DNA of 64,000 bases, from positions 15,190,001-15,254,000 of the forward strand of contig NC_043012.1 in assembly GCF_006345805.1 (NCBI RefSeq). The letters are read 5' to 3'. Below, piece by piece: positions 1 through 64,000 of the stretch (position 1 is its first letter; each line of letters begins with the position of its first letter). The notes under the pieces were generated by a model, which saw only the letters and a list, made by a program, of their open reading frames with translations, searched no databases and was not told the DNA's origin. The position numbers and the translations under genes were made by a program. This DNA is from Octopus sinensis. Lineage: Eukaryota.

Positions 1-1098
1 CAATTACAATTTACCTAGCATTTTTAAGAGTACAATGCATCGCGTCATGCCAGGTCCAGTTTTTAAAATTTAAACTCCAATTAAGCAAAATTTACAGAAA
101 ACTCACATTCTGGTGTGTGTGTCAAATGCTTTTCTTAGTCTGCTTTACACCACACGCAAACGCACACACATAGTGTGCGACGAATAAAATGAAAGTAAAT
201 AGCGACAGAGTGATTTGAGGAAGACTAAACTGAAAGTATTTAAACCACTACTCAAAAAATAAAAAAAACACAGCAAACAGAAACAAATAAATACATAACC
301 ATTTACTCCTCACACAAATTCTTCAATTAGAATTTACCTAAGATATTTCAGAGTACTTCAGTGGGTGATGCCATAAAAAATTTCTTTCAATTTTACCACC
401 AATTAAGACAAAATTCGAGAAAACTCAATATTTTAACATATCACTCCGAAAGCATTGCTGTACATGTGTGCGTGCGTGAGTGTGTGTGTGTCATTCCTCA
501 CACACACGCATACACATACATATACAACTACATACAACTACATACACATACAACTACATACAAACACGTGTGTGTTTGTTATTAGTAAAAAAGGCGCCAA
601 AACTCAACTCACTTATCATTCCAACACATTTGCAAAGACACACGGACGGACAGAAAAGGTAAATTGGTTTTTATTTTACCTGTATATATTTTATTATATA
701 ATATTATATATAGATATATGTATATATAATTGCAGTATGAAACAGTGTTTATGTATAAACAGACGACACTTATATATAGTTACCAAGCCGCCCGAATTTA
801 CCTATTCATATTTAAATGAGAATATCAGAGCAAATCTCTTTAGTACATTCGTGAAAACACGTATTATACTTCGTAAACACTTCAACTACAGTTTTGTACA
901 AAAATCTAAGTGTAATTTTAATTCCGTGAATTATGGGAGATTTTTTTCCGAAATTTGTTCCTATTGTGTTTTCAAAATTTGTAATTCTGACAAAAAATGG
1001 ATACGAATTTCATTATATCAAGCAGCGAGTCAGAATTCGAAGGATTTTCTACTGAAGACCTTCATAAATCTAACTCTATGACTGAAAAAAAAAAAGCA

Positions 1099-1456
1099 TC
1101 TTTATATAAGAGTGAAGTTGTGTGTCTGTCTCCTACGATTTAGATTCCTAACTACTCCCACATTTTGCGGTGCAGTTTAACCAAAAGCGGGTATCTTATA
1201 GTCGTGATTCATATCGAGTCTACGATTTAAAAAAAAATTACCATCATATTCTTCCATTTTAATGCATTTTTTCGCTTTTATATAAGGGAAGTAACTCTCT
1301 AAAAATATCTACGTGTCAACGATTTAAAAAAAATTTACCTTAATTTTTTTTCAATTTTTAATGCATTTTTTTGCTATTTTTTAGCTATAACTCTCTATAA
1401 ATGCTTATATAGTTATTTCCCTTACAAACCCGAGCAACGCCGGGCGATACTGCTAG
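1099..1456 (+). mobile_element. Non-autonomous Helitron-like element
   Basis: Starts TC after an A (1098). Ends with hairpin CCCG-A-GC-AAC-GC-CGGG (1429-1444) then CTAG (1453-1456) followed by T. No TSD. Internal imperfect duplication at ~1222-1278 and ~1319-1380. Confidence 0.75.
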
Positions 1457-1556
1457 TTGTCAATAAATGACTGACTTGAGTTTTTTTGTTTCACTGTCTT
1501 ACTTTACTTAAGAAATTGAATAAAAAGCAGGAGTTTTTGTTTTGTTTTCACATAAA

Positions 1557-1945
1557 GGCACTGGTGTGGCTGTGTGGTAAGAAGTTTGCTTCCTAGCCAC
1601 ATGGTTTCAGGTTCAGTTGCACTGTGCAGCATCTCAGGCTGACCAAAACTTCATGAATGGATTTGGTAGAGTGAAACCAAAAGAAGCCTGTTGTATGTGT
1701 GTGTGTGTGTGGTGTGTGTGTGTGTATCTATGTGTGTGTGTGTGTGTGTCTGTGTTTGTTCCTCACCACTGCTTGACAACTGGTGTTGGTGTGTTTATGT
1801 CCTCATAACTTAGCAGTTCAGCAAAAAGAGACTGAGAGAATAAGTACCAGGCTTAATATAAAGTAAGTATTGGAGCTGATCCATTCAGCTAAAATTCTTC
1901 GAGGCAGTGACCCAGCATGGATGCACTGAAACCAGTAAATGATAA
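1557..1945 (+). mobile_element. tRNA-derived SINE, family S1 (OR/CORE-like cephalopod SINE)
   Basis: A-box TGGCTGTGTGG and B-box-like GGTTCAG, (TG)n middle, 3' half matching the many other copies in the window. Confidence 0.8.
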
Positions 1946-1984
1946 AGGACCCTAAAATATGTGAGATGACATCATATAAAAAAA

Positions 1985-2232
1985 AGGAGCACTCCGTCGG
2001 TTACGACGACGAGGGTCCCAGCTGATACGATCAACGGAACAGCTTGCTCATGGAATTAACGTGCAAGTGGCTGAGCATTCCACAGACACGTGTACCCTTA
2101 ACGTAGTTCACAAGGAGATTCAGCGTGACACAGAGTGTGACAAGGCCAACCCTTTGAAATACAGGTACTACTCATTTTTGCCAGGTGAGTGGACTGGAGC
2201 AACGCGAAACAAAGTGTCTTGCTCATCATTTA
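1985..2232 (-). mobile_element. SINE-like repeat, family S4 (body)
   Basis: Reverse complement matches 58080-58290. The head of the same family is seen at 33790-33945. Confidence 0.55.
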
Positions 2233-2301
2233 CAAGACATCATGATCCAAATGCTCATCATATATAAGACATCATATACAATTTAGGTACAAGTCATATG
2301 C

Positions 2302-2600
2302 ACTCACTCTTTTTCACTCTTTTACTTGTTTCAGTCATGTGACTGTGGCCATGCTGGAGCACCACCTTTAGTTGAGCAAATCGACCCCAGGACTCATTCT
2401 CTGCAAGCCCAGTACTTATTCTATCGGTCTCTTTTGCCAAACCGCTAAGTTATGGGGACGTAAACACACCAGCATCGGTTGTCAAGCGATGTTGGGGGGA
2501 CAAACACAGACACACAAACATATACACACTCACATACATATATAAGACGGGCTACTTTCAGCTTCCATCTACCAAATCCACTCACAAGGCTTTGGTCACT
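2302..2600 (-). mobile_element. SINE family S1, head-truncated
   Basis: Reverse complement of the S1 3' half and middle. Confidence 0.8.
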
Positions 2601-2793
2601 AGTCTAGAGGCCTAAATCTCATCTATCTACATTGTGACTCACTATCAACAAATACTACAGGGTCCAGTGCTCTGATTTTGCTTGGTGGAGGCCTATGGTT
2701 CTGCATAGATGGTCCTGGTGGAGTGTAGCTGTAATTTAAAGGTACAACCTTGTTAACACTGTATCATGCTGATTCAGAATTACATTGAAGTTA

Positions 2794-3314
2794 CCGTAAA
2801 TCCTCAAGTATAATCTGCATTTTTTTCCCAAAATTTAAAGGTCAAAATCTCTAGTACGAGGTTAAAAATGAGAATTATTTTCTAAGCAATGTCCGAGTCT
2901 CTATTTGCTGTCCAGCAATGTTTATTCAGATGCATTTTGTGATGTTGAGCACGAAAATACCTTAAGCTAAGCCTGAAAGCAATGAAGTCATAAAAGAATC
3001 ATCCATAATTTGCAATAAGCAACATTTATTAAACGTTAATACTGTTATTTCTTTATTTTCTACAAACAAAATGCACAAAAAAAGCTACACGTTTGCATTA
3101 TGTAATATATACAATGGAAAACGGACGCTAAATGAATAATAAAGTACGATACCGTATACATTTTTACAAACCAAGGACGTTATATAGACCTCCTTGACTC
3201 AAGTTATAGAAGGAGTGCGTGTTTTACACAAGGTTTAGGTTTTTCAGAGGTACAGCCCCCTAAAAATCCCCTGCGTATTATACTCAAGGGCGGACTATAC
3301 TCGAGGATTTACGG
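2794..3314. mobile_element. Tc1/mariner-pogo type MITE
   Basis: 25-bp TIRs CCGTAAATCCTCAAGTATAATCTGC and GCGGACTATACTCGAGGATTTACGG (3 mismatches). TA on both flanks (2792-2793, 3315-3316). No coding capacity. Confidence 0.85.
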
Positions 3315-3665
3315 TACTTACATTGTGGAATATTCAGTCACTTGCATGCTGATTCAATGAACAAGTAGTTCAGCTGAATTCACCATCAAAGCCAACAGCA
3401 ATCCAGTTTCATTTTGTAGAGAAGAATAATGAAAAAATATCACAATGCAGAAAGAAGGTGGAAATATATTTATTTGATAGTGAAAAATTGTTTATTTTAC
3501 AGTTAAAACCTTAAGAGAAACAAACCAATAAGTCGTATCATTACCCACTTATGTATTATGGGTTTGTTGACTATTGTATCTTTTCTGGAGAACACTGTAA
3601 ATATTTCGTTTTTGAATTTGGTTTGCAAGATTCTTTATATGAGTTCGTGTGTTGAAGCATTTTCT

Positions 3666-3841
3666 GTTGTGTCTGGGGAGAGTCATTTTCTTTTTGTGCC
3701 TTATAATATAAACTATTGAAAAGGTTGCAAGATGCAACGAAAATTTTAGGAAAATAAAAGTAAGAAAAAAAGTGGAAATTTTACCGGTGAGTGTATTATA
3801 TTATAAGGCACAAAAAGAAAATGACTCTCCCCAGACACAAC
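3666..3841. repeat. Perfect 46-bp inverted repeat with 84-bp spacer
   Basis: 3666-3711 (GTTGTGTCTGGGGAGAGTC...TATAATATAA) is the exact reverse complement of 3796-3841. Confidence 0.9.
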
Positions 3842-4003
3842 TGTAAATATTTCCTTTCTTTATTTCAAGATAAGTTGTGATTTGAGAGATGTTTAGTCGC
3901 TATTTATAACAGGTTAGGGTATTTATCTTATGTACTGTGTAAAATGAATTAGTGTATCCTGTTTCAGTACTTGTAATCCTATGATGGAAACAAGTTATGT
4001 GGT

Positions 4004-4312
4004 TGTAGCAATATCGTCTCTCAGTGCTATCTTCACTGTTTGAGAAGAGTATATAGAATGACCTCGGTCGAGATTACAAACAGCTTTGGCTGGTTCAACA
4101 TTGATGTAAACACTAATTCGATTGGCTGACACGTTGGTCTCTACTACGCTCGTACCGCTGGTTATAACTTGGTGCAAAATGTCTCGACTTATTTTCGCGC
4201 CATAGTCCAAGCAGCCAATCACAGCTTTCCATTTCTGAAGTTCACTGGGAGCCTGGTGAAGCTTATAAAACAAGGTTTCTCAGAAAAATATTCGTCTTAG
4301 GTTTCCAGTCCT
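4004..4312 (+). mobile_element. Solo LTR-like repeat copy A, 5' part (interrupted by Tx1 LINE)
   Basis: Begins TGTAGC. Homologous to 25532-25989. CCAAT-like boxes and TATAAAA (4264-4270). Continues at 9454-9608 ending TGTTACA. Joined length ~447 bp versus ~458 bp for copy B. No clean TSD. Confidence 0.55.
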
Positions 4313-4483
4313 GCTGACGAGAATATTTTATCCCGCCTGGTCGGCACCTATATAAAGTTGTCACTGTTGTTACTAAAAACAAAAACAAAAAGGAAAAAGA
4401 AAAAAAAGTAAGTTGGTTTTTTTCGTTAGTCAAATTTATTTTGACCAATTTCAGTGAAGACGCTGAGGAGGGGTAGGCCAATA

Positions 4484-5808
4484 ATGGCCAGCCCGAAGGC
4501 GGACAGAGCGGAGGTCCAAACCCAGGTCCTTAGTCCAGAGATGTCCAACCTGGAAGGAATAATGGCTATACCCGACATTTTCTCGGACGAGGAGGAAAGT
4601 GGGAGAGTCAGAAAGAGTATAGATGTGCCAAGCATGGCAAGGAAGGTGCTAAACTTCGCCGAGGCAGCTAGTCCGAAGGAAAGAAGGATTAACCTACCAG
4701 GGTGGAAGAAGCGAAGAGATAGTGTCTCGAGACGGTTACAAGATTAACTAAACCAAGATGAAAGATAGATAGAATCTCTCGAGAGATAAGAAGAGAACGG
4801 TAATATTCAAAACATACCGTAACATAGAAAGGAAAATAGACTTTTCGTCGGAAAAGGAAGTGGAGGCGTGCCTACTACCCATCTGGGATAAAATCACATT
4901 TTTAACCAGGGGTAAGAGGTATGGAACTGTGGAAACTAGGTTCAAGACAGAAGAAGAAGCGAGGGAACATTCAATGAAGCCCCTAAAAACAGGCATAATA
5001 ACCCTTCTGCCTATCTATAGAGGAAGGCGTATTTCAAAAATTACGGTCGCCAACATACCGCCGGAGATCGAGCCCGAACTGATAGTGGCTGGGGTCACTG
5101 CAGGGCTGGAAGACCAAATGGAAGTGCGTGATGCCACGGTGGTAGAAGCCAAAAAGTGGCATGGACAGAAAGTACAAATTATTGTACAGGCAGAACAGGT
5201 CGCCTTGGAAGAGATAGGCGAGGTCATCGAAATAGGAGAGAGCCGGATGGCAGTAATGGTGGAGGGCCGGAAGCCCAGGTGTTTCACCTGTGGCAAGAAG
5301 GGCCACATCAAAAAGGACTGTAAGCCGGCGGAGAAGGAAAAGAGTAACCACAAAACCAAGTGCTCAAGGCGGCTACAGAAACGACAGCCGCAACAGAAGT
5401 AGGGGAGGGGTGGTCACAGTTTGCTGCGACAAAACGAAAGCACACAACCCCTCCCCGGAGAAAATTATAAGCAAAGAGAAGAGAGAAGTAAAGAAGGCGA
5501 AGAAGCCGGAGAGGGAGAACAGGGTGTATGTGGCGATGAATACCGCAAACAGAGAAGTGGTACGCAGAGTGGAGACTCAACACGTCGAGGAGGTGGAGAT
5601 GGAAGTGAAAGGTGGAGGCTGGAGATGCTACGTGATGGGACTGAAAGGGTTCAACACGTATGCAAACGACTTTAGAAAAGACGTAGGCACACCCAGAATG
5701 AGCAAGGAGGATGCAGAAAGAAAGAACAACAACGCGCCGAGTCCACGTTCATCTGAGGCAGAAGAGACGGGTCCCCCCCGCCGGCCGGACCCAGAGGAAA
5801 TAAGGTAG
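4484..5808 (+). pseudogene. LINE ORF1 (gag-like, zinc knuckle), frameshifted as assembled
   Basis: Pieces MASPKADRAE..., DKKRTVIFKTY..., CFTCGKKGHIKKDC (CX2CX4HX4C, 5280-5321). Stop TAG 5806-5808. Several frame breaks and an apparent stop at 4745-4747. Confidence 0.75.
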
Positions 5809-5815
5809 GCAAACT

Positions 5816-8800
5816 ATGGCTGTTTACGTTGGTTGCATAAATGTGCGCGTCCTGGTAGCGAACTGGAAACAAGGTCGTTTACTAAACGATATCAGGGCGC
5901 GGATTTAAATGTAATTGTCGCTACTGAGACACGAATCGAAGGGCCAAGAGATCTACTCCCGCTCATGGAAGGCTACGAGAAATTTATTTCTCCTGGACGG
6001 CATGTGGGCGGGAGTGGGGTGTTGGTTCTGCTTAAAAAAGATAGTGTCGCAGAGAAAAAGTTGATTTTTTCTGATTCAGAAGGTAGGCTGGTCGTCTTAG
6101 ATCTGACGTTCAGTTGTGGTAAAGAAATCAGGCTGGTGGCGGTGTATGCACCTAATACGGGTCAGACTGATTTTTATCGAGGCTTGGAGAAGTTTCTTGG
6201 CACGTCAAAATCCATAGTCATGTTAGGGGACTTTAATGCCATAGTCGACGCGCGCGTCGATGGCATTGGCTCGAAAGATAGGAAACCAAACGCTGGCTTC
6301 CGGGATCTACTGAGTCGCTTTCAGCTGGTAGATCCCTACAGACTTGAATTCCCGAACGCTCCACAGTGGACGTGGTTAAGTGGCGACGGGTCTATCGGGT
6401 CTTACATAGACAGAATTTTTATTAGAAAAATAGATAAAGGATTAGTTAAGTGTCCACAGTTTCACACGGTCAGTTACAGCGATCACAGGATGGTCACTGG
6501 CGAACTGAACCTAGATAAGTTAGGTAGTAGGGGATCCGGCTACTGGAAACTCAATAAGTCCCTCCTGGCTATTGAGGAGTACAGAAAGCGGATCGAGTTA
6601 GTAGTGAAGAGGGCGTTAACCGGTTCCATTATTAACAACAAATGGTGGTACGCCCTCAAAAGAGCCATCAAATACGAGTCCGTTAGATACAGCATAGGTC
6701 TAACAACTAGCGGGCGTAAGAAAGAGATGGGGCTAGTTAAGGCCTTAGAGGAAGCCATCAGAGCTGGCGATGGGGCCCAGGTTAGGCTGAGGAGACTGGA
6801 GTTGAACCAGCACCTCGAAGCCCAACATATGGGTTGCATCGTCAGAGCTAGAATTCGCGCAATGGGGTGCGAGGGTATCAAGGCTGCCGGATGGGCACGA
6901 GTTGTGGAGGCTCAACGTGGAAACGATTCCACAATTAAGTCTGTGACGAACGGGCGAGGCGATGTGATCACCGAACCAGAGGAGATGTGTCGGACGTTTC
7001 AGGAGCACTTCGCTCGGCTCTTTGGGGGCGACGGCGGACCGGAGGAGAGGTGGACCTAACGGACATCCTCGCCGGGCTGCCGCGCCTCTCGGGGCAGGAT
7101 GCGGAGAGCTGTGAAGCGTCGATCTCGCCTGAGGAGATAGCCGAGGTCCTGGCCGACTGCGGTGAAGGCAGGGCGCCGGGGATCGATGGTTTACCTTACG
7201 AACTATATAAAAGAATGCCAGACTTGTTCGGGAACGTGCTGGCCGGCGTTTTCACGAACTGGCGGCAGAATGGGTTCATTCCCAGGTCTGTACGTCGGGG
7301 AGTGGTGACGCTGATCAGGAAGGACCCGAGCAAGGGGGACAACATAGACAACTTTCGGCCCATCACACTGTTAACACAGAGGTGAAGATTTTGGCCAAGG
7401 TGTTAGCGAAAAGGTTGACGCGTGTCGCGGGTGGTCTGATCGGGGAGGCACAAACTTGTGCGATCCCTGGAAGAACCATCCAGGACAATCTTCACCTAGT
7501 ACGCTACACAATAGAAAGGTTGGGAATGACTCTGGCAAGGTGGGGCATTGGTCCATTTAGACCAGAGTAAAGCGTTTGATAGGGTGAACCATCGGTACTT
7601 GGTGTCCGTGCTGGCGCAGTTCGGTCTGGGCATTGGCTTCCTCAGGTGGATCATACAGTTGTACGATAACATCGACTCGATCGTTCGGGTGAATGGCTTC
7701 CTGTCGAAGCCGTTCCGCATCAAACGGTCTGTTCGTCAAGGGTGTCCGCTCTCCCCGATTTTGTATGTGATGGCTCTCGAGCCATTGCTGCGAAAGCTGA
7801 GCGCCATCCCGATGAATCCAGGAGGTGGAGGATCTGTGACATCGTATGCGGACGACATCACCATCATCGTGACCGAGGTGGAACTCCTACGTAATGTGGG
7901 AGACGCCATCAAGGCTTACGAGACGGTGACAGGAGCAAAGATTAACCGGGAAAATCGGTCGGCTTGCAACTCGGCACCTGGAGGGGCAAGTCGATGCCTT
8001 CGAATAGCATCGTGGGATGCTGGACGGAGGGCCCGGTTAAGCTGCTAGGGATCTGGTTTGGTCCAGGTCTCCAGATAGAAAAGAACTGGTCTGAGGTGTC
8101 GGGCAAGGTGGCTCACGCGGTCGGGACTTGGTCCGGACGGTGGCTGTCCTTGAAAGGGAGGGCGGAGGTGGCCAATGTGTTTTTAGCATCGGTCATCACC
8201 TACCGCCTGACCGTCGTCCCTTGTCCGGATTCGTGGTTGAGCAAGTTGGAGAGGCAGATCTTCCGCTTTTTGTGGAAGGGAAGTGCTCCTCTTGTAAGAC
8301 GTTCTATCTGCTGTCAGAAACCGTTAAAGGGTGGCTTGGGGATGCCTTGGCTGATGATGCGCAGAGATGCGCTGAGGTTAAGGCACCTTTGGCTCTACCT
8401 GGATGGTGAACGGGTGTGGTCCCCGCTTGCGAAGCAGATGTTCCCCAGCTTTGTCAGTTTCGGTGGCAGAGAAACCTGGTTTCGTCGAAGACTTAGATCG
8501 AGCATGTGGTATTCGGAGTGCCATAAGGCACTCTGCCACTTCCGCAGGTCGGGCAATGCCGGCGGCTTTGGTACCACCGCAGCTTTCTATAGCAGGTTGG
8601 TAGAGGCCGGAAATGACGATGCCTTAGGAAGGACCTTGGGCCTCGATAGAAATCAGTTGGACAGCCTGTTCCGAAGGACGTTCGGGCCGAAGACATTGGA
8701 TAACTTCCAGAAGTCTTTGACCTGGCAATGTTTCAGAGGAGCTTTACCCGTTCGGGATAAACTCACAAGGCATGGTTGGAGTGGACCATCGAACTGCCCA

Positions 8801-9194
8801 AGATGCGAGCGGGATCTGGAAACAGTCTCGCACGCTATTGTTCAGTGTCCGAAGTTCGGACGTGTGGGTATATGCCGAACACCTGTTGTCGGACGGAAGA
8901 AGAGTACAGCTATCGGCTGAGACAATTATAAAAATTGACTCGCCTAGCTTTTTGACAAGTGAAGGTAAGCATTGCTTTCTCAGTACAGTAGCAGTAGCGA
9001 AAGAGTGTATATGGAAGACCAGAATGAAAGCGGTAACGACAGGCACCGTGATCTCTGGCTCCGCCTTGGTGACCTATTTCAGGTTCCACCTAAAAAGAAA
9101 GGTGGAGTTGGAGAAGAGGTGTCTGTCTGCGTGTGAGTTCGATAAAATATGGAAGCGTGTGGCACGGTTGCTGCGAGTGAGAGGAGCCACGTAA
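5816..9194 (+). pseudogene. LINE ORF2: APE endonuclease + reverse transcriptase + C-terminal zinc motif, six net frameshifts as assembled
   Basis: MAVYVGCINVR, ATETRI, LGDFNA, SYIDRIF, SDH (endonuclease). FRPITLL, LDQSKAFDRVNH, RQGCPLSP, YADD (RT). CPRCERDLETVSHAIVQC. Confidence 0.95.
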
Positions 9195-9453
9195 ACATGC
9201 TGTAGGTTGGCTGCCGAGTTTCGGTGGGAATAGCAGGGCTCGTGGGGTCGGCAATCCTGGTGTTCCCACTTCATGTGTTCCCTTTATGTTGTGTTGTTGT
9301 TGTGTATCATTCGATTTATCCGATTTTGTGAAATTTAAAAAAAAAAAAAAAAAAAAGTTCATTTTTTCTGTAAATACCATTTGTGTCTCATGACCCCAAA
9401 TCATGATGTATTGTCCCATTCTTCGTTGGCCCCTTGTGGGTAATAAAGAAATA

Positions 9454-9608
9454 CTTAGGTTTCCAGTCCTTCTCAGGGCGAACCTCTGACCACACAGAGC
9501 TCGTCTTAGGCTTTTAGTTCTTTTAAGAACTAAGTCTCTGACCACACAGAATACTCGACCAAGTTCCAGTTTCGAGGCAGGCGACCACCATTAATACAAG
9601 ATGTTACA
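9454..9608 (+). mobile_element. Solo LTR-like repeat copy A, 3' part
   Basis: Tandem motif GTCTTAGG..TTAG..C / CTCTGACCAC matches 25830-25940. Ends TGTTACA. Confidence 0.5.
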
Positions 9609-10656
9609 GATACCTCTCATACTGTTGTGTGAAAAATCACCATGAAGAAAACGGTTACAAGATATCTATAACTAGAGAAACATAACCAAGCAGAACATAT
9701 AATGAAGAAGCAGCAAGAACCAATCGACAAACATCGAAGATTTAATTGTACACGAGACAACTACAGATTCAACTATAGCGGTTAGGTGAAATTCTCGCCA
9801 CGAAGAAAACGGCTACAGTAACATGTCTGGAAGTATATTCATATCAAGAGAAAGATAAACACAACGAGTGATTCAATTAATCTCAACTGCGACATGCAAT
9901 ATCTTGATATGGGACTCTTACAGTGTACCTCATAAACGGTAAATCAATTATCTGTTCTTGGGTTCTAGTTTCTTCTAAGAACTACCTTAAGCCATCTGTT
10001 ATTACCTGTTGCCAAGCCGATACCAACAACATTAACTGTGAATCAAATCCCATCGTCATTTCACTGGTTAGTACCTTTTTACGCCTAACGAACACACAGA
10101 CACAAAAACATGCGAACACTTACAAACTTCCAACATCAAACATGATTGTAAAATATGTAAAATAATATGTATATATTTAAAAAGAAATCTTGTTGTCATC
10201 CAAACTTATGTGTATTGCCGCTGCATGTAAAATATAGTCAGTAAAATATATTATTAAGAATAGGATCACGTTACTATTTTTATATGGTCATTCATTTAGC
10301 ATATAACTAGTCGTCTAGTAATCATATTTATATTAAGGTCAAGTACTCGAGAATATTCTAGAATATAACAGAAAATCAAATACTAGTAATTTAGGAAACT
10401 TTACTTTCAGTATTACTTGTTTATCAGTGTAATTTCACTTGTATTTTAGACTATGAATGATTCATTGATAAATGATATTAAAAAAACAAAACCAAAAGTG
10501 TGGTAACGGAGGTGTTGCTGTGGCGTATTATTCTACTAATGTTACTTGGAATGAGATATGGTGATTTTGTGGAAAAGCTGCATTGGATTACACCGTTTAA
10601 ACATGATTTAATTTTGTCACTTTAGGCATCAAAAAATCTTCATGCATTACAACATA

Positions 10657-10990
10657 CGAAGGAGAGTCAAAAATTATACGCACTCTCGCTTTTTCAATGG
10701 ATTTACACAAAAGCAGGGGATAAACATGTACTTCGTTTTTCTATATAGTCTCCTTCCTGTTCGATGCATTTGGTCCAGTGGTCCACAAGCTTGCATATTC
10801 CTTCTAAGAAGAAGGTTTTTGGTTAGTTGTGCAACCATCTTTGCACTGCTTCCTTCACATCTTCATCCGTAGGAAATCGATGACCTCGTAAACCATTTTT
10901 GAACAGTCCAGAGAGGTCTGGGCTGTAGGCAGGGTGTTCCAGCACCTCAAAACTCAATTGGTTAATGGTTTCAACCGTCTGGGCAGCCGT
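10657..10990 (-). mobile_element. Mariner transposase 3' fragment with one TIR
   Basis: Minus-strand translation TVETINQLSFEVLEHPAYSPDL..GLRGHRFPTDEDVKEAVQRWL..KLVDHWTKCIEQEGDY. TA followed by a TIR-like CGAAGGAGAGTCAAAAATTATACGCAC at 10657. Confidence 0.85.
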
Positions 10991-11229
10991 TATTAGCTTT
11001 TAAGAAAAACCTTTTCCAATGGACATCGCTGATGGCATGGAAAGAGGAAACTTGCTTGCCTGAGTAACTGCTAGTCTTTTACAATGAAAAATATCTTGGA
11101 TTAACCTGAACCTATGGCTACATATGTGGTTAGTTCTAAATAACAGAAACTTCAGAGGGGAAAAACTTGAATGAGATTAGCCTTATAGTATTGGTCTACT
11201 TGTCTGGCCTCTGTCAATATATGAAAATA

Positions 11230-11420
11230 AACAAAAGACGAAGGCAGGTGGAATACAAACAAACAAATGTATTAGTATGGCGCTCAGGAATATAAATAAA
11301 ACAAGTCTTTTACGTTTCGAGCCTACGCTCTTCGACAGAAAGATACACAGAAAAGAAACACGGTGAGAAACAAGGAGAGAAAAAAAATGTGTGCAGAAGC
11401 TAGCGAATCAACATGGCGAT
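11230..11420 (-). mobile_element. Penelope-type terminal-repeat (pLTR-like) element, family B, carrying hammerhead motif
   Basis: Homologous to 51185-51375, 60385-60492 and 61335-61495. A 3' fragment lies at ~45648-45710. Confidence 0.6.
11306..11343 (-). ncRNA. Putative minimal type I hammerhead ribozyme, variant core CUGUCGA
   Basis: Minus strand reads UCUUU-CUGUCGA-A-GAGC-GUAG-GCUC-GAA-ACGU-A-AAAGA. 5-bp stem I, 4-bp stem II, palindromic stem III ACGU, GUA cleavage triplet. Confidence 0.65.
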
Positions 11421-11434
11421 ATTTTTATATATAC

Positions 11435-11620
11435 GTAACTGCACATGGATTGTTGGTGACTTTCCATTATTTTTCCTCCTTTCTCTTTGGACTTTTCTCA
11501 GTCCGATAAAGAGCTATGCTTGAAACATTAACAGCTCTCTCTTTTCACCGAGCATCAAATTAATATATTTCTTGTGCATGTCCTCATGTTCATTTTTTCT
11601 GTTTTTCTCTTTTCCAATTG
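11435..11620 (+). mobile_element. Penelope-type terminal-repeat element, family A, decayed hammerhead
   Basis: Homologous to 19620-19835 and 52106-52200. CCGATAAAGAGCTATGCTTGAAACATT at ~11503-11529 is a decayed CTGATGA-A-GAGC..GCTC-GAAACGT. Confidence 0.5.
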
Positions 11621-12059
11621 TTTGTCTTTGAATTGACTATATACACACTGAAGTATACCGACAATTTGAGAAAGAAAGCAGTGAACTTAGGCTTTTATTT
11701 GCTCACAATCCGACCAGTTCTAGAAAACAATATACACACTTTAATTTATACTTATTCAGTAAGATACAAATATACACCATTAATATCCAGCACAAGTCCA
11801 CATACTTAAACAAAAGAAGTCTACATATTTAAACAAATGAACCAATATATTCACTTTCCATTCACTTTTACTTTCCATTTAATATTCTAATAAACACTTT
11901 ATCATGATTTAAATGCACAAACTCAGATAAAACAGGTTAAAATTTTATGGCTGTTTTAGGTAATCAAACAGCTGTATCTTAGAACTATAAAATACATCGG
12001 AATGCCTTTCTACAATCTACATAATTACATAAAATCACAACACACACACGCACACACGT

Positions 12060-13360
12060 ATCTTGGTTGTCAATTGATCTCTGATGAAGACATGGTCTGT
12101 GGTCTCAGCAGTCAGTGGTGGGAACACATGTGACTCTGCAGTCCAAAGCCAGAAGTACACAGGCGCCTGGAGGTTAGACACTGGTAGTCTGTGATCAGAA
12201 CTGAGGATGATGTGGCCCTGTGACACCTGTCTCTTACCTCAAAGGCAGCTAAAAGCAGTGTTGGTGATTGACCTCCAGGTAGCCGAGTTTGCAACGCTTG
12301 GTACCACACCACTTTAGGTTGTCCTTAAGGGTGTCCTTACACCTCAACTTGGGTCTTCTTTGTTACCTTGTGCCTTCCTTCAGCTCACCGCACATCAGCT
12401 GTCTGGGGATGTGACGGTCATTCATTCTGATGACGTGGCTGGTCCAGTGTAACTGAGCTTTGACCAGAAGTGCCTCGACACTTGTGGACTCTACTCTGCC
12501 TAGCACTTCTTGATTGGAGACTCAGTCCTGCCAGTGAATGCCCATGATTGTGTGCAGTGATCTTATATGGAACTGCTTGATGTGCCAGCAGTATGGGGTC
12601 CATGTTTCACAACCATACAGCAGCATGGAGAGAACAACAACTTTGTACGTCTCGAGTTTCGTGGACAGCTGCACGCTTTTCTGTTGTAATATTTTGACTC
12701 TTGAGTCTGTAACGAACTTAGTGTGAGTGAATATCTTGTCTTGTACTTTCGGGGTACAAGAAAGCAATCACTCACTAGCCGTTGCTTTAATAATCCAGAT
12801 TCTCTACCAGTCAGAAACAACAAGACGCAGACGTAAAATATATATAACTACTTTATTCTCTTTCTTGGTAACAATAACAATAAGTGTGTTATCTGATGTC
12901 CTTGGTTCTGGGCGCGCAAGGCTGAAAGTTAATCGATTGTAATATTTACAATGTTCAGCCGCCCAAAACCAGAACGGGTTCAAGATGGCGTCGAACAGGG
13001 AAGTTGAATGTGGTCGGCAACAATTTGGTTAAAGGCATTCGGCCGACTGCTATCAAAGCTGGACAGCTAGAAAATATACGTCCGTCCCCTTCAATCGCTG
13101 CTGTCCCAAGTCGCCGCTTGCTGCTGCTAGTGGTCAAACGTTCTACGATCCCCCTGCCTTGGCCAGGGTCGTGCTTCCGGTGGTTCGCGCATGCGCGAGA
13201 GGGCCCTTCCTCTCTCTGCCTTGGTAAAGGCACCTGCACGCGCGAAATACAAATGGACGGTGCGTGAGCGCGCACCGCTATAGGGTCACTACAAGTCTAC
13301 CAAGTGTTTGGTTGGCTGCTGCATTGCAAGACACAGCTGTGATGGTTCTGCCAGTTGGTG
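12060..13360 (-). mobile_element. RTE/BovB-like LINE 3' fragment, interrupted by a solo LTR
   Basis: Minus-strand LSTKLETYKVVVLSMLLYGCETWT, GIHWQD, GLQSHMCSH. After removing 12708-13293 the flanks rejoin to approximately ..NQTLGRL|RVKIL. Confidence 0.8.
12708..13293 (-). mobile_element. Solo LTR (586 bp)
   Basis: TGTAAC...ACTACA termini. 4-bp TSD AGTC (12704-12707, 13294-13297). AATAAA on the minus strand at 12852-12857. GC/CpG-rich U3-like half. Confidence 0.8.
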
Positions 13361-13689
13361 TAGTATTATATCCTCCGTCTCCAAATACCGTGGTACTGCC
13401 ATGATATTATGACAGCTGGTTTAGAAATTATGACAGATGGTTTAGATGTTACACTGTACCAGTGTTGTAACAGTAAACAAGATAAATGATGCATCTGTAA
13501 TAACAACGTAACCATCCAACAATCTCTTCACAAACCAACAATCAATATTCCAATGAACCGACCGACACCTTCCAACTTTATTGCGAACTCAACTTGAACT
13601 AACACACAAACTTCACTCTGACTGCTACGATTTATAATTGCTCGGTCTAATCTATTTCTTGCAAGGGGGTATTTGTAACTCTCATCATA

Positions 13690-14030
13690 GCACCTTGGAC
13701 AAGTCTTTTACTATAGCCTCGGGCCGATTAAAGTCTTGTGAGAAGATTTGGTAGACAGAAACTGAAAGAAGCCCATTGTATATAGATATATATATATATA
13801 TGTATATATCTATGTGTGTATCTGTATTTCTGTATCTGTCCCCCCGCCACTGCTTCTCAACTGGTGTTAGTGTGTTTACATCCCTGTAACTTAATGGTTT
13901 GGCAAAAGAGCCTGATAGAATAAGTACTAGGCTTACAAAGAATAAGTGCTGGGGTCAATTTCTTTGACTAGAAAAACCCTTTAAAGAGGTGCTCCAGTCA
14001 AAAGCCCGAAACAAGTAAAAGAATAAAAGA
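13690..14030 (+). mobile_element. SINE family S1
   Basis: Matches the S1 middle and 3' half. Confidence 0.75.
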
Positions 14031-14114
14031 ATAGTGATTTTACTTAGTCTTCCATTGTGAAGATTATCTCCATCATTACCTTGTCAAGTTTACTCTTCAT
14101 CCTTTTCATATAAG

Positions 14115-14670
14115 TAGCTTGCTTTGCTACCACATGGTTGTTGGTTCAATCCCACTTCATGGCACCTTCAGCAAATGTCTTCTATTACAGCCCCAGAATG
14201 ACCAATGCCTTATGAGTGAATTTGGAAGATGAAAACTATGAGGAAGCTTGTCGTACTTATCTGTGCGTGTGTGTGTGTGTGCATGTTTATATGTGTTGTA
14301 TATACATATCTATGTATGTGTGTGTGTGTCTGTGCTTGTTTGTGTGTGTTGTGTATGCATATTTGTGTACGTGTGTTCATGTGTGTCTGTGTATGTGTGT
14401 GTGTCTGTGCATGTTTATATGTGTTTATGTGATGTGTGTTGTAGGTTCATATTTATGTATGTGTGTGTGTGTGCGTATTTGTGTGCATGTTTGTGTTTGT
14501 CCCCACACCTTACTTGACAACAGATGCCAGGGGACTTAAACAAAGTCCCCATAACTTAATGGTTGGGCAAACGCACCAGACTTAAAAATTAGTACTGGTG
14601 TCAATCTATTCAACAAAACCCTTCAAAGTAGTGCCCCAGCATGGCCACAGTCCATGATTAAAACAAGAAA
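14115..14670 (+). mobile_element. SINE family S1 with expanded (TG/TA)n middle
   Basis: Degenerate head, ~250-bp microsatellite, S1 3' half. Confidence 0.7.
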
Positions 14671-14684
14671 AGGACTTATATTTT

Positions 14685-15045
14685 TTTACTCTTTTATTTA
14701 TTTCAGTTATTTGTCTGCGGCCTTGCTGGAGCACCACCTTGAAGGGTCTTAGCCTAACAAATCAACCCCAGAACCTATTATTTTAAAGCCTAGTACATAT
14801 TCTATTGGTCTTTTTTGCTGATCCGCTAAGTTACAGGGATATAAGCATACCAATAAGTGGTGATAGGAAGACAAACACACATAGATATATACGATATATG
14901 ATGGGCTTCTTTCAGTTTCCATCAACCAAATCCATTCACAAGACTTTGGTTGGCCTGAGGCTATAGTAGAAGACACTTACTGAAGGTCCCATGCAGTAGG
15001 ACTGAACCTGGAACCATGTGGTTGGGAAGCAAGCTTCTCACCAGA
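14685..15045 (-). mobile_element. SINE family S1
   Basis: Reverse complement of an almost full S1 copy. Confidence 0.75.
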
Positions 15046-15174
15046 GGGCCATGTCTTATACTTGCTGTTGTAGATCTAAGAAAACTGAAATATGTTCATT
15101 GCTTTTCATGTGTAGGTTTTTTGCAGACATGGTTCCCTTCCATACAAAATGTTCTATACTTTCAAAAATATATA

Positions 15175-15430
15175 TAGGTGCAAGTGTGGCTGTGTGGTAA
15201 GAAGCTTGCTTCCCAAACACATGGTTCCAGGTTCAGTCCTACTGTGTGGCACCTTGGGCAAGTGCCTTCTACTATAGCCTCAGACTGACCAAAGCTTTGT
15301 GAGTGGATTTGGTCGATGGAAACTGAAAGAAGCATGTTGTATATACATAGTAGAAAACACTCGCCCAAGGTGCCATACAGTAGGAGTGAACCCAGAACCA
15401 TATGGTTGGAAAGCAAACTTCTTACCTCGG
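15175..15430. mobile_element. Two S1 SINE heads in inverted orientation (+ at ~15175-15335, - at ~15350-15430)
   Basis: A-box and B-box heads on opposite strands. Confidence 0.65.
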
Positions 15431-15898
15431 TCACGTCTGTGCCTGGGAATTTCTTTATGGAGATGCCACCTGTCTTCTTTAGTGTCACTTTGTTTAGATA
15501 TAAACTTCCACAAACAAAATACAGAGTTATAAATAATGATGATTTTTTTATACATCACATTGAAGGTAAAGAAAAACAACAGAAATATTACGAATGACAA
15601 AATCCCGCCGTTTTGTTTTTTGTGAGTGGGAGAGATGATTGTAGTTGTAGAGATAAGTATTAAGTTTTTAGGAAACATCTTTCGATTGCCATTTTCTTGT
15701 CAATTACACATATCTATTCAAATATCAAAAACATGGGTCTTCTTCTATGTTTGTACAAAAACGAATACACAAACGCACGCGCACAATACAAATCAGCTGT
15801 CATAGAATTAATTCACGGAAATGGCTTTACATAAACTCATGCTGTTACATTTGCGCAAAAGTACACAGAGAGGGAGAGGGGAAGGGAGAAGAGGTGAG

Positions 15899-15924
15899 TA
15901 ACAACAACAACAACAACAATGATG

Positions 15925-15963
<39 letters not shown>

Positions 15964-16299
15964 TTGACTTGAATGACTAAGTCTGTCTCTTGCTTGTTAT
16001 CTTCTAATCTATGCTATTTCACTGGTTGAAAGACACAATATGGACTTACGAAATCTTGATTGACAATAATTGTTGTTGTTGTTGTTGTTGTTGTATTGAC
16101 ATCGTCATAATCACTATCGGTTTCATTTTTCTTTCCCCCTAATATCGATATCAAGGCTGTTGTAATTGTCGTGGTTGTTGTGGTTAACAGACTACATGAA
16201 TGAATGGTAACATACCACCTGTTACCATCCATTTGTGTCTCATATCGAACAGAACATCTCTCACTCTCCACGCAGTTCTGTTTGAGAGAGGTTGAAACA

Positions 16300-16382
<83 letters not shown>
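15899..16382. repeat. Microsatellite cluster: (AAC)n(AAT)n, (GTT)n, (AAAG)n(AG)n
   Basis: Direct inspection: 15899-15962, ~16069-16092, 16299-16382. Confidence 0.95.
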
Positions 16383-16384
<2 letters not shown>

Positions 16385-16600
16385 TAAAGCTGTAATTGTT
16401 GTAAATATTTTCGCCATTACTCAACTGATTGCTGGTGATAATGACACGGACACCTTCTTCCGACTGTCACCCTAACCGCTAATTAATGATGACGACAAGA
16501 AATCACCGGATCATCAAATGCTTCTTAAATGCTATGCACTTCTGTGTCGGGCACCACCTTATTTATCAGTTTATCTGTTTATTTATTTGTTTATCTATCT

Positions 16601-16975
16601 GAGCTGGCAGAAACGTTAGCGCGCCGGACGAAATGCTTAGCGGTATTTCGTCTGCAGTTACGTTCTGAGTTCAAATTCCGCCGAGGTCGACTTTGCCTTT
16701 CATCCTTTCGGGGTCGATAAATTAAGTACCAGTTACGCACTGGGGTCGATGTAATCGACTTAATACCTATGTCTGTCCTTGTTTGTCCCCTCTGTGTTTA
16801 GAGGTATTTCTTCTGCAGTTACGTTCTGAGTTCAAATTCCGCCGAGGTCGACTTTGCCTTTCATCCTTTCGGGGTCGATTAAATAAGTACCAGTTACGCA
16901 CTGGGGTCGATGTAATCAACTTTGTCTGTCTTTGTTTGTCCTCTCTTTGTTTAGCCCCTTGTGGGCAATAAAGAA

Positions 16976-16977
<2 letters not shown>
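16601..16977 (+). mobile_element. tRNA-derived SINE family S3 with internal ~161-bp tandem duplication
   Basis: Head GAGCTGGCAGAAACGTTAGC..GAGTTCAAATTCC. Central CTTTCATCCTTTCGGGGTCGATAAA..AAGTACCAG block. Tail GCCCCTTGTGGGCAATAAAGAAAT followed by (ATCT)n. Confidence 0.85.
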
Positions 16978-17008
<31 letters not shown>

Positions 17009-17159
17009 CTTATTGTCATTTTAGTTTTCTATAATAATCCAATTTGCCTTTACAAAAATATTTAGTCAACTTGGTATTTATCTGGTACTTCTTTTTTTAT
17101 TGACATTGAAATGATGAAAAGCAACATTGATCTCATCAGGATTTGAACTCAGATGTAAA

Positions 17160-17320
17160 GGGTTTGTTCCTTCTCGAGCCACGCCTGGCTCATAAGAGCC
17201 AGTTTCCCGGTTTCCTTGGCGTATAGGTTCCCCACCTGGATGGGACGCCGGTCTGTTGCAGGTGAGCTGCAAGATGCAGGAGAAAAGAGTGAGAGAAAAT
17301 TGTGGCGAAAGAGTCAGCAG
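17160..17320 (-). mobile_element. Probable SINE 3'-domain fragment
   Basis: GC-richer island whose minus strand GTCCCATCCAGG..GAAACCGGGAAACTGGC..ATGAGCC resembles SINE tail domains. Single copy in this window. Confidence 0.3.
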
Positions 17321-17765
17321 AACACTGTCTTGAAATTCCACCAAACACACAGCATGACCTTCTGTTCAAATTGACCTTGTTTGCCAACAGATTCTGAATT
17401 CTTCCTGAAATTAGAATTTTGATTTAGATAGGCATATGTATATTTGTATGTGTGTGCGTTTCTTCTTGACTTTGTTAGGGCCTAAGGAAGTTGTAGAGTC
17501 AAAAATATGTTGAAGGTGATTCACTTGATTTTAACTGCCCCTTCTTTTATTTATGACTTCCATACTTGGCTAATGAAACCTATATTGCAAACAATACCAA
17601 CATTTGTACCATTTTGTCTTTTACTCACTTTTGTTTTTAGACTATAGCAATGCAGGGACAGTGTCTTGATGGGTTTTAGCAGAAAGAATCAACCCTGGAA
17701 CATTTTTATTTAAACCTGGTACATCTTGTATGAGTTTCATATACTGAACCACTAAGTTAGTATTT

Positions 17766-18827
17766 CTGGGTCATCCCATAAATAATGTGTTTTTTTTTTC
17801 AATTGCATGAACTAAAAGTCAGAGGGGGATTGCATAAACTACCTGTGTTAACTTGCTATAAAAGCAGGTAGTAATTTTACCTTGTCCTTACTCTTAGTGC
17901 AAATTTTGAAGAGGGCAGATCGATTTTAACAGTTATTTCTTCAAAGCTATAATGGAAGTGACAAAGGAGAATATTCAACATATTTTGCTTTATGAGTTCA
18001 ATAAAGGAAACGATGCAACAGAAAGTGCAACAGATATTAATGCAGTATATGGGGATTGGACAATAAGTGTAAGCCAGTGTCAATGATGATTCCAGATATT
18101 CCAAGCCAGAAACTACAGCCTGGAAGATGAGCCTTGTCCTGGAAGATCTGTAGAGCTTGACGAGGATGTCCTGCAAACCCTGGTGGAACGAAATCCCATT
18201 GTAATTATTTGGTTATTCAATCATTCATCAACACCTGTGTGCCATCAGAAAAGTCAGCAAATTGGGTCATTGGATTCCTCACAACCTTTCCGAGTCTGAT
18301 TATGCACAGAAAGTGAATGTGTGCTCTGTTTTGATGTTACGTCTCATGAATGAACCTTTTCTGGACTGGTGATGGGAAATGGGTTCTCTATAAAAATGTC
18401 AAATGCCGAAGACAGTGGGTAGGGAATTGAGAAACCCTGGCACTTCAGACTAAAGAAGGTCTTTGCCCACGGATGGTGTTGTTATCTGTTTGGTGGGATA
18501 TGAAAGGTTTAATCCACTTTAAACTTTTAAACCCAAATCAAACAATAACAAAGGAGATTTGATTATCATTTATTCCACAGTCTTCAAAATCATTTGGACA
18601 GAAAAGATATGAATTCTGTAGACAAAGTCAGAACAATACTGGAGCAGTATTTTTCATCATAGACAAGTGAATTTTTGAAGAGGAGCCTTGCAAGTCTATC
18701 AGACAGATGGAAGAGCATTGTAGAAAATGAAGGATAGTATATTTTAGACTAAAAAAGAACTTTGTTTATCTTATTTTTGAAAAATAAAAGAAGTATAAAA
18801 AACTGCATTATTTATGAGATGACTCAA
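17766..18827 (+). mobile_element. Mariner (DD34D-type) transposon relic with internal deletion
   Basis: TIRs CTGGGTCATCCCATAAATAATG and CATTATTTATGAGATGACTCAA followed by TA. Decayed transposase from ATG 17952 to TAA 18752 with WIPHNL, LLSVWWD and DYHLFHSLQNHL. Confidence 0.9.
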
Positions 18828-18829
18828 TA

Positions 18830-19030
18830 TATAAACAAACACCACTTGTCAAGCATCAGTGAGAGATAAACTCAAGCACACACACACACACTCATGTGCC
18901 ACACTTCTTTCAGTTTCCTTCTAGAAAATCCACTCACAAAGCTTTGGTCCACTCAGCACTGTTATAGTAGAAGACACTGCATTGAATTCAGAAACATGTG
19001 GTCAGAAAGGTAACTTCTCACCACACAGCC
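18830..19030 (-). mobile_element. SINE family S1, partial
   Basis: Reverse complement of the S1 head and middle. Confidence 0.6.
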
Positions 19031-19419
19031 TCACCTGTACTCAGAAGTAATTTACAAACAATTGGAAGTATTTAAACGTAAGAGCTTCAAACATGCACAC
19101 ATACATTTAAAGTATGACTTCAAAACCAGCCAGTACAGTTCATGTGTCAACACATCTAAAAGTCATGATATTCTACTTACAAAAGAAAAACAATGGATCT
19201 CTCTTTCTTTGTGTCATTTGCCTTGGTTTTCTACACCAATGAGTGCTTGCTCTGAAATCACTGCATTAATTACCTAAGCATTAAATTAAACAGGATATTA
19301 TCACACCACTCTGTTCAAACAGTTAAAAAGAACCTAACATTGTCTGTAATTAATTATTTGTTTATAAATATCCCTAAAATTTTCTGAAAAATGGTGGAGA
19401 AATTATTTATGTATAATAG

Positions 19420-19590
19420 GTGCAGGTGTTGTTGTGTGTTTATGAGACTAGCATCTCAATGATGTGACCTCAGGATGAGTCTCGCTGCATGTAGCACCGT
19501 GGGCAAGTGTCTTCTGCTATAGTTCCAGGTTAACCAAAACCTTGTGAATGGATTTGGTAGACAGAAAACTGAAAGAATCCTCATATATCT
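19420..19590 (+). mobile_element. SINE family S1 head, degenerate
   Basis: GGGCAAGTGTCTTCTGCTATAG..GGATTTGGTAGACAGAAAACTGAAAGAA. Confidence 0.6.
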
Positions 19591-19619
19591 ATATCTATAT
19601 ATATATATATATATACACA

Positions 19620-19835
19620 CACTGTAGATGTCCTGTCAATATGTGACTGCGTGTGTATTGTTGGCGATTTTCTTTCTCCGTCTTCCCTTCCTTGGGCTTT
19701 TCCTTTTTTCTATACTTCTGATGAAGAGCTCTACTCATAACGTTAAGTCCTCCTTCTTTCTTTCCTTTCCTGAGTGTCCAATAACACTTTGCTTGTTCCA
19801 CGTCCTCACATTGTTGTGTTTTCTCTTTGTTCATG
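19620..19835 (+). mobile_element. Penelope-type terminal-repeat element, family A
   Basis: Homologous to 11435-11620. Contains a hammerhead-like motif. Confidence 0.5.
19714..19748 (+). ncRNA. Decayed type I hammerhead motif with canonical CUGAUGA core
   Basis: ACUU-CUGAUGA-A-GAGC-UCU-ACUC-AUA-ACGU-U-AAGU. Stem I is perfect, but GAA is mutated to AUA, so it is probably inactive. Confidence 0.45.
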
Positions 19836-20356
19836 TTTGCCAGCTCTGTCTGGCCCCGTGTCGGTGGCACGTAAAAGCACCATCCGTTTGTATTCGTTGC
19901 CAGCCTCGGCTGGCCCCTGTGCCGGTGACACGTAAAAGCACCATCCGTTCATGGCCGTTTGCCAGCTCTGTCTGGCCCCGTGTCGGTGACACATAAAAGC
20001 ACCATCCGTTCGTGGCCGTTTGCCAGCTCTGTCTGGCCCCGTGTCGGTGGCACGTAAAAGCACCATCCGTTCGTGTCCGTTGCCAGCATCGCCTGGCCCC
20101 GTGCCGGTGACACGTAAAAGCACCATCCGTTCGAGGCCGTTTGCCAGCTCTGTCTGGCACCTGTGCAGGTGGCACGTAAAAAACACCCACTACACTCGCG
20201 GAGTGGTTGGCGTTAGGAAGGGCATCCAGCCGTAGAAACACTGCCAGATCTGACTGGGCCTGACGAAGCCTTCCAGCTTCACAGACCCCAGTTGACCCGT
20301 CCAACCCATGCTAGCATGGAAAGCGGACGCTAAATGATGATGATGATGATGATGAT
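19835..20356 (+). mobile_element. RTE LINE 3' UTR fragment with five ~61-bp tandem units and (ATG)n tail
   Basis: GGCGTTAGGAAGGGCATCCAGCCGTAG..CGGACGCTAA(ATG)n, matching the 3' end of the LINE at 22850-23300. Confidence 0.85.
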
Positions 20357-23300
20357 ATAGACGAAATAGAAGGGGGTATAGCTACACATGGGGTAGAAGA
20401 TAACTGGACGCTTCTAAGGGACAACCTGCTGAAAGCCACTGACCAGATCTGTGGCTGGTGCAAAGTCCCTTCAAGACCCAAAATAACGTGGTGGTGGAAC
20501 AATATTGTTGACAGGCTATTAGACAAAAGAAACAGGCTAGGAAGGACTGGAAGAACAGTGGTAGCAGGGAAGTGTATCAGACTGCCAGAAGGGAAGCTAG
20601 GAGGCAGGTGTATTTAGCCAGAGGGGAAGCAGATAAGAAAAAATTTGCCAATGTTCTGCGCCGTGAGGATGAAAGACTTGAGGTATTTCGTATTGCAAGA
20701 CAGTGTGTGAGAGAGAATCGTGACGTGGTAGGAGAGAAATGTGTTCGCAAGGATGACGGCTCACTTGCACTAAATGAGGATGCAAAGAGAGAGGTTTGGA
20801 GACGCCACTTTGAAAGGTTGCTGAATGAGGAAAATGAATGGGATAAAGAGAGCCTGCCGAATGTCGACCCAACAGAGGGACCAGCAATCCGAGTTGACAG
20901 TTCCTTAGTAGTTAAGGCAATTACAAGCATGAAAACAGGGAAAGCCCCTGGCCCATCAGGAATTACTGCAGAGATGCTCAAAATATCTGGTAGTGTTGGC
21001 TATAGCCTAGTCACCCGTATAGTTAACCAGGTGATACACGAAGGAGTCATACCCAATGACTGGTGTAGCAGCATAATAGTCAACTGCTACAAAGGTAAAG
21101 GTGACGCTCTAGATACAAATAACTACAGGGGTATCAAGCTGCTGGATCAGGTAATGAAGGTCACGGAGAGGGTCATAGCCCAACTAATTAGAGAGAGAGT
21201 TAGCTTAGATGAGATGCAGTTTGGGTTCGTGCCAGGGAAAAGTACTACTGATGCTATATTCCTGGTAAGACAGCTGCAGGGGAAATACCTAGCCAAAGAC
21301 AAGCCCCTGTACCTGGCTTTTGTTGATATGGAGAAAGCCTTTGACAGGGTCCCCCGATCCCTTATCTGGTGGTCAATGAGGAAACTAGGGATAGATGAAT
21401 GGTTAGTGAGAGCTGTGCGAGCCATGTACAGAGACGCTGCTAGTAAGGTGAGGGTTGGCAACGAGTACAGTGAAGAATTCCAGGTAGAGGTTGGGGTCCA
21501 CCAAGGTTCAGTCCTCAGTCCCCTCTTATTTATCATAGTCCTCCAGGCAATAACGGAGGAATTCAAGACAGGATGCCCCTGGGAGCTCCTCTATGCTGAT
21601 GACCTTGCTCTAATTGCTGAGTCTCTATCAGAACTGGAGGAGAAGTTTCAGGTGTGGAAGCAAGGTTTAGAATCGAAGGGCCTTAGAATCAACCTTGCCA
21701 AAACCAAAGTCCTAATAAGTAGGAAGGTAGACCAATCACAAATGCCTTCAGGTAGATGGCCCTGCTTGATCTGTAAAAAAGGCGTAGGTAGAAACTCTAT
21801 AAGGTGCACCAAGTGTAAGCTATGGACACATAAGAGGTGTAGTAATATCAAAGGAAGACTAACTAGGAAAATAGTTTTTATCTGTGGCAGATGCTCAGGA
21901 GCAATAAACTCTGAAAATATGCAGAGACCAACTTCTACCACGTTCCAGGGAGAAAAACTAGAAGTAGTTGATAGCTTCCGCTACCTAGGTGACCAAGTCA
22001 GTAGCGGGGGTGGGTGTGCTGAAAGTGTAACTACTAGAGTAAGAATAGCCTGGGCAAAGTTTAGAGAGCTCTTACCCCTGCTGGTGACAAAAGGCCTCCC
22101 GCTCAGAGTAAAAGGCAGACTGTATGATGCATGTGTACGTACAGCCATGCTACATGGTAGTGAGACATGGGCTGTGACTGCTGAGGATTTGTGTAAGCTC
22201 GCAAGAAATGAAGCCAGTATGCTCCGATGGATGTGTAATGTCAGTGTTCATAATCGACAGAGTGTAAGTACCTTGAGAGAAAAATGGACCTAAGAAGCAT
22301 CAGTTGTGGTGTGCAAGAGAGACGTTTGCGCTGGTATGGTCATGTGACGAGAATGGCTGAAGATAGTTGTGTGAAAAGGTGCCACACCCTGGCGGTTGAG
22401 GGAACATGGACGAGGAAAACATGGACAGGAAAACATGGGACGAGGTGGTGAAGCACGGCCTTCGAACTTTAGGTCTCACCAAAGAAATGACTAGAGACCG
22501 AGACCTATGGAAGTATGCTGTGCATGAGAAGACCCAGCAAGACTAGTGAGAACATAACCTGTGGCCTACATACCTTTCCTTCTTGGGAAGCACGACCTTC
22601 GAACTTTAGGTCTCACCAAGGAAATGACTAGAGACCGAGACCTATGGAAGTATGCTGTGCGTGAGAAGACCCGGCAAGACTAGTGAGAACATAACCTGTG
22701 GCCTACATACCTTTCCTTCTTGGGACACAAAACTCCACTTGTGAAGACCCATTGAGACAAGTGAAAATCAAAATCAAATCAAAATCAAATCAAAATCAAA
22801 ATCAAACCAAATCAAATCAGATATCAGAAAGCAGAACCAAAATCGAAGTCGATCAACATCAATGGAAATTGCAGCTGTGGTTAAGCGAACCATCCGATCG
22901 TGGCCGTTGCCAGTGCCGCCCCGACTGGCCTCCGTGCCGGTGGCATGTAAAAGCACCATCCGTTCATGTCCGTTGCCAGCCTCGCCTGGCCCCCGTGCCA
23001 GTGGCATGTAGCACCATCCGTTCATGGCCGTTGGCAGCCTCACCTGGCCCCCGTGCTGGTGGCACGTAAAAGCACCATCTGTTCTTGGCCGTTTGCCAGC
23101 TCCGTCTGGCACCTGTGCGGGTGACACGTAAAAAGCACCCACTACACTCACAGAGTGGTTGGCGTTAGGAAGGGCATCCAGCCATAGAAACACTGCCAGA
23201 TCAGACTGGGCCTGATGCAGCCTTCTGGCTTCACAGACCCCAGTTGAACCGTCCAACCCATGCTAGCATGGAAAGCGGACGCTAAATGATGATGATGATG
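20357..23300 (+). mobile_element. 5'-truncated RTE-clade LINE
   Basis: RT ORF, 3' UTR with (AAATC)n and ~60-bp tandem units, and an (ATG)n tail. Confidence 0.95.
20572..22293 (+). pseudogene. RTE reverse transcriptase (573-codon open stretch, start missing) with embedded PHD-like finger
   Basis: GKAPGPSGI, NYRGIKLL, QFGFVPGKSTTDA, FVDMEKAFDRVP, GVHQGSVLSPLLF, LLYADDL, FRYLG, LHGSETW. Continues after a frameshift to RWYGHV. Confidence 0.95.
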
Positions 23301-23309
23301 ACATACACA

Positions 23310-23440
23310 TCAGTTGCAAATTTTGGCAAGGGCCAGCAATTTTAGGTGAAGTTAAATTGACTCCAGTATACAACTGGTACTTAATTTATTGGCCCTGAAG
23401 AGATGGAAGGCAAAGTCCCACTCAGCAGAATTTGAATTTC
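23310..23440 (-). mobile_element. SINE family S3, degenerate
   Basis: CTGGTACTTAATTTATT..GATGGAAGGCAAAGTC..GAATTTGAA matches the reverse complement of S3. Confidence 0.5.
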
Positions 23441-23654
23441 TTAAGTGAAGATGAGCCAAATGCCATTCAGTATTCTGTCTGGCATACAAAGGATTCTGCC
23501 AGCTTGCCGCCTTCACAGTGTTTATACATTAAGAATGGCACATGGCACCGTTATTATTTACCGAACTTCTAACCCACTATTAATATTGTCATTCTTTAAC
23601 AGGTTTAAAATAAGTAAAATGAATATAAATACTTCTCTCTGTGTGTGTTGCATT

Positions 23655-23920
23655 GTTTATCTTTTATCTTTTTAATTTGTTTCAGTCATTAGACTGCGAC
23701 CATGCTGGGGCACTGCCTTGAAGATTTCTTAGTTGAATGAATTGACCCCAGGACTTTTCTTTTGTAAGCCTGGTACTTATTTTATCAATCTCCTTTGCTG
23801 AATCGCTAAGTTTCAGGAACATAAATGTATCAACACTGGTTGTCAAGTGGTGACACAGGACAAACACAGATACAAAGACACATATGTAGATATATTTATA
23901 TATGTAACGATGGGCTTCTC
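23655..23920 (-). mobile_element. SINE family S1, 3' half
   Basis: Reverse-complement match. Confidence 0.75.
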
Positions 23921-23930
23921 TCAGTTTCTT

Positions 23931-24160
23931 ATTTCTTTACTACCCACAAGGATCTAAACACAGAGGGGACAAGCAACGACAGACAAATGGATCAAGTTGA
24001 TTTTATCGACCCCAGTGCGTAACTGGTACTTATTTAATCGATCCCGAAAGGATGAAAGGCAAAGTCGACCTCGGCGGAATTTGAACTCAGAACGTAGCGG
24101 CAGATGAAATACGGCTAAGCATTTCGCCTGGCGTGCTAACGTTTCTGCCAGCTTGCCGCC
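23931..24160 (-). mobile_element. SINE family S3, full length
   Basis: Reverse complement of 16601-16977 without the duplication. Tail TCCTTGTGGGTAGTAAAGAAAT. Confidence 0.85.
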
Positions 24161-24574
24161 TTCATAGTATTGAATTCTGCCTATTCATCGTAGACAAGGA
24201 CAGTGTGATTGGTGTAGATAACACCAATGAAATTGGATATTGACCATTTGATTCATACATTACTGCTCATGTATTTATTTGTGATTAGGGGATGTAGTCT
24301 GTGGATTTGTTTTAGCAGTGTTGTGTTATATGAGTATTGCTGCTATGATTAATCAAATTTTTTTTTGTGGGGAATTCCTGTAGACTGTATATGTATTGCC
24401 TACTCAAGTTTTATTATATAGTTTTGGTCTGTAATGCATTAGACTTACTCTTCTATGTAAATGCATGGTAGGAGTGTCATACTAACACAACAGCTTTAGT
24501 AATCAAATTCATGTACAAAATACTAATCACATTAGTCATTAGTAGTTTATTTATGGGTTTATGTGTTTGTCTTT

Positions 24575-25025
24575 TATCTTTTACTTGTTTCAATCATTAG
24601 AGTGTGGCCATGCTGGGGCACTGCCTTGAAGAATTTTTGGTCAAATGAATCAACCCCAGGACTTATCTTATTTTTTAAAACCTGGTACTTAGCCGTAGTG
24701 GGACACACACACACACACATACACATACGTGTGTATATATATATACATACATAAGTACACACACAGACACATACACCCCATCCCCCAACATACATACACC
24801 TATACAGATATATATCATCATCATCATCATCGTTTAACGTCCGTTTTCCATGCTGGCATGGGTTGGACGGTTCGACCGGGGTCTGGGAAGCCGGAAGGCT
24901 GCACCAGGCTCCAGTCTGATCTGGCAGAGTTTCTACAGCTGGATGCCCTTCCTAACGCCAACCACTCCGTGAGTGTAGTGGGTGCTTTTTACATGCTACT
25001 GGCACAGGTGCCAGGGAAGGCTGAT

Positions 25026-25086
<61 letters not shown>

Positions 25087-25240
25087 CGGTGAACTTCTTT
25101 CAGTTTCTGTCAACCAAATCCACTCACGAGGCTTTGGCTGGCCTCAGGTTATAGTAGAAGATACACTCCCAAGGTACCCCACAATGGGACTGAAACCAGA
25201 GCCTTGTGGTTGGGAAACAAGCTTCTAACCACACAGTCAC
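24575..25240 (-). mobile_element. SINE family S1 with an RTE 3'-end fragment (~24815-25015, -) nested in its microsatellite middle
   Basis: S1 3' half, (CA/TA)n, (CAT)n plus RTE tail, (TA)n, then S1 head. Confidence 0.75.
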
Positions 25241-25531
25241 GTTTGTGTTTACTTATTAATAAAAAGGTTTTAACTGCCCATGTTAAAACCATATTTAGAA
25301 GAACATTTAGAATTGTCTCCATAAAGGAAGTACCAGATAAAGATATACATGGAGTAAAAGATACACTAATCAACAGAAGCTAATCTAAAAATGCATAACA
25401 TAACAAACAAAGCCATAGGAAAATAAATACATCAGATACTACATACTAAATGCAAACTAGATTAATACATTATCAAAACAAAAAAACTAATAAAACAGAA
25501 CACAAAATACACTACACCAACCATAAGCTAA

Positions 25532-25989
25532 TGTAGCGTGAGTGATATCCTCACTGTTTGAGAGATATACAAGAAATGATCTCGTGTTAGATAACAATCA
25601 TCTTCGGCTATCTGACCCTGTTGTGACCACTGCTCTGATTGGTTGGTATTGGTGCAGTTTGTCTCTTGACTTATTTCACGCCAGTGTGTAAGCCAACCAA
25701 TCACGGCCTTCGGATAAGGTCCCATGACACTGTTTTTCTGATGCTTCATTTGAGCCATCTAAACCTTTTTAAAAGGTGAGATTGACAGACTATTATTTGT
25801 CTTTGGCTCTTGACCTTCTAAGGTATAGTCACTGACCACAGAGCACTCAACCATGTTCCAGCAACCCCAGTCTTAGGTTTTAGTCCTTTTCAGGACTAAC
25901 CTCTGACCTCAGAGCTACTCAGCCATGTTCCAGTTCTAGCGACAGATCACCAGCCAGCCAACCATGCTCCTGCTCCAGCCATGGCAACG
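25532..25989 (+). mobile_element. Solo LTR-like repeat copy B (uninterrupted homolog of copy A)
   Basis: Begins TGTAGC and ends GGCAACG (CA>CG?). Possible 4-bp TSD CTAA. Shares CTCACTGTTTGAGA, TTGGTGCA..GACTTATTT, CCAATCAC and the GTCTTAGGTTT.AGTCC motif with 4004-4312/9454-9608. Confidence 0.55.
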
Positions 25990-26355
25990 CTAATATACAC
26001 CAGCAACTTAGGACGTCCAACTAAGATTACAAAGCTTCTTATCTGTCCTGTGAAAAAAGTTTTGAACTGATTTCAATTCTCAGCTTCAATTGCTACATCC
26101 TTTAAGGAAATCATTTGTTGGTAGGGATAAAATCCAAAGTCTGAAACTAGCAAGGGTCTACATAAGCAATAAATGATAAATATAATATTTAAGGGGATTT
26201 GTAGGTGTCAGTAAGTTGTGAGGAATGGTAAGATGCTTTCTGTAACATTGCTAACTAAATTTAATTTCTTCATCATCTGTTTATCTGTTGAGAAGGACTT
26301 CTGGCATTGGGCAAGTAAAAGAATGGTCTGGGATATAATCAAGCATCTTTAATAG

Positions 26356-26369
26356 AAAGAGAGAGAGAA

Positions 26370-26446
<77 letters not shown>
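26356..26446. repeat. (AG)n microsatellite
   Basis: Direct inspection. Confidence 0.95.
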
Positions 26447-26452
<6 letters not shown>

Positions 26453-27039
26453 TTAATTTTGAGGACTTTCCTTTTCTTCTTATATTATCTATTTAGTCAG
26501 GAAGAAATGCAGTTCACATGACCCTTTACAGGGCTGCTGAGATTAGTGAGAGAGAATGAAGAAAGTATCCTCACACCCATGACCTTGGCCAGAATGCTTG
26601 CCCCACCATCTGGTCCTTGGGTGCTTTTAGAAGAGTAGACTTCACTAAAAGAACACAAGGACCAGATAGTAGTTGTAAAGCCCACAACGGATTAACCTTT
26701 GGCTTGTCTAAAGCATTTTTGCAAGTTTGTCCTAAATGTTAATGCTTGTGTACAGACTTTTAGTGTTTGTTTCATATGTTCTGAGTAATATAAAGCTTTT
26801 CTTTTGTAAATCCTGAGTTAGGCTGATGGCTGAAAGAAATTGGAAATGTGTAACATATATAATGCAAGAGGAATATGCCTTGTATATCATAAGTGATGCA
26901 CAGGATAGATAAAGGGTTAAGTGCACTACCTAAGTAAGCCATGGCATGAATTAAGGCTGGAATAAATATCATGAAGCATCCTGTCCAAAACTTTGAAAAT
27001 TCCATCAATATACAATCCTAGAATAGTGCCTCTGCTAGT

Positions 27040-27400
27040 AGAGTGCCAAGAGCACCATCCGAGCGTGATTGTTGCCAGAGCAGCCAACTGGCTTCCGTGC
27101 CGGTGGCACGTAAAGGGGCACCATTCGAGCGTGATCGTTACCAACGTCGCCTTACTGGCATGTGTAAAAAGATTTGAGCGAGGTCATTGCCAGTACTGCC
27201 TGACTGGCCCCCCGTGTTGGTGGCATGTAAAAAGCACCCACTACACTCTCGGAGTGGTTGGCATTAGGAAGGGCATGCAGCTGTAGAAACTCTGCCAGAT
27301 CAAGATTGGAGCCTGGTGCGGCCATCTGGTTCGCCAGCCCTCAGTCGAAATCGTCCAACCCATGCTAGCATGGAAAGCGGACGTTAAACGATGATGATGA
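27040..27400 (+). mobile_element. RTE 3' UTR fragment (subfamily shared with 37975-38350)
   Basis: AAAAGCACCCACTACACTCTCGGAGTGG..CGGACGTTAAACGATGATGATG. Confidence 0.8.
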
Positions 27401-27489
27401 TATCTTGGAAGAATGAAAGGCAAAGTTGAAATCAGTAGGATTTTAATTCGGAACACAAGAAGCTGGAATGAATATCACAAGGGAGGGTC

Positions 27490-27790
27490 ACTGCTTTTAT
27501 GGGTGAATGAAACAAAATCTTTAAGTATTAGGACTTGCCAGTTAATCCTTACTTCCAGCCTGTGGCGTCTGAGACATTTGGAAGGACTGGGCTGCTAATG
27601 ACGAAGTTCTTGTCATCATTTGCAATTTACCTCACCAAGGAGTCAGGTGATGCCTTTGAGAGTCCTTGGCTGTCCAATACCTTAGCTTCCTCATCACCTG
27701 CTGTAACGACATGAATGTGTTGGCTTGTTTTAATTAGGTTCTGTTGAACCTTGTGATGTGCAACTGATGCACTTAGTGCACTTGATGCAC
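27490..27790 (+). mobile_element. CRE/R2-group (REL endonuclease) retrotransposon 3' remnant
   Basis: Frame 27523-27714 reads KY*DLPVNPYFQPVASETFGRTG..TKFLSS..ESGDAFESPWL, resembling the C-terminal F.PVA.ET.G..G...FL motif of CRE-like elements. Recognition only. Confidence 0.5.
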
Positions 27791-27934
27791 TTAGTGGTAA
27801 ATTGATGATTTTTTTCCTCCTTTCTTCCTCTTTTTTTCTCTTCTTTTCTTCCTTTGCACATGTTTGTGTTTTTTTTTTCAGTTTTGGATTTGTATTTTAC
27901 TGTGGATTATTTATCTAATTACATATGTGTACTT

Positions 27935-28075
27935 TTATCATCATCATCATCATTATTTAGTATCTGCATTCCGTGCTGGCATGAGTTAGACGGTTTCACT
28001 GTCTGAGCTGGAGAACCACACCAAGTTCCAGTGTGATTTGGCATAGTTTCTATGACTGGATGCCCTTCTGATACA
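27935..28075 (-). mobile_element. RTE 3'-end fragment, degenerate
   Basis: (CAT)n tail followed by CCGTGCTGGCATG..CTGGATGCCCTTC. Confidence 0.55.
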
Positions 28076-28289
28076 GTTCCCTGCTACCCTAAATCTTCCA
28101 AGTTTTCCAAGCCTGTTTCTTTACTCTAATGGCCTTCTCTACTGTATTATTCCACCACCACATTTCCCTAGGTCTGGAAGGGACTTTGCACCAGCCACAT
28201 GCTACAAGATGTCAAATGACTCCAAAACTACTTTATTTATCACACAGACTCATGCTGAAAGTGAGGGAAATGAACAAAAAAGATTTTTA

Positions 28290-28551
28290 TGTATGTATGT
28301 GTGTATGTATATATATATATATATATATAATAAAACAATACTGGGAGGATAAGAAATGGAATGAAGCGAAGAATCGAACGAACCCGATGCGGGCTTTTCT
28401 GTTTTCGTTTCTGTTGAGTTCTACGTCTTTTTGTGGTGTCCTGTATTTACGTATATATATTTATATATGCATGTATATATACATGTAGATGTAGGTACGT
28501 ACATATATGTTTGTATGTATGCATATATTTTATTTATTACACTATATATAT

Positions 28552-28600
<49 letters not shown>

Positions 28601-29018
28601 GGGAATATAATTCCAAACGTGCGTAGTCAACTTAATGTTTATTTAATTTAGTGATTTTTTAATAATATTTATTAAAGTATATTTAAAAATTTTTTCTGTA
28701 TGGTGTAGATAATGTCTTTCACTATTGGATTGCTTAATAGAGGTTATTTCTCTTAATTATATATATATATATGTACATATATATGTGTGTATATATGCAT
28801 GTATATATATATTATATATATATGTATGTATATGTACATGTATATGTATGTATATATATATATATATAAATACATATGTATATATATGTATGAATATATA
28901 TATATTGTGTGTGTGTGTGTATGCATATATGGGTACAGGATATCACCAACTGTGCAAACATGAAATACGTAAACTAATGAGTTAAATACATAAACAATGA
29001 GAGTAAAAAATGGAAAAC

Positions 29019-29097
<79 letters not shown>

Positions 29098-29231
29098 GTA
29101 TGTATGTATGTATGTATGTATGTATGTATGTATGTATGTATGAATGTATATGTGTGCATATATATATACACACATATATACACATATATATGTATACACA
29201 CACATCCATGCACACACAAGTACACACACGC

Positions 29232-29265
<34 letters not shown>

Positions 29266-29330
29266 CACACACACACACACATACTCACTCACACACATGT
29301 ACATATATGTATATATGTATGTATTTCAGG
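28290..29330. repeat. Large compound (TA)n/(TATG)n/(CA)n microsatellite field
   Basis: Direct inspection. Source of many spurious YI/CV/HT ORFs. Confidence 0.95.
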
Positions 29331-30673
29331 ACAAAGAATAAACAGCTTTGTAAAAAAAAAATTTAACTTGACTCATGCAAAATGGCATAAATTGGCAGCA
29401 GATTCTCCAATCATGAATAAATTTATAATGTGTGACAATACTGCTGCAGATAATAGAAAACCAAGACATCGTCAGCTTCGGCAGGTTTCCTTTCCCCCAA
29501 GTTCTTCGGTTGTGGCTGAAGCTGCAAATGTCAGTAACACTTGTTTGTAACTTGAAACTGATCCAACCATTGCTGCTGAATTACAAATTGTCCCCGAGAT
29601 GTGTCCATATGCCACATGATATTCTGTTCTTGATCATCTTACTTGATTTTCACACATAATTTGTTACAAAAAATTAGCTTTTATTTCAAAGTTTATGACA
29701 AGTTTCACGTTATGAAAGATTAATAGAAGTTAGTGCCATGATGTATATATACAAGTATTTGAGTATTTCGTTAGACTTGAGTTTATTGTTATCTCTGCCA
29801 AAAACAAAACTTAGATTTCAATGCAGTTTTTGTCCAGACTTTTTGACATGTCATGTAAAAGTAGAAGAAATTAAAAAAAAATAAAGAAAATACAGAAAAA
29901 GGGGGCAAAAATCCAAAAGTCAATGTTACCTCTCATCTATGACTTTAGCCCCCTTTTTTTCCTTTGTTTTCTCTCCCCAACACCACCGTCGCTTTATTGC
30001 TTGTAGTTTCTCCCACACATTTTCTCAATCTCTGAAAGTATAGAATGTGTGAAGCAATTAACACTTTAACTAAATGTATGTATTACATGATGTAATATAT
30101 ATTTCCAATCTATTTTTTTTCTAGAGTGTTCAAAATGTTTTCACCAGAAAGAAGATATCACTTGTCTTCTAACCATATTCCCAGAGAACAGAACTGTTTA
30201 AACACACACACACATATATGCATGCCTACTTATAGGATTTTTGTGTGTAATGGTCGCTAACAACAAACAGTAACTAACAGGTATAATGAAAAATATGAAT
30301 ATGTGTGAAAGTTCTACCCCCAGCTAATTCTATAAAACCACTTACAAGACCTATATATATATATATATACACATATATGTATGTGTGTATATCATTTATA
30401 TATATATATATATATCATTTATATAATATATATGTATATAAGAAGTTTCAAAATTAGAGCAGAAATGAAACAAGAACAGAAAATTCAAATACAGGTCAAG
30501 ACATTGGTAATCCTCATCAGTTATCAGTGAGAAGAGCTTTACATTTTCATGCCGTTAATGATAATATTGTTCACTTTTGGTGGCATCATATATATATATA
30601 CATGTGTGTGTGTGTGTGAGTATGTGTGTGTATGTACATGTGTGTGTGTGTGTGTCTGTGTGTACACACACCT

Positions 30674-30714
<41 letters not shown>

Positions 30715-30715
<1 letters not shown>

Positions 30716-31515
30716 CATCATCATCATCGTTTAGCGTTCATTTTCCATGCTAGCATGGGTTGGACGATTTTGACTGAGGGCTGGCAAACCAGATGGCTGC
30801 ACCAAGCTCCAGTCTGATCTGGCAGCGTTTCTACAGCTGGATGCCGTTCCTAATGCCAACCACTCCATGAGTGTAGTGGGTGCTTTTTATGTGCCACCGG
30901 CACAGGTGCCAGACGAGGCTGGCAAATGGCCATGATCGGATGGTGCTTTTTATGTGCCACCGGCATGGAGGCCAGGCGAGGCTGGCAACGGCCACGATCG
31001 GATGGTGCCCTTTTACGTGCCACCGGTATGGAGGCCAGTCGGGGTGGCGCTGGCAATGACCATGTTCGGATGGTTCTCTTACATGCCACCGGCACTGGTA
31101 TCACAGCTACAATTTCCATTCATGTTGATCGATTTCGATTTTTATCTGTTTTTGATTTTGATTTTCACTTGCCTCAACAGGTCTTCACAAGTAGAGTTTG
31201 GTGTCCCAAGAAGGAAAGGTATACATAAGTGGACTGGGTACATCCCAGGTAGAGGCCACGGGTTATGGTCTCACTTTTCCTGCCGGGTCTTCTCACGCAC
31301 AGCATACTTCCAGATGTCTCGGTCTCTAGTCATTTTCTCGGTGAGACCTAAAGTTCGAAGGCTGTGCTTCACAACCTCGTCCCATGTTTTTCTGGGTCTA
31401 CCTCTATCACAGGTTCCCTCAACCGCTAGGGTGTGGCACTTTTTCACACAACTATCTTCATCCATTCTCGCCACATGACCATACCAGCGCAACGTCTCTC
31501 TTGTACACCACAACT
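30715..31515 (-). mobile_element. RTE LINE 3' fragment including the ORF2 C-terminus
   Basis: LRWYGHVARMDEDSCVKKC..GRPRKTWDEVV, 3' UTR tandem units and (ATG)n tail. Homologous to 22300-23300. Confidence 0.9.
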
Positions 31516-31634
31516 GTTAGAAGATATATTAACCGCATGAAGGAATGGTTTCATCCAAGGAGATACTGGTTCAATAAACTAGTATTTTAGGGGAATGAAT
31601 TTCTTTAAGATAATAGGTGTATATAAAGCATATT

Positions 31635-31879
31635 GTTTATATCCATGTAAAAGAAGAAAAGAAAATGGAGTTATTATCAACAACAAATTGGTCATCTTTG
31701 CTTCTTACAGCCATTTCAATGATTCGCATAAATGTAAATTTAATGTACAAATTTGAAATTAAATTATTGAGTATTAATTGAAACGGCTGTAAGAAGCGAA
31801 AATGACCAATTCGTTAATAATAAACAATTATTAACTTTTTAATTTCCATTTTCTTTTATTCTTTTAAATGGATATAAAC
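31635..31879. repeat. Imperfect fold-back (arms 31635-31720 and 31777-31879)
   Basis: AATTGGTCATCTTTGCTTCTTACAGCCATTTCAAT versus ATTGAAACGGCTGTAAGAAGCGAAAATGACCAATT. Outer GTTTATATCCAT versus ATGGATATAAAC. Confidence 0.8.
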
Positions 31880-32944
31880 TATATATATATATATATATAT
31901 AAAATTAAATAATAAGGGTAGAAATTGATATTAATCAATTAAAACCAGTGGCTTAGCATATTTTAAAAAATCCGAAGATTAAAAATTGTGTTATATACAA
32001 AATTTAAAGGACTGACCACTAAAAGTGGACAGCCTATATGCTAAACATAGATGTCAAATCGCCATTACCACAAAGAATATGTTCTCAAGAAAAATCTCAG
32101 CTAAAAACCAAAATGTAAAAATATACGAAATAAAAAATGATTACCTATGTGCCATTGGTTTCACTTGTTAATATTTACGTATATGAACATGCAAACATCT
32201 GCAAGATCATCAGCATAGTCTGTTGTTTACAAAACACAATTTCCAGAACTAGATACAGAACACTCAACCAAAATCGAGCATGTATAAAGTTGTACAAATT
32301 ATATTTGGGTGTATTTTCGAAAAGCCTTCACTTTGGCGCGTGGAGGTCGGAAATTACTCTGCAGTTAATAAATTGGCTGCAACAAATTAAGTCTTCATTC
32401 CAAGTGGGCCACAACAGGATTTGAATCCAGAGTACATAAAATCAGAACAAATACCACAAGGTATATTGGCACTGTAACAGTTCCACAACTGCTGGTATTT
32501 CATTTATTAATTCTTTTGTTACATATCAAGGAAATCAACTTTGCATTCAACACTGATGTTGTTCGTTATCTGTTGCTAATTAGTACTTTGGTCTTTCTGT
32601 ATTGAAGATTACACGTTTAGATATTAAGCTTGAAACCAAACTTCAAAACTTTGAAATTATTTTCGTTTTCATTCAACACATTTTAACTTTTTTTTTTAGT
32701 TCATTTTCACTCAACACATTCTGCAATGACAAACTGGATTATCTGCAATGACAACTGGATTATCTGTATATAATATTTCACCACAAAGACTGTAATGAAC
32801 AGAGATAAAGAGAGGATGACTGAACAAGTATTTGTAGGCTCAGTCCTTTACTGAATCAACTGTCAACCCTTGTATTGATGATAGCACCTCTTGTACAAGC
32901 TTTATGAAGACATTCAACTCAAAGCATTTACAGAACAGCCAGAC

Positions 32945-33340
32945 TTTAGAGTGTGGGTTCAGTTCTACTGTATGGTACCTTGGACAAGTTTCTTCTACTA
33001 TAGCCTCAGGTTGACCAAAGCTTTGTGAGTGGATTTGGTAGGCGGAAACTGAAAGAAGCCTGTCATGTGTGTGTATGTGTGTGTGTTTGTGTGTGTGTGC
33101 ATGTGTAAGTGTGTTTGTCTTTGTGTCTGTTTGTCCCCCACCACTGCTTGACAGCTGGTGTTGGTCTGTTTACATCCCTGTAACTTAGTGGTTCAGCAAA
33201 AAGAAACCAATAGAACAAGTACCAAGCTTTAGAAAAAATATATGTTCTGGGGTCAATTCATTTAATTAAAAGTTCTTCAAGGCAGTGCTCCAGCATGGCT
33301 GCAGTTTAATGACTGAAACAGACAAAAGATAAAAGAGAGA
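32945..33340 (+). mobile_element. SINE family S1
   Basis: Near full-length copy. Confidence 0.8.
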
Positions 33341-33789
33341 TAAATAAAAGCAAGGTGAATTTAAATCCCCATCATACATCATAATTGATAGGCCAGGAAC
33401 TGATCTCTCAACAGTGTGCATGGGTTAGTTACTGCAGCATTTGTCCTGGGATCTCTCATGGATTTGCTGTGTTAAAAACACTGACAATGTGTATACATTA
33501 AGTATGATACATATAATAATAGGCAAAAGGTAAAAGGCCATGTACCTTCACACACACACACACACACACGTATGTATGTATGTATGTATGTATGTATGTA
33601 TGTATGTATGTATGTATAAAATGGATAGAGACCCTATTCAGTCATACATTGCACTTACAAAGTTACCCTCTGGGGCACAAGTCCAGGCAAGGTTCCTCAT
33701 GGAAGACCAGCAGTCTCCCATGCATACCAGTCCACCCTCTCCACACTACCAATGTTATCCAAGAGAAAAGCTAAGGCCGATACATCTTG

Positions 33790-33945
33790 GCACTAGTAAC
33801 ATTGCAACTCATTTCTACCGTTAGGTGGGCTGGAGCAACATGAAATAAAGTGTCTTGCTCAAGAACACAATACATAGCCCTGTCTGGGAATCGAACTCAC
33901 TACCTCATGATTGTGAGCATATAGGCTAACCACTGGGCCATGTAC
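33790..33945 (-). mobile_element. SINE family S4 tRNA-like head
   Basis: Minus strand TGGCCCAGTGGTTAG..GAGTTCGATTCCC..GTGTTCTTGAGCAAGACACTT. Confidence 0.6.
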
Positions 33946-34456
33946 CGTCAGTGTTTGATACATCCATGGCTATCTTAATTGAATACTGCTTCAATTGTAT
34001 ATAATAGATCTGTTACTCTTTAGCTTAGAAATCTCCTTACAGTTGGTCTAAGAAAAAATATAATCTGGTGAAACCTCAAACTGCATCTTATCTGAGCTAT
34101 TCCAAACACATACTAAATTCACATCAACTCTTTTTACCATTTTCATGATTTGTTCTATCAGTTTGTGGTTTGTATAACCATTATTTCGTGTATATTTCCA
34201 TTGTAACAGTTGACAATGATACTGTTAAAATAGCCTTTGCAGAGATACCATTCTCCTTCTTTGCCTGATTGATTGATTAACTTGTCTAACAGCTTCATTG
34301 CATCATGCATTAAGTGTCTCAGTAGCTGTTGTATATGAACCTCTATCTTCCCACTGCATTCAAGACCCTAATTGCTCTTTGTTCTGCTTAGCATCAACAA
34401 ACTTTAGACTTTCTCCTATGCTAGTCACTCATGATAAATTGTCTTAGCCAAGAATG

Positions 34457-34742
34457 GTGGGTGAACTGAGCTGTGATGACCTTCTGCCAACTCCACTTCC
34501 CAACTGATGGAAACGCGCGGGCGGGCAGCTGAAGACCTGGGTTACGACGATCAAGGAGGACCTCTCCATGCTCACGGGACTGCAGGTGGTCGGTCTGCGC
34601 CGATGGAACCGTGACTGGTTCACTATCTCCAGTGAACTGGTGCAGGACCGTCGTGTGGGGGCTGCCATGGTTCGTGATGCCTCGAGGGTGGTAGAAGAAG
34701 CCGACTCAAACTGCCCAGGGTGAATGTCGCCACAAGTACAAT
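34457..34742 (+). mobile_element. 5'-truncated RTE-clade insertion (a different family)
   Basis: 13-bp TSD TTAGCCAAGAATG (34444-34456, 34743-34755). Reads LPTPLPN*WKRAGGQLKTWVTTIKEDL..GLRRWNRDW. CAAGTACAA-type tail. Confidence 0.8.
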
Positions 34743-35519
34743 TTAGCCAAGAATGTTGAAAATCTAATTTCCTTGATAATTTTGTTATAGAAATAGCACT
34801 TACATATTTACATGTATTTTAGTTTTAAATAAATACTTATAGATAAGGGAAAGATTTCTTTCAAAGTCTATTGCATAGTCACCCAAAATTTTACTGTGTC
34901 ACTGCTGATAGGCATGTCAGAAGTTCACCATCACTGTCATATTCATCACCATCATCCTTTTAGTGTCTTCTTTTCCTTGCTAGTATGGGCCAGACTGAGT
35001 TTATTGAGGTAGATTTCCTGCTTTCAGATACCCTTGCCTGTTTCCAAGCAAAGTAACATTTTCTCATGACCCGGCTTGCTTTTGCAGAATATTTGAAATG
35101 AATGACATTCTTTTACAACAATTCCATGATGTTAAAACAAGGAGATAAAAACACTCACATAATTCCACTTCCACACGCATATACATGCATGAATCCATCC
35201 ATCCATTCATCCATCCATCCATCCATACATACATACATACATACATACATACATACATACATACATACATACATACATACATAAAACCAGATTAAAAGGT
35301 TCGCTTCGAGAGCTGCATTCCCTTGCGTTCGGTACAATGTGTTTATTTATTTTGGTAGTTTTGACTTTAAGAGTCCCTCCTAGTGTGAGGCATTTATGTA
35401 TAGTAATGCCCTTAAATAAATAAATATATTTAAGAAGAATAATTAATAAATTTTTCACGCCAACCACTTGATAAATTCTTATAAAGATTTTATCCTATTT
35501 TTCAATTATATATATATAT

Positions 35520-35690
35520 GCATGCATACATACATAGACACGCACACACATACGATGGGCTTCATTCAGTTTCCACCTGCCAGATTCACACTCATAAGGA
35601 TCTGCTTGGCCTGAAAGTATGGAAGACACTTGCCCAGGTAGAGCCCAAGATCACATGGTTAGGAAGCAAGCTTCTTAACCACAAAACCAT
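35520..35690 (-). mobile_element. SINE family S1 head
   Basis: Reverse-complement match. Confidence 0.6.
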
Positions 35691-35691
35691 A

Positions 35692-35802
35692 TTTGCTGTA
35701 GCCCATCTTTCTCACCAAGAAAAAACATGTTCATGATAACACTTTCTAATCAGTTAAGACCAGAAGCCATGAGAGCCACTGCATGGTACTGCACCAGAGC
35801 AT
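35692..35802 (-). mobile_element. 5' fragment of the ~540-bp TAA-flanked repeat
   Basis: Matches the reverse complement of 39714-39830 and matches 63715-63808. Abuts (TTA)n. Confidence 0.7.
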
Positions 35803-35819
35803 TATTATTATTGTTATTG

Positions 35820-36900
35820 AAGACATTGAACAGTATCCAATATTGTGAAGTTGTTGATTGGTAACTCCTCCTAAGCTCTTAAAAAAACTGCCTCTGGTTA
35901 ACCTGTTTTGCTGGAACTGTGCTATGCAATCAGTGTAGTGTTGCATCTTTAATAGTTTTGCCTGCACATGTTGTTTTAGCATTTCTATAAGTTTTGAACC
36001 CTTTCTTTTCTATTTGGTATTTTGTGTCAAGATATGCCCTTGCACCTTTTTTAGTATTTTTTCTATTGCCCTTTGGACCATTCTTCTATGTGACTAAGAT
36101 CTTTACGCTTCAGCTTTCCACTTCCAGCATGGCTTCTTCTGTCCGTCTGCTTTCCTCTCTTTCTTTCCAACCAGTTCACCTACTAAAATTGAAGCTGATG
36201 ATCAAATCCCTTGTTTCTGTTAGATCTTTTGTCAGAATGTATTTCAGAATCTCATCAACCTTTTGAGTTGCGTGCTTCACAGTGTTATGGTCAAAGCTTC
36301 TCAAATTCACCAGCTTGGTCTCTGTTCTTGTAACTATTGTATCTTTGAGTCTTGTCCTGGGGTTTCTCTGTTCCTCAGTCATATCCTCTTGTAATACAGG
36401 TTTTTCTACATTATATTGATTGGCTGGCCTCTCCTCTACTACAACTTCACCTTGTCAATGTATTTGCTGATCTTCACCCATGTTATCTTCCTCAAGGTTA
36501 TCACCACTATGGAGGATTTACCTGATTGTCTGAATCTGGGCCTCATTAAAGAAAACCTCTATTCCAAATTATTCTTAGCTGATTCATGAGCCCGTTTTCA
36601 GTAATCTAGAACATACCCAGCTTGTTCTAAAGTTCTAATGATCTTTTTCTGACAGATTTACATTTGCCCTTGTTCTTGTCTAGTTAGGCTTGTTCATGGC
36701 CCTTAGTTGCCTTTTTGCTCATATCAACAGATCACTTGTGTTTGCGGGCACTTTGCATATTTTGACCAGTAAAAGAATTATGACTGGGTGGAGTCTGGTG
36801 TTCCACTCCATTGCTCTCTGAGGGGCCTCAGCTGGGTGCAGGAGATCTGGCGACTTGGACATCCAGAGGAGTCTTCCCGTTCATGCCGTTATTTGGGTTT
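35820..36900 (-). mobile_element. R4/Dong-like non-LTR retrotransposon N-terminal remnant
   Basis: Decayed minus-strand peptides LEL*NKLGMF*ITENGLMNQLRIIWNRGFL, KVDEILKYILTKDLTETRDL, LDTKYQIEKKGFK and IAQFQQNRL. They resemble the pre-RT region of R4-clade ORFs (recognition only). The RT itself is absent. Confidence 0.5.
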
Positions 36901-37229
36901 GAAATTGTTGTCATCCTTGTATGTCAATATATAGTTATGACTCACTATTGGTTTTTGACATGGCCTTTTTGCAAAGTACTCAGTAAAACACTTTATGAAG
37001 CTAGATATAAATTAATATTCAGCCATCTAGCAATATAATTAATATAATCAATATAATTAAAATTCATGATCCAGTCACATGTATTATGTTTTATGAATCC
37101 AATCATTCAGTTACCCATTGCGCATGATCAGAACACATGTGACTGAAAAAAAAAATCCCTGTTTGTAGATCACTGCTTTAGTATTGCTTCAGTTTTTGTG
37201 GGATGGTGATTGTATTACATATATTGAAT

Positions 37230-37735
37230 TCGAAATTGAACATCATCCGACGACTGGCACCCATGCCAACCTCCCTTCATTGGACACTAAACTCTGCTAG
37301 CGAAGACCTGTTGGGGCAAATGAAATCGGAATCGAAATTGAACCAATCCTATGACTGGCACCCGGCAGTTGCCAGTGCCGCTGGACTGACTCCTGTGCAG
37401 GTGGCAAGTAAAGAAACACCGTTTCGACCCTGTGCTTGAGGAGACCTATTGAGTCAAGTAAATCAACATCAAAAATCAATGGAAATTGTAGTTGTGATCC
37501 CTGAGCTGGTGGCACGTAAAAAGCACCATCTGAACGTGGCCGATGCCAGCCTCGCCTGGCACCTAAAAAGCACCTACTACACTCACGGAGAGGTTGGCGT
37601 TAGGAAGGGCAACCAGCTGTAGAAACACTGCCAGATCAGACTGAAGCCTGGTGCAGCCTTCTGGTTTCCCAGACCCCGGTTGAACCATCCAACTCATGCT
37701 AGCATGGAAAACGGACGTTAAACAATGATGATGAG
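37230..37735 (+). mobile_element. RTE 3' UTR fragment
   Basis: AAATCGGAATCGAAATT.., tandem units and conserved tail. Confidence 0.8.
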
Positions 37736-37974
37736 ATAATGATGATCAGCTGTGTGAGTTGTTAATTGTCAATAGTGATTGTACAGTTCTCAATAATTAT
37801 GTCTCTATGCCCTATCTTACTGAATGATATTTTACAAACAGCTTATGTCACATTGTATTATAAATAGTCCCTCTATATATTCTTATGTTTGACTGGAAAA
37901 AAAAAAGCAAAACAAAACAAAAGACAAATAATAGATTATTTTAATCAAACAGCTAATATTGTGCAGAAGTAGGG

Positions 37975-38350
37975 TGTCAAGAGCACCATCTGAGCGCGAT
38001 CATTGCTAGAGTGGCTAACTGGCTTCCGTGTCGGTGACACGTAAAAAGCACCATTCAAGCGTGATCTTTACCAGCGTCGCATTACTGGCACCTGTGCCGG
38101 TGGCATGTGTAAAAAGATTCAAGCAAGGTCGTTGCCAGTACTACCTGACTAGCTCCGTGCCAGTGGTACGTAAAAAGCACCCACTACACTCTCGGAGTGG
38201 TTGGCGTTAGGAAGGGTATCCAGCTGTAGAAACTCTGTCAGATCAAGACTGGAGCTTGGTGCAGCCATCTGGTTTGCTAGCCCTCAGTCAAAATCGTCCA
38301 ACCCATGCTAGCATGGAAAACGGACGTTAAACGATGATGATGATGATGAT
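37975..38350 (+). mobile_element. RTE 3' UTR fragment
   Basis: Same start as the 27040 copy. (GAT)n tail. Confidence 0.8.
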
Positions 38351-38419
38351 ATTATCCATATTTTCTTATACTACCCCACCCAACTTGTGTCCTATTTCTT
38401 GGGTATGAATTTACAAGTA

Positions 38420-38567
38420 TGTGTTTGAGGTAAGAATTTTGCTTCCCAGCCACATGGTTCTAGGTTCAGTCCCACTGTGTAGCACCTTGGGCAAGTGTCT
38501 TCTACAACAGCCTCAGGTCAACTGAATCCTCGAGAGTGGATTTGGCAGGTAAAAACTGAAAGAAGTT

Positions 38568-38602
<35 letters not shown>

Positions 38603-38810
38603 TTGAAACCCCACCACTATCACTTGACGACTGGTGTTGGTTTGTTTACGTCCCATAACTTAGTGATTCAGCATATGAGATTGATAGAACAAGTACCACA
38701 TTTCAAAAAAATAAGTACTGACGTCAATTTGTTTGGCTAAAATTCTTCAAGGTAGCACTCCACCATGACTGCAGTGTAATGACTGAAATGAATAAAAGAT
38801 AAAAGACGCA
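38420..38810 (+). mobile_element. SINE family S1
   Basis: Near full-length copy. Confidence 0.75.
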
Positions 38811-39214
38811 AAATAGTGCCACTAATCTTAAATCATTACATTTTTATGGAAATTACTAAAGCAGGCGAGAACATATATATATATCGGGAAATTAGTTTTG
38901 AACTTTGGTCCATTGTCATATTGTAACCATGACAGAGATTATTTTATGAAATTGTATTTAAAATACAAGTATTGTATCTAGTTTAAATATTTTACTTCCA
39001 AAAAACTAAAATCCTGATCCTCACCCATTCTAAACACCTATTGCCTCTTGATATTTGTTACTTATTACTGAACTTGCAATGACCCCCAAGGGTGGCTCTA
39101 CCATTCATGTAAAGATCCACTTGTGTAGAGTATGGTCAGAGTGGGTTTTGCTATACTATTGGGAAGTAATGGCGTAGAACATGAGATACATAAGTTGTTT
39201 ATAATATATAATCA

Positions 39215-39400
39215 TCATCATCATCACCATCACCATTACCATCATCATCATCATCATCATTTAGCATCGGTTTTCCTTGCTATCATGGATGAAAAAGTTT
39301 GAGTGGGGCTGGTAAGCTGGAAATCTGTTTTGGCTTGGTTTCTATGGTCGGATGCCCTTCCCAATGGCAACCACTCCACACAGGGTTTAATGAGGGGTCA
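39215..39400 (-). mobile_element. RTE 3'-end fragment
   Basis: (CAT)n tail plus GGATGCCCTTCCCAATGGCAACCACTCC. Confidence 0.6.
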
Positions 39401-39713
39401 TTGTACAAGTAATAAATATGTACAACGAGGAAATGAACCAATATTTTTGGGCCAGGAATGTAAGACAGGATGTTTTGTTTTTTAATGACATCATAAAAGA
39501 TAAGAACACAGAATGAGTAAGCAAAATAATTTGAAGGTAATTCTGTACTGAAGGTCAACAACAAATAATAAAGTGACGATATTCTATGCTACAATGGATA
39601 TGTTGTGTGAAGGCTTATTGCTGAAAAGGGTGACCTGCAATAGGAAATGGGAAAAATGATATAAGGACAAATAAGGATAATAATAGTAAGAAGAAGAATA
39701 AAAAGAAGAATAG

Positions 39714-40247
39714 ATGTCCTGATGCAATACCAAGCTTTCATGGCTTCTGATCTTAACTGACTGGAAGAGTTATCATGTACATGTTTTGTCCAAGTGTAAA
39801 AGATAGGCTACAGCAAATATTCTGCTCAATACCACAGATTTGCTTGCCAGTTGCTTGACCATAACCAGTTGAGCATGTTCCTTAGTGGCTGATGATATGT
39901 GCATCTCTGATCACGAGCAGAAGTAGTGGGGGAGCATCATAGCCGTGGATTGAAAGGAATTCTTAGAGGTTTGGATAATTCACCTTTGGAAACAAAGGGG
40001 TTTTGTTCAACATTCTTAAACAATGGTTATTCAGGGACCTTTTGAGTGGGATGGACTACTTGGCCTAAATAAAATTCTAACTGGGCCCCACCTGCAAGGT
40101 CATGCACTGTTTATCCTGATATGAGATCCCTATTTCGCGCTTATATGGTTGTGATGCATGTGCTTGGTATACCCTTATTAGATGGGTAGTCATGGTGGGT
40201 ATACTGGGCTTTGTATATTTTACCCCAGTGTCACTTTGATGGCACTC
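39714..40247 (+). mobile_element. ~540-bp non-coding interspersed repeat with (AAT/AAC)n tail
   Basis: Collinear with the reverse complement of 63272-63808. Tail at 40248-40340. Confidence 0.85.
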
Positions 40248-40286
40248 AATAATAACAACAATAACAACAATAATAATGAACTTAAC

Positions 40287-40325
<39 letters not shown>

Positions 40326-40439
40326 CATAATAATAATAATTTTGGGTGCCTTTTACATGACACTGGCACCAGCCATGACCACAACTTCACTTAACTGTCA
40401 TGTCTTCTCAGGCACAACAAATTGCCATAAGTCTTGGTC

Positions 40440-40670
40440 ACCTGTCATTGTCTCTGTGAGACTCAGATTCAAGGTCAGCAACTTTAGGGGATTGGTAAAT
40501 TGATTACATTGACTTCAGGGCTCAAACTGGTTCTTATTTTATTGACCCAGAAAAGATGAAAGGCAGTGTTGACCTTGGTGGAAATAGAACTCAAAAACAT
40601 AATGAATTGGAAGGAATACTGCAAAGCAGCATTTTTACCGATGTTCTAATGATTTTTTGCCAGCTTACTG
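40440..40670 (-). mobile_element. SINE family S3, degenerate
   Basis: TTGACCCAGAAAAGATGAAAGGCAGTGTTGACCTTGGTGGAA matches the reverse complement of the S3 core. Confidence 0.55.
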
Positions 40671-40715
40671 CCTTTCATCATAATCTTCTCCTCCTCCTCC
40701 TCCTCAACCACAACC

Positions 40716-40766
<51 letters not shown>

Positions 40767-40769
40767 CAT

Positions 40770-40897
40770 AGAAGATCAAACCAAATCAGACTAGAACCTG
40801 GTGCAGCTCTCCTGCTTATCAACTTTGGTCAAACTGTCCAACCCATGCCAGCATGGAAAACAGATGTTAAAGCATGATGATGATGATGATGATGATG

Positions 40898-40943
<46 letters not shown>

Positions 40944-41200
40944 CATCATCATCATCATTTAGCGCCCGCTTTCCATGCTGGCATGGACTGGATGGTTTGA
41001 CTGAGGACTAGTAAGCCAGGAAGCTGCACCAGGCTCCAATCTGATCTGGCGAAGTTTCTACAGCTGGATGCCCTTCCTAACACCAACCATTCCAAGAGCG
41101 TAGTGGGTGCTTTTACGTGCCATTGATATGGGGGCTAGTCAGGTGGCACTGACATCAGCCACGCTCAAATGGTGCTTTTGTGTGCCATCGGCACAGGTCT
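40770..41200. mobile_element. Two RTE 3' ends tail-to-tail around a (GAT)/(CA)/(CAT) tract (+ at ~40770-40900, - at ~40940-41200)
   Basis: Conserved RTE tail on both strands. Confidence 0.75.
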
Positions 41201-41584
41201 TCCCAAGTACTGCATATTGCCTGATGATTGAAGGGTACTTTTAAACAGGCAGGTTGACAGCCCATGTTTCACTGCCGTTGACAGCGTAAGGTTATATGAT
41301 CGGATTGTTACCTAACACTCCATTGTTTTCCTAATGTGAAACTGATTGGTAAGATCAGCCATGATGGATATATATATAATACTATATATTTTGGATAATA
41401 CAAACATGCAAACACACACACACTCAGAAGAACCATTTAGCTCAATTGTACAGTTCACTCAGCTAGTATCCAAGAAGCTGACAACTTTTTTCCATCTTCT
41501 AGTTCTAGGAGTACTTACCCAAATTTCTAGGCTGTTTTCACAACTATTCTGCGTTTGAAATTTATTTCCTTTATATTATATTAT

Positions 41585-41850
41585 ATTGGTTTCGGGTTCA
41601 GTCCCACTGCGTGGCATCTTGGGCAAGTGTCTTCTGCTATAGCCCCGGGCCGACCAATGCCTTGTGAGTGGATTTGGTAGACGGAAACTGAAAGAAGCCT
41701 GTCGTATATATGTATACGTGGCACTTTGGGTAGGTGTCTTCCACTATAGTCCTGAGCCGACCGGAGCTTTGTGATTGAATTCGGTAGGTGGAAGTTACTG
41801 CCGTGTGTGTATATGTGCGTGTAGGTGCTTGTGCCTCTCCGAAACAGAGA
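41585..41850. mobile_element. S1 SINE heads (+ at ~41585-41710, - at ~41715-41850)
   Basis: GGGTTCAGTCCCACTGCGTGGC.. on +, partial inverted copy following. Confidence 0.65.
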
Positions 41851-41959
41851 GAGAGGGATATATATATATACATACATAATGTCAGGATATATATTCGAAA
41901 AAGAAGCACACTATAAACATTAGAACAACAATGTATTGACATTACTGTAAATTAACTTC

Positions 41960-42116
41960 CTGTAATATATATATATTATATATAGAGATATATATATATA
42001 TATATTGGCCTGCCTGCTTAGCCAGCGGGGTGGCGTCATTTGAAGGCTAAAACAAAGCGAAGTGCATTGTGACCAGCGATGTGTAGCAACATCTGATAGC
42101 CTGGTCGGTCACAGTG

Positions 42117-42172
<56 letters not shown>

Positions 42173-42372
42173 CATACATATATATATATACACATATATA
42201 TATATATATATACACATATATATATATATATACACATATATATACATACATACATATATATATATACACACACACACACATATATATATATATAATATAT
42301 ATATATTATATATATATATATATATATAATATATATATATTATATATATATATTATATATATATATATATAT
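41960..42372. repeat. (TA)n/(CA)n microsatellite field
   Basis: Direct inspection. A short non-repetitive island lies at ~42005-42115. Confidence 0.9.
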
Positions 42373-42374
42373 AC

Positions 42375-42620
42375 GAGCAAGTGTCTTCTATAGTCTCGGC
42401 CCAGCCGAAGTCTTGTGAGTGGATTTGATAGACAGAAACGGAAAGAAGCCCGTCGTATGTGTATGTGTGTGTGTGAGACAACCGATGCTGTTGTGTTTAC
42501 GTCCCCGTAACTTAGCGGTTCGGCAAAAGAACCGATAGAATAAGTACTAGGCTTACAAAGACTAAATGCGGTACTCCAGTATGGCCGCAGTCAAATGACT
42601 GAAACTAGTAAAAGTCTATA
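42375..42620 (+). mobile_element. SINE family S1, head-truncated
   Basis: Middle and 3' half match. Confidence 0.75.
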
Positions 42621-42899
42621 AGAGAATATATATATATACACGTATGCCCATTTTCCTTACTGATTTAAACGTAGAAGAAGGCCCAATTATTGCCATTTGT
42701 AGATTTAACCATCTTGTAGACACATTCCTTAAAATTTCTTTCAACTCATCATAACATGACCAAAGCAACAAAACTTTTCTAATTGTCTCCTTTGTTAATA
42801 TAGCCCCTCAATAAAAGAAAAAAAAAGAGAGAAAACGAAAAGTGATCTGTGCATCTCGGAATCTGCCTGAAGCAAAAAAAAAAAAAAAGAACCTTGATA

Positions 42900-44200
42900 T
42901 AAATCAAGCTTCGTTTCACTTAGCAATGAGCCGAAAGACAGTCCGTATCAAAGCCTGTGGGACGCCGTCAGCGAAACTCCAATCCCACCAAACGGACAGG
43001 GGACCGTGATAAAGTATTGCAAAAAAAGGGAGAATTTCTAAAACACGAAATTTTTCTATGAAATGTGTGAAAACGTCAAGAGAAGTAATTCCCCACAAAA
43101 TGCGGAAGTGTTGACAAGTTTACGCGCGAGTATGGATGGATGTACGCGCGCCACACACACACACACGACGAAGGTTGGCAGATCGAACCTTTGAAGTCTC
43201 TCTCATCTTGTAAAAGTATAATAAATACGTATTCAATGAAAAGTATTGAGTAATTCTTCAGTTTGATATTATTAAGTTGTTTTTATTATAACACTACATA
43301 AACAAACAAGCATTAAGATAGATAGATATGTTTCTTTATTAGCCACACGGGGCTGCACACAGACGGGACAGATTACAAAGTAGAGTTTTTCTTTTTTGGG
43401 GAGAGAAAAAAAAAGTGGGGTAGGTTTTCGATCAAAAGGGATCGTAAAAGGGAAAGAAGAAAAAAAAAATGGAAAAGAAAAAAAAACGATCAATAGGGAT
43501 CGTGTATCACAGTGTCATGATGTAAAGTGTTAAGGGGGAAGCAGATAAGGTTTATCTGTGGGGAGAAAAGCTTACGGAAAAGACCACGGTAACCTCGGTC
43601 AATAATGTTACATGTTACCACATTTGTTTGCAAGTAGGTAATCCTCTGTTTTAAATTTTCCGGGTTCATAGGATTATGCTCAGATAGATAGATGATAGAT
43701 AGATGTCTTTTTTTAATTCAAATATGTATGTATGTATGTTTGAGGATACTTCAAAATGCGCAAGTCCGACGAAATCCGTTCGTCTGACGTCCTCGTATGA
43801 AAAGTGGTAGACAACCTATGCTCAGTAGTGTGATTTATCATATTCACCCAACGCATTCCGAAGTCTGAACCTCACAACGTCTTCGCTCTTCTCACGCTTT
43901 GGATGTTTTGAAATTCTCTGCAGTTTTAGTGTTTTTAACTATAAACGAATTATATGCAATTACAAATGTGAAAGAAAGGATCCAGATTGAACATTTTTTT
44001 TCGATATCTTTCGCTTTTTCGTCTTTTTTTTTTTTTAACATTTCGGATTTATTTTGCTAATTTAATAATGAATCATCTCTCACAACAAATCTCTTCTCTT
44101 CCATAATTCTTATTAACGTTACTTCTTTAAAAAGACAACCGAATAGGGAAGAAAGTTGTAGATTTTGGTGGCGAATCTAATTTAAGAGCCAGAACTACAA
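42900..44200. promoter_or_regulatory. CpG-retaining, promoter-like region upstream of the candidate exon
   Basis: Visibly more CG dinucleotides than the flanks. ETS-like GCGGAAGTG (~43104) and CRE-like TGACGTC (~43785). Confidence 0.3.
43318..43600 (-). mobile_element. LINE-type 3' UTR fragment with the shared tail motif
   Basis: Minus strand ends CAGCCCCGTGTGGCTAATAAAGAAACAT followed by (ATCT)n. Confidence 0.55.
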
Positions 44201-44226
44201 CACTTATTCAATGAAACAATTTTTGC

Positions 44227-44501
44227 ATGGAACAGAATATGGATAATACTCTCAGCGACGTTTACACTCCACCTGACGCAACATCCACTGTTTTAAGTGA
44301 ATTATCACTGATGTCTTTGCATTCCAATGACGATTGTTTACCACCAGATCGAGAATCTGAGACAGATTTAGCTGATTCGGTGCAAAATGAACCTACCCAC
44401 CCTTCTGAAACAAGATTACAAGGCGATTACTTGCTCAAGTCTTTTGTAAACGAACAGATTTATAAAGAAGGTTTAGAAGTTCCATCTGATGAAACCATAG
44501 A
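44227..44501 (+). CDS. Candidate first coding exon of an unidentified host gene (acidic, Ser-rich N-terminus)
   Basis: ATG-initiated non-repetitive 92-codon ORF MEQNMDNTLSDVYTPPDATS... Its stop lies inside a consensus donor GA|GTAAGT (44501/44502, phase 2). Confidence 0.5.
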
Positions 44502-45455
44502 GTAAGTTAATGTTTTATATATTTATTATCTAGAAAGATCTATGTTCGTTCTGACCAAGATTTTTGGGAGACTCGATTTTTTTTATATTGTCGCTTCCTG
44601 GATTTCCTTTCTTTCTCTTATTTATATGCATTGCCGTTGTTTGCAACACGAACTTAATATTTAGCCAATTTTAATACATTCCTATGTACCCAACATATCA
44701 AATCTTCATCTCTATGTAAATGTTTCTCCTGGAAAAAAAAAAAACAACAAACAAAAAACTAATTTACTCTCCTCCAAAGTTCATAAGGAAACTGATAAAG
44801 TTTCTTTAATCTTTATATCTATTGCGAAATATACATTAGACGGGATTCTTAACAAGAAAATATTGTTTCTGCCAGGGAAACAGTTGACGACTGCTGTAAA
44901 GTCCCATGTTTACAAACAGTAGTGGAAAGCAAGTGCGCGCACGAAAAGGTTTATTATTGCGCGATAGATTTTATTTACGATCGTTGGGCGATAAATTTGC
45001 AGCGAATTATACGATTATTTCATCGATCTCTACCTTTCCTTTTCTCTGCTAAATTCTCTTCTCCGTTTTGCTATTCACTTGTCGATTTCATTTTGTTGTC
45101 ATTTGAAATAGAAATCAAAACAAAATTTACCTTTAAACATTTAAAAAAAAAATATATGTCAGCTAAATCTGCGTTAAAAAAGAAAACGACTAATTGGAAA
45201 GCTTTAGTGATTTATTAATATTTATCTGTATTGCTTCGTGGTCCAATATGTCAACGAAGTTTCAATTTTAAGTTAATCTTGCTCTGATAATTGACATAAA
45301 TTTCCATTTACTTCCACCCTTTTTCTGTTTATTCGGTTGTAATTCGCTGCTTCTCCTCCTCCCCTCTTTTGCCTCTCTCTACGACTTCACTCATTTCATT
45401 TCTCTCTCTCTCTCATCTTCATACTTGAGTCCTCCCTCTCTTTGCCATCGAATAT

Positions 45456-45500
<45 letters not shown>

Positions 45501-45782
45501 TCAGATATTCTATTTAAGCTTGGATTCCATTCCATTTCTTGGCGGTAGTTTTGTAATTTTTGAAAAGTCACGTTTATTCCATTTCAGATTGAAGTAACAG
45601 CTAAGTTTATGCGTATAAACACACACACACACATATAAATAAATATACTAATACATCTGTTTGTTGTCTACACCACCTGTCTTCGTTTTTTGTGAATTCT
45701 CTCTCTATATATAAATATATGTGTGTACATAATATATATATATGTATGCCGAAAGATTGCCTATGTGTGTATATATACATAG

Positions 45783-46195
45783 ACGCAGGCGTGGCTGTTT
45801 GGTAAGTAGCTTCCTTATGAACCTCATGGTTCCGGGTTTAGTCCCACTGCGTGACATCTTGGACAGATGTCTTCTAATACAGTCTTGGGACGACCAAAGT
45901 CTTGAGTGGATTTGGTAGACGGAAACTGGAAGAAGCCCGTCATATATATATGTGTGTGTGTGTGTATTTGTGTATATATTTGTGTGTCTGTGTTTGTCCC
46001 CACCCGCCATCGCTTGACAACCGATGCTGGTGTGGTTATGTCCCCAAAACTTAGCGGTTTGGCATAACAGACTGATAGAATAAGTACTAGGCTTACAAAA
46101 AATAAGTCCTGGGGTCGACTTCTTCGACCAACACCATTTAAGGCAGTGCTCCAGCATGGCCGCAGTCAAATGCCTGAAACAAAAAGAATTTAAAA
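45783..46195 (+). mobile_element. SINE family S1, full length
   Basis: Head, (TA/TG)n middle and 3' half. Confidence 0.85.
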
Positions 46196-46769
46196 AAAAT
46201 AATAAAAGATACATACAATGGGGGTACTTGTATCACAAGTATCTACAATGGGTGTGTATCATCTGTTTGTAAACGTAGGGGTTACACTCATACAAGTGTG
46301 TGTGTGTGTAATCTGTAAACATGCGGGGTTTTACTTACATAAATCCTCGGCTTATTACGTCTTCGTCCAAGCCAGATGAACCATATTTTCTACAATTTAT
46401 GCATATTTCTTTCGTTTGATTTTGGGGTTCGTGTATGAAAACAGGAATGTAAACATTTAAAATACTGTTACTGTTTTTTTTTTTTGTAAGCAAGTGTTTA
46501 GAAATTCGTGGTAACTTTTTTTACTGCGATTATGTCGACTTCGAAATAAACTGATTTGACCTTGAACAAGTCTTTTCTCCCCTGTTTTAACAAGTAAGAT
46601 GAATACAATTAAACATTCCCTATGTTAGGACTAGAATTATTATCTTACTGTGTTTTAGTGTAGATCGATAGGTAAGAATTAATGGTTAATATAAAGATCC
46701 GAATTAAAGTGTGTGCGCGTGATCAACCGCTACTGTTAGCTACTTGTAAACTTTCCTGACTGATAGATA

Positions 46770-47201
46770 GGTTAACAATATAAAGATCTCCACCCGTGAA
46801 CAAAGTAATAATAATAATATTAAACTAGCCTGCTGGGTGTTAACAAGTATGTAGGAAACGAATATGAAAAAAAAAATTGCGCTAACGACCCTGGTTATGG
46901 AGGAAAATAAAGTGAAAGTGGCGGGGGCGATTGAAATTTTGAAAATTTTTTTTTTCAGAATCGGATCCTCCATAACTAAAAACTTGGGATTCCGGGGAAA
47001 AACATCAATATATATCCATTTTACCGAAAGTTATGACGATAAAATCGGATCTTGTGAATTTTCCGAAAGTCCTCTACCCACCCACCCGGAGGGTCGTTAG
47101 CGCAATTTTTTTTTCATATTCGTTTTCTACTTGTTAACACCCAGCAGGCTGGTTTATTATTATTTTTTTTTTGTTCACGGGTGAAGATCTTTGTATTGAC
47201 C
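46770..47201. mobile_element. Fold-back MITE-like element with ~110-bp inverted arms
   Basis: 46776-46892 versus 47090-47198. GGT...ACC termini. ATA on both flanks (possible 3-bp TSD, weak). Confidence 0.7.
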
Positions 47202-47890
47202 ATATTTTTTTTAATCTCTTGCTTAATGATTGATGAATAGGGAATTGAATATCTGGTTTGATTGATGTGAAAGATTAAATATTTTGAAATAAGGCTATCT
47301 ATCGTTTCTACGAAGGATAGCTTTGTTGTTATTTAACTGAATGGCAATGATAGTGCCAAATGAGGAGCATCATACGTGTTGCTTATAAATCTGAAGAACT
47401 CCTTTGTCGTTGCTTAACCCTACTTGACCATTTTGGAGGCTCTCTCGGTTACGAAATAAAATAGCTTTTCAATCGTGTCTAATTAGTTTACGTGTCAAGT
47501 CCAACCTACATATATCAGAATTGGGTCCCTAGACCCATGAGAGCCCCGAGCAACAGCATCGGTCAAGCCTGGTTGTTTTCATGATTAAAGCAAACTTTAT
47601 AGTATCTTTTTTTCTTATAGGTACCCGCTTCATCAGTTTGACAATTGACACTTTTCGTTTATTCTGGTATTAAATAAAGGTAACTTTTTATCTGTGAGAC
47701 TCTGATTATAGTGAAATGGAGCTATAAAATAGAATTAATAAATCGTATTACTGAGATATAGTAGTGCTTAAAGTAAATAACAAATCCCTATGGTTTAGGG
47801 GAAACGTGAAAACAATTTTTTTTCGTTTTTCTCAGGAGCAATGTTATTTTTACATTTATTTGTCACAGTATTTTCTCTAATCCATTAAAT

Positions 47891-48400
47891 CAGCGGTTCA
47901 CAAACTTTGTCATGCGTAGAAAACTTATGTAATTTTTTTTAGACAATCACGGATCCATGTTTTTATTCTAAAGACAATTCCCGCCATCTAATTTTAATAA
48001 GACATAGAACAAAAATTAATTTAGAAAAATAATTTAATCAGTAAAATAAAAAAAAGGGCTCACTTGGCGGAGATGTAGACGGAACCCTTCCCCCCTTTTT
48101 TTAAAAAAAAAAAAAACTTTTCTACGGAATCCCACGTTTTAGGCTATGGAGATTCCGATTCTGAAAATAAATTTTCAAAAATCGCAACTTTTTGAAATTT
48201 TTTTTTCCGAATCGGAATCTCCATAGCCTAAAACATGGGATTCCGTAAAAAGAAAAAAAATTAAAAGGGGAGAAGGGTTCCGTTTACAAAAAGAAGCCAA
48301 CTTGTACTTTGCAAGTTGTGAGTAGCATTTATTTTATAAAACCATTGTTAAATTTTATAAAAATACACATTTTTCACGGATCCTTGTTTGAGAAACTGCT
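47891..48400. mobile_element. Possible hAT-type MITE enclosing the 48074-48288 palindrome
   Basis: CAGCGGTTCACAAAC and GTTTGAGAAACTGCT resemble hAT termini. No 8-bp TSD found. Confidence 0.3.
48074..48288. repeat. Near-perfect ~100-bp-arm palindrome with ~9-nt spacer
   Basis: TGTAGACGGAACCCTT..TACGGAATCCCACGTTTTAGGCTATGGAGATTCCGATTC versus GAATCGGAATCTCCATAGCCTAAAACATGGGATTCCGTA..AAGGGTTCCGTTTACA. Confidence 0.85.
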
Positions 48401-49005
48401 TCAGACGAGTGGGTTTCCTGTCTTTATAATAGAGTAGTGTTTTATGTTTGAGATGATTTGGACCAAATTCGGCAGATCCATGTGTGTGTTTGTGGGCGTA
48501 CACACACATCGATATATATGTATGTTTATATATATGTATACACACTATCACACACACACACACACATACAGAGGTAATTTAAACTAGGTCTCAAAACTGA
48601 TATTTTAAAAAAATAACTACTGCCTTCCTATCTATGCATACTTGTGTGAGTGTACGGTAAATAGATTTAGTATTTCTAAATGAAATTCTACTCCTGCTTT
48701 TCGTCTTCTGATTTTTCTAGTAAGTTTACAGTTGCTAATGTGCGTTTTTATCTACTTTTAGATTACACGCACACACATTTATATATACAGACATACATAC
48801 ACTTAATTTTACTTATTTTGAGGAATCAGTTTGAACTTACCGCCGATTTTCGAAAATATATATATATATATAAACTGACAAATCGATAATAATCTGTTTT
48901 TAGAACCCTTATTCTTAATAAGAATTATGTATGTACAGGATACTGTTGCGAGTTTGTATCTTAAATGACTTTTTAGGCGAGTTTTTGTTAAAATATCTCC
49001 CTTAC

Positions 49006-49075
49006 AAGATTCGTCATCTGCAGGTGAGGCTGGAATGTATATCGTCACGTGACTACTTTCGCTTTCGCCAGCCAT
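49006..49075 (-). CDS. Weak candidate first coding exon (MAGESESSHVTIYIPASPADDES)
   Basis: AAAATGG-like start context (GTAAATGG) and donor T|GTAAGG. No downstream exon identified. Confidence 0.25.
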
Positions 49076-49862
49076 TTACTTTTGAAAGCTTTTTGTTTTG
49101 GCCTTGCTTTTGTGTGTGCGAGGACAGTGTAGATTGTTGGGGGTTTGTTTAGTTACTTTGTTTTTGTTCTTAGTAACCGTTTGTGTATACTATTGGATAA
49201 TCTAACATTTATTTCAGGACACTCTGTCGTCGAGAGACACTATGTGTAATATATCTCGCCTTCTTTTTAGTTCAAACTGTTCCATTTAGTTGTCACTTGT
49301 TTTAGTCTGCACTGTTGCTAACTTACCTTGTTTTAAAATTCTCAGTCTGTCTGTCTCTCTCTCTTGGTATGTAGTAGCAGTTACTTATGTTGACTAATGC
49401 TCTGGAGCCACAATCGCCTTTACTATGACTCACACCCAGTAAACTTAGACACAGTCTTTCCCGTTCTTTTTCTTTGATAAAACTTCGCTTTTATCACCTT
49501 TTTTTTTTTCTTTCAAACTAATTTGTTCTAGATTTTTCTTCTTTCTGCATTGCTATCGAAAACGGAAATAAAACCAGCTTTTTCTTATTTGCATAAGTTA
49601 ACCCAGTTGTTTTATTTAAAATATTTGAATACGCGCTCGTGCGTTCATTTTCTTTTTACTTATTTTTAGTCAGTCGATTACGGACATGCTGGAGCATCGC
49701 TTTGAATGAATGGTTTAGTCGATAAAATTAACCACAGCACTAGGTTTGTCATTTCTTCAGGCGATCACTTTTTACCGATGTGCTAAATCAATGGAGACAA
49801 ACAAACTAATATCGGTTGTTAGATTGTGAGAAACAATTCGAAATGCGTGCGCACGTACACAC

Positions 49863-49912
<50 letters not shown>

Positions 49913-50307
49913 CGTGTGTGATAGTTTCCCACAAAGTTTGATTCTACAAAGTTCGTTCGCAATGTATTGATATTGATCTGCCTGACTTTAGTACTCAAGG
50001 TGATTTGTTTATCTAAAGCAGGCCCTGACAACTCGAATTACATTGCGGGCCACTTTAATCCCAGAAAGTTTTTTGAAGGACGCTTGTATACTGACAGAAT
50101 TGAAAGCATTTTGCTTTCTCATGCTATTATTGCAATAATGAATGAATGATCGTTAATTAAGCATGAAATATTATCGTTGCAAAAACAGTAATGTCTTTCT
50201 TTTTTACTTTTCATTACAATCTTTAATTTTTGATAAAATTTTCAAAATGTTTGTTTAATAAACTCATTTCAAGAATGTATCAAGCGGGCCGCAAGATAAA
50301 AGTCTGA

Positions 50308-50346
<39 letters not shown>

Positions 50347-50382
50347 AAAAAGGAGATGTGGAACACGAGTTGTGATATATAA

Positions 50383-50771
50383 AAAAAGGAAATGAAGAAA
50401 ATGCTGACAAAATAATTTAAGTAAGGGAGAGTGTATTTAATTAGGTGAAAGTTCTTTACCGGTTGCGCATTTGTTATGCTTATCAAAAGATATTTTTTAA
50501 GAGAGATAGAGTTCCTTTCTGATAGATTTTTTTCTCTTATCAGATAAGAGAAAAAAATCTATCAGAAAGGAACTCTATCTCTCTTAAAAAATATCTTTTT
50601 TTCTCTTATCTGATAAGAGAAAAAAATCTATCAGAAAGGAACTCTATCTCTCTTAAAAAAATATCTTTTGATAAGCATAACAAATGCGCAACCGGTAAAG
50701 AACTTTCACCTAATTAAATACACTCTCCCTTACTTAAATTATTTTGTCAGCATTTTCTTCATTTCCTTTTT
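50383..50771. repeat. ~160-bp-arm palindrome with a 69-bp central tandem duplication
   Basis: Left arm 50383-50541, 1-nt centres at 50542 and 50611, right arm 50612-50771. The arms differ by one homopolymer base. Confidence 0.9.
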
Positions 50772-50783
50772 ATATATATATAT

Positions 50784-51180
50784 GCGCACAGGAGTGGCTG
50801 TGTGGTAAGTAGCTTGCTAACCAACCACATGGTTCCGGGTTCAGTCCCACTGCGTGGCATCTTGGGCAAGTGTCTTCTGCTATAGCCCCGGGCCGACCAA
50901 TGCCTTGTGAGTGGATTTGGTAGACGGAAACTGAAAGAAGCCTGTCGTATATATGTATATATATATATATGTGTGTGTCTGTGTTTGTCCCCCTAGCATT
51001 GCTTAACAACCAATGCTGGTGTGTTTATGTCCCCGTCACTTAGCGGTTCGGCAAAAGGGACCGATAGAATAAGTACTGGGCTTACAAAGAATAAGTCCCG
51101 GGGTCAATTTGCTCGACTAAAGGTGGTTCTCCAGCATGGCCGCAGTCAAATGACTGAAACAAGTAAAAGAGTAAAGAGTA
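50784..51180 (+). mobile_element. SINE family S1, best-preserved full-length copy
   Basis: A-box TGGCTGTGTGG (50795-50805), B-box GGTTCAGTCCC (50838-50848), tail AAGTAAAAGAGTAAAGAGTA. Confidence 0.9.
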
Positions 51181-51279
51181 TACATACATAGGGAGAGTTT
51201 ACGAAAATACAAAAGACGAAGACAGGTGGTGAACAAAACAAACAGATGTATTAGTATAACGCTCAGGAATAGAAAAAGT

Positions 51280-51315
51280 CTTTTATGTTTCGAGCCTATG
51301 CTCTTCTACAGAAAG
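51280..51315 (-). ncRNA. Putative hammerhead, variant core CUGUAGA, within family B repeat 51185-51375
   Basis: CUUU-CUGUAGA-A-GAGC-AUAG-GCUC-GAA-ACAU-A-AAAG. Stem III ACGU>ACAU is consistent with CpG decay. Confidence 0.55.
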
Positions 51316-51924
51316 GGATACAGAAAAAACAAAGAGAACAAAATGTGTATAGTGGCTAACGATCTATCATGGCGAATATACACACACATATATATTTTCT
51401 ATTAAGGCTACCATTGGTTTCAAGTTAACGAAACCTCAACAGCTATCAACTCCAACACGTGGAACATTGTTCATTTCCATTTTGGATCAAAACACAGGAG
51501 ATGGTAAAGCAGAGGACGGCATCGAGCTCTTCTGTTTGCTTTGGCATAATTCCTATGACTGGGCACCCTTCCTAATGCCAAGCACTTTACAGAGTGTGGA
51601 CTGGATGCTTTTTTATGTGGCACCAACACCAACAAGAGAAAGGCCCCTCATGTGAAAAGGGAACAGTACTGAGAAAGGTAGCTTTGTGCCAAGTGATGAA
51701 AAGTTAAACTATGATAAGTTAAACTATGACAGGTGTTTTGCCATAGAGGAGATGCATGGCTATCCCAGTCATCGAGGATAGAGAGAGAGAGAGAGAGGAG
51801 ATAGTGGTGAAGATGTGACAGGGTGTTTTTATATATATATACATACACATATATCATCATCATCCACTTCAGCAATGTAACGACACGTGTACCATTAGCG
51901 ATTTCTTCTCCATCTTTTCTCCGC

Positions 51925-52105
51925 TGGTGGCACATAAAAAGCACCCACTACACTCACGGAGTGGTTGGCATTAGGAAGGGCATCCAGCTGTAGAAACACT
52001 GCCAGATCAGACTGGAGCCTGGTGCAGCCTTCTGGCTTCCCAGATCCCCGGTCGAACCATCCAACCCATGCTAGCATGGAGAATGGACGTTAAACGATGA
52101 TGATG
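51925..52105 (+). mobile_element. RTE 3'-end fragment
   Basis: Conserved tail and (GAT)n. Confidence 0.8.
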
Positions 52106-52256
52106 AACAAAGAGCTATGCTTCAGAATGTCAAACTCATTTCACCGAGTGTCAAAAGCGAATACATTTCTTGCACGTGTCCTCGCACTCTTTCTTTTTCA
52201 TTTGACTTGACTATATGTGTGTATATATATATTATATATATATAAATATATATAAA

Positions 52257-52499
52257 ATAATTCGAGACAAAACCACTATTTTAAAACCAAACAAAGAAAG
52301 ACTTAATCAATACATAAAATTTTAATATAAATAAATGACTTCAAAATTTGATACTGATTAGAAGATCGAAAATCCACCTGAAGATTGTCGGTAGCAGACA
52401 TGAAACATTTGTAGTGGCGGTTTATTTATATTAAAATTTTATGTATTGATTAAGTCTTTCCTTGTTTGGTTTTAAAATAGTGGTTTTGTCTCAAATTAT
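52257..52499. repeat. 79-bp inverted repeat (2 mismatches) around an 85-bp spacer
   Basis: 52257-52335 versus 52421-52499. Confidence 0.9.
52374..52417 (+). ncRNA. Putative type I hammerhead ribozyme, canonical CUGAAGA core
   Basis: CCAC-CUGAAGA-U-UGUC-GGUAGCA-GACA-U-GAA-ACAUUUGU-A-GUGG. Stem I CCAC/GUGG, stem II UGUC/GACA, stem III ACA/UGU, cleavage after GUA (52413). Confidence 0.65.
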
Positions 52500-52662
52500 A
52501 TTATATAATATTTTACTATAAAATTGGATTTAACCCTAAATCTGATTTTTCCCTGTAATTTTGGATTCATTCCCTAATATTTATTATAAATATATATATA
52601 TATATATACACACACACAAAGCATGGGGGTTAGCTCACAGGTGATCTAAATTATTAGGTACG

Positions 52663-54365
52663 CTAGGTAGTGTTGGTATCAGCAGTGGTAGAAGAGGTGG
52701 TATTAGTAATGCTATTGTTGCATCTATTAGTAGTTGTGTTTGCGGTAGGAGTGTTAGTAGTAGAACTATTTTCAGTAACGGTAACGTTGCCGTTGGTGTT
52801 AGTATTAATAGTCCTATTAGTAGTTGAAGTATATGTATTATTTGTTGTAGTGGTTATAGTATTGTTAGTATTAGTGTTCCGCTTAGTGTTTGCGTTGGTT
52901 TCAGCTGTGCGCCCATTACCCTCTGAGGTGGAGACTATATTATGTATGTTTAAGTTGTTTAAAGTGGTTGGGCAAGGGGTATTAGATATGTTATTGCAAT
53001 CAGTGTTAGTGTTTTTGTTGTGTAGGTCTATGGTAGGGTTGTATGCATTTAGATAGTAAGAGCTAAGTTTACGTTTATTTGATGAGGTAATAATAGATTC
53101 TATATTTGGTGTAGATGAATAGGATGATTTCAAAGTGGATCTGTTAAAGATGGAATGGTACTTGTTGTTACGTGGGAAATTAGATTCTACTATTTTAAAG
53201 AAAGCTTTAGCGAGGCCATTAACGTTTAAAGCAAATGGAGGTGTATTCCAGAGAATAGATCTCCCACTGCTTTTATTATGCAAGTTTGGGGAGGTGTAAT
53301 TCCTAGTGAATGTTAGAGGAGAATTGGAAGGTCTAGTATTAGTATTAGTGCTTGTAGATCGAGTGTTATGCATGTGGGTGCTAGGTGGATGAGATTGTCC
53401 AATTGTAGTAGGGGGATTTGAATTTCCAATATTTATGCATATTTGTCTAAAGCTAAGTTTCGAGAGGTGTTCCTTAAGTCTAGTGTTGGGTATAAATCTA
53501 ATCTTCTAGGAGAAACCACTAGCAGCTAGAGCTTGGTTATAGTAATTGGTGTATTTATTGAAGATTTCTTCAGTGGCGGATAGATTGGATATTCTGATGG
53601 ATATGCCTTTAATTATGCTCTCAAAAGTAGATTTATGGTGGCTAGATTTTGTGTTGATGTATTTAAGGTATTGATTGGGTTTATGATATGGGAAGTATAG
53701 CGAAGAGTTTAGATCTGAAGTAATATCTAGAAAATTTGCTTTCCTGTAAGAGTTTTCAAAAAAGACAGATAGGTTGAAGTTAGTGAAGAATTTATGTAAG
53801 TGTTTTCTAGTTTTTTCTAATGCAGGTTTTGTTAGGCCATTTGTAATTAACAATGCATCATCTCTATATAAACCCCCTTTGATATGGGGGAATTGTGTAT
53901 GGAGCTGTTGCAGGAGGTACAATCCGACTAGATCCATGACCTGAGTAGAGTCAGATGAGCCCATGGTTATATCAAAGAAGTTGCTTCTGTTAGCCTTGAG
54001 GTTAGCACGGGATCAAAGCTTATTATCGACGGGTATGAGGGTCTGCCTGGCAGATAGAATTACACCAATTTCTAAGGAGGTTATGTTGGTTTGGTTTTTA
54101 GTTAAAGGACGTTTTTAAGGAGGATAGGTAATATAGAGGCGTCATAATTGTTGATGTCAAATTGTAAGAAAGAGGATGTGTTTTTGTTTTGAAACAGGTA
54201 GAACTAGGTGATGACTTTGCATGTGCAGGACCACAAGTTAACATTTAGTTTTTCTCTAATAGAGAGTATGACTCTGTCTAGTGTATTTTTGCCGATTCAT
54301 CCTAAGTCCTATTTGGTGGGGCAGATGAGTCTAATAGAGGGTTTGGTTAAGAAGTCTGGTTAATA
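52663..54365 (-). mobile_element. Penelope-like element RT remnant
   Basis: KPSIRLICPTK, FLQFDINNY, TMGSSDS, GGLYRDDAL, NFLDIT, PYHKPN, RSILWNTPPF, SIFNRSTLKSSYS. Several stops. No GIY-YIG motif found. Confidence 0.85.
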
Positions 54366-55424
54366 TAATGTGTGTGTAAGGAATTGTATAATGTGACAGA
54401 TGATCCAAAATTATTGAGTATTCTCAAAAGAAAAGACGATGTTGTTAAATTCTGGTATTTGAAATTTTTTATTCTTTAAAATAAAACCATTACAAGTGTT
54501 TTGATTAGTAAAAATGATTCTGCAAAGACACAGTATCTATTTCAACACAATTCTACAGTGAATTTTACAAAAACAAATATAAAAATGAAATATGTTTTTC
54601 TCTGTTTTGTTCATGTTAAGTATCTTGTCTGCTGGATTTAGGACAGGACAGCTGCTGTGCTGATGACACTTATTGTGGCAGAAAGCATAGTCCATAGCTA
54701 TCCTCTTGTCCCTAGACAACCTGACTGACTTTTCCTTAATATATCCATTTCAGAGTTTTATTATTATTATCTCCTCTTCTTGTTTGTTGTTGGTCCAACT
54801 TGAAACAATTTGTTCATTTATTCTCTTCTTGAAGGGAAGATAATTTCAATAAATGAAGAATTTATCATGTATGGTATTTAATATATCTTTTTTGTCTTTC
54901 TGTGTATGTATGCTTGTATATATCACTTTGTGTGTGTGTGTGTGTGTGTGTACAGGCCCTGTAAGAGAAGTGGACTCAACTAGTAGATTAGGAGCCTATG
55001 AATATATCTAGGGGCTTTCCCTAAAACAATCCCCTATTTGAATTTTGAGATTACTACCTTTTTCCATTTTATTCCTGTTTGCAAAATTTCTCTCAGGGCC
55101 CGTGTTTGTGTGTGTGTGTGTGTTTATTATAAAGTAAAAATATATCACCTTCTTTTCTAAATGATCAGAAATTTCTGGAAATACACAATATAAATAATGT
55201 TATAATAGATTGGTTGTGCAGAAGGAGAAAGGTAAAAATGATAGATGTAATAATACAATTGCTGATTAGATAACATTTGTATGAAAATGAATACAGACAA
55301 GTCACCTAGATAGTAATCAGAGCAGGTAAACCAAGAAAACTTATAGGTGAATAATCTGTATAAATTTAACACAAGTTAATAAATAAGGTATTACTGAGAA
55401 ATGTTGAGCTCAACAACGATAATA

Positions 55425-55685
55425 ATAATAATAATTAATTCGTTTATTGGCCACAAGGGCTGACAAAAATTAATTAAAACATAAAGGAACAAAACACAGG
55501 ACGAAAGTTACAAAGGGTTTTGTCCGTTTGCAAAAGTCCGTGTAAAAATTCCAGAGATAACAACGAAAATATAACAATTGAAATTCCCAATAGGGGGAGG
55601 CGCTTCGAAAGGTTACTCGTGGAAAAACCCATAAAAGCTACGGGAGCCTGGTCAAAAGTGGGGTAGAGAGCCCCTTTCTCCTTTT
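55425..55685 (-). mobile_element. LINE-type 3' UTR fragment with the shared tail motif
   Basis: Minus strand ..TGTTCCTTTATGTT..CAGCCCTTGTGGCCAATAAACGAATT followed by (ATT)n, resembling the Tx1 3' UTR. Confidence 0.55.
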
Positions 55686-55698
55686 ATAATAATAATAG

Positions 55699-55832
55699 GT
55701 TAAGACTATATAGGACCGAGGTAACTCATCCAGAAGTTAGTTATACACAAATAAATAGAAGAGTGCCATATCATGTGAAATTGGTTGAACGATATTTCGG
55801 CATGAGTTACCTCGGTCCAATATAGTCTTAAC
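55699..55832. repeat. 31-bp inverted repeat (1 mismatch), 72-bp spacer
   Basis: GTTAAGACTATATAGGACCGAGGTAACTCAT versus ATGAGTTACCTCGGTCCAATATAGTCTTAAC. Confidence 0.9.
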
Positions 55833-56504
55833 AATAAATGAAGTAGACTGACATGTAATAATAATAATAATAATAATAATAATGATAATAATTAATAATA
55901 ATACTTTTTAAAGTGGTGGTGGTAGCGGTGGTAGTGACAGCTGTAGTGAAGGCAGCAATGACAACTGTGTTCTATTAATAGCTAATAAGATGGTGCAATA
56001 TATATATATCTAGGTTATAGGACTTACAGCCTGTTTAATTTCTTTATCAACTTTGCTCTGTTTAATTCCTTTTCTATATAATTCAGCAAGATAATGCTTC
56101 TTAAGATTTAGTTTTTACTACATTCTTACAAAATACATTCAATATATTGAAATTTAAAAAAAGTAAAAAATGGGGATCGAGTGAAAATCACATACTGAGG
56201 AGTTGAGTTGACACCTCAACATGATTTTTAACTCTTTGCAGAAATAATGAGTAGAATTATTATTCAAACAGGATTTAAGATAGTATTTTAAACTCTTTTT
56301 GTTTTTTTAATAAGTATTTGTTAATTTGACTTCATGATGCCAAGGCATATAGAAACATAATGAAAATAGAACTTATTGAAATATCAAACTGAAGAAGGAT
56401 ATAGAAAATTAAGATATTTGGTGTTTATAGAAACAATTTCAATAATTTACACTTGGTTAAATAGATAATACCTGCCTCCCCTTCTTTCTGTACGCACATA
56501 TATA

Positions 56505-56860
56505 TACTCTTTTACTTGTTTCAGTCATTTAGACTGTGGCCATGCTGGGGCTTGAAGGTTTTAGTCAAAGAAATCAATCCCAGGACTAATTATTTAAGCC
56601 TGGTATTTATTCTATCGGTCTCTTTGGCCAAACCTCTAAGTTACGGGGATGTAAACACACTAACACCAGTTATCAAGTGGAGGTGGAGGACAAACACAGA
56701 TACAAAGACACGCACCCAGTTTCTGTGTACCAAGTCCACTCACAGGGTTTTGGTTGCTCCAAGGCTGTAGTAGAAGACACTTGCCTAAGGTACCACACAA
56801 TGGAACTGAACTTGGAACCATGTGGTTGGGAAGCAAGCTTTTTACCACACAGCCATACTT
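56505..56860 (-). mobile_element. SINE family S1
   Basis: Near full-length reverse complement. Confidence 0.8.
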
Positions 56861-57060
56861 ATTTTGTTTTCGTTGGCCCTATCAAGGTGAATTGTAAAAT
56901 TGATCTCTTGTAGTATTTGAACTCAAATCATAATGAGATGGTACTAAATGACAGCAAGTCATTTTATTCAGCTCTTTATTAATTGTGCTGGCTACAGACT
57001 TCATACTAATCGAGTTTTCTTCCATGAATATCTAATGAAAGTAAAGAGGAACACAGTTAA

Positions 57061-57281
57061 TTCTTTAGCATTTAAACCAGTCATATCAAGCCCAAATATT
57101 CTACTTCTTTTAAGTTCAAACTGGCCAAATCCAGCCTCTCACACCTACCCTACTATGTCATTCTAAAAGCATACAATCACATCATCGAAATCTTGAAGCT
57201 ACAAGATATTTCATAATTAATTCAAAGCAATGTGAATAAATAAAGCATTACATTTGACAGAATAATCCGAATACTAAAGGG
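57061..57281. mobile_element. piggyBac-like MITE (TTAA-type flanks)
   Basis: TTAA|TTCTTTAGCATT ... AATACTAAAGGG|TTGA. A related end AATACTAAAGGG|TTAA is at ~62627-62642. A split copy flanks the SINE at 61918-62207. Confidence 0.55.
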
Positions 57282-58039
57282 TTGATGTCCTGATATATTC
57301 TGTTGATCATGAGGAAATGAATGATGAAGTTGATCCTGGCAGAATTAGAGCTCTGAAGTAAAAGAGACAATACTAAACTGCACTAGTCTTGAATATAATG
57401 ATTTCTAGAGTTAAGAGGAAGCTATAACATTTGTAGGAGGATGTAGTTTAATTAATTAAACTGACTCACTATTTGACTGTTAGGGTTAGGTTTAGGTACT
57501 TTACTGAACCTTGAGAGGAAGCTTTATTATTAGGAAACAAAACTGCACATTATAGACAACCAAATTTTTTGAGCAAATATCATAAAGGATTCAGGCATGG
57601 TTGTATAGTTAAGAAGTTTGTTTCACAACAACTTGGTTCAAGGTTCAATCTCACTGCTCAGCATTTTGGGTAGACGTCCTCTGTCGTATCGTCTGGTTGA
57701 CCAGTGCTTTGGGAATGCAATTTGAATGCTGGAAACTGTGCAGAAGACTGTAATATTTTCCATCACTTAATTGCTTGCTTTTCTGTGTTTACATGGCTCA
57801 GATGAGATTAATTGAGGTAGATTTTTTTCATGGCATGATTGATGTTGGGGGCTTATAGTAGAAGCTACTTATCCAAAATGTGCCTTTGGGTTGAAATGCA
57901 TAAAAGAATAAATGACTGCACAGTGGGACTGAACTCAAAATCATATGGTTGAAAAGCAAACTTCTTAACCACATAGCCACACTTGAGTCTAATACACACA
58001 TTGTGTGTGTGTGTGTGTATAGTGAAGGCGCATGGCTTA

Positions 58040-58290
58040 TTTGGTTTATGATTGTTTGATTTCTGGTGGCAGGTTGTGTCCTTAAGCAAGGCAACTTATT
58101 TCACTTTATTGCTCCAGCTGCCACTCAGCAGGCAAAAATGAAGTTGTACCTGTAATTCAAACGGGTCCAGCCTTGTCACATTTTGTGTTGCACTGAATCT
58201 CCCCGTGAACTACGTTAAGGGTTTACTTGTCTGTGAAGTACTCAGCCACTTCCTTGTTAATTTCATGAGCAGGCTGTTCCATTAAAAGTA
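58040..58290 (+). mobile_element. SINE-like repeat family S4
   Basis: Reverse complement of 1985-2232. Confidence 0.55.
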
Positions 58291-59559
58291 ATGCCCTTTT
58301 TACAGTGATAAGAAACAAGTCAGTTCAGACAGGTGAAATTCCTCACAGTTCTGATTACATAAAGCAGCTTATACTATAAGCTACGATCAACAGTTGCATG
58401 TGCTTCGTTAAACGAGCAGGCTGGCCCTATGATCAAAGGTGTTTAAACCATGACTGTATTGTCTTTTTCACGATACCTGGGATTATGTTATTCAATGAGG
58501 CTTTCTCTTGTTAAGATAAGATATGATCAAAGGAGATCATGTTGCTATTTCTAGCAGCTTGAACAACCATGTAAAGGTTCTGTTAATATACATTCTGTGC
58601 TAATACTGTCCTGCACAGCTGTGACTGTCGTAATGAATGATATACATTCAATAATTTACATAGACACACGCAAGCATTCACATGTAAACGTCCCTCAGTA
58701 TCTTAGATCATTCTGACAGGTGCCCTATAAAGTTGACCCTTATGAGGCAACACTTTATAATTGTTAAAATACGTCTTGTTGGGCCAGAATGATTTTAATG
58801 TAAAGTGAGAAAAATACCAAGTTTTTCGCTTTGTCCGGTTCTACTACCTGTACATTAGGTTCACACCCAATGAAATGGCTCGGCTTTATATAGGTATATA
58901 TAAACAAAGCATTATTGATTTCCTAGGCATGTCTTTTTTTTCTTTCAAGGACATCCAGTTACGCCATTGAAATGCGCTGTCTTTTTAAATTACTAACACC
59001 TTCTGTTCCCAAGCGTCCTACAATACTAACCAGGTTATATATATATATATATATATATACACCTGCATTCATTTAGGTAGCACATCCTGTATAATCACAT
59101 ATATATATATATATATGACTGCCTTCTTTCAGTTTCTGTGTACCAAATCCACTCAGAAATCTTTAATTTCACGTTCGGTCACATTTTCATATGCTTCACA
59201 TTCAATTTCTTTTCACCTTATGAAAAATATCTTCGTTATCAGAATGTTTTGTTTTTTTTCCTTAGCTGAATTTCACAATAACACGTTGCTTCGTTAATTC
59301 GTAAATAAATATTCAGCAAAAGCCAATGAATTGAGATCGACATCTTAACTCAAAACTGAAAAGTAGGACATAGTTTTCACCTCAGCAAACTGCTCCTTGT
59401 TTAAAGGAATAAACTTACTGGTTGAAAACTTAGTCGAATTTATGAAATTAGAAGTTAATAGTCTTGTACTTCTATCACACTTTCTGCTGTGTCGAACTTA
59501 GAATTATTGTTTTGTATGAGAATCTGATAATGTCTCGGTGAGACCTCATTTCTAATAGG

Positions 59560-59870
59560 TGTAGGCGTGGTTAGTAGTAGGATATTTACTTCCCAATTAC
59601 ATGATTCCGGGTTCAGTTCCACTACGTGGCATCTTGGCAAATATCTTCTTTGGGCCAGCCAAAGGTTTCTGAGTGCATTTGGTACACAGAAACTGAAAGA
59701 AGCCAGTCATCATCATCATCATCATCATTTAGCGTCCGTTTTCCATGCTAGCATGGGTTGGACGGTTCAACTGGGGTCTGGGGAGCCCGAAGGCTGCACC
59801 AGGCCAGTCAGATCTGGCAGTGTTTCTACAGCTGGATGCCCTTCCTAACGCCAACCACTCCGAGAGTATA
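59560..59870. mobile_element. S1 SINE head (+, ~59560-59705) joined to an RTE 3' end (-, ~59708-59870)
   Basis: The head ends at GAAACTGAAAGAAGCC and is followed directly by (CAT)n and the RTE tail. Confidence 0.75.
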
Positions 59871-59913
59871 TATATATATATTATATATATATATATATGT
59901 GTGTGTGTGTATG

Positions 59914-59969
<56 letters not shown>

Positions 59970-60402
59970 TAGACAGGTTCTGAAGAAGGTGGAGTTTGTT
60001 CGTGTTGGCAAAACATATTATAAAACCAACACCAGTTGTCAAGCAGTGGTAGGGAACAAACACAAAGACACACACACACATATATAATAAAATTGATTAA
60101 AAAAAAAAGTACTGTGAACTTGCCATGTGGAGCAAAAGATCCATTTTGGATATTATTTTCCTTCAAGGTAAAGTTGGAAGGAGGGAAACAAAATGAGAGA
60201 CCATAGGGTTTTACAAAAAAAGAAAAAAATCTGTGTTGCTTATCAACTGTAGCCAGTTTTTTTTTTTCTTTTTGTTCATTTTGGTAACTCAGAAGATGTT
60301 AAATTCTCTTGTCTCTAATTTATTTCTCTCCTTTCAACTTTTTCTTGACACTGGATTCTATCCAAAATGTTGGACAGAATCCAACACTCAGGAAGTGAAA
60401 AA

Positions 60403-60439
60403 GTCTTACGTTTCGAGCCTACACTCTTCCACAGAAAGA
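60403..60439 (-). ncRNA. Putative hammerhead, variant core CUGUGGA, within family B repeat 60385-60492
   Basis: UCUUU-CUGUGGA-A-GAGU-GUAG-GCUC-GAA-ACGU-A-AGAC. Stem II is kept by a U-G wobble and stem I 3' strand has a 2-nt deletion. Confidence 0.45.
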
Positions 60440-60489
60440 AACAAGGAGAGAAAAAAAAATGTGTGTAGTGGCTACTGATCTATCATGGC

Positions 60490-60554
<65 letters not shown>

Positions 60555-60556
<2 letters not shown>

Positions 60557-61155
60557 GTGTTTGTGTTTGTCCCCCCACCATCGTTTGACAACTGATGTTG
60601 GTATGTTTACATCCCATAACTTAATGGTTCGGCCAAAAAGACTGATAGAATAAGTACTAGACTTACAAAGATTAAGTCCTGGGGTCGATTTGTTCGACTA
60701 AAAGGCAGTGTTCCAGCATGGCCACAGTCAAATAACTGAAACAAGTAAAAAGTAAAAAAAATATATAGTGTGGTAAGTAGCTTGCTTACCAACCACATGG
60801 TTTCGGGTTCATTCCCACTGCGTGGCACCTTGGGCAAGTGTCTTCTACTATAGCCTTGGGCCAACCAAAGCCTTGTGAGTGGATTTGGTAGACGGAAACT
60901 GGAAGAAGCCCGTCGTGTGTGTGTATATATATATATGTATGTGTGTATATATTTGTGTGTCTGTGTTTGTCCCCCCACCATTGCTTGACAACCGATGGTG
61001 GTGTGTTTATGTCCGTGTAACTTAATGGTTCAGCAAAAGAGACTGATAGAATAAGTACTAGGCTTCCAAAGAATAAGTCCTGGGGTCGATTTACTCGACT
61101 TAAAGGTGGTGCTCCAGCATGGCCGCAGTCAAATGACTGAAACAAGTAAAATAGT
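60555..61155 (+). mobile_element. Tandem S1 SINEs (3' half at ~60555-60760, full copy at ~60765-61155)
   Basis: Direct match to the S1 consensus. Confidence 0.85.
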
Positions 61156-61427
61156 AGGTGTGTGACTTTGTGTTTGTTCCTCATCGCTGCTGGGTGGCCA
61201 TTTCGGTGACCTCATAAGAGTAATGTGATTTGTTAGGCACACCCAAACAACACGTTGGTTCAAACAGCCATTGTAACCAGTAACTTTACTACTTTATTCC
61301 TATTTAACAGTGCCTTTCATCCTTCTGCTTAACAAGCTATACAAATATCAAGGAGAATTTACGGGGAAGACAGGTGGTGTTCAAAACAAACAGATGTATT
61401 AGTATAACGCTCAGGAATAGAAAAAGT

Positions 61428-61463
61428 CTTTTACGTTTCGAGCCTATGCTCTTCTACAGAAAG
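61428..61463 (-). ncRNA. Putative hammerhead, variant core CUGUAGA, within family B repeat 61335-61495
   Basis: CUUU-CUGUAGA-A-GAGC-AUAG-GCUC-GAA-ACGU-A-AAAG. All stems intact. Confidence 0.6.
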
Positions 61464-61674
61464 GGACACAGAAAAAACAAGGAGAGAAAAAAAAATACTA
61501 ATATCAATCCTGTTGATTTTGTATGAAGCCATCAGGCAGTCGGGTGCCTTTCCTGTGTCCAGGGGTCAGACTGCCAAAACTCTTGCTTCTCTTTGTATTA
61601 TGCTGCAAAACTGGCAGATGAATAAAGTGAGATCCATCACTGAGCATAAAACCTTTGGCTACAATCTTTAATCT

Positions 61675-61870
61675 TTAATCTTTTATTTGTTTCAACCATT
61701 GAACTGCAACTATGCTGGGATTCTACCTTGAAGGGTTTTAGTTGAATAAATTGACCCCCAGTATTTAGTATTTACTTTTTAATGTCTGGTATTTATTCTG
61801 TCAGTTTCCTTTTTGCTGAACAACTAATTTACAGAAATGCAAACAAACCAACACCAGTCACATCATTGAA
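61675..61870 (-). mobile_element. SINE family S1 3' half, degenerate
   Basis: Reverse-complement match. Confidence 0.6.
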
Positions 61871-61917
61871 ATCTCAAAGCTACAAGACAAAGCATGAGTA
61901 AATCAAATAATTTGAAT

Positions 61918-62207
61918 GGAGTGGCGGTGTAGTAAGTAGCTTGCTTAACAACCACATGGTTCCAGGTTCAGTCCCACTGCGTGGCACCTTGGGCAAGTGT
62001 CTTCTACTATAGCCTCGGGCCGACCAAAGCCTTGTGAGTGGATTTGGTAGACAGAAACTGAAAGAAGCTTAGCAGTTTGGCAAAAAAGACCGATAGAATA
62101 AGTACTAGGCTTACAAAGAATAAGTCCTGGTGTCGATTTGCTTGACTAAAGGCGGTGCTCCAGCATGGCCATAGTCAAATGACTGAAACAAGTAAAAGAG
62201 AAAGAGT
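61918..62207 (+). mobile_element. SINE family S1 lacking the microsatellite middle
   Basis: Head joined directly to the 3' half at GAAAGAAGC|TTAGCAG. Confidence 0.85.
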
Positions 62208-62854
62208 ACAAGCATTACATTTGATAGAGTGATCTGAATGCTAAAACTGTATCAAATACTTTTTCTAAGAATGCTTCGGTCTCTTGGTTCCATAGGTACT
62301 TTTTACCTCCAATCTGCATTGGCTATTCTATGCAATCAGTACACTAGCCTTACCGTTTTCCTAATTTACCATTGCACAACCAACAACTCACACTGACACA
62401 CACACTACTCATTCACACTTTGTATTTAATGTACTAACATTACTTTCACAAACCTGGGTAGCTGTTTTACTGTACTCTTAAGGTAAATACACCAGCCTCA
62501 CTATTTTCATAATTTACCATTGCATAATCAACAAATCAGCTATTCGTAGGGTATGTGTAAGAGGCCAGATCTGGTTAGTTTGAACATAACACAGGAAGAA
62601 TGTTTGGCCCAGATATGGTTGGTTTAAATACTAAAGGGTTAAGAGACTTAGGTTTCTACTTTTGTCCCTCATTTTTTTTTTACAAACTCTCACTCAGATT
62701 GCTCACCAGTGAAGCCTTTCATTTTTTTCGATGGTAAATATTTTTCATCAACATCATGACATTTAACTGTGTCCATTTCTCTAACCCTCTTTGAATTAGT
62801 AGAATGACATCATCACATTGCTGCTATTTGCACTGTTCTTCATTGAAATTTATT

Positions 62855-63019
62855 TATTATTCAGCTTCATGTTCTGAGTTCAAATTCTACTGAGGTCATC
62901 TTCACCTTTCATCCTTTTGGGGTCGATGAATCAAGTGCTGTTGAGCACTAGGGGTTGATTTAATTGACTTGGTCCCTCCTCCGAAATTGTTAGCCTTGTG
63001 TCAAAATTTGAAACCATTT

Positions 63020-63056
<37 letters not shown>

Positions 63057-63250
63057 GGCAGTGAGCTGGCAGAATCAGTAGCACGCTGGACGAAATGCTT
63101 AGCAGTATTTCACCTGTCTCTTTACATTCTACATTTTAAAAACCACTTTCAGGGTTGATAAATTAAGTACCATTTGAGCACTGGAGTTGATGTAATCAAC
63201 TTGCCCCTTCCCCCAAAATTTCAGGCCTTGTGCCTATAGTAGAAAGGATT
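62855..63250 (+). mobile_element. Two S3-related SINE copies (~62855-63020, ~63055-63250)
   Basis: GTTCTGAGTTCAAATTC..CTTTCATCCTTTTGGGGTCGAT and GAGCTGGCAGAATCAGTAGCACGCTGGACGAAATGCTTAGC. Confidence 0.7.
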
Positions 63251-63271
63251 ATCGTTGTTATTATTGTTATT

Positions 63272-63808
63272 GAGTAAGAGAGCAGTGCATGCCATCAAAG
63301 TGACACTGGGGTAAAATATACAAAGCCCAGTATACCCATCATGACTAGCTGTCTGATAAGGGTACACCAGGCACATGCATCACAACCATATGTGTGCAAC
63401 ATAGTGATCTCATATCTAGATAAACAGCACATGACCTTGCAAGTGGGGCCCAGTTAAGATTTTCTTCAGGTTGAGTTGCCCATTCTGCTCAAAAGGTCCT
63501 TGAATAAGGATTGTTTAAGGATGTTGAACGAAACACCCATGTTTCCAAAGGTGAATCATCCAAACCCCAAAGAATTCCTCTCAACACATGGTTTTGATGC
63601 TCCCCCACTACTTCTGCTCATGATCAGAGATGCACATATCGTCAGCCACTAAGGGACATGCTCAACTGGTTATGGTCAAACAACTGACAAGCAAATATGT
63701 GGTATTGAGCAGGATATTTGCTGTAGCCCATCTTTTATACCAAGACAAAACAATGTACATGATAACACTTCCAATCAGTTAAGATCAGAAACCATGAGAA
63801 CCGTTGGC
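63272..63808 (-). mobile_element. ~540-bp non-coding interspersed repeat with (AAT/AAC)n tail
   Basis: Reverse complement of 39714-40247. Tail at ~63250-63271. Confidence 0.85.
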
Positions 63809-64000
63809 TGGTCACAACTATTTCCTTTGTGTGTGTGTGTGTGTGTGTGCATGTTTTATACTGGAAACATTTTGATGATCTAACAGTGTATAGGAAACTT
63901 GCTTAATGACACTCCTTTCCATTTTATTGATAATGAAGAGACCTATACAGGGCTGCTTGACCTATTAGAAACAGTTTCTTCAAATCATAGTCTGTCATTT

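What the first reader, a model, noticed from the sequence alone, without database searches (positions are those of the whole stretch)
9429..9453. 24-nt 3' tail shared between the Tx1/L1-group LINE and SINE family S3: candidate LINE-SINE partnership
Seen: GCCCCTTGTGGGTAATAAAGAAAT (9429-9452) matches the SINE end 16954-16977 at 23/24 positions. Variants end the SINE at 23931 (-) and two otherwise different LINE-like 3' UTRs at ~43330-43355 (-, 21/24) and ~55440-55462 (-). Established: shared 3' tails mark stringent LINE-SINE pairs (typical of L2, CR1 and RTE), while mammalian L1 recognises poly(A) only. Inference: a Tx1-group RT with a short sequence-specific recognition signal mobilises an abundant SINE, which is uncommon for the L1 group.
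Basis: partly seen in the sequence, partly recalled or inferred. Interest (0 to 1): 0.7.

Follow-up and report, generated by a model that had tools for sequence, protein, structure and literature searches.

The report
Octopus LINE and SINE share tail
A roughly 45-base end piece is shared by an L1-like jumping gene and several short parasitic repeats in octopus genomes, which points to that jumping gene as the engine copying the repeats; the principle is well known, but this pairing appears to be unreported.

Summary
The 24-mer occurs five times in the window and nowhere by chance. It is the core of a ~42-45 nt 3'-terminal module.

At 9429-9453 it is the true end of a 5.1-kb LINE (4313-9453). 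A perfect 17-bp target-site duplication starts one base after it.

Related ORF2 genes (52-66% aa identity) from Octopus sinensis, Argonauta hians and unidentified contigs carry three unrelated 3'UTR types. Wherever the contig reaches the element's end, the UTR ends in this module. The orphan elements at 43330 and 55440 are UTR types C and B of that lineage, so the tail belongs to the LINE lineage and is not a captured SINE scrap.

The S3 SINE shares only this module with the LINE (76-81% over 42 nt). In Argonauta at least three non-autonomous families carry it, one built from the whole LINE 3'UTR.

No copy has a poly(A) tail. Copies end in (CTAT)n or (ATT)n, and a two-part hairpin is plausible but weakly supported.

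The LINE belongs to the L1 group. The Tx1 label is inferred, not tested, and trans-mobilisation is inferred by analogy.

Verdict: a stringent-type LINE-SINE pair, a new member of a known kind.

The parts
4296..4312 (+). Left copy of the 17-bp target-site duplication CTTAGGTTTCCAGTCCT
   Evidence: Identical 17-mer at 9454-9470. It is bounded exactly by the LINE's first and last bases. The duplicated site lies in a repeat unit that is continuous in a paralogue at 25869-25916.
4313..9453 (+). Full-length but decayed L1-group (Tx1-like) LINE, 5141 bp
   Evidence: Bounded by the TSD. Contains ORF1 and ORF2 domains.
4860..5402 (+). ORF1 remnant with one CCHC zinc knuckle
   Evidence: Pfam zf-CCHC, E = 1.2e-5. 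PDB hits cover only the knuckle and no RRM was detected.
5833..9194 (+). ORF2 (APE endonuclease, reverse transcriptase, zf-RVT), broken by at least five frameshifts or stops
   Evidence: Pfam Exo_endo_phos, RVT_1 and zf-RVT on separate frames. Three-frame translation and tblastn with homologues show the frame changes. The stop codon is at 9192-9194.
9195..9453 (+). 3'UTR, type A, including an internal A-run at 9337-9356
   Evidence: Colinear with the 3'UTRs of the L001 and L055 copies on both sides of the A-run. The A-run is therefore internal and not a poly(A) tail.
9407..9453 (+).
   Evidence: Predicted two-part hairpin.
9454..9470 (+). Right copy of the 17-bp target-site duplication
16602..16977 (+). 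S3 SINE, two overlapping partial units (16602-16802 and 16795-16977); tail at 16933-16977
   Evidence: blastn against the 23931 copy: 90.5% and 86.9%. Sequence.
16978..17009 (+). (CTAT)n run directly continuing the SINE tail
   Evidence: In Argonauta most tails end ...GAAATCTAT. An ATCT-type repeat also lies at the SINE's 5' flank.
23931..24162 (-). S3 SINE, complete 232-bp copy ending in the tail
   Evidence: No TSD of 8 bp or more was found.
43330..43680 (-). ORF-less element matching the type C 3'UTR of the same LINE lineage; ends in the tail and is flanked by (ATCT)n on both sides
   Evidence: No ORF. The body matches the 3'UTR that follows ORF2 homologue P0008 in L060 (local score 40-45 against a shuffle maximum of 22). 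Flanks.
55439..55685 (-). ORF-less element matching the type B 3'UTR of the same LINE lineage; ends in the tail plus (ATT)n
   Evidence: No ORF. The body matches the 3'UTRs that follow ORF2 homologues in L053, L054 and L061 and the Argonauta UTR-derived SINE. L061 ends GGGCCCTTGTGGCCAATAAAAGAAATC + (ATT)n.

Best explanation
The 24-mer is the core of a ~42-45 nt 3'-terminal module of an octopod LINE lineage of the L1 group (probably Tx1-like). The consensus is ..TGTCCCYTCTNTGTTTRGSCCCTTGTGGSYAATAAAGAAAT, followed by a short tandem repeat, (CTAT)n or (ATT)n.

Shown here:
- The module is the last sequence of the retrotransposed unit.
- It is the only part of the 3'UTR kept among at least three subfamilies of the lineage.
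- It has been acquired by several non-autonomous elements, including the S3 SINE.
- None of the copies carries a poly(A) tail.

Inferred, by analogy with experimentally studied stringent LINEs (eel UnaL2, zebrafish ZfL2):
- The LINE's ORF2 protein recognises this RNA module, probably as a small GC-rich hairpin on a U-rich/A-rich lower stem.
- It starts target-primed reverse transcription on the terminal repeat.
- SINE transcripts carrying the same module are copied in trans.
For: - TSD: a perfect 17-bp TSD begins one base after the tail, so the tail is the element's end.
- O. sinensis: a ~77%-identical copy ends in the same module.
- Three UTR types: ORF2 homologues of 52-66% aa identity carry unrelated 3'UTRs of types A, B and C. 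Wherever the contig reaches the element's end, the UTR ends in the module; the tail in L054 and L055 is badly decayed.
- Conservation is confined to the tail: across UTR types the tail is 59% identical (shuffles 26%), while the 150 nt upstream are at shuffle level (51% vs 50%).
- S3 shares only the tail with the LINE: local score 23-28 with the tail and 9-12 without it.
- Tail state: the two S3 tails and the window LINE share the CCCC..GGG state of one stem pair, where L001 and the Argonauta copies have GCC..GGC.
- Argonauta: 14 tails in 22 kb, on S3-like SINEs, on a second head type, and on an element made of a short head plus the entire LINE 3'UTR.
- No poly(A) tail in any copy.
- Hairpin: it is the minimum-energy fold in 7 of 7 and about 13 of 21 copies. 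Summed energy is -165.9 against -124.4 +/- 10.5 for shuffles.
- L1 group: APE + RVT_1 + zf-RVT and an ORF1 CCHC knuckle. The alignment to human L1 ORF2p reaches residue 876 (the FLW..GGLG region), while the other RT in the window stops at 771.
Against: - No experiment or transcript data. Recognition by ORF2p and trans-mobilisation rest on analogy.
- Structural support is weak. RNAalifold predicted no consensus structure. Only one pair covaries, and shuffle controls reached the observed values in 16-37 of 500 runs. Single-sequence z-scores range from -3.2 to +1.0.
- The conserved AATAAA could instead reflect Pol II 3'-end processing.
- Tx1 clade membership was not tested.
- ARAGORN and Rfam do not recognise the S3 head as a tRNA.
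- Sampling is small: 64 kb plus about 65 kb of cephalopod loci. Copy ages, concurrent activity and genome-wide counts were not measured.
- Other S3-like SINE bodies in the window carry a different tail, so this LINE is not the only candidate engine for the SINE superfamily.
Confidence: 0.72

Rival explanations
1. The module is conserved for 3'-end formation or stability of the LINE transcript (AAUAAA signal plus hairpin), not as an RT recognition site. The SINEs inherited it as a passenger and are mobilised by some other rule or some other LINE.
For: A canonical AATAAA is nearly invariant inside the tail. Hairpin covariation is weak.
Against: No copy has a poly(A) tail, and no copy carries the 10-30 nt that would lie between AAUAAA and a cleavage site. 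Elements end 5-11 nt after the hexamer or run into (CTAT)n or (ATT)n. Independent non-autonomous families with different heads kept exactly this module, which is hard to explain for presumed Pol III transcripts if the module only served Pol II processing.
Confidence: 0.1
2. The tail belongs primarily to another LINE clade (CR1, L2 or RTE type) that mobilises the SINEs. The L1-like lineage acquired the tail by recombination, or the ORF2 studied here is itself not L1/Tx1.
For: A hairpin plus a terminal microsatellite without poly(A) is the classic CR1/L2/RTE style. RT-level PDB hits do not discriminate clades: the unrelated RT at 20572-22293 also hits L1 ORF2p best. The clade could not be named. 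Octopus genomes are rich in RTE, CR1 and Dong elements (PMC13282606, PMC8967140).
Against: All the independent ORF2-linked tails are on the APE + RVT_1 + zf-RVT lineage: window, L001, L055/L056, L054, L057 and L061 directly, and L060 through its match to the 43330 element. ORF1 has a CCHC knuckle (type I ORF1; PMC5203782). Homology to L1 ORF2p extends into the post-RT thumb region, unlike the control. The only other RT gene in the window has no tail.
Confidence: 0.1
3. The tail at 9429-9453 is a SINE (or other element) fragment that merely lies next to a LINE ending at the A-run 9337-9356.
For: A 20-nt A-run lies 72 nt upstream of the 24-mer.
Against: The TSD encloses the tail. The L001 and L055 copies are colinear across the A-run position and end in the same tail. 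The stretch between the A-run and the tail (9381-9428) is LINE UTR, not SINE.
Confidence: 0.02

Closest known systems
Stringent-type LINE/SINE pairs with a proven tail requirement: eel UnaL2/UnaSINE1 and zebrafish ZfL2 (L2 clade; Kajikawa and Okada 2002; PMC4176376)
   Same: A conserved 3'-terminal stem-loop followed by a short tandem repeat, no poly(A), the same tail on partner SINEs, and divergence of the rest of the 3'UTR.
   Different: Those are L2-clade elements with experimental proof. Here the LINE is L1-group, the tail sequence is unrelated, and nothing has been tested at the bench.
Maize and sorghum LINE1-1_ZM with ZmSINE2/ZmSINE3, and Chlamydomonas L1-1_CR with SINEX-3_CR (PMC3472496, PMC3747384)
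   Same: An L1-clade lineage in which the last ~45-50 nt are conserved against a diverged element, fold into a hairpin, and are shared with tRNA-type SINEs. This is the direct precedent for stringent recognition inside the L1 clade.
   Different: Those are plants and a green alga, with elements ending in (T)n or (A)n. Here it is an animal (octopod) lineage ending in (CTAT)n or (ATT)n. The 2013 catalogue of 58 pairs lists no animal L1/Tx1 pair and no mollusc.
Crocodilian Tx1-Mar LINEs and SINEU (PMC4494074)
   Same: A Tx1-group LINE proposed as the mobiliser of a SINE family.
   Different: That link rests on a shared insertion target and shared 5' heads, and all SINEU have poly(A) tails. Here the link is a shared sequence-specific 3' tail, without poly(A) and without one common target.
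Mammalian L1 with Alu/B1 (relaxed type)
   Same: The same broad LINE group by ORF2 architecture and thumb-region homology.
   Different: Mammalian L1 primes on poly(A) and shares no tail with its SINEs. The octopod elements have no poly(A) and do share a specific tail.
Bivalve HCD SINEs with several LINE partners (PMC11481361); CORE-SINEs such as octopus OR1 (PMC4824008)
   Same: One SINE body combined with different LINE-derived tails (mosaic evolution). The window shows S3-like bodies with two different tails. From memory, the S3 body resembles the CORE domain; this was not tested.
   Different: The paper names Nimb and CR1-Zenon tails among four partner clades and never mentions Tx1. I found no LINE partner for octopus SINEs in the held literature.

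Membership tests
Stringent-type LINE-SINE pair (shared 3' tail) | The SINE 3' end is homologous to the 3' end of the LINE and to nothing else in it | tested here: met
   23/24 core match; 76-81% over 42 nt against 26% for shuffles. Local score drops to background once the tail is removed.
Stringent-type LINE-SINE pair (shared 3' tail) | The tail is the very 3' terminus of the retrotransposed LINE | tested here: met
   A perfect 17-bp TSD starts one base after the tail.
Stringent-type LINE-SINE pair (shared 3' tail) | The tail is conserved among LINE subfamilies while the rest of the 3'UTR diverges | tested here: met
   Three UTR types (A, B, C) are linked to homologous ORF2s. Tail identity is 59%, while the upstream 150 nt are at shuffle level.
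Stringent-type LINE-SINE pair (shared 3' tail) | No poly(A) tail; the element ends in a short tandem repeat | tested here: met
   About 20 copies end in ..GAAAT, with (CTAT)n or (ATT)n continuing in several of them; none has poly(A).
Stringent-type LINE-SINE pair (shared 3' tail) | A conserved stem-loop in the tail, supported by compensatory changes | tested here: inconclusive
   The hairpin is the MFE in 7/7 and about 13/21 copies, with a group z of about -4. Only one covarying pair was found, shuffle controls were not clean, and RNAalifold gave no consensus structure.
Stringent-type LINE-SINE pair (shared 3' tail) | The tail is required for LINE retrotransposition and sufficient for trans-mobilisation of the SINE | not testable with these tools
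   Needs a retrotransposition assay.
Stringent-type LINE-SINE pair (shared 3' tail) | Concurrent amplification of LINE and SINE (age landscapes) | not tested
   Needs whole-genome copy sets. Only about 130 kb of cephalopod DNA was available.
L1 group of LINEs | N-terminal APE-type endonuclease followed by RT in ORF2 | tested here: met
   Pfam Exo_endo_phos (E = 1.2e-9) and RVT_1 (E = 4.4e-18) in that order. The EN plus linker aligns to L1 ORF2p residues 56-420.
L1 group of LINEs | Homology to L1 ORF2p beyond the RT palm (thumb region, FLW...GGLG motif) | tested here: met
   P0001 aligns to L1 ORF2p residues 627-876, including this region. The control RT in the window aligns only to 418-771.
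L1 group of LINEs | Type I ORF1 (RRM plus CCHC knuckle) | tested here: inconclusive
   The CCHC knuckle was found. No RRM was detected by Pfam or PDB search in this decayed copy.
Tx1 clade (sensu Repbase/RTclass1) | The RT domain groups with Tx1 references in a phylogeny | not testable with these tools
   No reference library was available, and no informative names came from three protein searches and two cluster look-ups. Indirect support: the clade lists in the mollusc and octopus papers I read name Tx1 or L1-Tx1 and no separate L1 clade (PMC10294476, PMC13282606).
Tx1 clade (sensu Repbase/RTclass1) | Target-sequence preference (common, but not universal, in Tx1) | tested here: inconclusive
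   Three of five window copies sit in microsatellites that match their own terminal repeat. The full-length LINE and the L001 copy do not.
Relaxed (poly(A)-dependent) L1 type | 3' poly(A) tail at the end of LINE and SINE copies | tested here: not met
   No copy has one. The A-run at 9337-9356 is internal to the UTR.
tRNA-derived SINE | A 5' head recognisable as a tRNA with A and B boxes | tested here: inconclusive
   ARAGORN and Rfam find no tRNA. By eye there is a B-box-like GAGTTCAAATTCC in the head.
tRNA-derived SINE | Short, non-coding, multi-copy, conserved across species, with a LINE-derived tail | tested here: met
   232-bp unit. Copies at 16602-16977 and 23931-24162, and homologous SINEs in Argonauta.

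The most novel reading that the evidence does not exclude
This L1/Tx1-like lineage is an animal L1-group LINE with stringent, sequence-specific 3'-end recognition, and it is a main engine of the very large SINE expansion in octopods. That would extend Ohshima's proposal, that stringency is the older mode inside the L1 clade, from plants to animals. It would also name a partner for SINE families that a 2026 O. vulgaris annotation still lists as 893 recently active 'unclassified' families.
Probability: 0.4. Interest if true: 0.6.

Novelty: new member of a known kind. Interest (0 to 1): 0.45.

Why it matters
SINEs make up about 11.6% of the Octopus vulgaris genome, and most families are unclassified with no named LINE partner (PMC13282606). 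Work on active octopus LINEs has focused on RTE and Dong elements (PMC9115989). A shared, conserved 3' tail gives a concrete and testable candidate for what drives part of that expansion. It also adds an animal example to the few L1-clade lineages that appear to need a specific 3' sequence rather than poly(A). In practice, the tail and the three UTR types would let annotators link tail-bearing SINE and orphan-UTR fragments to their LINE.

Tried and rejected
- Exact-pattern scans for the tail (CCTTGTGGNNAATAAAGAAA) gave 47 metagenome loci and 3 viral loci. None matched the SINE or LINE by blastn, so they are chance hits.
- Naming the clade failed. Three protein searches returned only 'hypothetical', 'uncharacterized' or unnamed entries. 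Two cluster look-ups of 20 proteins gave no informative name. The 1.84-billion-protein search gave many full-length relatives but carries no labels.
- 'Best PDB hit is L1 ORF2p' was rejected as clade evidence for the RT domain. The unrelated RT at 20572-22293 hits L1 ORF2p even better. Only the extent of the alignment into the thumb region is informative.
- Rfam and ARAGORN found no tRNA in the S3 head or in the Argonauta SINE heads.
- RNAalifold on the 20-sequence tail alignment predicted no structure.
- More distant relatives do not carry the tail: Acanthosepion L058, Tara contigs L059 and L062.
- No TSD was found for the 23931 SINE. TSDs of the microsatellite-embedded copies cannot be separated from the repeats themselves.
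- Albertin et al. 2015 (PMC4795812) is not held in the library.

Full report
**Observation.**
The 24-mer GCCCCTTGTGGGTAATAAAGAAAT is at 9429-9452 (+). With up to three mismatches it recurs at 16954-16977 (+, 1 mismatch), 23931-23954 (-, 3) and 43330-43353 (-, 3). One hundred dinucleotide-preserving shuffles gave no match. The site at 55439-55462 (-) matches 18/24 by my count, and a profile of the tail recovers it at E = 4.5e-7. That profile finds exactly five copies in the 64 kb.

**The element at 4313-9453.**
- The region carries an ORF1 remnant with a CCHC knuckle.
- ORF2 has an APE endonuclease, RVT_1 and zf-RVT, spread over frames with at least five frameshifts or stops. The stop codon is at 9192-9194.
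- A perfect 17-bp direct repeat, CTTAGGTTTCCAGTCCT, lies at 4296-4312 and 9454-9470, one base after the 24-mer.
- The duplicated site sits in a ~51-bp repeat unit. A paralogue at 25869-25916 reads through the corresponding position without interruption.
- So 4313-9453 is one retrotransposed unit of 5141 bp, and the tail is its 3' terminus.
- The 20-nt A-run at 9337-9356 is internal. The O. sinensis copy (L001) aligns on both sides of it (9297-9341 and 9381-9452) and ends ...TGTCCCCCTCTATGTTTGGGCCCTTGTGGCTAATAAAGAAAT. A Logan contig (L055) has the same UTR with a decayed tail.

**Source organism.**
The window is octopus DNA. The nearest named proteins come from Octopus sinensis, O. bimaculoides and Argonauta hians.

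**One LINE lineage, three 3'UTR types, one tail.**
ORF2 C-terminal homologues share 52-66% aa identity and all carry RVT_1 and/or zf-RVT. I fetched them with their downstream DNA.
- Type A UTR: window LINE, L001, L055.
- Type B UTR (contains CCCCCCTATTGGGGA...): L053, L054, L061 and Argonauta L057. L061 ends GGGCCCTTGTGGCCAATAAAAGAAATC followed by (ATT)n.
- Type C UTR: L060, linked to P0008; the contig stops before the element's end.

The orphan element at 55439-55685 (-) matches type B. The one at 43330-43680 (-) matches type C, with local scores of 28-45 against a shuffle maximum of 22.

Between types, the 3'UTR upstream of the tail is no more similar than shuffled sequence (51% vs 50% in global alignment). 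The ~42-nt tail is 59% identical, against 26% for shuffles.

**The non-autonomous partners.**
- S3 is a 232-bp unit. The complete copy is at 23931-24162 (-), and two overlapping partial units lie at 16602-16977.
- S3 shares only the tail with the LINE. Its tail is closest to types A and C (76-81%).
- The window LINE and both S3 copies share the CCCC...GGG state of the tail. L001 and the Argonauta copies have GCC...GGC.
- In 22 kb of Argonauta hians there are 14 tails. They sit on SINEs homologous to S3 (body ...GGGATCGATAAAACAAGTACCAGT...), on a second head type, and on an element at L057 12330-12652. That element is a short head followed by the entire LINE 3'UTR, starting at the stop codon.
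- Cuttlefish and Tara-metagenome relatives of the LINE lack the tail.

**Anatomy of the tail.**
- No copy has a poly(A) tail. Copies end ...AATAAAGAAAT, often continued by CTAT or (CTAT)n, or by (ATT)n in type B.
- Three of the five window copies are flanked on both sides by the same microsatellite. This fits priming by annealing of the target to the terminal repeat, but a TSD cannot be separated from the repeat itself.
- Folding gives a common two-part hairpin. The upper stem is 4 bp (GGCC/GGCU or GCCC/GGGY) closing a CUUGU loop. The lower stem pairs UCUNUGUU with AAUAAAGA.
- This hairpin is the minimum-energy structure in 7 of 7 representative copies and about 13 of 21 copies. Summed energy is -165.9 kcal/mol against -124.4 +/- 10.5 for shuffles.
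- Covariation is thin. In the upper stem 85% of cells pair. One pair switches G-C to C-G. Shuffle controls reached the observed values in 16-37 of 500 runs, and RNAalifold returned no consensus structure. The hairpin is plausible, not shown.

**Clade.**
- APE + RT + zf-RVT and a CCHC ORF1 fit the L1 group with type I ORF1 (PMC5203782).
- The best PDB hit being L1 ORF2p is not discriminating at the RT level. The second, unrelated RT gene in the window (20572-22293; RVT_1 plus a Cys-rich motif, with strong R2 hits) also matches L1 ORF2p best.
- What is informative is the extent of the alignment. The tail-bearing lineage aligns to L1 ORF2p through residue 876, including ...FLWKG...GGLGMP against ...FIWNQ...AGGITLP. 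The control stops at residue 771. The EN-plus-linker ORF aligns to L1 residues 56-420.
- Tx1 versus L1 in the strict sense could not be tested; no names or reference sets were obtainable.
- The clade lists in the mollusc and octopus papers I read name Tx1 or L1-Tx1 and no separate L1 clade. O. vulgaris has 13 recently active L1-Tx1 families with a mean insert of about 5.4 kb (PMC10294476, PMC13282606). The Tx1 label is therefore likely but inferred.
- The only other RT gene in the window has no tail.

**Mechanism.**
- Shown: a conserved 3'-terminal module, shared by descent between a LINE lineage and several non-autonomous families, with no poly(A).
- Inferred by analogy with UnaL2 and ZfL2 (PMC4176376) and with the maize L1 case (PMC3472496): ORF2p binds this module, starts reverse transcription on the terminal repeat, and copies SINE RNAs with the same module in trans.
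- Main rivals: the module serves transcript 3'-end formation (AAUAAA), or another LINE clade is the real owner of the tail. Both are less likely for the reasons given in the structured fields. The 'captured fragment' reading is refuted.

**What is known.**
- Shared tails are the textbook signature of stringent LINE/SINE pairs.
- Inside the L1 clade they are documented for maize, sorghum and Chlamydomonas. A 2013 catalogue of 58 pairs lists no animal L1/Tx1 pair and no mollusc.
- Tx1-Mar/SINEU in crocodilians is linked by target and 5' head, with poly(A) tails.
- The bivalve SINE paper names Nimb and CR1-Zenon tails among four partner clades and never mentions Tx1.
- I found no named LINE partner for octopus SINEs in the held literature. 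Repbase and Dfam entries could not be checked.
- I therefore rate this a new member of a known kind, of moderate interest mainly for cephalopod genome biology.

Noticed in passing
window 20572-22293 (+): A 573-aa ORF with RVT_1 (E = 5.9e-32) followed by a weak PHD-like Cys-rich motif. It has strong PDB hits to both L1 ORF2p and R2 proteins. This is a second, unrelated LINE (possibly Dong/R4-like) with no copy of the tail near its 3' side.
   Followed up: partly
window 62871-63020 (+), 63064-63260 (+), 40460-40660 (-), 23320-23513 (-): SINEs with an S3-like body but a different 3' tail (approximately GGCCTTGTGCC.A.A.T.GAAA). At least the two copies at 62871-63260 run into (ATT)n or ATT-like repeats. 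One SINE body therefore carries at least two tails, which implies module swapping and possibly a second LINE partner.
   Followed up: partly
window 9454-9571 and 25820-25940: The LINE inserted into a ~51-bp tandem-like repeat (units starting GTCTTAGG...CTCTGACCACACAGAG). A paralogous stretch lies 16 kb away. Similar low-complexity repeats flank LINE copies in L001. I did not establish whether this is a preferred target.
   Followed up: partly
L057 12330-12652 (Argonauta hians): A non-autonomous element made of a short head (containing GGTTCAATC, B-box-like) fused to the entire LINE 3'UTR from the stop codon to the tail. It lies directly downstream of a LINE copy.
   Followed up: partly
L058 12326-12900 (Acanthosepion pharaonis) and L059 2603-3040 (Tara marine metagenome): More distant relatives of the LINE (34% and 51% aa identity to the window ORF2). 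They share a different conserved 3' end (..TTTTATG.CCCTCCCC..ATG.ACAAT.T..GTAAATA..) and lack the octopod tail.
   Followed up: no
protein P0002: A protein labelled 'MAG: zinc-binding domain-containing protein [Herbaspirillum sp.]' is 52% identical to the window's LINE ORF2 over 98% of the query. It is probably animal-host contamination of a bacterial metagenome-assembled genome. Several JGI and ENA 'metagenome' contigs likewise carry this LINE.
   Followed up: no
window 16602-16977: The S3 copy here is two overlapping partial units: SINE positions 10-210, then 42-232. Only the second unit carries the tail. The whole sits between ATCT-type microsatellite flanks.
   Followed up: partly
window 5290-5808 (+): A 172-aa Lys/Arg-rich ORF overlaps the end of ORF1 in another frame and runs to just before ORF2. 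It has no Pfam hit and is probably a frameshifted continuation of ORF1 in this decayed copy.
   Followed up: no
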